Positions 1 through 58,306 of a DNA stretch of 58,306 bases are shown one piece after another. This DNA comes from an uncultured Nitrososphaeria archaeon (lineage in GTDB: Archaea > Thermoproteota > Nitrososphaeria > Geothermarchaeales > JDFR-13). The notes below the pieces were generated by a model. The model did not search any database. It saw only the letters and a program-made list of their open reading frames with translations, and was not told where the DNA came from. The first letter of the stretch is position 1, and the number at the start of each line of letters is the position of its first letter. The stretch is taken from the NCBI GenBank assembly GCA_964529905.1, contig CAZGXJ010000005.1:1-58306 (forward strand). The letters are read 5' to 3'. The position numbers and the translations under genes were made by a program.

Positions 1-425
1 GATACGTTATAGAATGTTATGGTATCCGCTTGGAAATGTGTTTTTCTATAGCCTCCTCTTAGTAGGAGGTTCTCAGCTACATATGTGAATTCAGGTTTAA
101 CCATCGACTCGTCCAGTTTTCTTTCAGGCTTTAAATATAGCCTAAACGGGAAATAATATGTTTTACGAGATGTTTTGAAGGTTATAGGTTCCCAAGGAGG
201 TAATGTCTCAGCATCTTTAAAAGCTACCTTCTTGACGACTTTATATAGATTCTTGATTCGAGCGCCATATAGAAATGAGATATAGTCTCCAACATCTATA
301 TCGAGAAAAGCCCAGAAACCATTTATGCTATTTGTAAATCCAGCCAAAGCATATTTAATACATAACTCTAAATTTTTTCTATTCGATACTGAAACAAGGA
401 AATAGCTTGGTATAGTGCCACTCAT
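1..425 (-). CDS. Partial CDS running off the left end; EVE/PUA-like domain protein (not in ORF track)
   Basis: Manual translation from ATG at 425 (GGTG upstream): [30 protein letters not shown]...[12 protein letters not shown]...PPW...YFPFRLYL..., open to window edge. The N..LC....aG / GD.i.F / W...fP.R pattern resembles EVE/PUA folds. Confidence 0.6.
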
Positions 426-548
426 ATTATACACCAATAATTTTAAATAATAAGAAACAGCGGTAAAATACATCTAAATTTGGGGGAACCTCAAGCTTCA
501 TAAAGCAGGCTCCTTTTTCTAAAACATTAAGATTTAATAATATTTAAT

Positions 549-974
549 GTGTATGAAGCATATCTACTTCTCATACCTATAGATAAGGATGTCTTCATAC
601 ATGTCGGAAACCTAGATGAAATAAAATTTATTAAAGGTGTATATGTATATGTCGGTTCAGGCGGAAGGAACGTTTTTAAGAGGCTAGAGAGACATTTTAA
701 AAGGGTTAAAAAGGTTAGGTGGCATATCGACTATTTAACTAGCCAGTTTCAACCACATTCAGCCTACATCATTCCCAATACATCTGAAGAGGAAATTGTA
801 GAAATTTTAATCAGAAAATATCCATATGTAAGGGGCTTCGGCTCATCCGACACAAAATATCCATCACATCTATTCCACCTCAAAAACAAAACAGAAATAA
901 AGAAGCTTCTAAACCACCTAAGAAACAAGGGATATAAACCCATAAAATACACACCAAAAAACCAAAACAGTTAA
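549..974 (+). CDS. GIY-YIG (Uri superfamily) endonuclease, DUF123 family
   Basis: GVYVYVGS, RLERH, K.RWHIDYL, GFGSSD..SHLF motifs. Confidence 0.85.
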   Translation: MYEAYLLLIPIDKDVFIHVGNLDEIKFIKGVYVYVGSGGRNVFKRLERHFKRVKKVRWHIDYLTSQFQPHSAYIIPNTSEEEIVEILIRKYPYVRGFGSSDTKYPSHLFHLKNKTEIKKLLNHLRNKGYKPIKYTPKNQNS

Positions 975-1006
975 ACAAAAGAAACACATTCACCAAACTC
1001 TACCTC

Positions 1007-1014
1007 TTTATAAA
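1007..1014 (+). promoter_or_regulatory. TATA box (TTTATAAA) predicting a transcription start near 1037
   Basis: Canonical archaeal TATA about 23 nt before the first hairpin of the structured element. Confidence 0.5.
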
Positions 1015-1036
1015 TGTTAACTCGCCTATTTAGTGG

Positions 1037-1357
1037 GATGATCCTACATAGCAAAATATGATGCTATGTAGGTGAACAACCATAGGAATGACGAGACATC
1101 CCTATGGCGAAAAGGGAGAAGGGTAGATAAATACAGAGAAGAAACATTAGCAGAGAAAATGGCGAAGGCATCCCACCGTAGAGGTGGGCCTCCCCAAGAA
1201 TATGGATAGAGAGGCATACCCGATGAACCAACCAATAATTTAAGTAGGCTTTCCATGTGGAGGGGAGAGGCTAAATGATTTAGGGGTCCACATGGGAGGC
1301 CACGGCAAGTATCCACCCATCCCTCCCCTTCCAGCCCCCCTAAAGAAAGTGGGTGGA
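1037..1357 (+). ncRNA. Candidate structured RNA element upstream of and overlapping the LAGLIDADG gene
   Basis: Five stems: 1043-1053/1062-1072 (11 bp), 1080-1086/1101-1107, 1172-1177/1183-1188, 1247-1261/1287-1301 (15 bp, 2 G-U), 1312-1320/1349-1357; locally GC-rich. Confidence 0.5.
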
Positions 1358-2433
1358 AAATATAATAGGGAGATATATCAGGAAGCAAAGGAACTGTACA
1401 ACAAAGGGTACAGTGTTACAAGAATAAGTAGAGATTTTGGTATTCTAATATCTACATTACAGCATTGGCTGAGATATGGTATGGGAGAACATATATACCT
1501 AAACTGAAAAATAGAATATACATTATCGGAATACTATCAAGTGAAACAACTATACAAAGAAGGTTATAACGCATGTGAAATACATGGAAATACTTGGAAT
1601 ACCCAGGATAACAATTAGAAACTGGCTAGCAAGAGGGAAGAGACCTAGAGATACATATTCAGAGACAATAGGAAGGTTCAGTAAATGGATAGAGAAAAAC
1701 CATCCATATAACGATGAATACTATAAGATATTCTATGACCCAACAAAATGGCCATACATAGCCTACCTATACGGAGTAATAATCACCGACGGAACAATAT
1801 TTTATAATATAACATACAAGAGATATGCCATTAGGATAATGGGAGAGAAAATTTTCCTTGAAAGAGTAAACAACATGATCTATAAACTGCTTGGAAGAAG
1901 ATATAGCATTTTCAAAGATAAATTGGGGAATAGATTCATAATAGAAATTACAAGAAAGACATTATGTCAAATAATGAAACTTGGATTACAAAGCATTGAG
2001 CCCTTGATGAATATAATCGGATACAATGAAACAACCAAGAAAGGATTTATTCTTGGAATCGTGGATGGAGATGGGACCTATACTCCAACTGACAACTATG
2101 TTATTATCAAGAAGACAAAACGATGGTGGATAGTATCATATAGTGGATATCTTCTAAAGACATTAGGAGTAAGATATCGATGGATGGTGAACAGGAATGG
2201 AGGTAGGATACGCATCATCAAAAATCGTTATAAAGTAGTTGAAAAGGATAGATTTAGATGGTACTGCAAAGGAAAAGTCTTCATCACAAAGATTGGACCA
2301 ACAATATAGATCACGAAGAGGAAAGGCTTACCAGAAAAAAATTAAAAAGCTGCTCAAAAAAGGTAAAGGATCCATTAAAATAACTTATATACCCCTCCTC
2401 CCTTTTTATCACCACCAAAAAATCTTAAATTAA
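1292..2433 (+). pseudogene. Disrupted free-standing tandem-HTH plus double-motif LAGLIDADG endonuclease
   Basis: HTH1 ELYNKGYSVTRISRDFGI..STLQHW; in-frame TGA 1505-1507; HTH2 QLYKEGYNACEI/MEILGIPRITIRNW split by a frameshift near 1583; motifs YLYGVIITDG and FILGIVDGDG; further break near 2307. Confidence 0.75.
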
Positions 2434-2483
2434 ATAATGGGAAAACCGATTTTTTCTCATAAAATATTTGAAAATATCAAGTA

Positions 2484-2605
2484 TGGTGGGCCCGGCCGGA
2501 TTCGAACCGGCGACCTCTCGCTGGGGGATAACTCTGTCCCCGAGCGGTAGCTTATCAGCCCTACGCATATGGATTGAGCGCGCTACCAGGCTACGCCACG
2601 GGCCC
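2484..2605 (-). tRNA. tRNA-Ile(GAU) with three 15-nt introns (29/30, 37/38, 39/40); CCA encoded
   Basis: Removing 2561-2575, 2538-2552 and 2521-2535 gives a cloverleaf with CTCGG-CT-GAT-AA-CCGAG; each intron forms a full BHB. Confidence 0.92.
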
Positions 2606-2620
2606 TCCATGGGTCATATA

Positions 2621-3091
2621 TTATTTTTGTGTGTTGTTCGTTTTTAAGTTTTTCTGTGTTGTGTCTGTTGCAGTTATTCTTATCGTTAGCTGTGTATTCG
2701 GATTTTTTAATTTGTCTATTAACTCTCTTTTTATGTCTTTAGCCGCCTTATCGGCCTTTATTGCTAGTGTCCTCTCATCTATGTATGTAGATTTTCTTAT
2801 TACTATTGATTTTGGGGAGGTCAGGATTAGCTTATTTGATCCGTATGCATGTATAACATCCTTTATTCCTTCTGCCTCTATCTCTATTGTAATATATGTA
2901 TTATCATTTTTTAGGAGTTTTCTCAGCTCATTTGGAAGGTCTATACAGGCCTTTTCAGACTTTATACCTATTATACAGTCCCCTCTTTCTGTCAGGAAAT
3001 CTTCCTTCGTTATTTCGAATGTCGATTTGTGGGTTGCCTTAATATTTACATGTCCATATGCTTTAAACACGTATTCAATCCTCATTTCCAT
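2621..3091 (-). CDS. DUF371 family protein (likely start near 3085)
   Basis: GH.NI.ATHKSTFEIT, RGDCIIGI, IVIRKS.Y.D.RT, ADKAA motifs. Confidence 0.85.
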   Translation of the reverse strand: MEMRIEYVFKAYGHVNIKATHKSTFEITKEDFLTERGDCIIGIKSEKACIDLPNELRKLLKNDNTYITIEIEAEGIKDVIHAYGSNKLILTSPKSIVIRKSTYIDERTLAIKADKAAKDIKRELIDKLKNPNTQLTIRITATDTTQKNLKTNNTQK

Positions 3092-3740
3092 TGGATTCTT
3101 TCAATGGTACAAATGCTACTGGAAATAATTCCCTCTTAAATATTTTACCTATCCTCTTTTCGATTAGGTATAGTGTTTGGTAGAGTGTATATCCTATTGG
3201 GATCAACATTCTACCATTATCTTTAAGCTGACTTATTAAATATTTGGGAGGTTTTTTGGCTGCGGCCGATACCAAGATCTTATCATAGATCTCGATCTCC
3301 TGTTTAGGCGGCCATCCTAGACTCCCATCTCCATATATAATTGTTACATAGTCTTCGAGACCCGTCTTTTCTATATTTTCCGATGCGAATCTATATAGTG
3401 GATATAAGTATTCTATGGAATATATATGTCCATATCCCCTACCCAATTCAATAATTTTACCTATTAACGCCGCTTGATATCCGCTTCCCGCCCCAATTTC
3501 AAGGACTGAGTCGTTCGGCTGTATATTCAATATTTCTAGATAGTATGCATTCATATGTGGAGCCGATATCGTTTGTCCAGTTTCACCTAATGGAGCCGGC
3601 GAATCTTCATATGCATATTTTTCATATCCTGGCCACATAAAATCTCTTCTATCTATCTCTTGAAATGCTGATATGTAAAGCTTATTCTTTAATATACCAC
3701 TTCTAACCAGTGAATCGACTAGATCCCTATTTGACTTCAT
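3075..3740 (-). CDS. pcm: Protein-L-isoaspartate O-methyltransferase
   Basis: GQTISAPHM, VLEIGAGSGYQAA, GDGS.G, V.FVPL. Confidence 0.93.
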   Translation of the reverse strand: MKSNRDLVDSLVRSGILKNKLYISAFQEIDRRDFMWPGYEKYAYEDSPAPLGETGQTISAPHMNAYYLEILNIQPNDSVLEIGAGSGYQAALIGKIIELGRGYGHIYSIEYLYPLYRFASENIEKTGLEDYVTIIYGDGSLGWPPKQEIEIYDKILVSAAAKKPPKYLISQLKDNGRMLIPIGYTLYQTLYLIEKRIGKIFKRELFPVAFVPLKESNGNED

Positions 3741-5668
3741 TATTCTTTTAAATATGTTGTTGAGAGGAGGTCTAATGGATATGCATCTACACCTATTAAC
3801 TCTTTGATCCCCTGGACCAACGAATATATCTTGGAGATCTCACCATGGACTACATATACATTTCTTAGGAGGTGCTTCAATCTACCAACAAATCCCATAA
3901 GCTGCCTCCTATCACTATGACCTGTAAATCCATCGAACTTCTTAACCTCCATATTCACGGTTATGGTTTTCATCCTTCCTTCATGTAGAATATCTATCTT
4001 CCTATATCCATCTACCAATTTTCTTCCCAGAGTATTTGGAGCCTGATATGATACAAAGGCTAGAATATTCTTCTCAGATTTAGCTAGATTGACAAAGTAT
4101 TCAATTATAGGTCCTCCCTGCATCATACCCGATGTAGATAATATTATAGCTGGACCCTCAGATTCTATAGCTTCACTCCGATCCTCTGAATTCTTAATGG
4201 GAATTATGTTTTCCGAGCTGAAGGGGTTCCTCCCCTCTTTAAGGTCCCTCCTAATCTTTGGATTTAGATATTCTGAGAACATGTAATGTATCTTATTGGC
4301 CTCATCTATCATTCCATCAATATATATCGGCATCTCAGGGATCTTATATCTCTCATCATTTGTATTCAATAGATAGTTTATGACGGCTAGAATCTCCTGC
4401 GCACGTCCAACTCCAGGTGTGGGGATTATAAATTTGCCTCCCCTCTCATATGCCTTCTTAATATATTGTGAAAACTCCCATTCAACTTGACGCCTTGGAG
4501 GTAGTATATCACTTTTAGCCCCATATGTACTCTCCATAACTAGAGTTTCGACTCTAGAAAACTCTGTATAGGCTGCTTCAAGTAGCCTAGTTGGCCCAAA
4601 TTTAAAGTCGCCTGTGAAGAGTATATTATATACACCCTCCCTAATGTGGATGTGTGGCATAGCCGATCCAAGGATATGGCCTGCATTGAAGAACGTCAAC
4701 TTAATATCTGGCGAAACATCTGTAACCTGATTATATCTCAGGGTAATGGTATGTTTAATCATTTCTTTAACGTCATTCATGTTAAATAGCGGTTCAAAAC
4801 CACCCTTACTACTTATCTCCAGAAAGTCCTTCAATAATAACGTCGTTAGATATAGAGTAGGCTCGGTCATATAGACCGGCCCATCATATCCATATTTATA
4901 TAGTAGTGGTATCAAACCGCTGTGGTCGAGATGGGCATGTGTAAGAATGATGGCATCTAGATCATTTAGAAACATATCTATAGCGTCTATCCTTGGAATA
5001 TAATCTGTTAGAGATATTGCATTTACTTTCACCCCAAAATCTATGAGTATCTTACTCTCTGACGTCTTTAACAATATACATGACCTACCTACTTCACCTA
5101 CACCACCTAACCCAATTAGAACGATGTCTTTACTAGGCCTTACCGCATCCCTAAAGATCCTCTCCCCAATATTTGATAAGAGACGTTTATCTCTAGCTTT
5201 TCTCTCATCTAAAACAAATGAATTATATACTTCTGAGAGGACTTCTGGTAGGCTTATGTAATATGACCTAAATTTAGGGATCCATTTAGTAGTCTTTACT
5301 ATTTCAAACGAGATTTCCCTAATATCCTGTTTCTGCAAAGTTTTAGAAAGATAGATATGGACCTCCCCCCTTAAACTATCGAAGAATATCTTTATATCCC
5401 CATTATTTACGCCAAAATCCTTTAAGATCTCATATATTTTTTCCCTTGCGATCTCTCTATCCATCCTAACCTCTGGATCTGATCTAAGGATTAAACGCTT
5501 CTTAAATTTAGAGGCCAATGAACTTATCAACCTGGAATCCTCATAGAACTTCTCTGGTTCTGTAGTATATAGAGCTAGAGCTGGACCTTCATATGTTATA
5601 TTTTTAACTATTGCCTTACCCATTAACTCTTTCATAATCATCAATGTGATATTTCTCATTTCACTCAT
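3740..5668 (-). CDS. fttA: Beta-CASP ribonuclease aCPSF1/FttA with N-terminal KH domains
   Basis: EVGRS, THAHLDH, AGHILGSA, MESTYG, GRAQE, GHSD, VHGE; next to psmB. Confidence 0.93.
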   Translation of the reverse strand: MSEMRNITLMIMKELMGKAIVKNITYEGPALALYTTEPEKFYEDSRLISSLASKFKKRLILRSDPEVRMDREIAREKIYEILKDFGVNNGDIKIFFDSLRGEVHIYLSKTLQKQDIREISFEIVKTTKWIPKFRSYYISLPEVLSEVYNSFVLDERKARDKRLLSNIGERIFRDAVRPSKDIVLIGLGGVGEVGRSCILLKTSESKILIDFGVKVNAISLTDYIPRIDAIDMFLNDLDAIILTHAHLDHSGLIPLLYKYGYDGPVYMTEPTLYLTTLLLKDFLEISSKGGFEPLFNMNDVKEMIKHTITLRYNQVTDVSPDIKLTFFNAGHILGSAMPHIHIREGVYNILFTGDFKFGPTRLLEAAYTEFSRVETLVMESTYGAKSDILPPRRQVEWEFSQYIKKAYERGGKFIIPTPGVGRAQEILAVINYLLNTNDERYKIPEMPIYIDGMIDEANKIHYMFSEYLNPKIRRDLKEGRNPFSSENIIPIKNSEDRSEAIESEGPAIILSTSGMMQGGPIIEYFVNLAKSEKNILAFVSYQAPNTLGRKLVDGYRKIDILHEGRMKTITVNMEVKKFDGFTGHSDRRQLMGFVGRLKHLLRNVYVVHGEISKIYSLVQGIKELIGVDAYPLDLLSTTYLKE

Positions 5669-5750
5669 TACATACCACCACTTTTAATAGAGCCTTTATA
5701 GGCTCTATCTAGACATTTTCTATTTTCTTTTCAGTTCATGAGACCATCAT

Positions 5751-6407
5751 CTATGTTCGAATATCGAGAGAATTTATCAGACTTTCTTTTTCCTCTAGGG
5801 TTAATTCGTGATATCCTTCTTCGTCTATGACGGCCACTATAAAATTATCTCCACTACCTATGTCACGTTTCATAGCTGCTAATAAAGCCTCCATAGCTAA
5901 TTTAACACCTTCTTCCTTATTAAGATTATCTGAGTATCTACTCTCCAATACACCTACCGCCACCAATGAACCTGAACCAGATACTACATACTTATCTTCG
6001 ATGATACTTCCTAGGGGATCCAGCTTATATATGTGGAAACCGGTATTATCTCTTCCTGCAATTATCATCTCCGTAATAAACGGCAATAGCCTATGAGAAT
6101 AAAGAACATTGCTTAGATAATTTGCCACGGCTTTAACCGTTAATTTCTTCTGATATAGATTTTCAAAGAGGTTTAGATGATATTTAACCTGGTCTAATAA
6201 GACTTGAGCATCTGCAACCACACCAGCTATGGTTACCGCAATATTCGGTCTAATACTAAATATCTTTCTCCCATGTTTATGCGCAATGTAGAAGCCTGCA
6301 GTCACTCTAGTATCAGCGGCTAATACTATACCATCTTTACATTTCAAAGCTAAAGTCGTTGTTCCTGTCGAGAGGAATCTATTATCCTTTATAATAGGCC
6401 TCACCAC
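5751..6407 (-). CDS. psmB: Proteasome beta subunit
   Basis: TG/TTT processing site, AADTRVT, SGSG, RD..SG. Confidence 0.95.
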   Translation of the reverse strand: MVRPIIKDNRFLSTGTTTLALKCKDGIVLAADTRVTAGFYIAHKHGRKIFSIRPNIAVTIAGVVADAQVLLDQVKYHLNLFENLYQKKLTVKAVANYLSNVLYSHRLLPFITEMIIAGRDNTGFHIYKLDPLGSIIEDKYVVSGSGSLVAVGVLESRYSDNLNKEEGVKLAMEALLAAMKRDIGSGDNFIVAVIDEEGYHELTLEEKESLINSLDIRT

Positions 6408-6470
6408 GCTTAAATTCTATATTATACTACCATGATGTTTTATATAAATGTTCATACTTATTTCCCCAAT

Positions 6471-7631
6471 TTATGGTAGCTCGATGCCCTTGGCTAAGCC
6501 TAGATTTATAAGATATATGGCTAGGGGCTCTGGCAGAATTACATCCTCCATATAATATGGGCCATATTCCTTACCGGCCCAGACTATCCGAGGTAATATC
6601 TCAACATGTATCTTTGCCATTAATTTTGATGGAATAGACTTCTCTATAATGTTCATCGGATTATCTATATCATCCATTTCCAAATCCTTTTTAATTAAAC
6701 CTGTTTTACCGTGTAGTGAGAGAGGGGCCCTTATAAGCCTACTTAAATCAGTTAATACAGCTGGATCAACCTCCACACCAATCTTCTTTTTAATATATTC
6801 ATTTAACTTTCTCCTGCTTCCCTCACTAACCCTCATATTTCTGAGGGCTTTTAAAGGGTCGTCATACTCAGTCAATATATGTTTAATCCTATTTAGAAGC
6901 ATCTTTAATTCTGGATCATCGATTGTCAACAAGGATTCGAGGTTTTTTAGAAGGATATCAAGGATATATGCATTTCGATCCCTTACATTAAATATATCTA
7001 TTCCATCTAAAACAAGGAGATCTTTAATAGCGATTCTATCTATATCATCTAGGGATATATATGGTTCCTCCTCTATGTGGATATGGAAGCCTCTATGTCC
7101 ACTGAAATATAATTTAATATATTCATCCGGAATCCCTAAATAGGTATTCAATATCGATATTAGAAATTTTAATTTTTGGGTAGCATCAAATATGGTTACA
7201 TCGTCAATTATAGGTATGTTCCTAGTTTCCCCACCGCATTTCTCACATTTATTTTTAAAACTAAAGGCTCTACACTCCTTATTCACACACATATATACGG
7301 ATTTTATCCGTATATTATCCATATGGTCGGCATCTAGATCAAAGATTAGATCTGTGGACTCTCTACCCTTTAACTCCATCTCCTCATCTGGATTTTGATA
7401 GTAAGAAGCTGAATAATATAGGCCTTTAGGGGCCTCCTCCAAAACCAAATCTTTAAATTTGGTCAAGTTATCCTTGTCCAATCTTATATGTCTATACATT
7501 TTATTATCATAAGTAAGTAATGCCCATTCCCTCCTATGAGGATCTTTAACATTTTCAACTATTCTTTCAAAACCACCTTGATAATATATTTTAATATAGT
7601 TTCTTAGATATTTTAGGTCGCCTTTCTTCAT
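6471..7631 (-). CDS. priS: DNA primase catalytic subunit
   Basis: REW, DLIFDLDADH, FSGHRGFH, RLIR.P.SLHGKTG; Cys insert; GINS-B-like C-terminal domain. Confidence 0.93.
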   Translation of the reverse strand: MKKGDLKYLRNYIKIYYQGGFERIVENVKDPHRREWALLTYDNKMYRHIRLDKDNLTKFKDLVLEEAPKGLYYSASYYQNPDEEMELKGRESTDLIFDLDADHMDNIRIKSVYMCVNKECRAFSFKNKCEKCGGETRNIPIIDDVTIFDATQKLKFLISILNTYLGIPDEYIKLYFSGHRGFHIHIEEEPYISLDDIDRIAIKDLLVLDGIDIFNVRDRNAYILDILLKNLESLLTIDDPELKMLLNRIKHILTEYDDPLKALRNMRVSEGSRRKLNEYIKKKIGVEVDPAVLTDLSRLIRAPLSLHGKTGLIKKDLEMDDIDNPMNIIEKSIPSKLMAKIHVEILPRIVWAGKEYGPYYMEDVILPEPLAIYLINLGLAKGIELP

Positions 7632-8662
7632 CTTTTACTCCTCTTCTTGAGATATACGTATTTTAGGGGATGTAATATTCCAAATCTCTTACATGTATCA
7701 TCAGCATAGCAGAAGTTGTAACTAACTATTTTCCGACAGGATGGGACTTTATACCTAATTTTACCCCCACGAATACCTAATATATGCTCCACCTGGTACC
7801 TGGTAACCTTTTCATTAAAATCTGGTGTTACGTTAAATATATTTATTATCTCTTCTTTAGTATATCCAACAGCGTTTAGAAAAGTAACTAATGTGAATCT
7901 TGCTGGATGAGAAAGGCCGCTTCCAACATTCTTAAGGGCATACTTTATACATGGGGGGAATATTTCTATATCTTTAGTTTTTACATCAAATTTGTTTGAA
8001 GTATGTTTAGGTATATGTATGGATAGTTTATCGATATAAAACTTCTTCGACTCTTCGAGGATATAGTCAGGAACTTTCTCAACACTTAGGATTAACTCAT
8101 AAATTTTGCTTTTTATTGCTTCACTAAGCAGCCTAATATATTGTCTCTTCTTTACATATATATACCCATCTCTAATTGGGAAATAGTATATTCTCCAATG
8201 TCTACTTGATAACCTCCTTGAAAATCTTAAGAAATCTATAAAGAATATTCCGATATGAGTATCTCCAAAATATTGATCTATTTTATACCTGAGGCCCAGA
8301 TTAGACCCAAGTTTAACTAGTACATCAAAAGCTTCCCTCGATAAAATCTTATAAATTCTTTTAGATAGTGCTTCAATAAATCTATTCTCTATATAGGAGC
8401 TTTCAAGGGCCCTTACAATCAATAGCTCTAGGTAGAATATTATGAATTTTCTATAGTGGTTTTCAATGGGGTTCCACTCAAGTGTACCCTTTTTAATTAT
8501 ATCTTCTATTTCCTTAAAAGCCTCCTTCAAAAGTTCTTTATCTTCCAATATTTCATTAATGGATAGAGAGAGGGATTGAAGCAATTGAATACTCTTCTTA
8601 TCAAATGGATATTTGGCTGCCCATTCAAAATCCTCATCGATAACTATAGGCATTATACCCAA
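7628..8662 (-). CDS. priL: DNA primase large subunit
   Basis: AKYPF, FPPCI, H..RF, PDF....T.YQVEH, PSC..C..C..HPL Fe-S domain. Confidence 0.93.
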   Translation of the reverse strand: MGIMPIVIDEDFEWAAKYPFDKKSIQLLQSLSLSINEILEDKELLKEAFKEIEDIIKKGTLEWNPIENHYRKFIIFYLELLIVRALESSYIENRFIEALSKRIYKILSREAFDVLVKLGSNLGLRYKIDQYFGDTHIGIFFIDFLRFSRRLSSRHWRIYYFPIRDGYIYVKKRQYIRLLSEAIKSKIYELILSVEKVPDYILEESKKFYIDKLSIHIPKHTSNKFDVKTKDIEIFPPCIKYALKNVGSGLSHPARFTLVTFLNAVGYTKEEIINIFNVTPDFNEKVTRYQVEHILGIRGGKIRYKVPSCRKIVSYNFCYADDTCKRFGILHPLKYVYLKKRSKR

Positions 8663-8704
8663 ATATTTTAGAGGACTGATTCTTAAATAAAAATATTGGT
8701 GAAG

Positions 8705-9481
8705 CTATTCCTCAGATCTAGGAGCTGTAATAAATTGGTAACTTTCAGCCTCTAACATATCAAATTTTAAGCTTAGCGGATATTCAGTTGAGAATTCTAG
8801 GGTGACTACACCTGATATAGTGGATATCTCTCTAACCACATCAAGAATTGGTTTTACTACATATACCGCTGTAGAATCACTAGATACATTTATTTCTAAT
8901 ATTTCAACATTATCTGGATATCTTAGCTTATGCACAGACTGGAAGCCTTCTTCACTTTTACTTATAAATTCTATTTCACTATTTGTTGCATGTACGGTAA
9001 CCGTTTCACTTACATCTTTGGATTCTTTCAATACATCTCTCAATGTCTGGGAAACCATTCTTACATTTGCTGCGAAATCTATTTCAGGGACCCTTGCAAG
9101 TTCTCTCTCTTCATCTAACATTGCTGGTAAGACGAAACGCTTCTCATAGGGCCTCCTTGAAGAAATTATAAATCTCCCTTCTCCCGCTTCTATAGTCAAT
9201 TCATCTGCCTTTGATAAAGCCTTAGAATATTTTAGGAGTTTATCGCTGTGGACACAAATAAAGAATGGAGACTCAGCTGTAAATTCGAACTCCTCAAAAT
9301 ATGGTTCGCCAAAATAAGCATTTATCATATTCACACGTGTACTATCCAAATCTCTGAATATTATCCCTTCTTCTGAGATATAGAAACATGCTTCATCGAC
9401 CATCTTCTCTATAGTTGTGACTACCTTTATCCATCTCTTAATCTTATCAGAATCTATAGTAGCCTTGAACATATCAATCAC
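8705..9481 (-). CDS. pcn: PCNA sliding clamp
   Basis: MF.A, vDEA.F, D..RV, C-terminal APR; size and context. Confidence 0.9.
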   Translation of the reverse strand: MIDMFKATIDSDKIKRWIKVVTTIEKMVDEACFYISEEGIIFRDLDSTRVNMINAYFGEPYFEEFEFTAESPFFICVHSDKLLKYSKALSKADELTIEAGEGRFIISSRRPYEKRFVLPAMLDEERELARVPEIDFAANVRMVSQTLRDVLKESKDVSETVTVHATNSEIEFISKSEEGFQSVHKLRYPDNVEILEINVSSDSTAVYVVKPILDVVREISTISGVVTLEFSTEYPLSLKFDMLEAESYQFITAPRSEE

Positions 9482-9505
9482 CGTTATAATAAAAACATAA
9501 CTATA

Positions 9506-9820
9506 TCAGGTATATATCCTCCAAGTATATCTACACTTTGTACATCTATAGAAGACCGTTCCTCCTTCATCCCCAGATCTTGTCTGGACGATCCACGTAT
9601 ATGCCTCATTATTCCCACATTTAGGACACTCAACTTTTACTACAGGCTCAGCCGTTGTATCTTTATCTAGATTTAAAACTTTATTCTCTCTAGTCACTGG
9701 AATCGATAATTCGGTATTTCCATAGGGTTCTTCATAGCCACAAGATGGACAGATATATACTAGTGACCCATTTTTATTCTCAAGCTTCATTAGATCTTTA
9801 CATTTCGGACAGAATTTCAT
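9506..9820 (-). CDS. tfs: Transcript cleavage factor TFS
   Basis: MKFCPKC and QTRSGDE..T.FY.C..C..W zinc ribbons; acidic DE intact. Confidence 0.93.
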   Translation of the reverse strand: MKFCPKCKDLMKLENKNGSLVYICPSCGYEEPYGNTELSIPVTRENKVLNLDKDTTAEPVVKVECPKCGNNEAYTWIVQTRSGDEGGTVFYRCTKCRYTWRIYT

Positions 9821-10122
9821 TTTCCTACCTCCATAAGATTAAGGATAGAATCTCTTAACTCAGAAAGATAATTTAACATTTTCTCAACACATTCAATGAT
9901 TATTTCTCTATATTGGCTTTCCTCCACCTCCTCTTTGAAATACACGTCGAAAAATATTTCTTTTTGGAATGGGTGGGGCTGATGGAAACCTGCTCCTAAT
10001 ATCCGGTCATCATCCATTAAAGCTTTTTGAAGAATATTTCCAAATGTGAACGTCTCCCCAGATATCTTCATTCTAAGTCTACCTTTCTCAATCTTCACTA
10101 TTTGGACTTCCATTTCTAACAC
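9817..10122 (-). CDS. rpoL: RNA polymerase subunit L (Rpo11)
   Basis: GE..T.GN.L, A.....HP; context. Confidence 0.88.
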   Translation of the reverse strand: MLEMEVQIVKIEKGRLRMKISGETFTFGNILQKALMDDDRILGAGFHQPHPFQKEIFFDVYFKEEVEESQYREIIIECVEKMLNYLSELRDSILNLMEVGK

Positions 10123-10154
10123 CCTACCTAATAGCTAAATAACTACTCTATCAA

Positions 10155-10748
10155 CTAGTATAAAAGCTTTTTTATTATAGCGTTTCCGTACATCGGAGAT
10201 AACTTTTTATACTGAATGGATTTACATTGTGGACATACCAATATTTTTCTTTGGGTATCTTTTTCAATATCTACATACATTATCTCTCCACAATATTTAC
10301 ATAGAGATTTAACGACTCCATATTGTTTATCTCTAATCGAGATATGTAGTAACCGGTTCTTCTTACTAACTATGATACCATATATTTCATCCCTCAATCC
10401 ATATACCTTGTCTACATTTGTCACCCTATAAGGTGGATATACGACGGCGGTCTGTTTATAAGGCAATTGGTTCCACCTCTTCCTATCACTTGAATAAAAC
10501 TCTATCTGTACATATCCAAAAACACCTGAGATGTTTATGATTGATCCTATTACTTCATACCCTACTTCTATCTTAATTGGAGATTTTAGTGGGATTACGT
10601 TGATTACTCTTTTGTTCCAGTCAATATCCACCCTACCTTCCACCATACTTCTAATCACGTCTCCATCAACATATGTATTTTCCCCTTCAAGAAATTCTTC
10701 TATATATGCTATTGCATCGCCTGGAGAGACATACTTTTTATCTATCAT
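10155..10748 (-). CDS. csl4: Exosome cap subunit Csl4
   Basis: V.PGD....EEF..G..TY, S1 domain, GVV...C..CG..CP.C...KKLS. Confidence 0.9.
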   Translation of the reverse strand: MIDKKYVSPGDAIAYIEEFLEGENTYVDGDVIRSMVEGRVDIDWNKRVINVIPLKSPIKIEVGYEVIGSIINISGVFGYVQIEFYSSDRKRWNQLPYKQTAVVYPPYRVTNVDKVYGLRDEIYGIIVSKKNRLLHISIRDKQYGVVKSLCKYCGEIMYVDIEKDTQRKILVCPQCKSIQYKKLSPMYGNAIIKKLLY

Positions 10749-10769
10749 TATGACACACCTCCATATTTG

Positions 10770-11867
10770 CTATTTGAGAGGAGGATAAACTTCATTAAAA
10801 TCCTTTAATCCTAGTAGAATTAAAAGCTGCTCAAAATTTAAAACCGGTCTATTGAATCTAGTTAAATCATCTATAGCTATTCTAGGACACCCCGCAATCA
10901 CAGGTATTTCATTTTTAGGAATTAAATTAATTAAATTCTCATCTATTCTTTCGCTATGATAGATTGAATATTTTAAGTTATGCTTCTTAAGGATCCTTAA
11001 TATATGAGGAAGGCCTCCAATAAAAGGTTGATGGCTATCTTTAACAACAATAACGGCAAAACGCTGATAATTAGATGCTCTATAGATATTCCAAGCTATA
11101 AGTGACCTATATTTGTTTGATAATTTGGACATATCAGTTATTTTATTGTTAAATGGATCAATTAGAATTGTTGGGATACCAGTATATAGTGAAACTCCTA
11201 ATGCATGAAATATACCTGATGATACAACGATAAATATTGTTTTATCTGGGTTAGATATTTGTAATTGATGGTTTAAACATCCCAATATTTGGCCTTGGAT
11301 CATTCCTGGTAGTCTCGGCATCTTTACATTATAACCTCTATGAAGAAGCAGTTTAAGGAGAGATTCAGCCGCTTTCTTATATTGGATAGAATAGACTATG
11401 TTTATATGGTCTGCCTTCAAATCTTCAACATACTTGAAAACTTGTGAAGCCAGTTCATCAGATATATTTACATCATCAAATACTGGAATGAAATAAAATT
11501 TTGTCTTTTGAATTCTCAATTTTTTAAAAGAATGGGGAAAAGGGGTATGCCCAATGTGTATTACTAAATCTGGCTTTAGATATTGATAATATTGAATATC
11601 TATATCACATGAGCCATATCGAGGTGTTCCATTTATTATTATTTCTATATCTCTACCACTATCGCCAAGTTCATCTTTTAATGAGCCAATAGAATCGGAT
11701 ATTTTAAATAGATATGGTTCACTCGCTTCAATAACTATTCTTTTAGCAAATCTATTTCTATCGAGTATTCTTTTGAGAAGATTTATTATGTTTTCTTCAG
11801 TTGACTCTGATCTACTTACGTTCTTCAACATGGATATAGGCCCCTTTCGGTACTTTTGAAGCGCCAA
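10770..11867 (-). CDS. dph2: Diphthamide biosynthesis Fe-S enzyme Dph2 (start probably downstream of 11867)
   Basis: YGSCD, HIGH, GQILGC, G.FH, CPRIAIDD. Confidence 0.88.
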   Translation of the reverse strand: MALQKYRKGPISMLKNVSRSESTEENIINLLKRILDRNRFAKRIVIEASEPYLFKISDSIGSLKDELGDSGRDIEIIINGTPRYGSCDIDIQYYQYLKPDLVIHIGHTPFPHSFKKLRIQKTKFYFIPVFDDVNISDELASQVFKYVEDLKADHINIVYSIQYKKAAESLLKLLLHRGYNVKMPRLPGMIQGQILGCLNHQLQISNPDKTIFIVVSSGIFHALGVSLYTGIPTILIDPFNNKITDMSKLSNKYRSLIAWNIYRASNYQRFAVIVVKDSHQPFIGGLPHILRILKKHNLKYSIYHSERIDENLINLIPKNEIPVIAGCPRIAIDDLTRFNRPVLNFEQLLILLGLKDFNEVYPPLK

Positions 11868-12309
11868 TCTTTAAAGCTTTCCTTGCAACATCTATGAAAT
11901 TCTTAAATGTAAATACTCTAGCTATGGTTTGGTCTTTTCTAACTGCGGCTGCTCTTCCCACTGGTTTGCCGAAGGCACGCCTCATACCTTCCTGCAACCT
12001 ATCTGCACCAGCACCCGTCATCATCTTATTTTCCCTTAAGACGTGGTGAGGATATACGACTATGGTAAAATAATAGTTTTGAGTTCCGATTTTCTTCTGT
12101 AGTTGTCTATTAACGTTTACACGTATTGATTCCAAAGCCACATCTCTCAGATAAATCGTCTCATTAGCTTTTAATTCAAGAACCACTTCATAATCTTCTC
12201 TCCAATTACCCATGTTGAATCTAGTTATCCTTGGCTGTGGAGCGCCATGAATAAACTCTTGTCTAGTATATGGAACACCTTTTACATTTCTAAAGTTTCT
12301 AGCTTTCAT
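11812..12309 (-). CDS. rpl10e: Ribosomal protein L10e/uL16
   Basis: YPHHVLRENKM..GAGADRLQEGMR.AFGKP.G. Confidence 0.97.
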   Translation of the reverse strand: MKARNFRNVKGVPYTRQEFIHGAPQPRITRFNMGNWREDYEVVLELKANETIYLRDVALESIRVNVNRQLQKKIGTQNYYFTIVVYPHHVLRENKMMTGAGADRLQEGMRRAFGKPVGRAAAVRKDQTIARVFTFKNFIDVARKALKIGASKVPKGAYIHVEERK

Positions 12310-12354
12310 AATTCCACACTCAAAAGTAAACTATAGACATTGATTAATATTTAT

Positions 12355-13074
12355 TTAAGAGGGTTCACCATATAACACAGAGAAGATCCTTCTATATAAT
12401 GCAACAAGAGATTTAATATCAGATCCACTTAAGTTCGATAATGCTATCGACCTTTTAACGATATCTCTTAAAGATTTACTAAATAATTCCTTTTTGAAAA
12501 GTTTATATGAAATCTTCTCAACATATTCAGCGATAAGCTTGAGATCTTCCACTCTTCCCAGTCTTTTTACCTCCATGCTTTTTAACTCACGCGATAAATT
12601 GTAGATATGATAAGAAATTATAGCTACAGCAGTAGATAGATTTAAAGATGGATATTTTTTTGAAGTAGGGATTCTCACTATGAAATCTGCATAGCTAAGT
12701 TCTTCTTTTGTCAATCCAGTACTTTCACGGCCAAACATTATTCCAATTTTCTCTATAGAAAATTTTGAAATTATTCTATTCATGTCCTCAGGAGTGATAT
12801 GTTGACTCCATGGATATCTATATGATATGATACCGCTTGTCCCAAAGACAATATCCAGATCACTCACTGAATCACCGACCGAATCATATATTTTTAATTT
12901 TTTTAATCTGTGAGCCGCGTTACTTGCAAATATCTCTGCGAGGTCATAATCTTCATCTGATAGTTTAGGGTCAACCAATCTTATCTCATTTATATTGAAG
13001 TTATCTGCAAGTCTACATATTAGCCCAAGGTTGATACCTCCTTCGATACCCACAAGGATATATGTAAATTTCAT
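12355..13074 (-). CDS. trmJ: TrmJ/LasT-type SPOUT tRNA methyltransferase
   Basis: NLG.ICR...NF, FGRESTGLT.EEL, IPTS..YPSLNLS.AV. Confidence 0.88.
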   Translation of the reverse strand: MKFTYILVGIEGGINLGLICRLADNFNINEIRLVDPKLSDEDYDLAEIFASNAAHRLKKLKIYDSVGDSVSDLDIVFGTSGIISYRYPWSQHITPEDMNRIISKFSIEKIGIMFGRESTGLTKEELSYADFIVRIPTSKKYPSLNLSTAVAIISYHIYNLSRELKSMEVKRLGRVEDLKLIAEYVEKISYKLFKKELFSKSLRDIVKRSIALSNLSGSDIKSLVALYRRIFSVLYGEPS

Positions 13075-13170
13075 AATTAACTTCCCCTCTAAACTACTAC
13101 AATCGCTTGGAAACTATAACAATTATCTAGTGGGGAATAAATTTCTTAAGAAGTTTTACAATCATAATTT

Positions 13171-14244
13171 TTGGACATGGTAACTAATCTACCGGCGGAA
13201 GCGAGGAGCCAATGGAGAAAAGTTATGGAGGCTAAAACACCGGAAGAGAAACTAGAGGCTTTAAAACGCTTCTATAGCTTAATTCCTAAACACAAAGGAA
13301 CGAAGAATTTGGTAAGATCGGTTAGGACGCAGATGGCCAGATTGAGAGAGGAAATAGAGGAAAAAAAGAAGAAAAAAGTGGGAAGATATGTATCCCCCTG
13401 GTCATTTACCGTAAATGGAGATATAAAAGTACTGGTGATAAGTTCCAACTATGCCTTATTATCTGATTTTCTAGATAGAACATTGGGAAATAGTGAGAGA
13501 TATATGTTATGGAGAATGTTACCAACTATGTACACAAAAATAATTAATGATATTGAGGTTGCTTTCTCAGTCGCACCACCACTAGGGGCTGATCCTAAAA
13601 TAGATGATAAGATTTTGAATATCTTTAAACAGGTAGACTTCGTATTAGGAATAGCTAAGGATAAGATGGAAGTTAAATTTCTAAAAGATCATTTACTTAA
13701 CTATGGTTTTGAAATATCCTCAGAACCGATTAAGGTATCAATTTCTAAGACTCCTTCTGGGGGTATTAGGGTATATAATGTAGCTCCCCCTCTTGTGGAA
13801 GATATAAGGAATAGGTTAAGGAGATATGGTATTCACAATGCTATAATTAAGGTTTATGGAAAACTTAATGATGGAGACACTTTTGAGGAGATAATTCTAG
13901 GCATCAGAAATTATTTTAAAGGTAACTATATCATAATAGAGGATAGTAACAACTTCAAAACGGTTAAAGGTGAAAGATATAAATTTAATGAGATGGGGAA
14001 TTACCTAATAAAAGAGCTGGGGTTAATAAGGGTTTATCCTTGCCGCGACATTAAAGAGGAGGTAGGTAAACCGATAGTTTTAAAAAGTGGCGCCACAGTT
14101 GCGGATCTAGCTGGTGAAATTCATACAAGTTTTAAGGACAGAATCAGATATGCTTTAGTTCTTAGAAACGGAAAAGTAATTAGAGTAAGTCCCTCCGCAA
14201 ATTTACAAGACATGGATAAAGTAACTATTAAACTAAAAGTTTAG
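13171..14244 (+). CDS. DRG/OBG-like protein with TGS domain and degenerate GTPase domain
   Basis: MVTNLP.EA, PKHKGT N-terminus; GGI insert; TV.DLA..IH TGS domain; no GxxxxGKS, DxxG or NKxD. Confidence 0.8.
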   Translation: MDMVTNLPAEARSQWRKVMEAKTPEEKLEALKRFYSLIPKHKGTKNLVRSVRTQMARLREEIEEKKKKKVGRYVSPWSFTVNGDIKVLVISSNYALLSDFLDRTLGNSERYMLWRMLPTMYTKIINDIEVAFSVAPPLGADPKIDDKILNIFKQVDFVLGIAKDKMEVKFLKDHLLNYGFEISSEPIKVSISKTPSGGIRVYNVAPPLVEDIRNRLRRYGIHNAIIKVYGKLNDGDTFEEIILGIRNYFKGNYIIIEDSNNFKTVKGERYKFNEMGNYLIKELGLIRVYPCRDIKEEVGKPIVLKSGATVADLAGEIHTSFKDRIRYALVLRNGKVIRVSPSANLQDMDKVTIKLKV

Positions 14245-14264
14245 AAAGGAAAAGATAAATGTCT

Positions 14265-14828
14265 TTATTCACCTAGGGAGATCCATCTACGCGACCATTC
14301 TAAGAGAATATTATATTGTGATTTTCCTTCTATTTCCTCTACTAATTTATCTCTTAATACAATTATTGGATCAATTCCTAAACGTTCCTTAATATCTTTA
14401 TATGAGTTAAATATTTTTTCTTCCCTCTCCTCGAGTATTTTTACAACTGTTTTTTTACCAATTCCAGGAAGCAATTCTAATGCATGTCCTCTATGTGTTA
14501 TAGGCCCCGCTTTGTTGAAAAAAGCTATCCATTTATCCTCATCCATTAGTATAAGCTTTTCAACCGCCTTTCTCAAATTTTTTCTTGCATTCTCAGTCAA
14601 ATCTCTATAGGATAAGAACCTGCTGAACCTTTTAACCTTCCTTCTCCCATGGCCTACATATACACGTTCAAAAAGTTTAAATTCAACATTTGGATCTAAT
14701 TGGAATTCCATCAACTTGAAATACTTCTCTCCGATAACCTGGCCCAACAGAATGTCCCTACCTCGTCTATATATATCTAATAATATTGCGTAGTCCTCCC
14801 ACTCCCTTTCTCTTCTCTCTCTATACAT
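14265..14828 (-). CDS. DUF655 family HhH nucleic-acid-binding protein
   Basis: E.YA..LD, Q.IGE..F.L.E, FFN.A.PIT.R.H.LELLPGIGKK. Confidence 0.9.
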   Translation of the reverse strand: MYRERREREWEDYAILLDIYRRGRDILLGQVIGEKYFKLMEFQLDPNVEFKLFERVYVGHGRRKVKRFSRFLSYRDLTENARKNLRKAVEKLILMDEDKWIAFFNKAGPITHRGHALELLPGIGKKTVVKILEEREEKIFNSYKDIKERLGIDPIIVLRDKLVEEIEGKSQYNILLEWSRRWISLGE

Positions 14829-14880
14829 CTATCGATGACACCCTGAATACGTAAGAAGAGCCTTAAAAATATAGGGCAAA

Positions 14881-15228
14881 TTAAATGACTTTTTCCTCTT
14901 TTAAAACCGACAGTATCTTTTGTGGAAGATCACCCAGAATAACTCTTTCGTGGAAGATCTCCTTTATTTCTTCTGGAGTCTTTGGAAGAATATTTATAAT
15001 TTGGACCGCCTTCTCCTCGTCCACACCTTCTATTTCGACTAATTTTTTCTTCAATATTTTAGCTTTTTCCGGGCTTATCTTAGAAAATTTATTTACATAT
15101 TCTCTTACTTTCGATACTATAGGAGGTATTTCTTCCTCTGGAAAGTCTAAATTATCTAATACTTCCTTCATTTCAGGGATTGAAATTGGCTCTTCCTTCA
15201 AAATTTTTCTACCTACTTCCTCACTCAT
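14881..15228 (-). CDS. rpoF: RNA polymerase subunit F (Rpo4)
   Basis: Y...FSK...E.A, A..I.N..P....E; rpl21e-rpoF-DUF655 synteny. Confidence 0.9.
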   Translation of the reverse strand: MSEEVGRKILKEEPISIPEMKEVLDNLDFPEEEIPPIVSKVREYVNKFSKISPEKAKILKKKLVEIEGVDEEKAVQIINILPKTPEEIKEIFHERVILGDLPQKILSVLKEEKVI

Positions 15229-15273
15229 AACAAAATATAAATATAATTCATCAATATAACTAAGTTACCTTAA

Positions 15274-15564
15274 CTATCCACTATGTGGCTTTAAATGCTC
15301 TGGTGGAACTATCAATAGAACCTTTTTATCTCCTTTAGAGACTTCCACTTCAAAAGCTTTACCCCTCCTTTTCCTTATTACCCCAATTTTACCGTGGTAT
15401 CGTCTATGAGGCATATTTTCTTGGAATCTAGGGTCAATATATATAACTACTTTATCGCCTTTTGAAAGGCCTTCAAGTTTCAAAAGTCTATCGCTAAACC
15501 CCGGATTACCCCTTCTTTTTAATAATTTCCTCGTTTTTACCTTGTATCCTTTAGATTGTGGCAT
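15274..15564 (-). CDS. rpl21e: Ribosomal protein L21e
   Basis: SKG...KTR, MPHRRYHGK.G, PEHL. Confidence 0.96.
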   Translation of the reverse strand: MPQSKGYKVKTRKLLKRRGNPGFSDRLLKLEGLSKGDKVVIYIDPRFQENMPHRRYHGKIGVIRKRRGKAFEVEVSKGDKKVLLIVPPEHLKPHSG

Positions 15565-15643
15565 ATTACCTCACTATACAATAAAGACTAAGTAATTCCA
15601 AATATAAAGGTTGATATCTGGCTAAGGATCATTATTCACAATG

Positions 15644-16978
15644 CTATATCGACCCTTTTAATGCTTCTCTAAGGAATCTTTTATGCCTCCTATCTTTAAG
15701 CATTTTCTTCATGATCTTATACTGCTTGATTAATTCTTTCACAGTCTTTTCATCCACTCCAGATCCTCTACTTATCCTTGTTAATCTAGATCCCTTAATT
15801 ATTTCTGGATTAAGTTTTTCTTCTAGAGTCATCGAGTCTATCGCTACCCGCCATTTCTTAAGACGCTCCTCGATCCTAGAGATATCCTCCCTGTTAATTT
15901 TAGATGAGAAGCCTGGTAGATAGGAGAGAACTTTGTATAACCCGCCCAATTTCTCGATATTTTCAAATTGTTCAACTACATCTATTAATGTTAAACGTCC
16001 CTTTGCTATTTTTCTCAGTTTATCTATATCATATTCCTCTTTCTTTATAATTTTCTCAGCTCTAGCTAAGAGCCCAGTTATATCTCCTATTCCCATTAAT
16101 CGTGCAACGAAACTTTTTGGATTATAGAACTCAATATCGTCTAACTTCTCACCTGTACCAATGAAAAATACGTGGGCTCCTGAGGCAACAGCGGCAGATA
16201 TCGCACCTCCACCTTTAGCTGAGCCGTCCATTTTTGTAATTACTATTCCATCGATCTTCACCTTTTCTTTTAATGCCATAGTATGGTCATATGCCTTCTG
16301 ACCCATATATGAGTCTATTACAAGCATAACGAAGTCTGGGTTAGATTCTTTACTTATTAAATTTAGCTCTTCGATTAGAGAAGCCTCGTTTTTATGTCTC
16401 CCTGCGGTATCTATTAGAATTACATCACATTCTTTAAGATGGTTTAGCGAATCCTTTAATCTCTTTTTAATATCTATATGTTTAGAGTCATAAAAGTTTA
16501 TTCTCTCTTTGAAATTCTCTATCTTATTTAATAATTGTCTAAGCTGCTCGATGGCTGCGGGTCTATATATATCCAGGCTGAACACGCCTACCTTGTATCC
16601 CTCTTCCGCCAGTAATTTAGCTATTTTAGCTACTGTAGTTGTCTTACCAGATCCTTCAAGGCCAACGAATAGAACTGTAAAAGGTTTTTTAGTTATATTA
16701 ATTCTAACCTCCTCACCCCCCAAAATTTTTACAAGTTCATCATAGAGAACTTTTATGACTACATCTTTAATGGATCGTTTATCCCTTAATCTAAGCTCTA
16801 AGACTTTTTCTCTTACGTTTCTTGTCAGAGATAGAACTATCTTGACATTTACGTCAGCGCTCAACAAAATTCTTTGAATATCCTTTATAATCTCATTTAA
16901 TGCTTTTTCATCGATATATGGCTTTGAATATATCTTAGATATTAAACTCTTGAATTTTTGGTCTAATAATCCCATCAT
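15644..16978 (-). CDS. srp54: Signal recognition particle protein SRP54
   Basis: GLEGSGKTTT, DTAGRH, TKMDG, M domain SMT.EE...R..RI.RGSG. Confidence 0.95.
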   Translation of the reverse strand: MMGLLDQKFKSLISKIYSKPYIDEKALNEIIKDIQRILLSADVNVKIVLSLTRNVREKVLELRLRDKRSIKDVVIKVLYDELVKILGGEEVRINITKKPFTVLFVGLEGSGKTTTVAKIAKLLAEEGYKVGVFSLDIYRPAAIEQLRQLLNKIENFKERINFYDSKHIDIKKRLKDSLNHLKECDVILIDTAGRHKNEASLIEELNLISKESNPDFVMLVIDSYMGQKAYDHTMALKEKVKIDGIVITKMDGSAKGGGAISAAVASGAHVFFIGTGEKLDDIEFYNPKSFVARLMGIGDITGLLARAEKIIKKEEYDIDKLRKIAKGRLTLIDVVEQFENIEKLGGLYKVLSYLPGFSSKINREDISRIEERLKKWRVAIDSMTLEEKLNPEIIKGSRLTRISRGSGVDEKTVKELIKQYKIMKKMLKDRRHKRFLREALKGSI

Positions 16979-17106
16979 TTCGCAAAACCTATTTAGATAT
17001 GTGGAACACCTAAAATAAAAATATATTTCTCATTACTTTAACAGTGAGCCGTAACATTAACATGGGTATAAATATACCTCTCCTTGATTTAGCTTATTGA
17101 GTATCC

Positions 17107-17661
17107 ATGAAACAAGATAGAATAGCATTATTAATAGGTAGATTCCAGCCATTCCATAAGGGTCATTTACATGCAGTTAAATACATACTATCTAGAGAAA
17201 AATTTCTGTATATTGGAGTAGGGAGTGCACTAGAATCGCATACAAAGAGAAATCCCTTTACCTTTGCTGAGAGATTCATAATGATCTCATCAGTCTTAAA
17301 AAATGAGGGGATTAATAATGACCTATATTATATACTTCCAATCCCTGACTCGAATATTCATTCAACATGGGTATCCATAGTAGAAAGTATTGTTCCTTCT
17401 TTTCAAGTGGTTTACTCAAATGATCCCCTAACCCGTGTATTAATGAGGGAGAGAGGATATTACGTCGAAGAGATTCCCTTATATATGAGAGAAGTATATT
17501 CAGGTGAGGAATTTAGAAGAAGGGTTGTTGAAAACGGTAACTGGAGGGAACTAATACCCGAACCTGTTTATAAAATAATTCTGGATAGAAGACTCGATCA
17601 AAGGATAAGAGACTTATGGAAAACAGATAAAATAAAGAGATCTAGATTCAGTAAGGAATAA
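17107..17661 (+). CDS. nadM: Nicotinamide-nucleotide adenylyltransferase
   Basis: GRFQPFHKGH, SHT.RNPFT..ER. Confidence 0.92.
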   Translation: MKQDRIALLIGRFQPFHKGHLHAVKYILSREKFLYIGVGSALESHTKRNPFTFAERFIMISSVLKNEGINNDLYYILPIPDSNIHSTWVSIVESIVPSFQVVYSNDPLTRVLMRERGYYVEEIPLYMREVYSGEEFRRRVVENGNWRELIPEPVYKIILDRRLDQRIRDLWKTDKIKRSRFSKE

Positions 17662-17736
17662 CTTAATTAGTATAGTTACAGTTAAATATGTGATATAATT
17701 CATATTTGTTCATTTTGATTAGAAGATGGTGATAGT

Positions 17737-18516
17737 ATGGAGAAGACAGCTAAAAAGAAAAAACAGCCTAGAAAAATTGCTGAGGGAGACTTTGTTCTAA
17801 TAGACTATGTTGGTATGGTAAAAGATTCAGGAGAAGTATTCGATACGACTATAGAGGAAGAAGCTAAAAAAGCAAACATTTACTCCGAAAGAGGTAGATA
17901 TAAACCTTTATTAGTAGTCGTAGGTGAAAGATGGGTTATAGAGGGATTAGATAAGTCATTAGTTGGAAAAAAGGAGGGGGAAGAATATACGGTTGAAATA
18001 CCTCCAGAAGAAGGATTCGGTAGAAGGGACAGTAAGAAAATAGTGACGACTACTATTAAAAAGTTAAGAAGAGCTGGATATGAAGGTGAAGTCGCACCGG
18101 GAATGGTAATAACAGTTAATGGAGCCCCAGCTGTAATTAGAGCCGTAGTTAGTGGTAGGGTAATGTTAGATTTTAACCCTCCATTAGCTGGAAAAACATT
18201 GAAATACAATGTAAAGGTCCATAAAATTATAACAAGAAGGAAGGATAAGATTAAAGCTTTGATAGAGAAATATCTCGGTGATGACATAGAGAAAGTTAAT
18301 TTCAGAGATGAGAAGGAAGCTATAAAAATAGATATGGGAGACCTAGCTTTAAATAAACCAGATATCCATTATCAAAAAAGGAGAATTGCTGATGATTTAA
18401 TCAAATATATAGACGGTATAAAAGAGGTAGATTTCATAGATAAGGTTGTAAAAGAGGAGAGCGAAGAAACTAATCATGAGGAAAAGCCTCACACAAGTAA
18501 AGGTTCAACCCAATAG
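17737..18516 (+). CDS. slyD: Long-type archaeal FKBP peptidyl-prolyl isomerase
   Basis: GD.V.IDY.G, VFDTT, DFN.PLAGK.L. Confidence 0.9.
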   Translation: MEKTAKKKKQPRKIAEGDFVLIDYVGMVKDSGEVFDTTIEEEAKKANIYSERGRYKPLLVVVGERWVIEGLDKSLVGKKEGEEYTVEIPPEEGFGRRDSKKIVTTTIKKLRRAGYEGEVAPGMVITVNGAPAVIRAVVSGRVMLDFNPPLAGKTLKYNVKVHKIITRRKDKIKALIEKYLGDDIEKVNFRDEKEAIKIDMGDLALNKPDIHYQKRRIADDLIKYIDGIKEVDFIDKVVKEESEETNHEEKPHTSKGSTQ

Positions 18517-18928
18517 GGCAGTCTAGCTTACTTAATACCTTTTTAATTACAATTTTCCTACCTAGGAAACTACCGTTATACACACAATATTTAATATATG
18601 GACACTGTTTCTCTGCACAACTTACTTTATTGTATATTACTGGAACATCGATAGGTGGATTTGATGAATTGATACTTATCTTTACGGGAGATTCTTCAAC
18701 CTCAGCGAGATATACATTCTTACCGACTAATTTGCAATATACCTCCCCCTTAGGTTTGATTAGCTTTTTTACCCTATAGCTAAACCCGATCTTTTTATTT
18801 CCATAACATATGTTGAAGAAGTTACATTGTTCACATATGTCCGCCTTATAAATCCTAAATATGTCTCCTACCTTAGTTACTTCAGGATCAAGTAACATAT
18901 ACAACTTCTTTTTTTCACTCTCCATCAA
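18470..18928 (-). CDS. UPF0179 family Cys-rich protein
   Basis: C..C.....C, C....C....C and CP.G..L pattern; typical egsA neighbour. Confidence 0.75.
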   Translation of the reverse strand: MMESEKKKLYMLLDPEVTKVGDIFRIYKADICEQCNFFNICYGNKKIGFSYRVKKLIKPKGEVYCKLVGKNVYLAEVEESPVKISINSSNPPIDVPVIYNKVSCAEKQCPYIKYCVYNGSFLGRKIVIKKVLSKLDCPIGLNLYLCEAFPHD

Positions 18929-20055
18929 ATAACACCTGTTTTTCTGGCGATTTTTTCAGCGAAGTTATGAGACATCCTATACTTATTAAGAATCGTATAC
19001 CTTTCTGGCCTAACCTTCTTTGCCATCTTTAGAGCTAGTATAACATCCTCCCTAGAAATCCTTAATTCCTTATAATTCGTTGGCCCACCCACTGATTCTA
19101 TAGCTTGTTTAATACCTTCCCAGTCAAATCCATGTAAAAATGACATCATTATTGTTCCAACGCCCACCTGTTCACCATGATACGCACTTCTGCTACGTAC
19201 ATATATATCCATTGCATGACTAAATAGATGTTCAGATCCGCTACATGGCCTGCTACTCCCAGCAATGCCAGCAGCAACACCAGTACTAATTAAAGCTTCC
19301 ATTAAAGTTCTTATACTATATTCATCACCTTGAGAGATCCCCTCAATTTTGTCCAATACTAGTTTAGCTGACATCAATGCAAGGTTAGATGAATATTCCC
19401 CAAAATATTCACCTGTCTCCTCATGGGATAGCCTCCAATCCGCCACTGCTGTAAATTTAGCCAAGGCATCTCCTACGCCACTAGCAATAAGTCTTGGAGG
19501 TGCATTAGCAATAATGTCTAATTCTACTAAGACTAATAATGGAGGGTTAGCTCTTAGGGAAAACGCTTTTTTATCTCCTCTTATTGAGGCAAATAAACTG
19601 GCGATTCCATCATGCGAAGGAGATGTAGGAATGCTTACAAATGGAATCCCATTTCTATATGAGATTAGTTTAGCGATATCTATAGATTTTCCCCCTCCGA
19701 AACCTATAATAATATCCGGAAGCCCATCTAATACTATTTTCTCCTCTATTTTAGTTAATTCCGACCAGGTAGATTCTTTAGCTATATATACTTTATAATT
19801 GATTTCTAAATGGTCAACAAGTCTATTAATAAGTGACCTATAGATATTCGGCCCAGTAACTATAGAGACATAATTTAAATTACCCACTATTGAGTCTAGA
19901 TACTTTGTTATATTTAATAGGACATTTTTACCTACCACCACTCTTTTGGGAAGATCCATTACATGTAGATTCTTATAAGAGTCCAGCACAATTTTTTTCC
20001 TCATTATCCTCTTAATATTCTTTAATAATTTAAGATACTTTAATATTCCCTTCAA
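18925..20055 (-). CDS. egsA: sn-glycerol-1-phosphate dehydrogenase (start likely near 20003)
   Basis: GGGKSID.AK, PT..SHDGIAS, SSRPCSGSEHLFSHA, HGEQVG, RPERYTIL. Confidence 0.95.
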   Translation of the reverse strand: MKGILKYLKLLKNIKRIMRKKIVLDSYKNLHVMDLPKRVVVGKNVLLNITKYLDSIVGNLNYVSIVTGPNIYRSLINRLVDHLEINYKVYIAKESTWSELTKIEEKIVLDGLPDIIIGFGGGKSIDIAKLISYRNGIPFVSIPTSPSHDGIASLFASIRGDKKAFSLRANPPLLVLVELDIIANAPPRLIASGVGDALAKFTAVADWRLSHEETGEYFGEYSSNLALMSAKLVLDKIEGISQGDEYSIRTLMEALISTGVAAGIAGSSRPCSGSEHLFSHAMDIYVRSRSAYHGEQVGVGTIMMSFLHGFDWEGIKQAIESVGGPTNYKELRISREDVILALKMAKKVRPERYTILNKYRMSHNFAEKIARKTGVI

Positions 20056-20072
20056 TACAATATTGACTAGTT

Positions 20073-20375
20073 ATGGAGAAACATAACGATGAAGAGATTA
20101 ACATGATTATAAACTCGATTTTTAGAGGAGAATATCACAACCTTGAAGGAATACTGTCTTACATAAATGTAGGGGGGAAACCTGTAAGGATAGAAAAAAG
20201 TGACCTACCTCCAGAAGTATCAGTTTTATATTCATTAAAAGATCTGGAGATCAATTTGGAGGGAAAGGCTCTTCATTTAAAAAAGGGGGATATAGTTTTA
20301 TTAGATAAGAAACATCTTAAAGTATTAAAAGAAAGGTATGAAAATTTCTTTAAAGAGGTGGAGATTGGGAAATGA
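20073..20375 (+). CDS. Short GINS15/Gins51-like protein (B-domain-like)
   Basis: LKKGDIVLL.......L C-terminus; position directly upstream of rpl44e. Confidence 0.5.
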   Translation: MEKHNDEEINMIINSIFRGEYHNLEGILSYINVGGKPVRIEKSDLPPEVSVLYSLKDLEINLEGKALHLKKGDIVLLDKKHLKVLKERYENFFKEVEIGK

Positions 20376-20650
20376 TAATTCCGCGAGAAATAAGAACATA
20401 TTGTCCAAGATGTAGAAAACACACTGTTCATAAGGTATCTATCTATAAAAAAGGAAAAGATAGCCCCTTTAGATGGGGTGTGATTAAACATGAATGGGAG
20501 AAAAAAGGATATGGAGGGCAAAAATGGCCTATGTTAAAAAGAAAAGCAAAAACCACTAAAAAAGTAGTTCTTAAACTGACATGTAACGAATGTGGATATA
20601 TAATACATAAAGAGGGAATTAGATTGAAAAAAGCCGAACTGGCTAGGTGA
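20372..20650 (+). CDS. rpl44e: Ribosomal protein L44e
   Basis: TYCPRCRKHT.H, GYGGQ, AKTTKK. Confidence 0.97.
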   Translation: MIIPREIRTYCPRCRKHTVHKVSIYKKGKDSPFRWGVIKHEWEKKGYGGQKWPMLKRKAKTTKKVVLKLTCNECGYIIHKEGIRLKKAELAR

Positions 20651-20653
20651 TAG

Positions 20654-20857
20654 ATGATGTCAGAGGATATTGAAAAATATATTCCAAAACCTAGAAGTAA
20701 GTTCTTTAAGGTAAAATGTAAAAATTGTGGAAATCAGATGGTTATATTCTCCCATGCATCCAGGAAAATATTCTGTATTGTATGTGGGGAGATCTTAGCT
20801 AAACCGACAGGTGGAAAGGCCGAAATATTAGGTGAGATCATTGAGGAATACGGCTAA
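20654..20857 (+). CDS. rps27e: Ribosomal protein S27e
   Basis: P.SKF.KVKC..C, C..CG..L..PTGGKA. Confidence 0.97.
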   Translation: MMSEDIEKYIPKPRSKFFKVKCKNCGNQMVIFSHASRKIFCIVCGEILAKPTGGKAEILGEIIEEYG

Positions 20858-21668
20858 TAAAAGGAAAGAAGTAATTTTTCCAAGAAGAGGAGAACTTGTA
20901 GTTGCAACAGTCAAAAATATAGTTGGACATGGAGCATATTTACATATTGAAGATTATGATATAGATGGGTACCTCCCCATAAACGAAGTCTCGACAAAAT
21001 GGGTTAGAAATATCGAAGATGTTATAAAAGAAGGCCAAAAAATAGTTGTTAAGGTAATTAGAATAGATAAATTTACACGAAGCGTTGATGTATCGTATAA
21101 AGACGTCTCCGAATCTGAAAAGAATAAGATTTTAAGAATTTGGAAAAAGAATTATAGAGGAACCAAAATAATTGAAGAACTAGAAAAACATTTAAAGGAA
21201 AAAGGGATAACCATAAATCTTCTAGAAAAATTAGATCCAATAATTGAGAACGAGCCTACCGTATATGATGCATTAGAATCTATAATGCTTGAACCAACAT
21301 TACTAGACGAAGTCTCATTATCAAATCTAAAAGAGGAAATTATTGAGTATCTACATAAAAAGATACATCTAAAAAAATACATATATGAAGCAACAATAGG
21401 AATTCAATCTATAGAAAAGGGAGGTTTATTTAAGGTTAAAAAAGGGTTGGAGACGCTTCACAAAGCTATTGAGAAGGCAACTGGATTAGAAAACGTTGAC
21501 ATTTATCTGATTGGATCACCAAAATATAAGCTTGTAACGTGGAGCTTCAAACCTGAAACAATAAAGAAAAAAGTTTTACCAACAGTAAAAGAAACTATTA
21601 AAAAACTGTCCAAAGAAAAAGGATTAAGAGTGGTTTTACTTGAAGAAAACCTTAAAGTGGGAGTATGA
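20832..21668 (+). CDS. eif2a: Translation initiation factor aIF2 alpha
   Basis: P..GELVVATV S1 domain, EVS..WV.NI, IG.P.Y; synteny. Confidence 0.92.
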   Translation: MRSLRNTANKRKEVIFPRRGELVVATVKNIVGHGAYLHIEDYDIDGYLPINEVSTKWVRNIEDVIKEGQKIVVKVIRIDKFTRSVDVSYKDVSESEKNKILRIWKKNYRGTKIIEELEKHLKEKGITINLLEKLDPIIENEPTVYDALESIMLEPTLLDEVSLSNLKEEIIEYLHKKIHLKKYIYEATIGIQSIEKGGLFKVKKGLETLHKAIEKATGLENVDIYLIGSPKYKLVTWSFKPETIKKKVLPTVKETIKKLSKEKGLRVVLLEENLKVGV

Positions 21669-21841
21669 AGACGAAAATAAGGAAATGTCCTAGATGCGGT
21701 AAATACACTATGAAAGAACTCTGCGACGTATGCAACATAAAGACAAAAATAGCTCATCCAGCTAAATTTTCTCCAGACGACCCCTACTTATTACATAAAA
21801 TAAAAATTATTGCTAAGAGTAAATATGGCATAACGATTTAG
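21665..21841 (+). CDS. nop10: H/ACA RNP protein Nop10 (58 aa, not in ORF track)
   Basis: MKTKIRKCPRCGKYTMKELCDVC...AHPAKFSPDDPY; follows aIF2a. Confidence 0.92.
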   Translation: MKTKIRKCPRCGKYTMKELCDVCNIKTKIAHPAKFSPDDPYLLHKIKIIAKSKYGITI

Positions 21842-23961
21842 TCTTTTAGTGCTGAATAATTAATTTTATAAATAACTATTTCTCCTGGGGCTGGATCCGA
21901 AGATCTAAATACCAACACTAATGGAGAGTTGCTGTCATCGGATCCTATTTCTGGATATTTTGGAGAGTACCTATATATATCTATAGAGAAGCGGCCTAGA
22001 TTCTGCTGAGTTTGATATTCATATGGAATCAATTTACCTAAGAAAGTGCTCCAGAAATAATCAGTTAATCTGGGTTTATTTGGATCTTCCTCATTTATTA
22101 ATAAGCTTCTATTCACACCTGCTATTTTAGCTATGGCAACAAATTTTCCATCCTCCCCTGTTCCAGCAAAAAACACTAGATCAGGATTATTTTCATTTAC
22201 TTGAACCGATCCAATATATACGAGTATATAGCTGGCATTCATAGATTTCAAGATCTTTAAAGCTGTTTTTTCATCAGTACTCATGAACATGGTGGCAAGT
22301 TCTTGTATTCTAGTACTATTTAGAGTTCCGTTATCTGCAAGAGATTTCTTACCTGCTATGAAACTAATCCAATATCCATAGTCCCACCAGCTAGCAATAA
22401 CCTCATCATCTCCGACGTTGTTCTTTATCCATTCAAGAGCCTGAATCCAGTCATATGATACTGGATTACTTGAAAATTGTGTTCCATGCTGTACCAAAGC
22501 AACGGGAGATCTGGATAGTGGTGAGATCGTTAACATATAAATCATTGAAGATGAGAGGACAAGGAAAAGAGCTACAAATGAGAAGGTATATAGCTTAAAC
22601 TGTTGACTTCTCACCTCGAGGTTATCTACAAAAAACTTATATATATGCTGAAATGCTACAGCGGCCAAAATAACGGCAAATATATCAAATACTATAGTTA
22701 ATCTAACAAAGGAAGAGGAAGCATATAGAGATGATAGAGCGCCTATGACAATAAGGAGATATTTAGGAGATCTCCAATTTTTAAGTGATATGTAAAACCC
22801 GATTATTGTAAACGGAGCAAGAATATGAATGTCTCTAAAATATGTGAAGAAGGACGCTTTTAGCTGTTCCTGAACAGTAGTAGCCACAACGAAGGCCTCT
22901 CTCATGAATGGTAAAGCTACAATTATATGCCTTGAGGGAAGGCCTACACTAGGTAGTAAGGATATAATTACAAGTGCAGATACGCCTATAAATGTTGTTA
23001 CACCTACTACTCTTGAAATATGTCTTGTAAATAACTTAATATCAACGACATTTCTCATAACCAAGAGTAGAATAGCTAAATATTGTATTAGAGCTGTAAA
23101 GCCTATGATATATCCTAACCGATTTACGGGAACCGAATTTAGAAATATGAAGGAGGTTAAAACGAATGGAAAATATACCGCCTCATAATTATTAACATCT
23201 ATGTCAAGAACAACTATTAAGATCGTCAATACGGCTATAAGCACATAAATGTATTGATGTATTCCCCAAGTTGCCCCTAATATTCCAAGAGATGCTCCAC
23301 TTAAAAACGAATAGAACGCCTTATTAGTGGGTGTTGGTGAGTCCATACTTTTTAAATATAGATAAATTGATAGAAGGAGAAATGTCATACCTAAACCATC
23401 CGTATCATACCAACCTAAATTACTTCTTAATATTACACTAGGAGCTAAACCATAAAAAAGAGCTGCAAACAACCCTGTATATCTAGAACCACTTATTCTA
23501 TACGCAATTTTATAGACGATAAGAACTGAAAAGACTCCAAATAGAACCGGTACAAATACAGCCACATCATATAGGCTTACTTGAAGACCTATAGCACTAA
23601 GGAAAAGATAAGTCAACGCACCTATATATGGGACTCCTGGATAATATTTCTGACCTAGATCCACTCCATATGGATACCATGTTAAATCTATATGATGAGA
23701 AAAGAATGAGAAAACACCACCCAAACCCCTCTCTTTAATAGACGATACAATAACTTTTGTTGCATAGTATTGGAGATATGGATCAAACTCGTTTATATAT
23801 GCTCCAAACCTTGCAGGCATAATCCTTATCAAGAAGGCGGCTAAGACAACAAGGGATAATGAGATATAGAATACCGCATCACTTAATTCTACGACCGTTT
23901 TAGTGGTTCTGTATCTCCAAAAATTCCTTAAATAACTTTTTATTTGAGACATATGCGGCAT
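21838..23961 (-). CDS. aglB: Oligosaccharyltransferase AglB (STT3)
   Basis: EFDPY, WYP.G, D.D, TVQE, WWDYGYW, DNGT; many TM segments. Confidence 0.95.
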   Translation of the reverse strand: MPHMSQIKSYLRNFWRYRTTKTVVELSDAVFYISLSLVVLAAFLIRIMPARFGAYINEFDPYLQYYATKVIVSSIKERGLGGVFSFFSHHIDLTWYPYGVDLGQKYYPGVPYIGALTYLFLSAIGLQVSLYDVAVFVPVLFGVFSVLIVYKIAYRISGSRYTGLFAALFYGLAPSVILRSNLGWYDTDGLGMTFLLLSIYLYLKSMDSPTPTNKAFYSFLSGASLGILGATWGIHQYIYVLIAVLTILIVVLDIDVNNYEAVYFPFVLTSFIFLNSVPVNRLGYIIGFTALIQYLAILLLVMRNVVDIKLFTRHISRVVGVTTFIGVSALVIISLLPSVGLPSRHIIVALPFMREAFVVATTVQEQLKASFFTYFRDIHILAPFTIIGFYISLKNWRSPKYLLIVIGALSSLYASSSFVRLTIVFDIFAVILAAVAFQHIYKFFVDNLEVRSQQFKLYTFSFVALFLVLSSSMIYMLTISPLSRSPVALVQHGTQFSSNPVSYDWIQALEWIKNNVGDDEVIASWWDYGYWISFIAGKKSLADNGTLNSTRIQELATMFMSTDEKTALKILKSMNASYILVYIGSVQVNENNPDLVFFAGTGEDGKFVAIAKIAGVNRSLLINEEDPNKPRLTDYFWSTFLGKLIPYEYQTQQNLGRFSIDIYRYSPKYPEIGSDDSNSPLVLVFRSSDPAPGEIVIYKINYSALKD

Positions 23962-24029
23962 CTCACCAATTCAATATTTTTAAAAATCAATAAAATAGAG
24001 GAGCATATAAAAGTTAAATCTTTATTATA

Positions 24030-24095
24030 AGGGCTCGCAACTCAAGATCTCGGTCATTCCTACTTGGTCTCTGCGGCCAACTCGCTCATCGCCCT
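24030..24095 (-). ncRNA. Candidate 66-nt K-turn/box C/D-like small RNA
   Basis: GC-rich island; minus strand AGGGC-GAT-GA-GCGA...TTGC-GA-GCCCT forms stem, 3-nt bulge, tandem G.A pairs and second stem; AT-rich TATA-like sequence 25-30 nt upstream. Confidence 0.55.
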
Positions 24096-24192
24096 AAATA
24101 CAAGATATAACTAACCAATAATATTATTTTAGAGATGTTAACATGACATAAATTATTTAGTGATATTGTAGGGATAGGCAAAGGGTGTCTAA

Positions 24193-24579
24193 ATGAACAT
24201 TGAAGTATATTGCACACTAGATGAATTGAAATCTTTTCTTATAGAGAGTACAGGCAAAACGAAATTTCCGAGGAAATATCTAAAAGATCCAGATATACTA
24301 TTTGAAAGAAGAAATGAAATCGGTAAAGTATATATTGAAGCTGAAGAAAAGGAAGACATTGAGCAAATACAAGATATAGTAATAGTCAGAGTAAAAAATG
24401 TTTTAGGAGTTGAGTATAAGTCAAAGAGTGGTAGGACTCACCTAAAGTGGAGACAATTATATAAAAATTTTGGAAAATTATATGGTAAGGCCAGTGGAAA
24501 TACCCTTGTAAATTTATATGAAGTAGGGATAAGAGATATAAGAGTGATAAAGGAGGAAGGTAAGAATGAAGGAGTATGA
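24193..24579 (+). CDS. Conserved-looking hypothetical protein overlapping the arcadin-1-like gene
   Basis: 128-aa ORF with YKSKSGRT.LKWRQ motif; overlaps the next gene. Confidence 0.7.
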   Translation: MNIEVYCTLDELKSFLIESTGKTKFPRKYLKDPDILFERRNEIGKVYIEAEEKEDIEQIQDIVIVRVKNVLGVEYKSKSGRTHLKWRQLYKNFGKLYGKASGNTLVNLYEVGIRDIRVIKEEGKNEGV

Positions 24580-24922
24580 AACATATGTGATTGTAACTAG
24601 AATAGAATCATACACCGATCCAAGTAGAAATGTAAGAGGAAAAAAGATAGAATTTGCAATAATAGAAAAGAGGATTGAGAGGAATGACTATCAACAACCC
24701 GAAGTAAGGATCGTGAAAGAGATGGTAAACCAATTAAAAAGTATGGGGTTTATGCTTCCTATGCAGAATATTAGAAATCTTAAAATGGTCCTATATTTAT
24801 TACCTGAAGAAGAAAATGCTCTAGGCATCACCTTCAACGTAAATAATATTTATAAATTGACCTTCTCGAATAACGGCATACGGTTCAAGGACGTTACAAA
24901 AGATTTCTATTTAATTCAATAA
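24566..24922 (+). CDS. Arcadin-1-like protein
   Basis: I....DP....GK.I.F, E.RIV.E....L, K.VLYL..EE..ALG..F.VN..Y pattern recalled for arcadin 1. Confidence 0.65.
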   Translation: MKEYETYVIVTRIESYTDPSRNVRGKKIEFAIIEKRIERNDYQQPEVRIVKEMVNQLKSMGFMLPMQNIRNLKMVLYLLPEEENALGITFNVNNIYKLTFSNNGIRFKDVTKDFYLIQ

Positions 24923-24937
24923 ATAAAACTCTGCTTA

Positions 24938-27900
24938 TTATAGGAAATCCTGTAATGTCCTTTCCTTATCTCTATAAATGCTTAAAGATGTTTTTAGATC
25001 CATGTCAATTACATCCCATCTAGACATTATATATGGATCATCTATTATCTTGACTAACCTACTAGCTAATCTAGTATATTTAACTACACTTTTCTCGCTT
25101 ACAGTCTGTTTCAATTCTCCCCCACAGAAACTACATTTCCCACTTATGGGGGGCCTTCTGTAACTCTTTTGACATTTCTTACATATATAACTTTGCTTGA
25201 AGAAAGCCCTTAGATTTCCCTTTATATCTCTAAATATGTGGTTCTCTAATAAACTATAGAGGATAAGTCTAACACCTTCCTTATCAAATATTAAATTAGC
25301 TATTCTTAATTGATGCTCTAACTTTTCTTTCATCGTTTTTAATGTAGAATATTTCGTTGTTGATGTCTCTAACTTTGTTAACGGATCCGACCTAAATGAA
25401 GGATATCTATAATAAGCTTCCTCAGATCCCAATTTGTCGCTTAATAATGTTACTATTCCGCTTAAAGACTTGGGGCTTCCATTCTTTTGAGAGAGAGCAT
25501 ATAGTTCTCTTGGATATCTTTGCATAATATCCAGATTATGAACCTGTGTATCTACCTCATTTGGATGCAAAATAGGTGAAATGAATAATGGTGTATCCAT
25601 TCTTCCTCCTGAGCTTGAAGGTAAGTAGTGTATACTAAAGTTTAATAGGATATCTAAAAGAAGAATTATTGAATCCTGGTCTCCATCACAGTCTCTTCTT
25701 TTTGCAGCATGCCATAAGGGAGAAGCATATAATACATTTGAATCGGTAAATCCGATTATCCTTCCTATTATTCCGCAGGAAGTATGGGGAGATAGACCTA
25801 CTACCAGCTTTCCAATTAGATCTTCTCTTTTTTTCACATTATATACAGGCTTAAGCTTATAGATCTTGGTGAGTGACTCATCTAAAAACTTACATACTCT
25901 AATTAAATAATCCGCTATTGATTTAGGGATTATTATATCCTGTGGATAGAGGTCTATAGTCCCATCGTCTTTCACATGGTAACCCAATTTTTCAGCCTTT
26001 TCTCTAGATAAGTTTATTTGCTTTATGGATACTGAATGTAGCGGTGCATTTGTAATATCTATTCTACATGTTCCATCTTTAAAGACAGACAGGCCGTATT
26101 TACTTCTCAGAAATCCCTTAACAAGGGGTTCAAAATATCCATCACTATTCATTAATTTCTTTACTCCCTTAACCCTCTTAGGAATTTTAAGTCTATATTT
26201 CTTCCTGGTTTCATCGACGATAGATTTGATGTTTACAACCCATTCCTTAGTTTTCTTTGTTTTCCTACCACACACCCTACACTTTTCTTCTAATCTAAAA
26301 TCCTTACATTTAGAACAGTAAAATCTAGGAATCGTTTCATTACCACATTTTGAACATTTCAGTTCATAGGTATATTTATTACATGTTAAGCAATATCTCA
26401 CAGCTAACTCTATACTTACAATCTTAGACTCTTCAGAGGCTTTAATAATGTCTCTTTGAGGCCCGCCATAATTACCAATAGGGAATAACACGTTTACTGG
26501 AGGAGACATTTCCCTAGGTTTAGCTTTTTCTGGCCGGCCCAACCTGGCTGTTACAAATGTTTCTTCCCCAAGAATAACTTTTACACCTATTACCAGACTC
26601 AGAATATTCTCTACATTCATGGATTTTGATATCATACTTTTCATCTTTGGGTAGAGTGTTAATAGATCTCTTAGGAAAAAGAAAAATCTATTGTTTACTA
26701 TCACTTCAGTGTCTCTGATTGCAAATGGAACCCTAAGCGATTTTAGAATATCCGTTACATCACTGGTGTATTTGAAAATGATAGAATCGGTTTTAACATT
26801 GACTAAATTATCGGATAATTTATCCAAAATAGATAGTAATTCTTGACCACCTTCTATGCTCCTAAAATTAGGGATATACCAGGGATTTAGGGGCACATTA
26901 TATTTCATGCTTAGGTTTAGAGATTCTTCATATGTAACGGATCTGGGATCATCTATATTTATCCCAACGTTTTCCAATTCTGCCATCCACCAATATTCAT
27001 CATAATATTGGGGAACTAATGGATAATTGTTTTCGATGAAGTCACCTATCGAGATAACTATGTCGCCGAGAAATAATATTCTTTTTACCTTATCCTTAAT
27101 ATGTATAGCCTCTCTCTCACTAAGAACTTCAACGACCGACCCATCCTTTAACTCAACTAGTGGTGGCCATGCAACTAACGACGGAACGACTATTCCGCCT
27201 TTTCCTGGTAAATTAAGCTTAAGCTGTGATCCAACAACTATAAAATAATCAAGTAATGGAAAAACGGCTGGGTGGACACCTACAGATGATATTCCAATAT
27301 GAGGCTCTCTACCATATTTCAAACGGAAACCTTTTTTCAATTGGGATATTGAGAAGACTGGCCTACCGATAACTAAATCACTTAGAACTCTATCTTCTAC
27401 TTTTTTATTATAACTACTTTTTTGATCCTTTGAGTTATTTTTATCATCATAGGCAAGTTTTTTTAACCAGTCCCATCCATCTAATCCTAATTCTTCAACT
27501 ACCTTTAATAACTTCTTAGCTTTACCTATTAAACCATCATTTATAACTCTGAGAGCACCACCTCTAAGTCTGTTAGTTTCAATACCAGGTAAATCTCTAT
27601 ATGACAATACTTCTACATCATCAGTTGGAACACCTGTTATTTCTACAGGAAGATTTTCTACACAATAAAGTATTTTTTCATCTGGATGTTCATATTGAAA
27701 CGATCCGACAAACCGTTCATATAGCCGGATCTCCTCAAGTAATCTATATACTTCATACCTTGTCGGCCTATATTCATCTATAGAAAGCTTCCTACGTAAG
27801 TAATCAGCAAATATAACTGATAATCCAGTCTCAGTTCCACCAGCAGATCTAATGGGACCTGCATAGTATATAGATATATAAGAAGTATAACCCCTTCTTT

Positions 27901-28342
27901 TTATTTCGACTTTTTTAATTCCATCTAAAGGGGCAACCGTCATTCCCTCTGTAAGAATAGCTAGGGGAAGCCTTACGCCAAGTTCAACCAATTCATTTAT
28001 GCTAAAAGATCCAAATTCACCTTCTAAAAGCTTGTCTATTGCTAATAAAGCAAGTCTCTCTCTTGATAAGGACCTATTTTCCCTAATAAACTTAGATACG
28101 CCCTCTACTTTCAAACCATTTATTGATAACAATCTCTCAACTCTTTCTGCCATATCCCATGTGAAGAAGGTTTCAACATTAGGTTCAGGATCTATTCCTC
28201 TTTTTCGTGCTTCAACGGCTATTGCGTATAAATCTTCTATACTGGATAGTATAGATAGAAAATAATCTTCTAGTAACTTGGAAAAATTGAATTTTTTAAC
28301 TTTTTCCTTTAACCGATCGAAGTCTATTTTTTCCGCCATCAT
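24938..28342 (-). CDS. polC: DNA polymerase D large subunit DP2 (no intein)
   Basis: AGPIRSAGGT, R.GRPEKA, FKDGT.R, PHTS, AAKRRDCDGDQD, C-terminal Zn finger and TLQDFL PIP-like tail. Confidence 0.97.
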   Translation of the reverse strand: MMAEKIDFDRLKEKVKKFNFSKLLEDYFLSILSSIEDLYAIAVEARKRGIDPEPNVETFFTWDMAERVERLLSINGLKVEGVSKFIRENRSLSRERLALLAIDKLLEGEFGSFSINELVELGVRLPLAILTEGMTVAPLDGIKKVEIKRRGYTSYISIYYAGPIRSAGGTETGLSVIFADYLRRKLSIDEYRPTRYEVYRLLEEIRLYERFVGSFQYEHPDEKILYCVENLPVEITGVPTDDVEVLSYRDLPGIETNRLRGGALRVINDGLIGKAKKLLKVVEELGLDGWDWLKKLAYDDKNNSKDQKSSYNKKVEDRVLSDLVIGRPVFSISQLKKGFRLKYGREPHIGISSVGVHPAVFPLLDYFIVVGSQLKLNLPGKGGIVVPSLVAWPPLVELKDGSVVEVLSEREAIHIKDKVKRILFLGDIVISIGDFIENNYPLVPQYYDEYWWMAELENVGINIDDPRSVTYEESLNLSMKYNVPLNPWYIPNFRSIEGGQELLSILDKLSDNLVNVKTDSIIFKYTSDVTDILKSLRVPFAIRDTEVIVNNRFFFFLRDLLTLYPKMKSMISKSMNVENILSLVIGVKVILGEETFVTARLGRPEKAKPREMSPPVNVLFPIGNYGGPQRDIIKASEESKIVSIELAVRYCLTCNKYTYELKCSKCGNETIPRFYCSKCKDFRLEEKCRVCGRKTKKTKEWVVNIKSIVDETRKKYRLKIPKRVKGVKKLMNSDGYFEPLVKGFLRSKYGLSVFKDGTCRIDITNAPLHSVSIKQINLSREKAEKLGYHVKDDGTIDLYPQDIIIPKSIADYLIRVCKFLDESLTKIYKLKPVYNVKKREDLIGKLVVGLSPHTSCGIIGRIIGFTDSNVLYASPLWHAAKRRDCDGDQDSIILLLDILLNFSIHYLPSSSGGRMDTPLFISPILHPNEVDTQVHNLDIMQRYPRELYALSQKNGSPKSLSGIVTLLSDKLGSEEAYYRYPSFRSDPLTKLETSTTKYSTLKTMKEKLEHQLRIANLIFDKEGVRLILYSLLENHIFRDIKGNLRAFFKQSYICKKCQKSYRRPPISGKCSFCGGELKQTVSEKSVVKYTRLASRLVKIIDDPYIMSRWDVIDMDLKTSLSIYRDKERTLQDFL

Positions 28343-29078
28343 GAACGCCCCTCACAATGTCAATAAGTACTTCAGGCCTCGATTCAAGAATATTTCCTGT
28401 GACGATTATATCTGCACCTGAAAATGCAACATCATAGGCATCATCATAGCTTCTTATACCTCCTCCCACAACCAGTTTGGCCCTACTTAAGAACCTTTTC
28501 ACCTTTGAAACTAACTCACCATAAATCCTTTTTTCGGCTCCCGATCCTGCTTCAATATAAATAAAATCAAACCCAAAGAACTCGGCTGCTAGACAATAGC
28601 TAATTAGTATTTTAGGTTCATCTAGAGGAATGGAGTGAGCGTATCCCATATATCCTACTGTTTTACCCTCGCCAACAACCAAATATGCCATAGATAAAGG
28701 CTCAATGCCGGATTTATATATTACGGGAGCGGCTCTCATCTGAGCACCAGTAATATAATAAGGATTTAAGCTGTTTAACAATGACATGAACCAAATTGCA
28801 TCTGCGTGATGTGATATTGATGTGACATCATTTGGAAAAATTATCACAGGGAGTGATGATAAACGCTTTATACGCAATATCACATCATCAATTACTGATC
28901 TATCGAAAACGGTAGAACCGCCTACCATAATTGCGGAAGAACCTGATCTGTTGATTATACTAATAACATTATCAAGTTTCTCTTTATCGTTATAGAATTC
29001 CTCAGGATCAATGAGAGAAATATGGATAGAACCAAACTCTTCTATTCTACTAAATAAATACTCTCTAACCCTCGTCAT
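28296..29078 (-). CDS. Geranylgeranylglyceryl phosphate synthase
   Basis: H..LIDP, IMVGGST, FMSLLNS, YIEAGSGA, VGGGI, VTG. Confidence 0.93.
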   Translation of the reverse strand: MTRVREYLFSRIEEFGSIHISLIDPEEFYNDKEKLDNVISIINRSGSSAIMVGGSTVFDRSVIDDVILRIKRLSSLPVIIFPNDVTSISHHADAIWFMSLLNSLNPYYITGAQMRAAPVIYKSGIEPLSMAYLVVGEGKTVGYMGYAHSIPLDEPKILISYCLAAEFFGFDFIYIEAGSGAEKRIYGELVSKVKRFLSRAKLVVGGGIRSYDDAYDVAFSGADIIVTGNILESRPEVLIDIVRGVHDGGKNRLRSVKGKS

Positions 29079-29087
29079 AGGGATTTT

Positions 29088-29336
29088 TCACTCCATCTGA
29101 TCTATGTATTCATCAAACAATCTATGATATATGTCAATTTTTTCTTCATAGCTTTTGATATTTGTTTCCCATTCCAGTCCGCAATTTGGACATCTGGCCT
29201 TTGCAGTCATCTTCTTTTTATCAACTATAATATTTAGTGATTTCGATCCACACACCGGACAAGTAAATATTTTGGGAATCTTTGGTCTGTATATTTTAAC
29301 TATTTTCTTTCTTCTCCGTCTCCCCATTATATTCAC
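29088..29336 (-). CDS. elf1: Transcription elongation factor Elf1
   Basis: MGRRRRK..P.IF.CP.C...C..CG...D.Y...D. Confidence 0.88.
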   Translation of the reverse strand: MNIMGRRRRKKIVKIYRPKIPKIFTCPVCGSKSLNIIVDKKKMTAKARCPNCGLEWETNIKSYEEKIDIYHRLFDEYIDQME

Positions 29337-29434
29337 CTTACAATACCATATATGACATGATGCTTTTATACTAAAAATTAATTAATGTCTATAGTAATAC
29401 AGAATTGTATAACCTTAATAAAGGGTGAAAATAA

Positions 29435-29791
29435 ATGAGCCCTTGTAACTTTAAAAGATCATTTAAAAAAATATTAAATATATCTTTCCTTACAGAGACC
29501 CAGATCAAAACTTTAATTTGTGATGCTGAAATAAAAGGTAAAAAGGTCATAATTGATAAAAAGGTAATATCAAAGGGATCTTACTATCGAACAAGAAATC
29601 AAGCAATTCAGAATATAGTAAGAAGTATCATGACACTAGCTGTGATATCATATCACGATATTATAAATCCTAATGATGTTGCAAATCTAATTATAATGAT
29701 ATCATCACTTATAGAGGAAGACATTGATACACAAGACATTGGACTCACAATAACTCGTTTTATAAAAACAAAGTTGAGAGAAATAAAGTGA
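29435..29791 (+). CDS. Origin-adjacent hypothetical protein, HTH-like
   Basis: FLT..Q and ISKGSYYRT..QA..NI..SI.T recognition-helix-like segment; GGTG SD. Confidence 0.6.
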   Translation: MSPCNFKRSFKKILNISFLTETQIKTLICDAEIKGKKVIIDKKVISKGSYYRTRNQAIQNIVRSIMTLAVISYHDIINPNDVANLIIMISSLIEEDIDTQDIGLTITRFIKTKLREIK

Positions 29792-29878
29792 ACCCCAATT
29801 CATTATCATGATACCGAATAGTTGTGACTACCTATAGCATCATTTTTAAAATATCATGTGACGTAAATAATTTTTAGA

Positions 29879-30412
29879 ATGACATCATTATTTGAAATCA
29901 CGATATCAATTTTTGTCGTATCAACGGCTATATCTATCATCATTATAATGAGACAAATAGGGTCTTTAAAGAAAGCAGGTAGGTACTCTCAAAGGTCTCA
30001 ACTTATGATTATAGAGAATAGACTCAACTCAATCACAGTAGAGTTAGAAAAAATCAAACAACAGATCTCCGGCCTTGAAATAAAGCTGAAAACAGAAGAA
30101 GGAACAGAAAAAAGGAAAATCACCAAAACTAGAGAAATTAAAACCTCCACTGAGACTAAAAAAGCTAAATATCCATCGTCAGAAGAATATCTTTCGAGCA
30201 TAGAGATTGAGACATTGAAGATAATAGGTGAGGAAGGTGAGGTAACATCATCACAATTAACAAAAATATTGAATAGATCAAGAGAGCATATCTCTAGAAC
30301 ACTTAAGTCCCTCTATGAAAAAGGATATCTTGAAAGGATTGAAACACAGAGACCATTTAGATACAAACTTTCTCAAAAAGCGATGGAGGCATTAGAAAAG
30401 GTTATAGGTTAA
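29879..30412 (+). CDS. Membrane-anchored coiled-coil plus C-terminal winged-HTH protein
   Basis: Hydrophobic N-terminal helix, heptad segment, LS..E...L...T..QL...L.RSREHISR.LK.L...GYL.R....PF.Y. Confidence 0.8.
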   Translation: MTSLFEITISIFVVSTAISIIIIMRQIGSLKKAGRYSQRSQLMIIENRLNSITVELEKIKQQISGLEIKLKTEEGTEKRKITKTREIKTSTETKKAKYPSSEEYLSSIEIETLKIIGEEGEVTSSQLTKILNRSREHISRTLKSLYEKGYLERIETQRPFRYKLSQKAMEALEKVIG

Positions 30413-30791
30413 CTGATTTCAAATATCTAAATTTATATCTTCCTCTCTTTCCAATTCTATCCAATACACCGTATTCATACAACCTATTCAAATATGTCGA
30501 GAGGGTACTTTTAGGAATTTCCTCGTTATACTTCAACTTATATAAGGCATATATATCAGAAAGAGTAAAGTAACTAGCCCCAAACTCAAGTTTTATTAAT
30601 TCCTCAACTTTTTCAATTATCTTTTTATCATCATACCTGTCATTAAGCTGCTGAATATGACTTGAGGTTGAGCTTAGAGACTGCAGAGACTTTAGATATA
30701 AATAAATCTTCTCCGGATCATTATAAGGAATTTCTATTTTGATCTTTGTACCATCTTCATCTTCAAATTCAATTTTCACTTTCTTTGCCAT
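30402..30791 (-). CDS. Winged-HTH protein divergent from oriC/cdc6
   Basis: FT..DI...Y......IPKSTLSTYLNRL...G.L.R.G..G...FR. Confidence 0.8.
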   Translation of the reverse strand: MAKKVKIEFEDEDGTKIKIEIPYNDPEKIYLYLKSLQSLSSTSSHIQQLNDRYDDKKIIEKVEELIKLEFGASYFTLSDIYALYKLKYNEEIPKSTLSTYLNRLYEYGVLDRIGKRGRYKFRYLKSVNL

Positions 30792-31102
30792 TACAAATAT
30801 TCACATTCATAATGTGAAAAATAAGTGTTGAGTATGATATCTTGTAGTTATAATGATACATTCAATATAATCCTGTATTTATTCACATGATTCACATGAA
30901 ACAAAGGGGTTGAGAAGTTCATGTGAAAATTTGTAAATCATGTGAAAGCACCTACCCCTTTATTTCAATTGTTTCAATATGATATTCATATATTAAGTAG
31001 GAAAATTGAAAAAAACCAAGATTCTTGATATATAAGTTGTTCTTTCTTATAACAAGTTGAATTCACAATAAGTTAATTTTTCAGATGAAACATGTGAATT
31101 GA
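30792..31102. other. Putative replication origin (oriC) with inverted G-string ORBs and mini-ORBs
   Basis: TTCACATGAAACAAAGGGGT (30891-30910) faces minus-strand AACAATTGAAATAAAGGGGT (30954-30973); TTCAGATGAAAC at 31080-31091; AT-rich; directly upstream of cdc6. Confidence 0.8.
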
Positions 31103-32317
31103 ATGGGTAGGGGTCATATGTCTAATGATAGGATAGATGACATTTTTGAAGAGGCTTTTAAGGGTAGTAATATTTTCAGAAATAAAAATGTTCTTTTTCA
31201 TGACTATATTCCCGAAAGACTACCTTTTAGGGAGAGTCAGATCAATAGGGTTGCAAAAATTTTTTCTTCTCTTATAAGGAGGGAGAAAGGATCAAACGTA
31301 TTTATATATGGTAAACCTGGAACCGGTAAAACAGCTGTCATAAAATATGTATTAAATAAATTTACTGATTTCGTAAGGGAAAAGGGCATTAATATTCACA
31401 CTTCGTATGTCAATTGCAGGATTGCTGGTACTGAATATAGGGTATTGACATCGATTGCGCAGGATATAGGTCTTCATTTACCCTTTACGGGTTTATCCGT
31501 AGAGGAGGCCTTATCCAGAGTTATATTTAAAATTAAAAATGACAATATTCCCTTCCTAATAATATTTGATGAGATAGACGTTCTTATATCAAGATATGGA
31601 GATAAAATCTTATATTCCCTAACTAGATCCGGATATGAAAGTCTTTCGGTTCCATATGTAATTGTAGGTATATCAAATAATCTTCGATTTAAAGAATATT
31701 TGGATCCAAGAGTTCTGAGTAGCTTAGGTGAAGAAGAAATTGTTTTTAAGCCATATACTGCCAGTGAATTGGAAGTTATTTTACGTGAACGGGCCTCTAT
31801 AGCCTTTTATAAGGATGCAATAGACCTTGCTGCCATTAAATTGGCCGCTGCTTTATCAGCTGCTGAACATGGAGATGCTAGGAAAGCTTTAGACATGCTT
31901 AGAGTCGCGGGTGAGATTGCTGAAGAAAAGGGTGCATCAAAGGTCTCTGAAGATCATGTAAGGGAGGCCTATTCAAGAATTGATGTTGAAAGAACATATG
32001 AAGTTGTAAGATCTTTACCTCTACATTCTAAACTAATTATTTTATCCTTGATCAAGGTAGGTGGTGGACCAATTCAAGCTTCTAAGCTTTTCGGTGTATA
32101 TAAAAGCATATGTGAAAGTATTGGTGAGAAACCTTTATCATATAGAAGATTTCATGGGTTAATAACAGAATTATCTCTTTTAGGAATTGCTAATAGGAGG
32201 ATCTATAACTATGGTAGGAGGGGAGGAAGGATATCTTCTATTAGGATCGATGGAAGCATAAATGAGATTCTAAACATTATTAGGGATGACCCGCTTCTTG
32301 AAGACATAGCTTTTTAG
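31103..32317 (+). CDS. cdc6: Orc1/Cdc6 initiator (likely start 31118)
   Basis: P..LPFRE, GKPGTGKT, YVNC, DEID, RV.SSL, GDAR.A, C-terminal wH. Confidence 0.97.
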   Translation: MGRGHMSNDRIDDIFEEAFKGSNIFRNKNVLFHDYIPERLPFRESQINRVAKIFSSLIRREKGSNVFIYGKPGTGKTAVIKYVLNKFTDFVREKGINIHTSYVNCRIAGTEYRVLTSIAQDIGLHLPFTGLSVEEALSRVIFKIKNDNIPFLIIFDEIDVLISRYGDKILYSLTRSGYESLSVPYVIVGISNNLRFKEYLDPRVLSSLGEEEIVFKPYTASELEVILRERASIAFYKDAIDLAAIKLAAALSAAEHGDARKALDMLRVAGEIAEEKGASKVSEDHVREAYSRIDVERTYEVVRSLPLHSKLIILSLIKVGGGPIQASKLFGVYKSICESIGEKPLSYRRFHGLITELSLLGIANRRIYNYGRRGGRISSIRIDGSINEILNIIRDDPLLEDIAF

Positions 32318-32354
32318 CTTATCTTTATTGTAAGTAGATGGTTTATGTATTCTT

Positions 32355-33809
32355 TCAAGTAATTTTCACCATATATGGTGTCAAACTATTTAGCTCTACG
32401 AGCGCGACTTTCCCTAAATCAGGTTCAATTTTCATCATCTTTTGATACCTGGTTTGTCTTTGAAAGGTGCCACTATTAACACAGAGTATTCCGTATATTT
32501 TTGAGATATTAAATTTATGGGTATGTCCAAAATGAAATAATGATAATCCATCTTTAATTACTAAATAGTCTCTAGATTCTGGGGCTATCTTGGTAGATAA
32601 ACCTATCTGTGGAGCTAAATGAGAGTAATCCAGTAGCAATTTGACCGCTAGATTTATATCTTCTTGCGATATTCCTGGGGTTGAAGACAATATATCTTGT
32701 ATAAAGTCTCCATGGTAAATCAAGGTATTTACATCATGTAAACTTACATTTACAGGATTTCCCAGCATAAGAAATTGATTATCTTCATAGAATTTAGACG
32801 CAAATTTTTTGAATATTGGTGGCTGTGGTAGCGATGATCTACTTGCATCGTGGTTTCCAGGTATAATTAATATCTTATATTTCTCGGGAATCTTTTTTAA
32901 AATCCTATAAGCTTCTTCGTACTGCTGATAAACATCGAATATTTCAAGATCGTTTTCCTGGTTTTTGTAGACGCCTACACCATCTATGATATCTCCAGCT
33001 ATTAGGACATATTTTGTCCTCTTGATCAATTTTTTTAGATCATTATTGTCAGTGTGCCCTCTTAATATATCTATTAAGTTATCAAATAGTTCTATATCAA
33101 AGTATTTACTCCCTATATGTAGATCTGAAATAAGCACTGCATATATTTCGTTTCTCACCTTTCTTTCTTTTGTTCTACCTTTTACTTTAGGTGGAAATAT
33201 ATCGGTAATTATAGCCCTACCTTTTGAGTTTATAAATACCTTTAGACCAAGAACCACATCTAGAGGTGTCTTTATTAATTGTTCGAAAAGCCTAGGGTTA
33301 TTATCTTTGTATAGATATGCTGTAACTTGTCCTGTCAAGTCTTCTATCTCAACTAACATCCTGTTCTGATTTATCCTTTTCCTATATAGTAAACCAGTAA
33401 GTATAACTTCATTACTTCTATATTTCTTATCCATAATGTCAGCGATATTAATAAAATCATCTATTTTTACATACCGCTTTATCTTTTGAACAAGCTGGGA
33501 ATATCTATCCCGTAACAACTTCTCGTAGTCTCCTTTACCTCCTCTAAGTATACTTCCGGGATCAAATAAAACATGTATATTTTCCTCTATAATATAGTCC
33601 TCATTATTTAATTCTTTGGGTTCGGGTAGAAATCTGGATATATCTGCTTTCCTTATTAAAATTTTATCCTGATGCCTTAATATTTCCTTAAATTTCTCCT
33701 GTGTTAGATAGTTGATATTTTCCCTAATAAATGAAATTGCGTCATTTGAAAGTATAAACCCCATTTCATTCGCTATTTTAATATACTTCTCGATCTCCAC
33801 CATAATCAC
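32355..33809 (-). CDS. polB: DNA polymerase D small subunit DP1
   Basis: ED.TG OB fold, SDLHIGS, AGDIIDG, PGNHDA, YHG, HLAP, GHTH, NSGTFQ. Confidence 0.95.
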   Translation of the reverse strand: MIMVEIEKYIKIANEMGFILSNDAISFIRENINYLTQEKFKEILRHQDKILIRKADISRFLPEPKELNNEDYIIEENIHVLFDPGSILRGGKGDYEKLLRDRYSQLVQKIKRYVKIDDFINIADIMDKKYRSNEVILTGLLYRKRINQNRMLVEIEDLTGQVTAYLYKDNNPRLFEQLIKTPLDVVLGLKVFINSKGRAIITDIFPPKVKGRTKERKVRNEIYAVLISDLHIGSKYFDIELFDNLIDILRGHTDNNDLKKLIKRTKYVLIAGDIIDGVGVYKNQENDLEIFDVYQQYEEAYRILKKIPEKYKILIIPGNHDASRSSLPQPPIFKKFASKFYEDNQFLMLGNPVNVSLHDVNTLIYHGDFIQDILSSTPGISQEDINLAVKLLLDYSHLAPQIGLSTKIAPESRDYLVIKDGLSLFHFGHTHKFNISKIYGILCVNSGTFQRQTRYQKMMKIEPDLGKVALVELNSLTPYMVKIT

Positions 33810-33844
33810 TTAGTGTACCACTATCTGTAAAATTAATTAAGTAG

Positions 33845-33960
33845 TGGCGCCGGGAGTGGGATTTGAACCCACGCGGGGCGGGGCCCCATCGGCTGGCCCG
33901 ACGATCTCGAGGCCTAGGCGCTATCATTCTCGACCCCTTAGGCCGCTCGGGCATCCCGGC
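33845..33960 (-). tRNA. tRNA-Ser(CGA) with introns at 29/30 (17 nt) and 37/38 (11 nt); CCA encoded
   Basis: Removing 33914-33930 and 33895-33905 gives TCGGC-CT-CGA-GA-GCCGA, long variable arm, G73. Confidence 0.92.
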
Positions 33961-34090
33961 ATCATCAATCCAAATAGAATAATGTTTATATCTATTTTTA
34001 TCTCTATTGGGGTTTAATCACGTCCTAATTTGTATTTGATAACAAATAAAAATTTATCTTTTACTTCGATTTGATTCTTGATTGGACTGT

Positions 34091-34212
34091 GCGGGGGTTC
34101 CCCTAGCCTGGCCAACGGGGTGCGATTCAATTTTTTAAGTCACTAGGCTCAGGCCCGCATAGGTGGCGGTGGGCTAAGGCCTTCGTGGGTTCAAATCCCA
34201 CCCCCCGCACCA
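34091..34212 (+). tRNA. tRNA-Leu(CAG) with introns at 30/31 (22 nt) and 44/45 (11 nt); CCA encoded
   Basis: Removing 34125-34146 and 34161-34171 gives TGCGG-CT-CAG-GC-CCGCA and variable arm TGGCTAAGGCCTTC. Confidence 0.9.
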
Positions 34213-34654
34213 ACAGTATTAACCGTATTCTAAGTTGTCTCATTTTACCGTTTTATCCTTTGTTTTAGATGATTATAATAAATTCTAAAACTTATGAAGA
34301 TTGATAAAAAGGATTTATTCATTTATCAGACAACAATTAAAGGTATTTTATTATTTCAAGTATCTAACAATTTAAAGAATACCTTTTCTAAATGGAATTC
34401 GTAAGTCCTCTGCGTTTAATCGTCTAAAGGATAATCTGCCGAAACATGCTTGAGTTCTCTAGAATGTTTTTCCTTCAATTCTCCATTAACAAATAATTTT
34501 TAGGTATAGTTATCAATGTATTTCTTATAATTGGTTTTGTCGAAATTGTTCTCTTTTTATCGCTTGGTTATTGTGCTACTTAAGTAATTATGTTTTGTAT
34601 GTAAAATGGTGGGAACTATTCTAAATCAGAATTAAATTGTGTCTTAATTTGTGA

Positions 34655-34728
34655 TGCGGCCGCCGGGATTTGAACCCGGGTCCTCCGGCTTGGGAGGCCG
34701 GCGTCCTACCAGGCTAGACGACGGCCGC
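34655..34728 (-). tRNA. tRNA-Gly(CCC), intronless, CCA not encoded
   Basis: GCGGCCG acceptor stem, CCGGC-CT-CCC-AA-GCCGG, TTCAAAT loop. Confidence 0.96.
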
Positions 34729-34872
34729 GTCCTATTTATCGAATAATATCTTTTTCCTTAAAAAATTTAAGATTACTTTTGTTGTTTTAATCTGGTCCGA
34801 CTATTTTTTGATCTATTCCTTTTTGATATATCATTAAACTTATAATATCATTTTTAGGTGTGGTGGTGAAAA

Positions 34873-35058
34873 ATGGTTGAATGCCCCAGTTGTGGTGGAG
34901 ATATGAGGTTTGACAGAAAAGTCAGAATGTATGTCTGTAGAAGTTGTGGATTAATGATGACTAGGAATGATTTGGATCTTCTGAGAGAAGAAAAGAGGAG
35001 GAAGGAACCTGGGATCATTGATGAATATTTGGATTGGTGGCAGAAAAGGAAGAAATAA
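34873..35058 (+). CDS. Small zinc-ribbon protein
   Basis: CPSCGG...YVCRSCGL, EYLDWW; strong GGTGGTG SD. Confidence 0.8.
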   Translation: MVECPSCGGDMRFDRKVRMYVCRSCGLMMTRNDLDLLREEKRRKEPGIIDEYLDWWQKRKK

Positions 35059-35825
35059 TTATGAGTAAAGCCATCATAACTGTTGGTTTAGCTGGCGCTG
35101 GAAAGACCTGGGTCTCCTTCAGTTTATATGATTGGTTTAGGAATGCTAAACAAGATGTTGCTATTTTTAATCTAGATCCAGGGGCTACGAATCTTCCGTA
35201 TAATCCAGATTTTGACATTAGAGAATATATAGATTTATGGTCACTAATGGAGAAATACAGGTTAGGTCCAAATGGAGCATTGATTTTATCTATGGACTTA
35301 ATGGTCAACCATATAGAAAACTTGAATAAAAAGTTAAGGGAGATGGGAAATTCGTTAGTAGTAATAGATACCCCTGGTCAGATGGAGATATTTCTGTATA
35401 GGGCATCAGGAAAAATAATTTTGGACTCCATGGATGTTGAGGAATCAGTTTTACTATATGTTATAGATGCCGCGTTTGCCAAAGACACCAAAAATTTTAT
35501 TTCAAGTCTTTTACTTGGCGGGTCACTTAAGATAAGGTTTAATAAACCAATGATATCGGTATTGAATAAAATAGATCTACTGTCAGAAGAAGAAAAGAAA
35601 AATTTAATGATATTTTTTAGGAGACCCACCGTCTTAAAATCACATCTTGATAAGCATTATCCTACATTCGAATCTGACTTTATGTACAAAACATACTTAC
35701 TTATGAGAAAATATGATGTATTTACTCATTTCATACCGGTATCTGCTATATACCTTACTAACTTTGACAGCTTGATTAGGGGTATAACAAGGGTTTTATT
35801 TAGTGGGGAAGAGTTCTATAGTTAA
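35034..35825 (+). CDS. GPN-loop GTPase (likely start 35061)
   Basis: G.AGAGKT, NLDPG, LGPNGA, DTPGQME, NKID. Confidence 0.93.
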   Translation: MVAEKEEIIMSKAIITVGLAGAGKTWVSFSLYDWFRNAKQDVAIFNLDPGATNLPYNPDFDIREYIDLWSLMEKYRLGPNGALILSMDLMVNHIENLNKKLREMGNSLVVIDTPGQMEIFLYRASGKIILDSMDVEESVLLYVIDAAFAKDTKNFISSLLLGGSLKIRFNKPMISVLNKIDLLSEEEKKNLMIFFRRPTVLKSHLDKHYPTFESDFMYKTYLLMRKYDVFTHFIPVSAIYLTNFDSLIRGITRVLFSGEEFYS

Positions 35826-35859
35826 AGGGTTTATATAAATATCCATAGATGTATAATTA

Positions 35860-36786
35860 ATGATTATATCAGTCTACTGGATTGTTAATAGCAAAGGTGG
35901 AACGATGTCGAAAGAAGCTGTCGATGTGGAAAGTGTATTGAAAGAGCTGGAAGAGATTTATGAGAAGCTGACTCCACTAGAAGCTCAATATAGATCTTTA
36001 AGGGATAAGTTGAAGGAATTACGAGCTGAAAGAAGGACTTTAATAACGGAGCTTAATAGTAAGATAGATGAAATAGTTTCGCTGGTTAACAAGCAGAAGG
36101 AGCTAAGAAAAAATTATCGAATTATCAGAGAGGAATATAGGATATTAAAAGAGGAAAGAAGACGTTTAATCCAGAGACTTAAGGAATTAAAGACCATAAT
36201 TAGGAATAGACCGAGGCTACCCAAAAAACCAGAGCAACTGAGAGAAGAACTTGAAAAACTAGAGGAGATATATGAAACTAGTAATATGCCTATAAAGAGA
36301 GAGAAAAGATTGGTTGAGAAAATAAAGGAATTATCAGCATATTTAAAAGCATATGAGGATTATGTAAATGCAAAGAGCGAGATCTCTAAAGTAAGAGAGC
36401 AGCTGGATTCAATAAAGTTGGAGGATTATATTGAAAAAATGAAGAAAATAAAAGAGGAATTAGATAAATTACGCCAAGAGGAGCAGATCCTTAAAGAACA
36501 GGCTGAAAAACTTCAGAAAGCTAAATTGGAGCTAGAGAAGGATATTTCTATGTATTCCAAGGAACTGGATAAAATATCAGGTGAAATGAGAGCACTTCAG
36601 GATCGTAGAAAGCAGATACTATCGAGATTCGGAATAAAGAAATATTTTGGTTTGTCCTATGAACAAGTAAAGAAGATCATATTAAGTAAGTCTGAAGTAT
36701 TGGAAAGGGCGTTAAAGAAGCTTGAAAGAGGTGAAAGTTTAACTTTTGAAGAGTTTTCAATTCTTGTGGAGAATGGATTGATATAG
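35860..36786 (+). CDS. Archaeal coiled-coil protein, COG1340-like (likely start 35905)
   Basis: Long E/K/R heptads; LE...ET......E..LV; K..RGE.LTFEEF tail. Confidence 0.75.
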   Translation: MIISVYWIVNSKGGTMSKEAVDVESVLKELEEIYEKLTPLEAQYRSLRDKLKELRAERRTLITELNSKIDEIVSLVNKQKELRKNYRIIREEYRILKEERRRLIQRLKELKTIIRNRPRLPKKPEQLREELEKLEEIYETSNMPIKREKRLVEKIKELSAYLKAYEDYVNAKSEISKVREQLDSIKLEDYIEKMKKIKEELDKLRQEEQILKEQAEKLQKAKLELEKDISMYSKELDKISGEMRALQDRRKQILSRFGIKKYFGLSYEQVKKIILSKSEVLERALKKLERGESLTFEEFSILVENGLI

Positions 36787-36867
36787 TGATATTGTTCTAA
36801 ACCTACATAAGTTAAGAGCTTTAAACATTACTTAAATTAGGTTTATGTCAATTAATATTGTGGTGTT

Positions 36868-37968
36868 ATGGGGAAAGATAAAAAGATATTGATATTAAAT
36901 GTAGACAGAGACAATGATATAGGTCTAAAGACGAGCATTAAAACCCCTATTATTGGATATGAAAAGATAAAAGAGGCCGCTGTGAAGCTTCTTATGAGTG
37001 ATCCTGAAGAAGCAGATGGAAATGCGCTATTTGCATCGTTGAAGTTGTATGATGAATTAAAGGATAGTTACCGTGATATTGAAGTAGCTGCTGTAACAGG
37101 GGTTCCTTCGGGAGGTGTAAAAGCGGATATTAAAATAGGGGAAGAACTTGATAGAGTACTCGAGGTGTTTAACGCTGATTCTATAATATTAGTTACAGAT
37201 GGATATGCTGATGAGGAAATAATTCCAATAGTCTCATCGAGAAGACCATTAATGTCTATCCATAGGATAGTTGTTAAACATAGTAAGTCTATTGAGGAAA
37301 CATATGCGGTATTAGGAAAATATATAAAGATGTTATGGACAGAGTCTCCTTACAAGCAATACTTCATTGGTGTTCCAGGAATTATAATGCTTCTATTTGG
37401 TATACTTTCAATTTTAAATTTGACTCGGGAGGCATTTGTATATAGCTTAATAATAATCGGTTTATCGTTTATATTTAAAGGGTTGGGTATAGATGAATAT
37501 CTTGCCTCATTAAGGCGTGCACATTTCTACGAATATGTAAGGCTTGCCACCTATCTTGGCACAATAGTCGCTCTTTTATCTGGGATCTATCTATCCTATA
37601 CAAGCATAAGTTCGCTTCCTCAGTTTAAAGAAGTAGTTAACAACCCAAGTAAATTTTTAGATTTCGGTGCGATACTACTTGGACATATGATGCCATATAT
37701 AGCTCTTACCATATTAACAGTAAGTCTCTTCCTTATCCTAGGTTTCTCACTCTACAATATTCTAACTGAGAACTATGTAAACTTGTATAGGTATCCAGTA
37801 GCATTAGTTTCTGCGGTTGTATTTTATTTCATTGCTAATGAAGTAGGTAATATTTTGGTAACTCCCGAGATCGGGTTTTCTAGGCTCTTTCTATACATAA
37901 CTGTCGGATTCTTAGCCATCTTCATAACAAGTGCCCTAATGTTCGCAGTATCCAAAATTAAGAAATAA
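36868..37968 (+). CDS. DUF373 family membrane protein
   Basis: VDRDNDIG.K, DPEE.D.N, DG..DE, C-terminal TMs; upstream of uppS. Confidence 0.88.
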   Translation: MGKDKKILILNVDRDNDIGLKTSIKTPIIGYEKIKEAAVKLLMSDPEEADGNALFASLKLYDELKDSYRDIEVAAVTGVPSGGVKADIKIGEELDRVLEVFNADSIILVTDGYADEEIIPIVSSRRPLMSIHRIVVKHSKSIEETYAVLGKYIKMLWTESPYKQYFIGVPGIIMLLFGILSILNLTREAFVYSLIIIGLSFIFKGLGIDEYLASLRRAHFYEYVRLATYLGTIVALLSGIYLSYTSISSLPQFKEVVNNPSKFLDFGAILLGHMMPYIALTILTVSLFLILGFSLYNILTENYVNLYRYPVALVSAVVFYFIANEVGNILVTPEIGFSRLFLYITVGFLAIFITSALMFAVSKIKK

Positions 37969-37980
37969 CTGAGGTGGGGT

Positions 37981-38787
37981 ATGAATATGAAACTATATGA
38001 CCATTTAAGGAAGTTCTTTAGATTTATAAAACTATACTCAATTTACGAGAGGTTTCTCTATACTGATATTAAAAGTGGTCCTATCCCTAGGCATATTGGA
38101 GTTATATTAGATGGAAATCGTAGATGGGCAAGAAAAGAGGGGCTAGATAAAAAAACAGCGTATAGAATAGGAGCCAAAAAAGTAGAGGAAATAATATCCT
38201 GGTCCAAGGAACTTGGTATAAAGAATCTGACATTATTTGTGCTATCTACAGAGAATTATATGAAGAGAAGTGCGGATGAACTTGCCATATTGTTTGAATT
38301 ATTAGAGGAATATTTAAGAAAACTTTTGGATGACGATCCTGAAAAGAATAAGGTAAGAATTAGATTTATTGGGAATTTAGACCTTCTAAAAGATAGAAAT
38401 TTAAAACAATTGATAGAAGAGGTTGAGAGAAAATATTCTTATAGTGATAGTTTAACTGTAAATATTGCTTTCCTATATGGAGGAAAATGGGATATAGTGA
38501 ATGCAACTAAAAGAATAGTTAATGCTGTATTGAAAGGTGAGATCACAAGTAATGATATTTCAATTGAGACTTTTCAAAAATATTTGTCTACTAGTCATTT
38601 AGATAGTCAAGATTTAGATATGGTTCTACGTACAGGTGGTGAATGGAGACTAAGCAATTTCTTATTATGGGAAGCAGCATATAGTGAACTCATATTTATG
38701 GATGTATACTGGCCCGAGTTCAGAAAAATTGATTTTCTAAGAGCTATAAGGATCTATCAACATAGAAATCGTCGATTTGGAGCCTGA
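37981..38787 (+). CDS. uppS: cis-prenyltransferase (polyprenyl diphosphate synthase)
   Basis: HIGVILDGNRRWA, STEN, RTGGE.RLSNFLLW, RRFG. Confidence 0.95.
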   Translation: MNMKLYDHLRKFFRFIKLYSIYERFLYTDIKSGPIPRHIGVILDGNRRWARKEGLDKKTAYRIGAKKVEEIISWSKELGIKNLTLFVLSTENYMKRSADELAILFELLEEYLRKLLDDDPEKNKVRIRFIGNLDLLKDRNLKQLIEEVERKYSYSDSLTVNIAFLYGGKWDIVNATKRIVNAVLKGEITSNDISIETFQKYLSTSHLDSQDLDMVLRTGGEWRLSNFLLWEAAYSELIFMDVYWPEFRKIDFLRAIRIYQHRNRRFGA

Positions 38788-38793
38788 CATAAT

Positions 38794-39795
38794 TTATTCA
38801 ATTATTTTCCATATTTCGTCGATATTTGGTTCTTTAAAATCATAGTGGATCTCTGACTTATTCACGATGTTGACTCCCTCTCCCTCCTTGCTTATAGTAC
38901 CTAATTTGACGGGAAATAAGTTTGCTTTTCTAGATTTTTCAATGAATTCCTTTTCCTTTTCTTTATTCACTACGATGAGTAGCGAACCTGATGAAAGTAT
39001 TTTATATGGATTAAGATTATACATTCTACATAGTTTTAACGTGATTGGATGTATAAGATCATTCGTTAATTTTATGTTTATATATCTATTAGATGCAAGT
39101 GATATCTCGTATATTCCGTTAAATATTCCACCCTCGGTTGGATCATGCATCCATTTAATTGCTGTAATAAGATTATTATCTAGGATAGTTTTTACATAAG
39201 GATAGATGGAGATTTTATCGGGAAAGCTGTTGATTTCCTTTAGTTCTTCTGGGGTAAGTATATCTTTGATTTCCCTCTCCTTTAGCTTGTATATTATATA
39301 GCCTCCTTCTATACCTCCTTTTCCCAACATATATAATGCATCATTTTCAGAAATATTTTTTGGCGATAGGATTATGTTGGTTATCCCAATCACTGTTCCT
39401 ATTGCTATTGGTTGAGTAATTCCAGGTGTTCTCTCGGTATGACCTCCTATTAGGGATACCTCCAATTTTTTTAAAGTTGATGAAAGTTCTTCCATTATTA
39501 GTTCAATAGTTCCAGTGTGGGTATTTTCTGGTAAAAGAAGTGTAAGTAGAAACCATTTAGGCAGGGCACCTGACGCCAGTACATCATTAGTAGCAACGTA
39601 AGCAACCCACTTACCTATTAGATGAGGAGTTGCAGTTATTGGATCGATGGATGCGACAATATAGTTTTCTCCAAGTTTTATTACACCTGAATCTATACCG
39701 ATACCTGGCCAGATAACTACGTTGTTATTCGTATACCCTTTATATGGTAGAATTGATTTTATCAATTCCTTTGAACTTACCTTACCTATCTTCAT
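38794..39795 (-). CDS. AIR synthase-related (HypE/ThiL/PurM fold) protein
   Basis: G.D, DPIT, ND....GA.P, GGHTE, MHDPTEGG, SSG.L. Confidence 0.85.
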   Translation of the reverse strand: MKIGKVSSKELIKSILPYKGYTNNNVVIWPGIGIDSGVIKLGENYIVASIDPITATPHLIGKWVAYVATNDVLASGALPKWFLLTLLLPENTHTGTIELIMEELSSTLKKLEVSLIGGHTERTPGITQPIAIGTVIGITNIILSPKNISENDALYMLGKGGIEGGYIIYKLKEREIKDILTPEELKEINSFPDKISIYPYVKTILDNNLITAIKWMHDPTEGGIFNGIYEISLASNRYINIKLTNDLIHPITLKLCRMYNLNPYKILSSGSLLIVVNKEKEKEFIEKSRKANLFPVKLGTISKEGEGVNIVNKSEIHYDFKEPNIDEIWKIIE

Positions 39796-39896
39796 ACCAT
39801 AATATAGATGTTAGATTAGTCAATATTCATAGATATATAAGTAAAGAAGATATACAATAAATTGTCCAATAAGAAAGAATATAGAGGGAGATACCT

Positions 39897-40913
39897 ATGC
39901 TATCCGTTGTTGTTGATGGGTTTTTTGGTGATACAGGTAAGGGAAAGATTGTATCTTATCTATCTTTAGCAGATGATGCCGATATAGTTGCGAGAGGTGG
40001 TGTTGGCCCTAATGCAGGGCATACAGTTGTTTATAATGGTAAAGAATACAAATTAAGACAGGTTCCTAGTGGGTTTGTAAATAAAAAAGCGTTGCTACTT
40101 ATTGGTGCTGGTGTTTTAGTATACCCCCCACGATTTTTTAAAGAAGTAGATATGACTAATACAAAGGATCGAATTTACATGGATTATCAGACAGGAATTA
40201 TTGAGGATCGTCATGTTGAAGAGGAGCAGAGATCAGAACATTTAGGAAAAAAGATAGGGTCCACGAAAACAGGTTGTGGTGCCGCTATGCGTGACAGGGT
40301 AATGAGAAAACTGAAACTTGCTAAGGATATCGATGAGTTAAGAGAATATTTAACCGATGTTTCCCTAGCCATAAATGAGGCACTAGATAAAAATAAAGTA
40401 GTTATTTTAGAAGGTACCCAGGGAACGTTCCTTTCGTTATATCATGGCACATATCCATATGTAACTTCAAAAGATGTAACTGCATCATCTATTTGTGCTG
40501 ATGTGGGAGTAGGTCCAAAGAGAGTAGACGATATAATTCTCGTTTTTAAATCGTATGTTACAAGGGTGGGTTCTGGTCCTCTTGAAAATGAACTTCCAAT
40601 AGATGAAGCCAAAGAGAAAGGTCTTTTTGAGGTGGCTACAGTAACTGGTAGAATAAGAAGAGTGGCTCCGTTTAATTTTAAATATGCTAAAAGAGCTGTA
40701 ATGCTAAATAGTCCTACCCAAATTGCAATTACTAAAATAGATGTATTATTTAAAGAGGATCGAGGCAAAAGAAATTTTTCGGAGCTCTCAAAAGGAGCTA
40801 AAAAATTTATTGAAGAGATAGAGGACAGGTTAAATGTCCCAGTTTCCCTAATCTCTACAGGCCCCGAAACAGATGCTATGATTGATAGGAGAAGAGAATT
40901 GGGCATCATATAA
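39897..40913 (+). CDS. purA: Adenylosuccinate synthetase (short archaeal type)
   Basis: GDTGKGK, GPNAGHT, EGTQG, YPYVTS, TRVG.GP, TVTGR.RR, STGP. Confidence 0.96.
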   Translation: MLSVVVDGFFGDTGKGKIVSYLSLADDADIVARGGVGPNAGHTVVYNGKEYKLRQVPSGFVNKKALLLIGAGVLVYPPRFFKEVDMTNTKDRIYMDYQTGIIEDRHVEEEQRSEHLGKKIGSTKTGCGAAMRDRVMRKLKLAKDIDELREYLTDVSLAINEALDKNKVVILEGTQGTFLSLYHGTYPYVTSKDVTASSICADVGVGPKRVDDIILVFKSYVTRVGSGPLENELPIDEAKEKGLFEVATVTGRIRRVAPFNFKYAKRAVMLNSPTQIAITKIDVLFKEDRGKRNFSELSKGAKKFIEEIEDRLNVPVSLISTGPETDAMIDRRRELGII

Positions 40914-40943
40914 AATAACTAAAATAGCTGGTGGTGATACTCT

Positions 40944-42845
40944 CTATATATATTTCTTAATTTTATCAATTCTAAACCTTCCGTTAGGTAATCTATTTAG
41001 AAGGTCATTAAAGTATAGGTCTTTCATCTCCTTTTCAATTAAGTTATATTCTATTAATGATGTTATGATATATCTTGCTGTGTCATATTTAGACATATTT
41101 CCTTGCATAAGCTTAAAGATAACCTGCTTATAATTCGAATTTCTATATATTGATTTCAAACTTCCTATGAGGATTCTAGGTTGATCGTTTATATTTATCG
41201 TGGATAGATATAATTCTAAAGTCAAGTCCTTAATGTACTCTTTTTTACCATATATCATAAAACTGCCTTTTTTTAAGTATAACCCAGCAGGTGTTTTTTT
41301 ACTTATCTGTTCAGGTTTTACGAAAAATACAGGTATAGTGGAATAACCAAATTTCCAAGCTTTACTATAACATGCAGTTATTAATGCCGCATCTCTTATA
41401 TCTTCCTCGGAAGCATCAGCGCCTTTTTTTAAAATGGTAAATGGACTTCCATGGATGTCTGCATGGAACACAAGGTCATTCTTGTCGAGATATTTCTTTA
41501 TTAAAATTTCGTTTGATGATGCGTCCCGTCCTGATACTATGAGGAAGCCATTAGTCGATATACTCCAAATAAATTTTTCAAACCATTTCTTTTTAATTAC
41601 TGGTCTTTTTCTAATTAAGTTTATTTTTTTATGTATCTTTTCCTTTTCTTGTTCCAATTTGACTATCTCTTCTTTTAAATTATTTATCGCCCTATCTAAA
41701 CTTTTAACATATTCATATGCCTTACTCAAAGAATGATATGGATTTAGATCATATCTAAGTTTTATAGAATGATTATTCTTTTGAAGGGAAAGTGTACGTT
41801 CTTTTCTATTTATTTCCTTTATATATATATCATTTAGTTTTATATTGGTTACGTCTTCCTCATTACGTATTTTTTCAAAAATCAGCTGTAATTCATTTAT
41901 ATAAAGATAAAGACCGTCTATAATATCTTTAGTGATTCTCTTTTCTTCTTCGATTTTTCTAATTTTTTCATTCAGTTTTTCTATTTCTTTTTCGATTGCT
42001 AAAGATTTTTGGTTTCTCTTTTCAACTAACTTCAGGAATATATCGTCCGATATCTCCTCTATATTCCCTTTCTTAACATACTTAATTTTGATATTCTCGA
42101 GTTCTAAAGGTTCGATATAGATGTTGTTATCAATATTATACATATAAAAATTTTCATCATTTAGGCTACTTTCAATATGGTTCCATATTTTCTTCTCTAT
42201 TTCACTTGCTATATCTATATCAATCTCTTCTAAGTTCTCCTGTATAATATTGTTTAGGAATGGTGGGTCAACAGGTGTATACCTAAATAAATCTTTTTTC
42301 TTTATTTTTCCTTCTTTCTTCTTTAAAAGCTCGTAAAGTTCTATTAGCCTGTTATGGGGCGGATAGTATTTTGAATTTTTAGAAATTTCCCTTTTTTTAC
42401 CGCTTATGTATCTATGGGCATATATTATTAATCCAGTATTTTTATCTACTAAGATTACATTTCCCTTTCCAAAAAGCTCAATAATAATGTAAATAGGTCT
42501 CTCATTAGCACCAATTTCTATTATTATTACCCTATCCAGATCATATTGCCTTATTGCTGGTATGATGGCGTTCCGGTAGTTCTTGTTGAGAAAATTGACT
42601 ATAGAGTTCTTTTCTTCAACAAGAATTTTGATGATATTTGGATAAAATAGATTATATTTAAGGTCAACTATTAAATCAATTTCTTTTCCATTAGAAGATT
42701 TAATTCTAAATACATAGAGATCATTGGTATATGAAGCTTTTTTAAACCTGACTACCACTTGTTTTCCGTCTGTTAGACCTATTTCTCTATTTATAAAATT
42801 AATTATCTTGTGAATAGAGGGAGAAGTTAAATATATTTTATCCAT
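40944..42845 (-). CDS. rqcH: NFACT/Rqc2-NEMF (RqcH) family protein
   Basis: DRV, ELFG.GN.IL, WFEKF.W, GRDA..NE, FHADIHG, YL.KGSFMI.G. Confidence 0.88.
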   Translation of the reverse strand: MDKIYLTSPSIHKIINFINREIGLTDGKQVVVRFKKASYTNDLYVFRIKSSNGKEIDLIVDLKYNLFYPNIIKILVEEKNSIVNFLNKNYRNAIIPAIRQYDLDRVIIIEIGANERPIYIIIELFGKGNVILVDKNTGLIIYAHRYISGKKREISKNSKYYPPHNRLIELYELLKKKEGKIKKKDLFRYTPVDPPFLNNIIQENLEEIDIDIASEIEKKIWNHIESSLNDENFYMYNIDNNIYIEPLELENIKIKYVKKGNIEEISDDIFLKLVEKRNQKSLAIEKEIEKLNEKIRKIEEEKRITKDIIDGLYLYINELQLIFEKIRNEEDVTNIKLNDIYIKEINRKERTLSLQKNNHSIKLRYDLNPYHSLSKAYEYVKSLDRAINNLKEEIVKLEQEKEKIHKKINLIRKRPVIKKKWFEKFIWSISTNGFLIVSGRDASSNEILIKKYLDKNDLVFHADIHGSPFTILKKGADASEEDIRDAALITACYSKAWKFGYSTIPVFFVKPEQISKKTPAGLYLKKGSFMIYGKKEYIKDLTLELYLSTININDQPRILIGSLKSIYRNSNYKQVIFKLMQGNMSKYDTARYIITSLIEYNLIEKEMKDLYFNDLLNRLPNGRFRIDKIKKYI

Positions 42846-42901
42846 GTTTATCTACCTCTCAATTTTAATTATAACTATATAATTTTTCTATAAAGACGTT
42901 T

Positions 42902-43201
42902 TTGGAGGGATTTAGGATGGATGTTGATAAAAAAATTTATGTGTTAAGAATGTCTCTAGGATTTTTTGGTGGTGTTTTGGTAGGTTTTCTTAAATTAACG
43001 ATGGAGTATATGGGGATAGTTATTTTATTAGCTACAATTATATATATCACTACCATTATCATTGCATACAAGTGGCTTGTATCAAGAAAAATATATGACA
43101 TAAAAATGATTTTTTTGGAGGGTATAGGTGCATATATCTTCCTATGGCTGTTTTTATGGGCCGTCCTTTATAACCTCTTAGTTATTTATCCTCCTTTCTA
43201 G
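42902..43201 (+). CDS. Small 3-TM protein, EMC6-like
   Basis: R...G..GG...G helix and G...YI..W...W..LYNL C-terminus. Confidence 0.55.
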   Translation: MEGFRMDVDKKIYVLRMSLGFFGGVLVGFLKLTMEYMGIVILLATIIYITTIIIAYKWLVSRKIYDIKMIFLEGIGAYIFLWLFLWAVLYNLLVIYPPF

Positions 43202-43520
43202 TTTTAAGGAAGAAATTTATGTAGTCTTTCCACGCAAGAAAATATCCTTTTTCAAAGTCGCCTATGAATCGATTGTCTCCCAAAGAAGTTACAATATTGT
43301 TTAATCTTAAGATTGTGGTTAGATCGGATTTTTCCAAAACAAATGAATATTTTTTAATTTTTTTATTGGTTATTGAAAGTACTCCGAATATATACCCTTT
43401 CAATACCTTATTTTTAGTTTTTATATTCTTGATTTTTTCTAGGCCTGATTTGTAGTCTATCTTTTCTTGCAATATCTCGTAAAATAATTTTTTAGCATCT
43501 AGGACTCCCATCTTTTTCAT
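43182..43520 (-). CDS. Hypothetical protein
   Basis: 112-aa ORF coupled to the RecA-family gene; FEKGYF.AW..Y motif. Confidence 0.6.
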   Translation of the reverse strand: MKKMGVLDAKKLFYEILQEKIDYKSGLEKIKNIKTKNKVLKGYIFGVLSITNKKIKKYSFVLEKSDLTTILRLNNIVTSLGDNRFIGDFEKGYFLAWKDYINFFLKTRKEDK

Positions 43521-44203
43521 ATATCTTCCACCCCTCTACTTGTTATTTTAAAAAATATGGATCTATTTCTATGAATATCCGTCGCTCTAATTACTGTGTT
43601 TTTTATCTTATTTAAAAAAATTATGTAATTTATTCCAGGAATCCAATCTCTATATATTTTTGGTATATATCTAGCAGTTAATCCAGGTATCTGGGAAACA
43701 CCTGTTAATAATACTAAAGATGCTCCCCATTTATAGATCAAATTCTTAAGAATCAAAAACGTAGACAATTCTACATCCTGTTTTCTAATGCTATTATATA
43801 AGTTTAGGTCATCTATAGATATGATCCTGAAATTAAATGTTGTTTCGGAGTACTTTTCAATAATGTTTTTAAGTTCTGCCAATGACTCAGGTCTGTAATA
43901 AGCAATGAGGTCATTTGAATTTCTTAAAGAGTCCTGATTAATTTTTTCATATATGTCTGGTTTATAACTAATGATCATTACTTTTTTATGTCTATGTATG
44001 GAGTTTTTCACTATTGATTTTAAAATTGTTGTTTTTCCAGTTCCAGCCTCGCCGTAAAATAAATATGTATAATATGGTTTTAAACCTCCATTCAATAGAT
44101 CATCCAATTTTATTGAACCAGTGCTTATCGGCACTTCTTGATTTACGTAAAGGTCTCTAGCTATCTTTGATGAGATTAGATATCCCCTTATCATTGTCTT
44201 CAA
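43517..44203 (-). CDS. RadB/RecA-family ATPase paralog
   Basis: ISTGS..LD.LL.GG, YGEAGTGKT, IISIDD. Confidence 0.8.
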   Translation of the reverse strand: MKTMIRGYLISSKIARDLYVNQEVPISTGSIKLDDLLNGGLKPYYTYLFYGEAGTGKTTILKSIVKNSIHRHKKVMIISYKPDIYEKINQDSLRNSNDLIAYYRPESLAELKNIIEKYSETTFNFRIISIDDLNLYNSIRKQDVELSTFLILKNLIYKWGASLVLLTGVSQIPGLTARYIPKIYRDWIPGINYIIFLNKIKNTVIRATDIHRNRSIFFKITSRGVEDI

Positions 44204-44247
44204 AATTATTAAGTATATTTAATTCAATTTAATTATCATCATATGGT

Positions 44248-45165
44248 ATGCCTCCGTTGAGAGAGACTGCAAAATATGTCAAAGAGTTAAATGAGATTGA
44301 TTTTTGGGTCTTGAAAAATATTTTTATACTGAGTAAAAATTATGAAAGAGTTCCATTACAAATACTTGTATCTAAAGGAAAATTTAAGGCAGACGTAATA
44401 ATGAAATCTATAAAAAAATTACATAGACATGGATTTATAGAGTACTTTTTACAACCATATGAAAGTATCCGATTATATACATCGGGAGCCGATTTATTGG
44501 CCTTAAAAAAATTCTCGGAAAAGGGATTAATAGCTGGAATTGGAAGACAAATAGGCGTTGGTAAAGAGTCTGATATATACGAGGTGATAGATGATGAAGG
44601 TCGTAGATACTCATTAAAAATATTTCGAATTGGTAGAATAAGTTTTAGACAGGTTAGAGTGAAAAGAAAATATGGTAGGATCGATATATGGACTAGTTGG
44701 CTGAACAGAAACATAAATGCCGCTAAAAACGAATACCGAGTTTTAAAGCAGCTATATTTAAGAGGCGCTCCGGTCCCAAGACCTGTTTATAAAATAATGC
44801 ATATGATCCTTTTAGAATTTTTAGATGGTGATATTCTGAATAAAGTTAAGTTACCCGAAAAAGAGGTTAAAAAAGTGTATGAAATAATTATTGGATATGT
44901 TAAAAGGATTTATGAATTAGGCTATGTCAATGGGGACTTAAGCCAATTCAATGTATTTGTTAAAAATACGGGTGACATCATTCTTATAGATTGGCCACAG
45001 GCAATAGAGGTGGATAAGAATGAACAACTAGCTCGACAATTACTGATAAGGGATTTAAAAAACATAACCCATTACTTTGTTAAGACTTATCATCTAAATA
45101 TGGATTTTATAAGTGATGTACTATCTACTAATAATTTCTCGGACTTAATCGATCTGATCATCTAG
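44248..45165 (+). CDS. rio2: RIO2 kinase
   Basis: N-terminal wHTH, IGVGKESDIY, R.G..SF, NGDLSQFN, IDWPQ. Confidence 0.92.
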   Translation: MPPLRETAKYVKELNEIDFWVLKNIFILSKNYERVPLQILVSKGKFKADVIMKSIKKLHRHGFIEYFLQPYESIRLYTSGADLLALKKFSEKGLIAGIGRQIGVGKESDIYEVIDDEGRRYSLKIFRIGRISFRQVRVKRKYGRIDIWTSWLNRNINAAKNEYRVLKQLYLRGAPVPRPVYKIMHMILLEFLDGDILNKVKLPEKEVKKVYEIIIGYVKRIYELGYVNGDLSQFNVFVKNTGDIILIDWPQAIEVDKNEQLARQLLIRDLKNITHYFVKTYHLNMDFISDVLSTNNFSDLIDLII

Positions 45166-45179
45166 ATAATCTTGATATT

Positions 45180-46385
45180 TTAGAACAACATGTATTTCCC
45201 ATCTAAGATATCCCTAGTCATCTCTTTAAACGTATCTGGAGTAATGTTAGTAGATATTATCTCCTTGATAGCTCTTTTTATTAGATTTTCATTGATTCCT
45301 TTTTTAGGGACATACATAACATTAACTATTTGAGGCTTTGTTATTTCCTCACCTATTCTACTTAGAATCCTAACATATACTTCTTCTAAGTACTCCTCAA
45401 GGTTAAGATAGATTTCTTTGCTTAGTTTAAATGCTAAGACATTATATATTTTACCGACGTGATTTACAGGATTCTTTCCTGCAACTGCTTCTAAGCTCAT
45501 AAATCTATTTGGAGTGATTAGTCCATTTACACGGTTCCCCCTTCCAGTGTTTGCATCGTCTCCCATTTCAGCGGACGTTCCGGTAACAGTTAGATATATA
45601 TCCTTTTTTCTCAAATTATCAGCCGTATTTACATATATACTTACTTGGTACTTCTTTTCCTTTATCTTATCGCTAATTAACTCTTTTACAATGGACTTGA
45701 TGGTTTTTTTAGCCTCCTTATATTCGGAGATATTTTTTATATGTCGGTCAACTATTGCAGCTGCTATAGTTAACTTTATTTTATTGACCATTCTTAATCC
45801 AGCTACTTTTATATCTTCCCCAATGAATGGATACTCCTGTTTTACTTTTTTACTATTCAAGTATTTCTCAGTTTCTAATACTAATTCTTCCAGAAGTGAG
45901 TATGGATAATAACTCACCCCAAATGAGGTGTCATTTGACAGAGGGATTCTTTTTTGTTTCATAAGACTGGCTAATTCACTGGCTCCCCTACGTAGTAGAA
46001 TATGTATGTTCATATGTTCGTCAGGGTCTAAATATCTAAAATTATTTCTAATGTATGACTTTACCCCCTTATATGATATATCTAAAACTTCTTCCTGATT
46101 ACCCGCATCATATGTTGCCCTTCCAGCTATGTATACTTCTATAGGTTTTAATACTTTTCCTCCTCCAAAATTCGGAGAAGCCTCTCCACCCACTATTAAC
46201 CCTTTATCTACATTGTGATGCAATATAGAGTTAAACTTTTTTAGATAATATTCACTTAACTCTCGAGACAACGTCTCACATAAAGCATCTATTAGATGAT
46301 CTGGATGGCCTAAACCTTTTCTTTCCACTATTTCAAATTTCATTCGTTCAACTGGCTTTCTTTGTAGTCTTTCGATTCCGATCAT
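45180..46385 (-). CDS. mat: Archaeal S-adenosylmethionine synthetase
   Basis: EIVERKGLGHPD, HHNVDK, NDTS, GEDIKV, GRGNR, GKNPVNHVGK. Confidence 0.96.
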   Translation of the reverse strand: MIGIERLQRKPVERMKFEIVERKGLGHPDHLIDALCETLSRELSEYYLKKFNSILHHNVDKGLIVGGEASPNFGGGKVLKPIEVYIAGRATYDAGNQEEVLDISYKGVKSYIRNNFRYLDPDEHMNIHILLRRGASELASLMKQKRIPLSNDTSFGVSYYPYSLLEELVLETEKYLNSKKVKQEYPFIGEDIKVAGLRMVNKIKLTIAAAIVDRHIKNISEYKEAKKTIKSIVKELISDKIKEKKYQVSIYVNTADNLRKKDIYLTVTGTSAEMGDDANTGRGNRVNGLITPNRFMSLEAVAGKNPVNHVGKIYNVLAFKLSKEIYLNLEEYLEEVYVRILSRIGEEITKPQIVNVMYVPKKGINENLIKRAIKEIISTNITPDTFKEMTRDILDGKYMLF

Positions 46386-46417
46386 TTCTTAGTCACCACT
46401 TTATTCTTTTTATTTTA

Positions 46418-46675
46418 CTAGAGATTATTTAATTTGATTAGGAGAATGTTGTTTCCTCTTATCAAAACTGTGCCAAATCTAGTGGATCTATTACCAGACT
46501 CTTCAACAGCATCATCTATAAGTAAATTCATATAATTGTCGACTTTATTTAAGATCCCAGTATATTTTTCCCCAGTTTTGAGTAGAACTGTTATTTCTTC
46601 TCCTACATGTCTATAAATTACAGCCAATGGGTTTTTTGTTTTCTCATTATTTTTCTCGTTTGACATTTGTTGCAC
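46418..46675 (-). CDS. Sm-like (Lsm/SmAP) protein
   Basis: G.L...D.YMNL....A.E, IRGNNI. Confidence 0.93.
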   Translation of the reverse strand: MQQMSNEKNNEKTKNPLAVIYRHVGEEITVLLKTGEKYTGILNKVDNYMNLLIDDAVEESGNRSTRFGTVLIRGNNILLIKLNNL

Positions 46676-46752
46676 CTTCTATATATGATACTATTCTTAA
46701 TATTAAGGATTCTATATTTAGAAGTATTTAATATATACCTTTCTACCATAAT

Positions 46753-47493
46753 TCAAGTATATTTCATTTTTGATAACTTCTTAATATTTACAGTTTTAAA
46801 CTCCAGCCCCAGATTTTTTAGTAGAACTTCAGCGTGTGGAGAAATACCAGAACCTACAATCAATCCCCTAACATTTTTCCCCAGCTCTTTAAAATATTTG
46901 ACATATCTATACAGTTGTAATACCTCGTTTTCTCCAATTTTTCCTTTTTTAAGTTCTATTACGACTATTCTTCCTTTTGAGTCTTTTCCAATTAAATCTG
47001 CTTTGCCATATGCAACTTCTTTTTCTTCATTTATTATCTTTAAATCTTTTTCGATTAGTGATGGATTTTTAATGATTGCTTTTTTAAGTTCTTCTTCTGT
47101 AAGATGCATCTCAAAAGTAGCTTCGTCCATCAACTTACCATATATTAAAAAATATACCTTTTCTAATGTTATTGTCACTTCTTCCCTGGGTGTTTTCCTT
47201 ATAAAAGTTATAATTAATTTTTCATTCTTTCTTGAAATTCGGAACATATCCACCCTAGGTTGCCAATTTACTGGTTTATATCCATAAGGCCTATGTATTA
47301 TCATAGCTCCGTCACTTTTAACAATTAGAATTCTATCTCCAGCTTCAATATATGATCTTGCTCTTCCCTTGTAATCAATTGAAAATGATCCTAAAATGAG
47401 AAGAACTAAATTGTCTTTAAAAACTGTCCTTATTGATTCCTCTATTTCGTTAAGAGATGGTTCCATTTTTATTTCTATTTTTTTATTCTTCAC
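46753..47493 (-). CDS. nucS: Endonuclease NucS/EndoMS
   Basis: Y.GRA.S, K.DG...IH, PVNWQP, D..G.D, IELK, QL.RY. Confidence 0.95.
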   Translation of the reverse strand: MKNKKIEIKMEPSLNEIEESIRTVFKDNLVLLILGSFSIDYKGRARSYIEAGDRILIVKSDGAMIIHRPYGYKPVNWQPRVDMFRISRKNEKLIITFIRKTPREEVTITLEKVYFLIYGKLMDEATFEMHLTEEELKKAIIKNPSLIEKDLKIINEEKEVAYGKADLIGKDSKGRIVVIELKKGKIGENEVLQLYRYVKYFKELGKNVRGLIVGSGISPHAEVLLKNLGLEFKTVNIKKLSKMKYT

Positions 47494-47528
47494 ACTACCC
47501 TACCTTCTCAGATCAAATATTTTAGATG

Positions 47529-47629
47529 AGCCCCGGGCGGGATTCGAACCCGCGACCTGCGGCTATCTCGCATGTTCTAGATACAAGGCCGCCGCTATTG
47601 CCTCTCTCTGGCCGCTGAGCTACCGGGGC
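47529..47629 (-). tRNA. tRNA-Thr(UGU) with introns at 22/23 (11 nt) and 37/38 (17 nt); CCA not encoded
   Basis: Removing 47597-47607 and 47565-47581 restores the GCTC/GAGC D-stem and GCGGC-CT-TGT-AA-GCCGC; U73. Confidence 0.9.
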
Positions 47630-47744
47630 ATCATCCGCAATATAATTTTTTCTTTAACATACGAATTTAAATCTTAATGGTGTAAAATCGTTATATTAAT
47701 TTTTCCTTCTTACTAGATAAAAAGTGTTGCGTTTAAAATAATTT

Positions 47745-49175
47745 TTAAGGTGGTTCTGCTTTTTTGGAACTACTTATTTGAATAATTAATTCAAATATAT
47801 CGTTATTCAATTTAATTGCTTCTTCCCTATTCCTTGCTTCGGTAAAGATTCTTATCAGAGGTTCAGTTCCACTAGGTCTTACTAAAATCGAGGTCTCATT
47901 CTTAAATGTCAGTTTAACCCCATCTATCTCGATTAATTCAGTTGTTTTATCTAAAAATTTTTCAATTAGTTTGGTTTTAATTTGTTCGAATACTTCATGT
48001 TTATTACCATCAATCTTTACAGATCTTTTTATTACATAATTATTTGGAATTAGATTTGCTATTTCATCTAGTTTCTTCTTTTCTTTATCCAATAATTTAA
48101 GTGTGAATAAAAAGGTTACCAATCCATCTCTGCCAGCTATATGAGGAAGATATATCAATCCTCCATTTTCTTCAAACCCAAAGATTATGTTTTCTTTAAC
48201 CATCTTTTCCACTACATTTTTTGCTCCAACTTTAGTCCATATTATTTCTATATCCTTCTTCTCTAAGATGTTTAAAAGAATTTTACTCGAGGATATAGGA
48301 GTAACTATCCTATCAATATTATAACTATCTTTTAAGAAATAAGAAATTAAAACCCCTATTTCATCTCCCCAGTATATTCTTCCTTTTCCATCGAATACCA
48401 TCCCCCTATCTCCATCTCCGTCAAATGCAACGCCTAAATCTATTCTTCCTATTAATTCACTTACGATATTTTTTATATTTTCAGGTTTTGGTTCGGGTAA
48501 CCTTCCCGGAAATCTTCCATCAATTACATTATTTATATGAATCACATTTGTAAATCTTCGTGAAAGATATTCACCAGCTGTAACTAAACTGCTGCAATTA
48601 GCATAATCAGCCGCTAATTTCAGATTATATATGAAGTTCGAAAAATCTGGGAAAAAATTTGTTATTGTATGAATATATTCTTCAATCACTTCTTTAGTTA
48701 TGTCAATCTCTTTAGATTTTGAGATTTCCCATTTAATTTGTAGATCGTAATCTCTCCCAAAGTTATAATATAATTCACTTATTCTTAGTTCTTCATTTTC
48801 TGTAATCTCAATTCCATCCTTGTCAAATACCTTTATACCAAAATATTCAGGTGGGTTATGACTTGCTGTAAACATTAATCCATATTTAAATTCTCCTCTT
48901 CTCTTTAAATATGCCTGAAATGCGGGTGTAGAAATTATTCCACAGTTAGAAACATCTTTACCTTTAATTAGTAATATAGAGCTTGCTAATTTTGCTAATG
49001 GATATGAATGGATTCTACAATCCCATCCTATTAACACGTTTCCTTTTCCAAAATACTCATCTACAGCAGAAATAATTTTAACTATATCATATATGTTATG
49101 AGTTCTACCCAAAACACCACGTATTCCAGAAGTTCCAAAAATATTTCTCATCAATAGATGCAATATCAGAAACAT
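47745..49175 (-). CDS. Phosphohexomutase (PMM/PGM/GlmM family)
   Basis: FGTSGIRG, TASHNP, DGDGDR, FEENGG, RPSGTEP. Confidence 0.93.
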   Translation of the reverse strand: MFLILHLLMRNIFGTSGIRGVLGRTHNIYDIVKIISAVDEYFGKGNVLIGWDCRIHSYPLAKLASSILLIKGKDVSNCGIISTPAFQAYLKRRGEFKYGLMFTASHNPPEYFGIKVFDKDGIEITENEELRISELYYNFGRDYDLQIKWEISKSKEIDITKEVIEEYIHTITNFFPDFSNFIYNLKLAADYANCSSLVTAGEYLSRRFTNVIHINNVIDGRFPGRLPEPKPENIKNIVSELIGRIDLGVAFDGDGDRGMVFDGKGRIYWGDEIGVLISYFLKDSYNIDRIVTPISSSKILLNILEKKDIEIIWTKVGAKNVVEKMVKENIIFGFEENGGLIYLPHIAGRDGLVTFLFTLKLLDKEKKKLDEIANLIPNNYVIKRSVKIDGNKHEVFEQIKTKLIEKFLDKTTELIEIDGVKLTFKNETSILVRPSGTEPLIRIFTEARNREEAIKLNNDIFELIIQISSSKKAEPP

Positions 49176-49210
49176 CCTTTTAAAATATTAATAAATGGAT
49201 AATTTATGCA

Positions 49211-49285
49211 GGGCCCGTGGCCCAGCCAGGATAGGGCGGCGGCCTTCGGAGCCGCAGGACCCGGGTTCAAATCCCGGCGGGCCCG
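49211..49285 (+). tRNA. tRNA-Arg(UCG), intronless, CCA not encoded
   Basis: GGGCCCG acceptor stem, A20, GCGGC-CT-TCG-GA-GCCGC. Confidence 0.96.
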
Positions 49286-49366
49286 TAAAATTAAATATTT
49301 ATTAATATTTTATGGTGGTTGAAAATAAATTTTTGCTCATTTGGTTGAAGAAAAATAGATGTTTTC

Positions 49367-50686
49367 TTAGAATGTTATGAATTCATATGGGTTATAATTG
49401 TCATCAAAGCTATATTTAATGTTTTGAAACTGTTTTCTGAATTCTCTAACTTCTTCTCTTATTTTTCTTGTATCGTCTTTTTTAGTAATTACTCTATATA
49501 TGAAATCAGATACTTGATCCATATATTCATCTGTAATTCCCAGTCTAACGATTTCTTGGACTCCCAGTCTAATTCCTCCAGGATTCTTAAATGATCTTCC
49601 TTTTTGAGGGTCATATGGAAGTAAATTTCTATTTACAATTATACCTGCCTCCTCCAATCTTTTCTCTATTTCTCTTCCTCCTCCATGTTCACTAACATCT
49701 ATAAGAAGTTGATGGCTCTCTGTAAATCCAAATTTTTCTCCTAATACATTTAAACCTTTTTCATAAAGTAATTCACCTAGTTTCTTAGCCGTCTTTATAA
49801 CATCACGTGCATAGGATTCTCCAAAAACTATCATTTCACTTGCAGCAATTGCAAGTCCGGCCAATGTATTTAAATGATGATTACTCACCACCCCTGGAAA
49901 AACAGCTTTTTTTAATTTTTCTGAATACCTATTATAGGAGATTATGGCCCCTCTCTGTGGTCCAAAAAAAGTCTTATGTGTTGACATACTTACAACATCG
50001 GCTCCATCTTTCAATGGATTTTGAAAAGCTTTTCCAGCTATTAATCCAGCCACATGTGCAGCATCATATGCTATTGTAGCTCCCAAAGACTTTAAGTATT
50101 CAGACAATTCTTTGACGGGTTGGTTTCTTAAAATTACACTGCCCCCAAAATATACAAGTTTAGGAGTTTTGCCTATCAAATCAAGTTTATTAATTTTGCG
50201 TATCGTCTTATCTATATCTATATTCATCTCATCAATGTCATATTCAAAATATTCAATCTTGAGTCCATGAACAGCCCCCGCGGTTCCTCCAAATTTTTCT
50301 TTACCCATAGATATATGCCCTCCTTTAGCAATCGAAAGAGCCATCATTATGTCTCCGGGTTTGGTAAACGCTGTGTACACAGCTAAATTAGCTGTCACAC
50401 CACTAATTGGACGAACGTCTGCGAATTCGGCATCATACAATTTTTTAAAAAGATTTATTGTAATCTTTTCCACTTCATCTATAAACCTACATCCAGCGTA
50501 AACACGTTCTTCAGGCCATCCCTCTGCGTATCTATGTCCAAAATCTGATATAAGAGACATCTTCACAGTTTTACTCACTATATTTTCACTAGCTATAAGG
50601 GGTAGGGAGAATTTAAACATTTCATGGTGTCTTTTTATAAGTGAGAGTATATCGGATCTTATTTTAAGACCGACTTCAGTCTTCAT
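49367..50686 (-). CDS. glyA: Serine hydroxymethyltransferase
   Basis: LIASEN, YAEG, GGHISM, YDAAHV.GL, STHKT..GPQ, GIRLG. Confidence 0.96.
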   Translation of the reverse strand: MKTEVGLKIRSDILSLIKRHHEMFKFSLPLIASENIVSKTVKMSLISDFGHRYAEGWPEERVYAGCRFIDEVEKITINLFKKLYDAEFADVRPISGVTANLAVYTAFTKPGDIMMALSIAKGGHISMGKEKFGGTAGAVHGLKIEYFEYDIDEMNIDIDKTIRKINKLDLIGKTPKLVYFGGSVILRNQPVKELSEYLKSLGATIAYDAAHVAGLIAGKAFQNPLKDGADVVSMSTHKTFFGPQRGAIISYNRYSEKLKKAVFPGVVSNHHLNTLAGLAIAASEMIVFGESYARDVIKTAKKLGELLYEKGLNVLGEKFGFTESHQLLIDVSEHGGGREIEKRLEEAGIIVNRNLLPYDPQKGRSFKNPGGIRLGVQEIVRLGITDEYMDQVSDFIYRVITKKDDTRKIREEVREFRKQFQNIKYSFDDNYNPYEFITF

Positions 50687-51068
50687 GTTTTATCAACTCC
50701 ATATAATCTTTTGAACCTAAAAGTTCATTTAGCTCGTCTTTATTAGAAATTCTAATTTTAAAAATCCATCCCTGCTCATATGGAGATGTGTTGATTAGTT
50801 CTGGTGAATCTAATAGTTTTTCATTAACATCGATTATTTCTCCAGATACTGGTGTATACACCTCCGCTACTGTTTTAACTGATTCTATTTCGCATACCTT
50901 CTCATCCTTTTTAACCTTATCTCCCTTACTGGGTAGTTCGACAAACACTACATCCCCTAATTTTTGCTGAGCATAATCTGTAATCCCCACAATACCCTCA
51001 TCATCTATTATTCTTATCCACTCATGAGTCTTAGAATATAGTAGTTCATCTAAAACTTTATAGACCAT
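50676..51068 (-). CDS. gcvH: Glycine cleavage system H protein
   Basis: HEW, GITDYAQ..LGD, ESVK lipoyl site, PY..GW. Confidence 0.96.
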   Translation of the reverse strand: MVYKVLDELLYSKTHEWIRIIDDEGIVGITDYAQQKLGDVVFVELPSKGDKVKKDEKVCEIESVKTVAEVYTPVSGEIIDVNEKLLDSPELINTSPYEQGWIFKIRISNKDELNELLGSKDYMELIKHED

Positions 51069-51148
51069 GTTAAACCACCGATAATAATATATGTGGATTT
51101 CATCAAAATTATAATACTATTTCTAGTTTCAACTTGTTTACTCGTATT

Positions 51149-52285
51149 TTATTTGTTTACTCTTTTCCATCCATATTGATTTTCATCGTATAGTGGAAAT
51201 GACTTTATTTCAGCAGATCTCAATTTTTTCCTAATCTCTATGTAAATTTCTTTATTATCTATATAATTAGATGAAATATACCCCATTCCTATGCCTTTAT
51301 TTAATATCGGTGAATACGTTCCACTAGTTACGTATCCTATGATCGTTTTTTCATGTGAGTCTTTATCTAAATGGTATATTTTATAGCCTTTCCTGGGAAT
51401 CCCCGGTTCTTTCATTACTAAACCCATTCTCATCTTCAATACTTTATTTTTTAGTTCTAGCAAAGCTTTCTTTCCTATGAAATCTTTTTTATATATTTTA
51501 ACTACCCATCCAAGTGATGCTTCATATGGATTGGTGTTTTCATCAATATCGTTGTCATATAGACAATAGCCAGCCTCTATTCTAAGAGAATCTCTGGCTC
51601 CCAAACCACATGGCAACCCGTTAATCTCTATAACTTTTTTGAATAATTTATTCCAAAGTTCAATTCCCCTTTTGCGTGGTGTGTTTAAGAGAATAATCTC
51701 AAATCCATCTTCTCCTGTGTATCCAGACCTAGATATTACTAATCTACTGGTTTCGATGTTTTCAACCCCGAAGTGGAACCTTCTCAAATCTGAAAAATTA
51801 TTAAAGGTTTCATCAATTATATGTTTACTTTTAGGCCCTTGAACAGCTATCATTATGGATTGTTTAGTTAAATCTGAAAGCCTGATATCTCCAAAATTAT
51901 GCTTATGTTTATTTAGCCAATTTATAATCTTTAATCTATTAGTAGCATTTACCACTAATAGAAACTCATTATTTCCCATGTTAAATATCGTTATGTCATC
52001 TTTTATACCTCCCTTTTCATTCAAAATTAAAGAATATTGCATTTTACCAGGATATATTTTTTCAACATCGTTAGCCGTTAAATAATTTAGAAAGTCGAAT
52101 GAATTATTTCCCTGAATAAGTATTCTTCCCATGTGAGAAACGTCAAATATACCAACATTTTTTCTAACCGCTAGATGTTCCTGGGTAATAGATGTATAGT
52201 ATAAGGGAAGCTGGTAGCCAGCAAATATAGTAAATTTTGCATTTAGGTGTTCATGAATTTTGTAAAGCATTGTATATCTCGTCAT
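51149..52285 (-). CDS. gcvT: Glycine cleavage system T protein
   Basis: FDVSHMG, VQGP, GYTGEDGFE, GLGARDSLR.EAG. Confidence 0.96.
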   Translation of the reverse strand: MTRYTMLYKIHEHLNAKFTIFAGYQLPLYYTSITQEHLAVRKNVGIFDVSHMGRILIQGNNSFDFLNYLTANDVEKIYPGKMQYSLILNEKGGIKDDITIFNMGNNEFLLVVNATNRLKIINWLNKHKHNFGDIRLSDLTKQSIMIAVQGPKSKHIIDETFNNFSDLRRFHFGVENIETSRLVISRSGYTGEDGFEIILLNTPRKRGIELWNKLFKKVIEINGLPCGLGARDSLRIEAGYCLYDNDIDENTNPYEASLGWVVKIYKKDFIGKKALLELKNKVLKMRMGLVMKEPGIPRKGYKIYHLDKDSHEKTIIGYVTSGTYSPILNKGIGMGYISSNYIDNKEIYIEIRKKLRSAEIKSFPLYDENQYGWKRVNK

Positions 52286-52379
52286 CGTTCATTACATATA
52301 ATTCAAAAACTGGATATAAATGTTGAAAAAAAGGGAATCTAGTTAAATATTAAATTATAACTGGTATTTTTAAATGAAT

Positions 52380-52580
52380 TTATTCATTTTCTAAGTCAGT
52401 TAAAGGACTAACCTCAATATCTATATCGTTAATTTCCCCAAATCTTCTGCCACAATTTCTACATGTTTCTAGGGTCGATATTATTTGATTTATATTTACA
52501 AGAGTGAACCCAATATAGTATATTTCTCCACATTCTTTACATTTAACTATTATTGGCATTCTAAAATTTAATGAATTCAA
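52380..52580 (-). CDS. Small zinc-finger protein
   Basis: CKECG and CRNCG. Confidence 0.65.
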   Translation of the reverse strand: MNSLNFRMPIIVKCKECGEIYYIGFTLVNINQIISTLETCRNCGRRFGEINDIDIEVSPLTDLENE

Positions 52581-52621
52581 AGTAATATTTTAAATAGGTC
52601 CAACGTAAAATATAACTATTC

Positions 52622-52960
52622 ATGGGATTATATCAATCTCTTGAAAATTTTTTGAAGTATAGAGTTAATAAGATGATCAATAAGGGAATCCTTAAAATTA
52701 AAAACATCGAGATCCTATCTTACATAATTTTTGTTTCATTTTTTATTGTGTATTTGAGTGGACTGCCAAACATAGGGCAGAGAAATTTTTCCCTAGTTAT
52801 TTTGTTTTTTGTTATTAATTTGATTTATGCAGCGGTAGGTATTTTTGTAATTAGATCGATAGATAAAAAGACAAAGGATTATTTTCCAATATTAATTGGC
52901 CTGGGAATTATCGTAATAGTGTTACTTTTCAATATCTGGATCGGCTTTTTAAGATTCTGA
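52622..52960 (+). CDS. Small membrane protein (about 3 TM)
   Basis: Three hydrophobic segments. Confidence 0.55.
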   Translation: MGLYQSLENFLKYRVNKMINKGILKIKNIEILSYIIFVSFFIVYLSGLPNIGQRNFSLVILFFVINLIYAAVGIFVIRSIDKKTKDYFPILIGLGIIVIVLLFNIWIGFLRF

Positions 52961-53470
52961 CATTTCAACAAATTTTAGGTTAGAGTCCGTTAAAATAATT
53001 TCATATTTTTTATCAAAGGATATTATTCTAGAAAGAAATTCTATAATTGAGTTCACACTTCTATCTTCTTTCCATTCCAATTTTGATAGAACAATAAACA
53101 AATTCTTGATATACTTGTTTTCACAAATTTCGTTGATTAATGAGATAAAGATATATTGATCGTACATTAACTTTTTCTTGAATTCATCGAAAACAAGTGG
53201 AACGTTTAACACTATAACATTATAATTTTCGTATAATGAATTTTCTATTTCCAATAATAATGAGATTAGATCCATAAGCTTGAATGGTTTATATACCATA
53301 ATATCTCCTCCATGAGGCCTTATCTCGGAAAGAATTCCTACAATCTCTTCGGGCGTGAGGAGATTATAGCTGTCTATTATCATTGCCTTGTCAATTTTGT
53401 TTATCGATATTATCTCTTTGATGATGTGTGGAATGAGAGTTGTTGATTTGCAAAGATACAGTATTTTCAT
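52949..53470 (-). CDS. Hypothetical protein, possible inactivated RecA-fold
   Basis: Alternating beta/alpha pattern (IID.YN, vYKPF...DL..LL), no Walker A; coupled to the helicase gene. Confidence 0.45.
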   Translation of the reverse strand: MKILYLCKSTTLIPHIIKEIISINKIDKAMIIDSYNLLTPEEIVGILSEIRPHGGDIMVYKPFKLMDLISLLLEIENSLYENYNVIVLNVPLVFDEFKKKLMYDQYIFISLINEICENKYIKNLFIVLSKLEWKEDRSVNSIIEFLSRIISFDKKYEIILTDSNLKFVEMSES

Positions 53471-55278
53471 TTTTGTTTCAACCTATCTACATCATCATAA
53501 TCATTTATAATGACAACCTTATTATTCTCTATCAATTTTTTAAACCATTGAGGCACAAATTCAGAAAAAATGAGGTCGATAAATCTTCTTTCAAAAACAG
53601 ATATGGTTAGCTTTCTTTTTCTTCCCATAAATCTACCTAAAGATTGAATGAAAAATATCATGGCTGGCATTAAATACCCTAATTTATAAATTTCTTCTCT
53701 TCTTTTAAGCTTAAAAAATCGTTTTATATAATCGCTTTTTGTTTTATCAAAGGGTTTAATAGATAAACCATAAAAGATCAAATTTGCATTAAAGTCATAT
53801 TTCCTAAATATGTTAATTCCCTCGGATAACACACCTCTTTGTGTAAGAATTCCAATTAGGTGATTTTCATGCATTAATTTATCAAAATTTAAGTTGGGTA
53901 ATACATCCGACAAAAACATTATTCTTATTGGTTTTTCCAGATTTCTACGATAGTTACTTATAAGTACCATTTCTTCTAATGTGTCATAGAATTCTTTTCC
54001 TAATTGTTGTGATGGGACAAATATGAATGTATGATATGAATTTTTAGCCAAATTATTGATCGCATATTCAGATATCTTTCTTATTATATTCTTCTCTCTC
54101 TCAGGATACTTGCTACTTATTTCTCTACTTAAAAAGAAAGTCACCTCTAAATCTTTTATTGGTTCATATAGGTATGGGGTCTCTATTTCATAAATGGGTA
54201 ACTTAATATTCATAATTTTAAATAAATGCTTAAAATATTCCTTGGGTGACAAGGTAGCAGACATAACTACAGTTGATATGCTTGAGTTTATCAAATTTTC
54301 AATGAACTTTTTATTAGTAGGTTGTATTATATCCAGAGACCCATTTGATAAGCGGATAAGACTTTTTTCTTTCAGTAGAATGCTAAGCTTATTAAGAATA
54401 TTGATAATTTCGGGGTTCTTTATAACGATCCTATTTGTTAATATTCCATAGTATACTCTTTCTATTGCTCCTACCAGTTTATTTAGGTCATGCAGATTAC
54501 CTTTATAATAATTGTGTAGTAGATCCTTCAATTCAGATAATTCTTTAGTCGTAGAGTAATTAAAGGAATATAGTATATCATTTATATCTATTCTTTGAAC
54601 ATTTGATTCAATAATGTATTCAAATAAGTTATGTCCCTCATCTATAAATACCATATAAGTATATGGAGAAGGCAGTAAGTTAGGCAGTCCATGAAATAAG
54701 TAGTAATAGGTTGACAAAATTATATTTCCTTTATTGGATAAAGATGTGAATGAATAATAGGGACAGGCTCCTGCCATTAATAGATTTTCAATAATATCAT
54801 ATATTGAAAAAGAAGATGTAGATAACTCAATGAGCTTCTTCATTCCTAATTTTTTTATATTGTTAAAATCAATACACTTTCTTCCATTTTCTCTATTCTT
54901 ACAAAATACATAGCTAGAGTTTTCTAAATATAGGTCACCATAAGGACATGTAAATTCTTTTCCTAATATTGGAATTACAATAAGATCTTCTGAACATAAT
55001 TTCTTAAGCATGTAAAGTCTATTAAAATATTCTTCAAGCTGTTTGTGTGTCCTACAAAATATAAATACCTTTTTTCCAATAGAAGCATATATCAGGCTCA
55101 ATATAGAGATCAAAAGCGATTTTCCAGCACCAGTGGGTTGCTCCAATAGATACAGCCCTCTTTTTTGAAATGTTCTATAATATAAGTCTAACGTCTCTTT
55201 CTCTATGTTGAATTTACTGGATATCTGATCTAAGCACAAGCCTATCTTTATGTTTCTAGCATTTTCTATCTTCATCAC
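53467..55278 (-). CDS. XPD/Rad3/DinG-family Fe-S helicase
   Basis: PTGAGKS, RTH.Q, four Cys (CP, C, C, CPYY), DEGHN, MSATL.P, SEGIN, QSLGR. Confidence 0.85.
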   Translation of the reverse strand: MMKIENARNIKIGLCLDQISSKFNIEKETLDLYYRTFQKRGLYLLEQPTGAGKSLLISILSLIYASIGKKVFIFCRTHKQLEEYFNRLYMLKKLCSEDLIVIPILGKEFTCPYGDLYLENSSYVFCKNRENGRKCIDFNNIKKLGMKKLIELSTSSFSIYDIIENLLMAGACPYYSFTSLSNKGNIILSTYYYLFHGLPNLLPSPYTYMVFIDEGHNLFEYIIESNVQRIDINDILYSFNYSTTKELSELKDLLHNYYKGNLHDLNKLVGAIERVYYGILTNRIVIKNPEIINILNKLSILLKEKSLIRLSNGSLDIIQPTNKKFIENLINSSISTVVMSATLSPKEYFKHLFKIMNIKLPIYEIETPYLYEPIKDLEVTFFLSREISSKYPEREKNIIRKISEYAINNLAKNSYHTFIFVPSQQLGKEFYDTLEEMVLISNYRRNLEKPIRIMFLSDVLPNLNFDKLMHENHLIGILTQRGVLSEGINIFRKYDFNANLIFYGLSIKPFDKTKSDYIKRFFKLKRREEIYKLGYLMPAMIFFIQSLGRFMGRKRKLTISVFERRFIDLIFSEFVPQWFKKLIENNKVVIINDYDDVDRLKQK

Positions 55279-55364
55279 TTAATATAGCTCATTAACATTT
55301 AAAATTAGGCAGTGTTTAGTGAAAGTATTAGCAAATATATTGTAGGAATCAAGTCCAAATTGGA

Positions 55365-57653
55365 TTGATTACAAAAATCTCAATATCTCATATAATTTTT
55401 GGGAGAGGATTGGATATGAGATACTTTATGCATCCGATGATTAAAGATAAAGTGCTTGAATATAGGGAATACCAGGATAAAATTGCTAAAGAATGCACAA
55501 ATAAGAATTTACTAATAGTCTTACCAACGGGAACGGGAAAAACAGTTATTGCCTTGTTGGCCACAATATATTGGATGGATAAACATCCGAATGGAAGATT
55601 ATATTTGTTAGCACCTACGAGACCTTTGGTTCATCAACACATGAAACTATTTAAAAACATTATAAAAGAAGGTTTCTCTATGGTTGCTCTAACAGGGGAA
55701 ATACGTCCAACAGAGCGTAAAATCTATTGGAAACAAAAATTTATTTTCTCGACTCCTCAACTTTTATATAACGACCTTGTTAGAGGGTTTGTAAAAATTA
55801 CGAATGACGATATATTGATATTTGATGAATCTCACAGAGCTGTTGGAAACCATCCATATGTTAAAATTATTCAGTTTTTACAAAGTCTTGATTTATCACC
55901 GAGAATAATTGCATTAACCGCTTCTCCAGGTGATAAGGATAAAACATTAGATATTATAAATAATTTGAGGCTGGATGATGTTGAGCTATATACTCAGGAT
56001 GATCCTATGGTCTCAAAATACTTTCATGGTTACAAAGTAGAATCAATATTTGTTAATAAGGATCCACTTTTTAGCCACATATACCAGCTAATTCAAGAAT
56101 TAGTAGATGAAAAAATAAGAAAAATTAATTTGCTGTTAGAAAATACAGGAGTCGAAATTGATAAGAAAAGGCTGTCTTATACTTATCTTAAAGAATTAAG
56201 GGATAATATAGTTGAAAGCTTCACAGATGAAAAATTATTGAAGAAAATTAAGAAAGAAATATACGAACTTATAGTTTTGGAAAGAATAATGACCTACCTC
56301 GAAACATATACTTATCCTACTGTGAAAAATTATATGGATACTATATTTGGGACCTCGAAAACTATTCGAAAAAAGGGTCTTTCTCTTTCGCGTGAGGTAA
56401 AACTTCTCGAATCGTATTATCTTATTAAGAAGGCAATAGAGTCTAATATGTATCATCCAAAGGTATATGAGCTAATAGATTTACTTGATAGGATATCCTT
56501 CACAAAGTGTATAATATTTACCAGTATAAAAGATAATGCTTTGGAGCTGAGAGACATCTTACGTAAGAAAAATATCAAAGCGGAAATATTGGTCGGTCAG
56601 GGGAAGACAAAAGGAATCGCTATGAAGCAGTCTCTTCAATTAAAAACTTTAGACGAATTCAACAAAGGAAATATAAAAGTTCTGGTAGCTACGCATGTTG
56701 GAGAAGAAGGTCTGGATATATCAGAGGTCGATCTAGTGATTTTTTACGATAACCCGATAAGCGCTATAAGAAGAATTCAGAGGATGGGTAGAACTGGTAG
56801 AAAGAAGGAAGGTAAAGTAGTGTATTTGATTATGAAAGGGACCAGAGAAGAATCGAAGTTCTATGCAGGCCTCTACAAATATAAACGTTTAATTAAGGAG
56901 ATCAAAAGCGTTAAAAATGAATTGCGTCAACGCAAATTAGAAGGACTGGAAAAGTATATAAATCATACCAGTCCTATGGATATAGAACAACATGATGTAA
57001 CAAAAGTTATTGTAGATACGAGAGAAAAAAGCAAAATAATAAATAACTTGCTAAACGCCAAAATCCCTATCCAGATAGAATCACTAGATATTGGTGACTA
57101 TATAATAGGGCGGTATATTATTGAACGTAAAACTCTTGAAGATTTTGCAAGGTCGATATATGATGGGAGGTTGTTTAACCAATTGAGAAATATGGCCTCA
57201 TTAAAAGATATGAAATATAGGCCTCTATTGTTGATAGAAGGTAAATATTCTGATATGGTGAAACTCGGAAATATTCGGTCTTTCTTTGGTGCCATTATTT
57301 CTACATTGTTTGATCTCGATATTCCCATAATATACACCTCTACAGAGGACGAAACATCTATTGTGCTAGAATTACTTTATAAAAAGATTTACAATAGAGG
57401 CGAAAAATCTCAAAAAATAAGATTAGAAAAGAAACCTAAAGACATAATTGAAATACAGAAATTCGTATTATCAGGGATTCCAGGTATAGATACAAAATTA
57501 GCATCTAGATTATTGGACAAATTTGGCAGTCTAAGAAATATTGCTAATGCATCCGTTAGTCAATTGATGAGTGTAAGGGGTATAGGTCCTGAACTGGCTT
57601 TAAGAATATATAAAATTTTTAATTATAATAATTCACTCTCTAAGCAATTTTAA
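55365..57653 (+). CDS. hef: Hef (SF2 helicase plus ERCC4 nuclease, FANCM homolog); likely start 55416
   Basis: R.YQ, PTGTGKT, PTRPLV.QH, DESH, TASPG, EEGLDI, QRMGRTGR, VDTRE, GDY, ERKT..D, HhH2. Confidence 0.94.
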   Translation: MITKISISHIIFGRGLDMRYFMHPMIKDKVLEYREYQDKIAKECTNKNLLIVLPTGTGKTVIALLATIYWMDKHPNGRLYLLAPTRPLVHQHMKLFKNIIKEGFSMVALTGEIRPTERKIYWKQKFIFSTPQLLYNDLVRGFVKITNDDILIFDESHRAVGNHPYVKIIQFLQSLDLSPRIIALTASPGDKDKTLDIINNLRLDDVELYTQDDPMVSKYFHGYKVESIFVNKDPLFSHIYQLIQELVDEKIRKINLLLENTGVEIDKKRLSYTYLKELRDNIVESFTDEKLLKKIKKEIYELIVLERIMTYLETYTYPTVKNYMDTIFGTSKTIRKKGLSLSREVKLLESYYLIKKAIESNMYHPKVYELIDLLDRISFTKCIIFTSIKDNALELRDILRKKNIKAEILVGQGKTKGIAMKQSLQLKTLDEFNKGNIKVLVATHVGEEGLDISEVDLVIFYDNPISAIRRIQRMGRTGRKKEGKVVYLIMKGTREESKFYAGLYKYKRLIKEIKSVKNELRQRKLEGLEKYINHTSPMDIEQHDVTKVIVDTREKSKIINNLLNAKIPIQIESLDIGDYIIGRYIIERKTLEDFARSIYDGRLFNQLRNMASLKDMKYRPLLLIEGKYSDMVKLGNIRSFFGAIISTLFDLDIPIIYTSTEDETSIVLELLYKKIYNRGEKSQKIRLEKKPKDIIEIQKFVLSGIPGIDTKLASRLLDKFGSLRNIANASVSQLMSVRGIGPELALRIYKIFNYNNSLSKQF

Positions 57654-57965
57654 TAATTTAAGATATTTTTCTAGTAGATCCGCTGATTCTCCATCAATTA
57701 TGTCTATTTCTTCAATAATTTTTTGGATACTTTTAATAACTTTTTCTCTTACCATCTGTCTCACATTATCCTCCAAATATTTAATGTATTCCTCTATGGA
57801 TTCAGCTATTTTAACTTCTCTATTACAAATTGCGCAAAATAGTTTATCATCTTTTTTTAAAAGAGGCGATCCACATACAGGACATTCTAATTGTGTAAGT
57901 TTCCATCCCTGTTTTATATATCTACTAAGTATGGTTTCTTCTTTATCCACTCTTTCTCTCCTCAA
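57633..57965 (-). CDS. UPF0148/SSSCA1-like zinc-ribbon protein
   Basis: GW.L....CPVCGSPL......FC..C. Confidence 0.82.
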   Translation of the reverse strand: MRRERVDKEETILSRYIKQGWKLTQLECPVCGSPLLKKDDKLFCAICNREVKIAESIEEYIKYLEDNVRQMVREKVIKSIQKIIEEIDIIDGESADLLEKYLKLLKLLRE

Positions 57966-58028
57966 AAAATTAATATAAAAGGAATATCACATAAAACTAT
58001 GTAGAATCTATCCTCACAGGTGGTTATC

Positions 58029-58306
58029 ATGCCTAGGAGAATGAGTAAAGAGGAGATAAATGAACGTTTTGATAAGGCAAAGGATATTCTTGAAAAAATA
58101 GTTAACAATAGACAGATTCCAAGAAATATTAGAAGATTAGCAGAAGAGACTATAAGCATATTAGAAGATAATAGTCTTACTCCAGCTGCAAGAGCAGCTA
58201 ATGCTATACAGAATATAGAAAACATGGCATATGATCCCAATATACCTATATTTGCAAGGATGTGGGTTTGGTCTTGTGTAGCAATATTAGAACCAATCAG
58301 AGATTA
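58029..58306 (+). CDS. UPF0147 family protein (stop codon cut by window edge; not in ORF track)
   Basis: MPRR...IPRNIRR...RAANAI......DPNIP..AR...W; GGTGG SD. Confidence 0.88.
   Translation, partial: MPRRMSKEEINERFDKAKDILEKIVNNRQIPRNIRRLAEETISILEDNSLTPAARAANAIQNIENMAYDPNIPIFARMWVWSCVAILEPIRD

Follow-up and report, generated by a model that had tools for sequence, protein, structure and literature searches.

A free-standing LAGLIDADG gene near one end of a 58,306-nucleotide stretch of DNA from an uncultured Nitrososphaeria archaeon (hereafter the window) is preceded by a dense series of inverted repeats at positions 1,037 to 1,357, raising the question of whether these form an RNA and, if so, whether that RNA serves the gene, guides the nuclease or has a function of its own. 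An initial annotation of the window had proposed a nuclease-associated structured RNA, possibly part of a mobile RNA/LAGLIDADG unit and conceptually like the HEARO and OMEGA RNAs. The analysis described here assigns positions 1037-1357 to a structured leader RNA at the 5' end of a small mobile gene cassette that is self-contained. Its structure is conserved before homologous genes, with covariation in the first hairpins. The window contig is AT-rich (~34% GC) and its tRNAs have a GC content of 65-77%, which suggests that the host is a thermophile.

Organization of the cassette

The cassette consists, in order, of a TATA-like box, the leader, an HTH-HTH-LAGLIDADG gene and a C-rich, terminator-like tail ending in T5, with a total length of 1.4-1.7 kb and a leader of ~255-310 nt in cassettes of the window type. 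The following features were assigned in and beside it:

1008..1015, plus strand: TATA-like box TTTATAAA, the cassette's own promoter, read in the sequence
1036..1076, plus strand: hairpin H1 (stem 1, 1043-1053/1062-1072), with flanks GGAUGAU...UGAA and a conserved loop, from a 12-copy alignment (A7) and covariance models R1 and R2
1080..1107, plus strand: hairpin H2 (stem 2, 1080-1086/1101-1107), with 100% of cells paired in four copies
1114..1123, plus strand: G-run GGGAGAAGGG, which may pair with the C-run of the 3' tail or with that of the stem 5 loop
1172..1214, plus strand: hairpin 3 (stem 3, CCCACC/GGTGGG, 1172-1177/1183-1188) and a small neighbouring hairpin (CCTC 1189-1192/GAGG 1211-1214), from folding and alignment
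1219..1246, plus strand: conserved block CCCGATGAACCAACCAATAATTTAAGTAG with an invariant TTTAAG, from invariant columns of alignment A4 and unpaired in folds
1247..1301, plus strand: hairpin 4 with a 15-bp stem (stem 4, 1247-1261/1287-1301), 88-91% of cells paired, and an upstream candidate ATG (1292-1294) in its 3' arm
1312..1357, plus strand: hairpin 5 (stem 5, 1312-1320/1349-1357), with GTG 1349-1351 in its 3' arm, a start codon matching the conserved N-terminus (M/V)GGKY
1349..2385, plus strand: HTH-HTH-LAGLIDADG gene, broken by TGA 1505-1507, a frameshift near 1575, TAG 2307-2309 and a probable frameshift near 2335
2392..2407, plus strand: C-run and T5 CCCCTCCTCCCTTTTT, a terminator-like 3' end, from a motif read in the sequence
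2487..2605, minus strand: convergent, intron-bearing tRNA gene (RF00005, 46 bits), ~80 nt past the 3' end of the cassette

The TTTATAAA motif reported just before the stems was found at 1008-1015, and in the copies examined a distance of 21-34 nt, counted by hand, separates the TATA-like box from the downstream GGATGA of stem 1, such that transcription would be expected to start near 1035-1038. The conserved block at 1219..1246 could, as speculation, hold an internal promoter.

The presence of an HTH-LAGLIDADG gene behind the stems was confirmed, though the copy in the window is broken, with the second frameshift, near 2335, coming from our own reading of the frames. A related strain in DNA run X3 has an A at 1505 and one base fewer at 1588, differences that coincide with the window's stop codon and lie near its frameshift, respectively. 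A 336-nt stretch containing the leader occurs three times in the organism's own 719-kb assembly, in the window (copy C5) and in copies C16 (76% identical) and C14 (73% identical), and all three precede an HTH-HTH-LAGLIDADG gene. That of C14 is broken too, and that of C16 is intact, encoding 359 amino acids from the longest ATG or 342 from the conserved start:

L002:1034-2113: intact paralogue of 342-359 amino acids, from an ORF and a Pfam match

The intact C16 protein matches the Pfam family LAGLIDADG_3 (PF14528, E 6.7e-9) along with several HTH families, and its two LAGLIDADG motifs carry the acidic residues, the sequences YLYG..TDG and LG..DGDG being invariant among 10 homologues. Its closest solved structures are those of the archaeal LAGLIDADG proteins PI-PfuI (1dq3, E 1.4e-5) and an I-DmoI chimera (1mow), and the protein is a predicted double-motif, monomeric LAGLIDADG homing endonuclease. 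In the alignment of the 10 homologues the conserved part opens at (M/V)GGKY, where three gene calls have M and the other full-length members V; the corresponding codon in the DNA copies is GTG or ATG, or ATA in the broken C14. The likeliest start, on account of this conserved N-terminus, would be GTG 1349, with ATG 1292 as an in-frame alternative; both are placed in the 3' arms of stems.

Searches for known RNA families

The window and 17 related loci were compared with Rfam 15, and at gathering thresholds only tRNAs were matched. When the cut-off was relaxed to E <= 10 over positions 900-2500, the best hits were at chance level (MIR6152, 18.2 bits against a threshold of 57; SNORD29, 16 bits against 48), and the leader was assigned to no Rfam family. 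The earlier statement that no rRNA exons or group I core could be recognised also stands: group I and archaeal intron models gave no match at the leader, and the sequence on either side is intergenic, a DUF123 gene lying beyond it in one direction and a tRNA gene in the other, with no host-gene exons.

Several other identities were considered and rejected. A fragment of RNase P, SRP or rRNA is excluded, as no model matched and similarity within the own genome is limited to the three copies. An archaeal box C/D sRNA was judged by its C (RUGAUGA), D', C' and D (CUGA) boxes and by guides of ~12 nt that are not self-complementary; the leader has the AUGA...GA core, yet its two 10-nt spacers are complementary to one another and its counterparts of D' and C' do not conform, and no Rfam box C/D model reached threshold at the leader. 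A conserved upstream small ORF is likewise excluded, given that the reading frames of the copies part after five codons.

Folding of the leader

All five stems that had been proposed were located by a script check at the positions listed above. Positions 1030-1365 fold with a free energy of -105.5 kcal/mol as the plus strand (z -4.0) and -123.1 kcal/mol as the minus strand (z -6.4); on either strand, none of 100 dinucleotide-shuffled sequences folded as well. When the structure of the initial annotation was imposed on the four long copies, 89.4% of 235 cells were paired, relative to 36-53% in slid controls, yet covariation of this full structure did not exceed that of shuffled alignments (73/500). 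A structure obtained with RNAalifold from the four long leaders had 13 pairs changed on both sides (1/500 shuffles), though it is derived from the same alignment on which it was scored; across the two structures, 89-94% of cells were paired. The inner part of H2 accounts for four of those doubly changed pairs. Since only ~17 copies of the leader are known, the statistics are weak beyond H1 and H2.

The loops of stems 4 and 5 had been described as complementary to each other. Both complements are present, but they are weakly kept, with 66.7% and 84.4% of cells paired in the four copies, and kissing of the two loops has no specific support. In the RNAalifold structure, the C-run of the stem 5 loop (~1322-1329) is joined instead to the G-run at ~1114-1120, a helix in which five of seven pairs (columns 95-101 with 309-316) changed on both sides, again in a structure taken from the alignment itself.

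Compensatory change and strand of the first hairpin

Nine leaders of LAGLIDADG cassettes were collected, after which an H1 covariance model found copies in other genera. In the resulting alignment of 12 copies (A7), 97.0% of 132 cells of the H1 stem are paired and 8 of 11 pairs have changed on both sides, a result equalled by none of 500 shuffles; in four sequences of the sister genus, the same is true of 13 of the 24 pairs of H1 and H2 together. Covariation upstream of homologues is present in H1 and in the sister-genus H1 and H2. The sequence of the H1 stem has been wholly replaced in the sister genus, with retention of the 5' flank GGAUGA, a loop of approximately CGAA..GAUG and the 3' flank NGA.

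Many cells of H1 are G-U, which would be A-C if read on the opposite strand, and every copy has a promoter-like box upstream and an ORF downstream on the same strand. The G-U cells, together with the orientation of promoter and ORF, indicate that H1 is a plus-strand RNA. At the level of the aligned copies, a predicted plus-strand RNA structure is shown to be maintained by compensatory change in the leader.

It could be argued that the stems arise simply because the sequence here is richer in GC than the AT-rich genome around it, particularly as both strands fold well and the G- and C-runs pair promiscuously. We regard such a chance or compositional origin as barely credible, given that H1 and H2 have changed in a compensatory manner between genera, that none of 100 shuffles matched the folding energies, and that conservation exceeds that of the coding sequence.

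A kink-turn-like head

Stem 1 had been remarked upon as resembling a K-turn. The part of this remark that stood is the conserved GAU bulge with tandem G:A/A:G pairs: at the sequence level, the stem is preceded by GAU-GA and followed by GA in 11 of 12 copies, the exception being C16 with GG, and position 3n is G in 5 of 12. A conserved C-helix was not seen: on inspection, the nucleotides on the 5' side of the H1 bulge have no partner sequence that is kept between copies. The bulge may coincide with the predicted start of transcription.

In PMC6298567, L7Ae is described as binding K-turns in leaders, with a GAU bulge and tandem G:A pairs, and so repressing translation, and the autoregulated l7ae leaders of archaeal mRNAs (PMC6298567 and PMC5539422) have a GAU/G:A-type signature of the kind also seen at H1. 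We hypothesize that L7Ae could bind the first hairpin. In leaders of the l7ae type, the K-turn is next to the Shine-Dalgarno site, in a hairpin of low stability when no protein is bound; H1, in contrast, has a very stable 11-bp stem, no conserved C-helix and a start codon far off. At a distance of 170-450 nt from the start codon, a protein bound at H1 is too remote for a simple steric block, which would be unlikely to reach it.

Copies, distribution and tRNA genes

Further copies were retrieved from a genome of the same genus, from metagenome contigs and from other genera of the family. Within the order, H1 was confined to a single family (6 genomes among the 17 examined) and to such cassettes, and covariance models R1 and R2 matched H1 only at the heads of these cassettes, including three matches in the own genome, all at cassettes. 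Under stricter filters, the H1 model had no match in a sample of 150 further genomes of the phylum. The LAGLIDADG protein family is similarly restricted, with 10 proteins at E <= 1e-3 among 5.8 billion and occurrence in 5 of 301 sampled genomes of the class, all of one family; a related-locus search of genome contigs with a single protein gave no match. A scan with a 16-nt pattern returned 51 genome and 6 viral stretches, from which the 8 genome stretches with archaeal titles and all 6 viral stretches were inspected. Three of the eight (L046, L065 and L071) are real copies and the others inspected are chance matches. One of these, L065, is a further copy on a MAG contig titled Nanobdellati and not assigned to the family.

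Leader identity was higher than coding identity in six of eight pairs of copies, for example 75% relative to 64% and 56% for C5 and C16. The C16 copy lies between two perfect 26-nt direct repeats, 1681 nt from each other, whose sequence is that of the 5' end of the adjacent tRNA gene, a footprint of insertion at that gene. With three copies in the genome, one of them bounded by this repeat, the suggestion of a mobile unit of RNA leader and LAGLIDADG gene was well founded. Most cassettes adjoin tRNA genes, and a convergent tRNA lies ~40-180 nt from the 3' end in C5, C14, L022, L023 and L088; intron-bearing tRNAs were found by Rfam and missed by ARAGORN. An empty site was sought in three DNA runs, and no contig joining across the cassette was recovered. 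Because the metagenome contig L019, which has an intact gene, shares the DUF123 neighbour of C5 at ~67% nucleotide identity overall, the C5 locus is old.

One leader before two kinds of nuclease gene

A genome of another genus in the same family (G010) carries H1 at the head of leaders of both LAGLIDADG and TnpB-related genes:

L085: HTH-HTH-LAGLIDADG gene behind an H1 leader
L088: HTH-LAGLIDADG gene behind an H1 leader
L090, L091 and L096: three copies of a TnpB-related protein of 370-390 amino acids behind an H1 leader

At L094, a homologous leader also precedes a LAGLIDADG gene, and leader L095 has no nuclease ORF behind it. The 370-390-amino-acid protein scores 31.6 bits with TIGR01766 (cut-off 32) and 25.6 with NF040570 (cut-off 100) and has no match in a Pfam search; its Atlas model matches an SSO2105_N cluster with a TM of 0.83 and a TnpB-related one with a TM of 0.70, and we take it to be probably TnpB-related, with bits just below the TIGR01766 cut-off. 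No nearby tRNA was found at the TnpB-type loci.

Leaders of the LAGLIDADG and TnpB types align over ~200 nt and have in common H1, H2 followed by ACC, long hairpins, a G-run of the GGGAGGAGGGG type and an A-rich linker; the loops of their further long hairpins read as C-N-A-G-like. As the same architecture precedes LAGLIDADG and TnpB-related genes, the leader is shown, so far as its alignments predict, to be a portable module independent of nuclease chemistry, and this apparent cargo independence is the key new fact. The leader is seemingly dispensable for the enzyme, given that paralogue L022 has none and that of paralogue L011 is 166 nt long.

The hairpins might instead act as DNA, either as an IS200/IS605-like single-stranded left end borrowed by the LAGLIDADG cassettes or as an operator for the HTH protein. 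The ends of IS200/IS605 elements use strand-specific hairpins that tolerate G-T, H1 also stands at the head of the sister genus's TnpB-related genes, and stem 1 is a near-perfect palindrome right after the promoter. There is also a precedent for autorepression in I-TevI, which represses its own promoter through an operator (PMC2988022). We nevertheless consider a DNA-level role improbable. The H1 stem has been replaced by covarying pairs with its flanks and loop kept, whereas a specific HTH operator would keep the stem, and the TnpB-related cargo lacks an HTH; an operator for the cassette's own HTH protein is rejected on these grounds. Moreover, an array of three to six hairpins over 170-450 nt goes far beyond known IS ends, no TnpA appeared among the ORFs listed, and the C16 boundary lies ~135 nt upstream of the TATA box rather than at H1.

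Tests of start-codon masking and leader-tail pairing

Candidate start codons in the stem arms had ensemble unpaired probabilities of 0.00-0.39, with 0.00 for ATG 1292 and 0.37 for GTG 1349. Accessibility of the -12..+3 region was computed for 10 of the 12 leaders, and in nine of these it was not lower than with shuffled upstream sequence; the mean unpaired probability in C5 was 0.59 relative to 0.53 in shuffles, and L023 and L011 were clearly more open. One TnpB-type leader does mask its Shine-Dalgarno sequence (0.17 relative to 0.37 in shuffles, 1/25). In C5, C16 and L023, all bases of the upstream ATG or GTG are paired within stem 4 (0.00-0.03), with weak contrast to shuffles, and the opposite holds for G3C9. 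The upstream start codon itself was unmatched by shuffles only in C5 and L023 (0/20 each), and its -12..+3 window was below shuffles in none of five copies. For a role of the leader in cis, these data offer candidate starts inside stem arms and the one masked Shine-Dalgarno sequence; on the other side, accessibility of the start region is mostly not below that of shuffles, and masking of the start codon is poorly supported.

A C-run followed by T5 stands directly after the stop codon in 8 of 10 LAGLIDADG tails examined, and in those eight it is complementary to the leader G-run. Pairing of the two around the ORF could make the cassette an intron-like or circularising RNA, with processing by the splicing endonuclease or protection of its ends. 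Among seven cassettes, the leader-tail duplex exceeded shuffled tails in L019 (0/200) and C14 (2/200), and in five its best site was the G-run after the first hairpins of the leader. The remaining five duplexes did not exceed shuffles, however, and the cognate tail was the best partner for only two of the seven leaders. Moreover, the cassette lies outside any host gene and brings a promoter with it, Rfam intron families gave no match, and a bulge-helix-bulge motif was not recognised by inspection. We rate this arrangement slightly lower than a role of the hairpins as DNA, and as distinctly improbable.

Comparison with known systems

RNA structures that sequester the ribosome binding site limit translation of homing endonucleases in phage T4, according to PMC2988022, and the genes of that type set out there (I-TevI, I-TevII, I-TevIII, segB and mobE) resemble the archaeal cassettes in placing a stable 5' RNA structure before a selfish endonuclease. 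As with the T4 genes, candidate start codons of the archaeal leader lie in stem arms, and T4 segB sits in a tRNA gene cluster (PMC2330249), much as the archaeal cassettes adjoin tRNA genes. The T4 structures are, however, single short hairpins of a bacterial phage, whereas the archaeal leader is a multi-hairpin array of 170-450 nt with a K-turn-like head, common to TnpB-related genes, and masking of the start did not exceed shuffled controls in 9 of 10 leaders.

The 5' UTR of IS200 contains a stem-loop that sequesters the ribosome binding site and a left-end hairpin, thought to hold expression low, and thus also places a structured leader before the transposase or nuclease gene of a mobile element. 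It differs, by description, in being bacterial, much shorter and without a K-turn-like head. LAGLIDADG-carrying archaeal rRNA and group I introns (such as that of I-DmoI), and GIR1 before I-DirI, likewise combine a LAGLIDADG ORF with structured RNA; the cassette is unlike these in that it has no exons, no match to intron or GIR1 models, its own promoter and terminator, and a free-standing position beside tRNA genes.

The HEARO/IscB omega-RNA (RF02033) and the TnpB omega-RNA share with the leader a large structured RNA that lies beside, and overlaps the start of, a mobile nuclease gene, and the TnpB-related cargo of the sister genus adds to the likeness with TnpB systems. TnpB omega-RNAs are located at the 3' end. 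In HEARO/IscB, the IscB protein has RuvC and HNH domains and the guide is 5', at the element boundary, whereas the archaeal leader has no RF02033 match and mostly LAGLIDADG cargo. The archaeal RNA probably starts inside the element, ~135 nt from the boundary that the repeat marks in C16, which lies upstream of the promoter, and would hold no flank-derived guide. LAGLIDADG enzymes recognise DNA by protein. The proposed HEARO/OMEGA-like or guide role is unsupported on these grounds, as well as by the missing leader of L022, the short one of L011 and the occurrence of the same leader before unrelated TnpB-related genes, which points to a cargo-independent role; there is no support for the leader being a guide RNA.

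Among the matches listed in a literature search on LAGLIDADG, kink-turns and archaeal leaders, none involved LAGLIDADG, and among those listed for free-standing archaeal LAGLIDADG genes at tRNA genes there were no such cassettes.

Proposed role of the leader

We propose, with about even confidence, that the leader acts in cis, restraining or timing expression and/or stabilising the mRNA, perhaps as an RNP with L7Ae. The leader RNA, with its first conserved hairpin flanked by kink-turn-like G:A pairs, then an array of long hairpins and lastly the hairpins holding the candidate starts, would on its own transcript keep expression of a potentially harmful nuclease low and/or protect the 5' end of the mRNA in a hyperthermophile, with the first hairpin predicted to be bound by the K-turn protein L7Ae.

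The nuclease gene in the window is dead and its leader still folds perfectly, an observation that runs counter to a role in cis and could hint at a function of the RNA itself. The RNA might be functional in its own right as a stable RNP (for example with L7Ae), acting in trans, with the nuclease in a maturase-like or scaffold/guide-like manner, or in mobility, with the ORF as variable cargo. This would fit a constant RNA whose cargo varies between LAGLIDADG and TnpB-related genes, a leader better conserved than the ORF in the majority of pairs, the intact leader beside a dead gene, the L095 leader that lacks a nuclease ORF, the C/D-box-like K-turn signatures of H1 and the poorly supported masking model. 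Between leader and ORF, however, there is no T5 run and no TATA box at a leaderless distance (from a reading of the window, and of other copies by eye), paralogues with a short leader or none would still work, and H1-type hairpins are absent from the own genome outside the three cassettes; to our knowledge, LAGLIDADG enzymes need no RNA. We therefore regard an own function as unlikely, while rating it above the DNA-level and intron-like explanations. With the same reserve, the RNA itself may be the conserved entity, a family-specific, K-turn-headed module of arrayed hairpins with interchangeable nucleases, which would form an RNP (e.g. with L7Ae) for persistence or mobility. Such a module might also close on its own 3' C-run to give a protected or circular ORF-bearing RNA. 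If true, this RNA-centred reading would describe a new class of archaeal mobile RNA-plus-nuclease unit beside tRNA genes.

Most mRNAs of archaea in this phylum lack a leader, and a long, structured one is exceptional among them. The leader described here covaries, is common to two unrelated kinds of selfish nuclease and has been kept at least as well as the coding sequences. The setting at tRNA genes and the 26-nt tRNA-derived repeat make the targeting of tRNA genes by free-standing archaeal homing endonucleases directly testable. Should the leader be regulatory, it would be a natural K-turn-headed regulatory module, and if it limits or times expression of the nuclease, it would show how an archaeal genome and its parasite coexist at high temperature; should the RNA instead function in its own right, RNA and nuclease together would make up a mobile unit of a new kind.

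Insertion sites of the cassettes

The intact cassette on contig C16 of the same genome (locus L018) was found to be flanked on both sides by a perfect 26-nt direct repeat, the two copies of which are spaced 1681 nt apart:

L018:1798-1823, 26-nt direct repeat, first copy
L018:3479-3504, 26-nt direct repeat, second copy

The adjacent tRNA gene has this identical sequence as its 5' end. The first base is A in the full tRNA copy beside the cassette, whereas it is G in the orphan fragment, and the A leaves the acceptor stem of the full copy with a mismatched A1-C72 position. The L018 cassette and that of L023, from two species of one genus, occupy a common intergenic region extending from a tRNA cluster to a gene encoding a PUA-domain protein. 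Given that the two cassettes lie in opposite orientation and that their proteins share only 44% identity, this shared region suggests either repeated invasion of one site or an inversion there.

Neighbourhood and decay of the window cassette

The window cassette is immediately preceded by a gene encoding a DUF123 protein, which also adjoins the cassette at the orthologous metagenomic locus L019; this family is placed with the GIY-YIG-like nucleases. Two tRNA genes of the window carry insertions that are either long or multiple, and were detected with Rfam, but not by ARAGORN.

549-974, + strand, DUF123 protein gene (Pfam PF01986, E 8e-19)
2487-2605, - strand, insertion-bearing tRNA gene, 119 nt (Rfam)
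47529-47629, - strand, insertion-bearing tRNA gene, 101 nt (Rfam)

In the contig of a related strain (DNA run X3), position 1505 is A, such that TGA becomes AGA, and one base is absent at position 1588; decay of the window's nuclease gene therefore looks recent and strain-specific.

Cassettes in other genomes

Further hairpin-bearing stretches were identified in two other genomes:

L090:2881-3052 (G010 contig C63), second GC-rich, hairpin-dense stretch directly 3' of the TnpB-related ORF
L094:1586-1900 (G009 contig C2), leader with serial hairpins and near-identical loops

The former ends in GGTGGGATGAACCTAAGG, a second head resembling hairpin 1, the first hairpin of the leader, and could be either the 3' RNA of the element or the beginning of an adjacent unit. 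Within the single leaders of L094 and the HTH-LAGLIDADG cassette L088, consecutive hairpins differ in their stems and keep a nearly constant loop, with the AAUCAGGUGGUU loop occurring four times in L094; these series look like repeated binding modules. A near-consensus hairpin 1, together with a leader and an HTH-LAGLIDADG gene (L065/L081), was also found on a contig that binning had assigned to a MAG of DPANN type (Nanobdellati archaeon), which may reflect either a binning error or transfer between host and episymbiont.

Follow-up and report, generated by a model that had tools for sequence, protein, structure and literature searches.

Nested introns in crenarchaeal pre-tRNAs are the closest described counterpart of the gene reported here. 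In the accounts consulted in part, the last bulge-helix-bulge (BHB) motif of such a precursor forms only once the other introns have been removed (PMC3728597, PMC3978253, PMC8450103). Nested multi-intron pre-tRNAs were described by Sugahara et al. (2007, RNA 13:671) and in vitro evidence for sequential splicing came from Tocchini-Valentini et al. (2009, PNAS 106:20246), both as cited in PMC3728597 and PMC3978253, and tRNAscan-SE 2.0 works iteratively because nested introns need prior removals (PMC8450103). Multi-intron tRNAs have also been reported in the Aigarchaeota member C. subterraneum, where 13 of 45 tRNA genes contain introns and three of these contain several (PMC3293823), and in Thaumarchaeota (PMC8450103). 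Large-scale transposition of tRNA introns is known from the Thermoproteales (Fujishima et al. 2010, MBE 27:2233, via the reviews PMC4090602 and PMC4033280), and outside the archaea, tRNA-Ile(UAU) of Cyanidioschyzon merolae holds three BHB introns, of which the one at 37/38 leaves last according to RT-PCR (PMC3728597).

The gene examined here encodes tRNA-Ile(GAU) with three introns and lies in a stretch of 58,306 nt (the window) of an archaeal assembly, referred to as G000. As in the nested crenarchaeal pre-tRNAs, which hold two to three BHB introns, each splicing step would consist of two cuts by EndA and one joining by a ligase. Unlike the cases in those accounts, the intron predicted to be removed first is not placed inside another intron but sits 2 nt downstream of it in the exon (39/40), the lineage is not Thermoproteales, and the first-removed intron depends on intron 2 for the 5' half of its BHB, so that the dependence runs both ways. 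In C. merolae, as described there, each BHB folds alone and motif stability sets the order, whereas here the order would come from shared bases. With Aigarchaeota and Thaumarchaeota, as far as the sources consulted describe them, the genome has in common PolD, a predicted heteromeric EndA and introns at canonical and non-canonical sites, but it is richer in introns than C. subterraneum (20 of its 31 Rfam tRNA matches are too long for an intron-less tRNA, versus 13/45), and the multi-intron genes named for that species are Leu, Glu and Thr rather than Ile or Tyr, with no 39/40 helper mentioned in the portion of the report consulted. The recurrence of similar introns at the same site in different tRNAs (29/30 in Ile, Val, Gln, Ser and Lys; 39/40 in Ile and Tyr) recalls the Thermoproteales transposition as reviewed, except that the copied unit here would include part of a neighbouring intron.

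The assembly comprises 719 kb in 41 contigs with 37% G+C and is 84% complete. Both PolD subunits are encoded in the window (Table 1), and amoA is present in all eight genomes of one family within the class, against 0/16 of the other genomes of the host's order. A scan of genome contigs with PolD gave distant matches only, at 38% to a Nitrososphaeraceae MAG and 37% to a Bathyarchaeia MAG, and protein atlas matches point to Thermoproteota/Nitrososphaerota. PolD together with amoA-bearing relatives in the class indicates that the lineage is not Thermoproteales, and the distribution of amoA makes the host a non-ammonia-oxidising member of that class. The host is thus a small-genome thermophilic archaeon from a class of ammonia oxidisers, in a different order. 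The sequence-only reading had set this lineage apart from the Thermoproteales on the strength of PolD, and this holds; since PolD-bearing lineages had already been reported to contain multi-intron tRNAs, however, genes of this kind were known outside the Thermoproteales too.

The genome encodes both an endonuclease suited to non-canonical positions and an RNA ligase. The EndA alpha protein (185 aa) resembles the alpha subunits of A. pernix, S. tokodaii and P. aerophilum at 1.4e-49 to 1e-34, the best being the A. pernix subunit 3p1z_B at 1.4e-49, and in the Crenarchaea-specific loop its residues K41 and K43 stand opposite K44 and R46. The lysine K44 of this loop widens the substrate range of EndA, according to the part of PMC3241643 consulted. 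A second, divergent EndA paralogue (19.8 bits, below the Pfam cut-off; PDB 1a79 at 2e-8) is a candidate beta subunit from its sequence, and the two proteins would form a heterotetramer. The two EndA genes are in the regions C1:16492-16743 and C22:3686-3946 of G000. RtcB is matched at 560.5 bits.

A promoter-like A-rich/TTAAAAA element begins 48 nt upstream of tRNA position 1, and the motif is found at -56..-30 in 16 of 31 tRNA genes versus 80 of 3000 random genome positions. DUF371 and PCMT genes lie directly upstream on the same strand, with the promoter-like element falling in the last codons of the DUF371 ORF. On the other side, 175 nt past the 3' end of the tRNA gene, is an ORF of 244 aa that contains a pair of LAGLIDADG-like motifs; its Pfam LAGLIDADG_3 match, at 21.4 bits, falls slightly short of the cut-off. 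No counterpart of this ORF was found at the locus of the congener G001, where a DUF123 gene abuts the tRNA, and it may be an inserted homing-endonuclease-like gene.

Table 1. Coordinates of the tRNA-Ile(GAU) gene, its neighbours and other loci mentioned in the text (window positions unless a genome and contig are given; L numbers are locus identifiers).
Feature	Position	Strand	Basis or remark
tRNA-Ile(GAU), whole gene, 122-nt precursor including CCA	2605-2484	-	
5' exon, positions 1-29: acceptor 5' strand, D arm, anticodon-stem bases 1-3	2576..2605	-	Rfam alignment, BHB solver, ARAGORN
Intron 1, 15 nt, site 29/30	2561..2575	-	Strict hBHBh' in every splicing state
Exon 30-37 with anticodon GAU	2553..2560	-	BHB solver, ARAGORN on spliced product
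Intron 2, 15 nt, canonical site 37/38	2538..2552	-	BHB analysis, comparative pairing
2-nt micro-exon A38-C39	2536..2537	-	BHB analysis, congener comparison
Intron 3, 15 nt, site 39/40	2521..2535	-	Strict hBHBh' only with intron 2 present
3' exon, positions 40-73: rest of anticodon stem, variable loop, T arm, acceptor 3' strand, A73	2487..2520	-	
Encoded CCA	2484..2486	-	Sequence reading
Promoter-like A-rich/TTAAAAA element	2641..2653	-	Putative function
DUF371 gene	2624-3100	-	
PCMT gene	3078-3839	-	
LAGLIDADG-like ORF	1575-2309	+	
PolD subunit DP2	24938-28342		
PolD subunit DP1	32355-33809		
tRNA-Ser(CGA)	33845-33960	-	Hand reading
Class II tRNA, Leu(CAG)	34091-34212	+	Hand reading
tRNA-Thr(UGU)	47529-47629	-	
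tRNA-Tyr(GUA), L094	G000 C17:3336-3488	-	
tRNA-Phe(GAA), L073	G003:C9:43984-44099	-	
Loci with 29/30 introns	G000 C28:222-330, C21:9974-10080, C16:4061-4173, C2:27258-27398; L074, L075, L081-L084		
Loci with GATGA/CTGA introns	G000 C16:242-356, C22:735-856, C2:27258-27398; L070, L071, L077, L078, L081, L082		

The gene is hard to recognise with standard tools. The Rfam tRNA model RF00005 scores 46.0 bits over 2487-2605(-), above its gathering score of 29; in the anticodon arm the alignment has 56 nt inserted where 11 consensus positions are expected. ARAGORN in default mode did not call the tRNA-Ile gene at the locus, called nothing on the unspliced precursor and, with introns allowed, mis-typed the gene as Trp(cca). 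When the product spliced in silico by coordinates was submitted, ARAGORN returned tRNA-Ile(gat) of 77 nt. This product is a perfect class I cloverleaf with 21/21 stem pairs, GAU in a 7-nt loop, U33, A37, the T-loop motif and A73. The CCA is encoded in the gene and absent from congener genes, which have TCA (G001) and CTA (G003) instead. A search for RNA runs covering window positions 2300-2800 returned none; among contigs from two DNA runs, one is identical over 2300-2740, contigs of other organisms match the T arm, and no splice joint is seen. These results confirm that the locus is a real archaeal tRNA-Ile gene with three BHB introns; its splicing is predicted from the sequence anatomy. The three sites and the 2-nt exon proposed from sequence alone are returned by the BHB solver and agree with a separate reading of the minus strand.

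For the analysis of the introns, a strict motif (hBHBh') was defined as two 3-nt bulges with a 4-bp helix between them and helices flanking them, cut after the second base of each bulge. All three introns are 15 nt long, one base over the 14-nt hBHBh' minimum, and follow the same 1+2+4+2+4+2 layout, with central helices of GCGC/GCGT, CTGA/TCGG and GGGG/CCCC in introns 1, 2 and 3. The outer helix of intron 1 uses G31-C32-U33(-G34), and the 5' bulge in the BHB of intron 3 begins with the two bases of the micro-exon A38-C39. Different bases on either side fix the boundary between introns 2 and 3, which leaves no room for sliding. A solver that cuts out BHB-like segments, at most three and in whatever order, and rates what is left as a cloverleaf returned the same three introns as the best of five solutions, with a cloverleaf score of 26, the maximum. 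This solver left 3 of 20 long tRNA matches of the genome without a solution. On its top path (order 1, 3, 2) every intron is a strict hBHBh' at its own step, with central, outer and inner pairs of (4,4,2) for intron 1, (4,3,2) for intron 3 and (4,5,2) for intron 2. When letters were shuffled within introns, none of 200,000 trials retained all three strict BHBs; taken singly, the introns retained theirs in 179, 505 and 16 trials. A scan of the precursor gave four strict BHB matches, namely introns 1 and 3 and two decoys whose excision would in both cases destroy the tRNA. Strict BHB matches alone are therefore not rare, and the exact restoration of a tRNA is the improbable part.

The motif of intron 3 is built largely on its neighbour. 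The last seven nucleotides of intron 2 supply the 5' strands of both its outer helix (CTC/GAG) and its central helix (GGGG/CCCC); of these seven bases, two also belong to the central helix of intron 2 and two to its 3' bulge. In the full precursor, intron 3 has 4 central, 3 outer and 2 inner pairs, and with intron 2 deleted it is left with 1, 1 and 2, which bears out the proposal that its BHB is made with intron 2 sequence. The reverse dependence is seen in the outer helix of intron 2. With 4 central and 2 inner pairs throughout, intron 2 has one outer pair in the full precursor, two once intron 3 has been removed with intron 1 still present, and five when introns 3 and 1 are both gone, so that here too the BHB of the intron removed last is completed only when another intron has left. 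The introns are not nested in one another, as intron 3 begins 2 nt past the end of intron 2, and the overlap between them is restricted to their BHB motifs. Because these motifs share bases they are mutually exclusive, and because they cannot coexist we infer that the 2-nt exon is never freed. The pairing thus gives good support to a predicted order in which intron 3 leaves before intron 2.

The same comparison separates the two parts of the order that had been proposed, in which introns 3 and 1 both had to precede intron 2. The first part stands. The second does not: the BHB of intron 1 (4 central, 4 outer and 2 inner pairs) is unchanged across all splicing states, so its removal before intron 2 is not required, intron 2 already has 4 central, 2 outer and 2 inner pairs once intron 3 is gone with intron 1 still in place, and the congener G003 has no intron 1 at all. 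The stretch CGCTCGG inside intron 2 is, as had been remarked, identical to mature positions 25-31, but it is only partly kept in congeners (CCCGG in G001, CCC in G003), and it is better read as whatever pairs with positions 41-43.

Folding calculations support the order through the ratio of the modelled populations and not through their absolute values. In the full precursor, the population of the intron 2 BHB is 7.8e-14 versus 1.1e-4 for intron 3 at 37 C, and 8.3e-8 versus 1.1e-3 at 75 C, and the motif energy of intron 3 rises from -7.3 kcal/mol with intron 2 to +9.4 kcal/mol without it (37 C). The nearest-neighbour model places no exact BHB in the minimum-energy fold of any intermediate, and even introns that are ready for removal reach modelled populations of just 1e-3 to 1e-6. 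When the full precursor is folded to minimum energy, intron 2 pairs with intron 3 at a shift of one base, and after removal of intron 3, the CTCGG of intron 2 forms a decoy stem with positions 39-43. With its 4 central and 2 inner pairs, intron 2 of the full precursor is a relaxed motif of the sort that broad-specificity EndAs can cut, so the order may be kinetic rather than absolute.

To place the locus in its lineage, we compared it with relatives, nine of which have an orthologue whose anticodon arm is the same. Within the genus, G001 has introns at the same three sites (14, 18 and 15 nt) and G003 has those at sites 2 and 3 (17 and 22 nt) without intron 1, while G002 and G004 have one 21-nt D-loop intron and an uninterrupted anticodon arm. 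In another genus of the family (G008, G012) only the canonical intron is present, G016 of the same order has D-loop and canonical introns, and the gene of G030, of the same class, is intron-less. The locus is orthologous in G000, G001, G002 and G004, where FttA, PCMT and DUF371 flank it. A single genus thus shows, at one orthologous locus, the gain and loss of introns and probably their copying as well.

The pairing between introns 2 and 3 is kept by compensatory change among the three carriers. The central helix of intron 3 goes from GGGG/CCCC to GGAG/CTCC to (A)GAG/CTC(G), with 4/4, 4/4 and 3/4 pairs when intron 2 is present and 1/4, 1/4 and 0/4 when it is not, and the outer helix goes from CTC/GAG to CCC/GGG, following a change of stem pair 28:42; the U28-A42 pair of the gene in the window is specific to its species. 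The inner helix is compensated in the 14-nt counterpart of intron 1 in G001. The central helix of intron 2 has an A-C mismatch in G001 and G003, and the inner helices in G001 have one pair. In an alignment of 6 of the 7 available modules (three Ile and three Tyr, all related and two of the Tyr nearly identical), 92.6% of cells pair versus 80.5 +/- 3.0 in shuffled alignments, 0/500 of which reach the observed value; 5 of 9 pairs in it are changed on both sides, and slid controls gave 51.9-72.2%. The Phe module of G003 was left out of this count, as it would not align.

The AC micro-exon recurs in the Ile genes of G001 and G003, the Tyr genes of G000, G002 and G004, and the Phe gene of G003. In the 153-nt tRNA-Tyr(GUA) gene of G000, a 58-nt intron at 37/38 is followed by AC and a 21-nt intron at 39/40, and the Tyr genes of G002 and G004 have the same layout with 62 and 19 nt. 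Without intron 2, the Tyr 39/40 intron still holds a relaxed BHB (3/4 central and 3 outer pairs) through the native anticodon loop, which partly replaces the helper in Tyr and cannot do so in Ile or Phe. The tRNA-Phe(GAA) gene of G003 has an 11-nt 37/38 intron, AC and a 31-nt 39/40 intron of unrelated sequence, which is left with 0/4 central pairs once intron 2 is absent; in G000 and G001, the Phe gene has just one intron, the canonical one. Among the 17 genomes of the order, the module pattern matched real tRNAs in this genus only (a match in G012 was not a tRNA), and the Tyr genes seen in 20 genomes of the class outside the genus, read by eye, have one intron followed by an uninterrupted A38-C39-C40. 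The 39/40 modules of Ile and Tyr share sequence blocks at the same position, with CGGAGAC and TCCCCTCCAGCGG common to the Ile gene of G001 and the Tyr gene of G004, though the sequences are few and short and the likeness is partly forced by pairing. This suggests that the Ile module was copied from Tyr. More tentatively, we put forward as a possibility that a helper-dependent 39/40 intron in tRNA-Ile, within a composite copied from Tyr to Ile and with a separate instance in Phe, is a geometry not yet described.

The likeness between Ile and Tyr could instead be convergence, arising from the exon context A38 C39 C40 G41 and the rules of the BHB, with no copying involved. The shared letters are indeed largely constrained (the GGAG/CTCC pairs, the AG before C40, the exon CGG), and the Phe gene of G003 has the same layout with an unrelated intron sequence. 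On the other hand, the 10-nt intron block TCCCCTCCAG plus CGGAGAC is shared beyond what pairing needs, and the layout is confined to the genus among 17 genomes of the order; we regard convergence as somewhat unlikely, with a substantial chance of being correct. Improbable to a greater degree is the absence of any obligatory order, in which a broad EndA would remove intron 2 from the full precursor and intron 3 would be recognised through a non-BHB or protein-assisted route, or some transcripts would be lost. Such a scheme can draw on the 4 central and 2 inner pairs that intron 2 retains in every state, on the relaxed BHL motifs that heteromeric EndAs cut according to the portion of PMC3241643 consulted, and on the pairs left to the Tyr 39/40 intron without its neighbour. 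It has to accommodate the near loss of the central helix without intron 2 in the Ile genes of three species and in Phe, base-sharing BHBs that cannot coexist, and a helper that covaries with intron 3 and positions 41-43, which is hard to explain if the helper is unused.

A decaying pseudogene, with a working tRNA-Ile(GAU) in the unassembled 16% of the genome, would be compatible with an assembly that is 84% complete in 41 contigs, with the low Rfam score of 46 bits and with BHBs that the thermodynamic model does not favour. Against it stand the perfect spliced cloverleaf with three strict BHBs, an architecture kept in G001 and G003 with compensatory changes, the promoter-like element and the search for a second gene copy, which in the 84%-complete assembly turned up no further Ile-GAU candidate. 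One ARAGORN call of 'tRNA-Ile(gat)' at G000 C2:27258-27398 proved on reading to be a two-intron tRNA-Lys(UUU). We consider a pseudogene very unlikely. Other boundaries would also yield the same mature sequence past A37, since by hand reading the G000 product can be obtained by keeping ACCG of intron 2 and excising 4 nt and 26 nt, with no 2-nt exon. This alternative requires a 4-nt intron, has no BHB and was not returned by the solver; the equivalent cuts fall elsewhere in G001 and G003, and the AC-flanked scheme alone fits the Ile, Tyr and Phe genes, leaving it with almost no probability.

The best explanation as a whole, which we hold with good though not full confidence, is a functional single-copy tRNA-Ile(GAU) gene processed by a heteromeric EndA and RtcB, with intron 3 removed before intron 2, intron 1 removed at any time, and a module probably derived from Tyr. 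What the genomes show directly is how the gene is built, that its features are conserved and covary, and that the enzymes are encoded. From this we propose how the gene is transcribed and cleaved, in which order its introns leave in the cell and which way the module was copied. A primary transcript with three minimal BHB introns would be cut by a heteromeric, crenarchaeal-type EndA and joined by RtcB. In the full precursor, complete BHB motifs would be available only at introns 1 and 3, with intron 3, two bases past intron 2, borrowing the last seven bases of intron 2 as its 5' strand. Intron 3 would be excised in the first step and the ends ligated, after which C39-C40 would pair with G31-G30, completing the BHB of intron 2 and allowing it to leave. 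Under this order A38-C39 would never be released as a free dinucleotide, and intron 1 would be free to leave at any stage. Protein binding presumably selects the BHB conformer. The unit of a canonical intron with a helper 3' end, AC and a 39/40 intron would be a genus-specific module, older in tRNA-Tyr.

Other tRNA genes of the genome and genus are also rich in introns. Introns at 29/30 are present in Ile, Val, Gln, Ser, Lys and Trp genes, and at least five tRNA genes of this genome have one with a similar 3' end; these ends are of the type G-Y-G-T-A-G before G30, as in Ile intron 1, and from their sequences the 29/30 introns look like a spreading intron family. Within the window, a tRNA-Ser(CGA) gene has introns at about 29/30 and at 37/38 by hand reading; it fell below the Rfam gathering threshold, was missed by default ARAGORN and was called Pro with introns allowed. 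A class II tRNA, read by hand as Leu(CAG) with an intron of about 22 nt in the 5' strand of the anticodon stem, was likewise missed at the Rfam gathering threshold and was called SeC by ARAGORN with introns allowed. The 101-nt tRNA-Thr(UGU) gene has an apparent 11-nt intron in the D-stem 3' strand in addition to a canonical intron; the D-stem motif is relaxed (3 central and 2 outer pairs), and the solver gave no solution for this gene. In this genus, the CAU, Lys and Trp tRNA genes have long canonical introns (38-55 nt) in which GATGA and CTGA motifs accompany a segment complementary to the anticodon loop, and in these features they resemble intron-encoded box C/D guides.

In the literature searched, which was seen in part and in which slash positions such as 39/40 are not searchable terms, we found neither a tRNA exon of 2 nt nor an exon-interrupting intron that needs its neighbour for half of its BHB, and no case of such a composite being copied between tRNA genes. 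These three points, with signs of copying of the module from Tyr to Ile, are therefore put forward provisionally as new. For annotation, genomes of this lineage will seem to be without tRNA-Ile, tRNA-Tyr and others, as such genes are missed or mis-typed by ARAGORN and Rfam; the Rfam gathering threshold missed two further intron-bearing tRNAs within the window, Ser(CGA) and Leu(CAG). The 122-nt precursor offers a substrate for testing EndA and RtcB on overlapping BHB motifs and a 2-nt exon, and it poses the question of whether RNA folding alone sets the splicing order. One intron that depends on another is a small example of constructive neutral evolution. If the helper-dependent, copied module is real, it would act as a complexity ratchet, in which intron 2 could be lost only after, or together with, the loss of intron 3.
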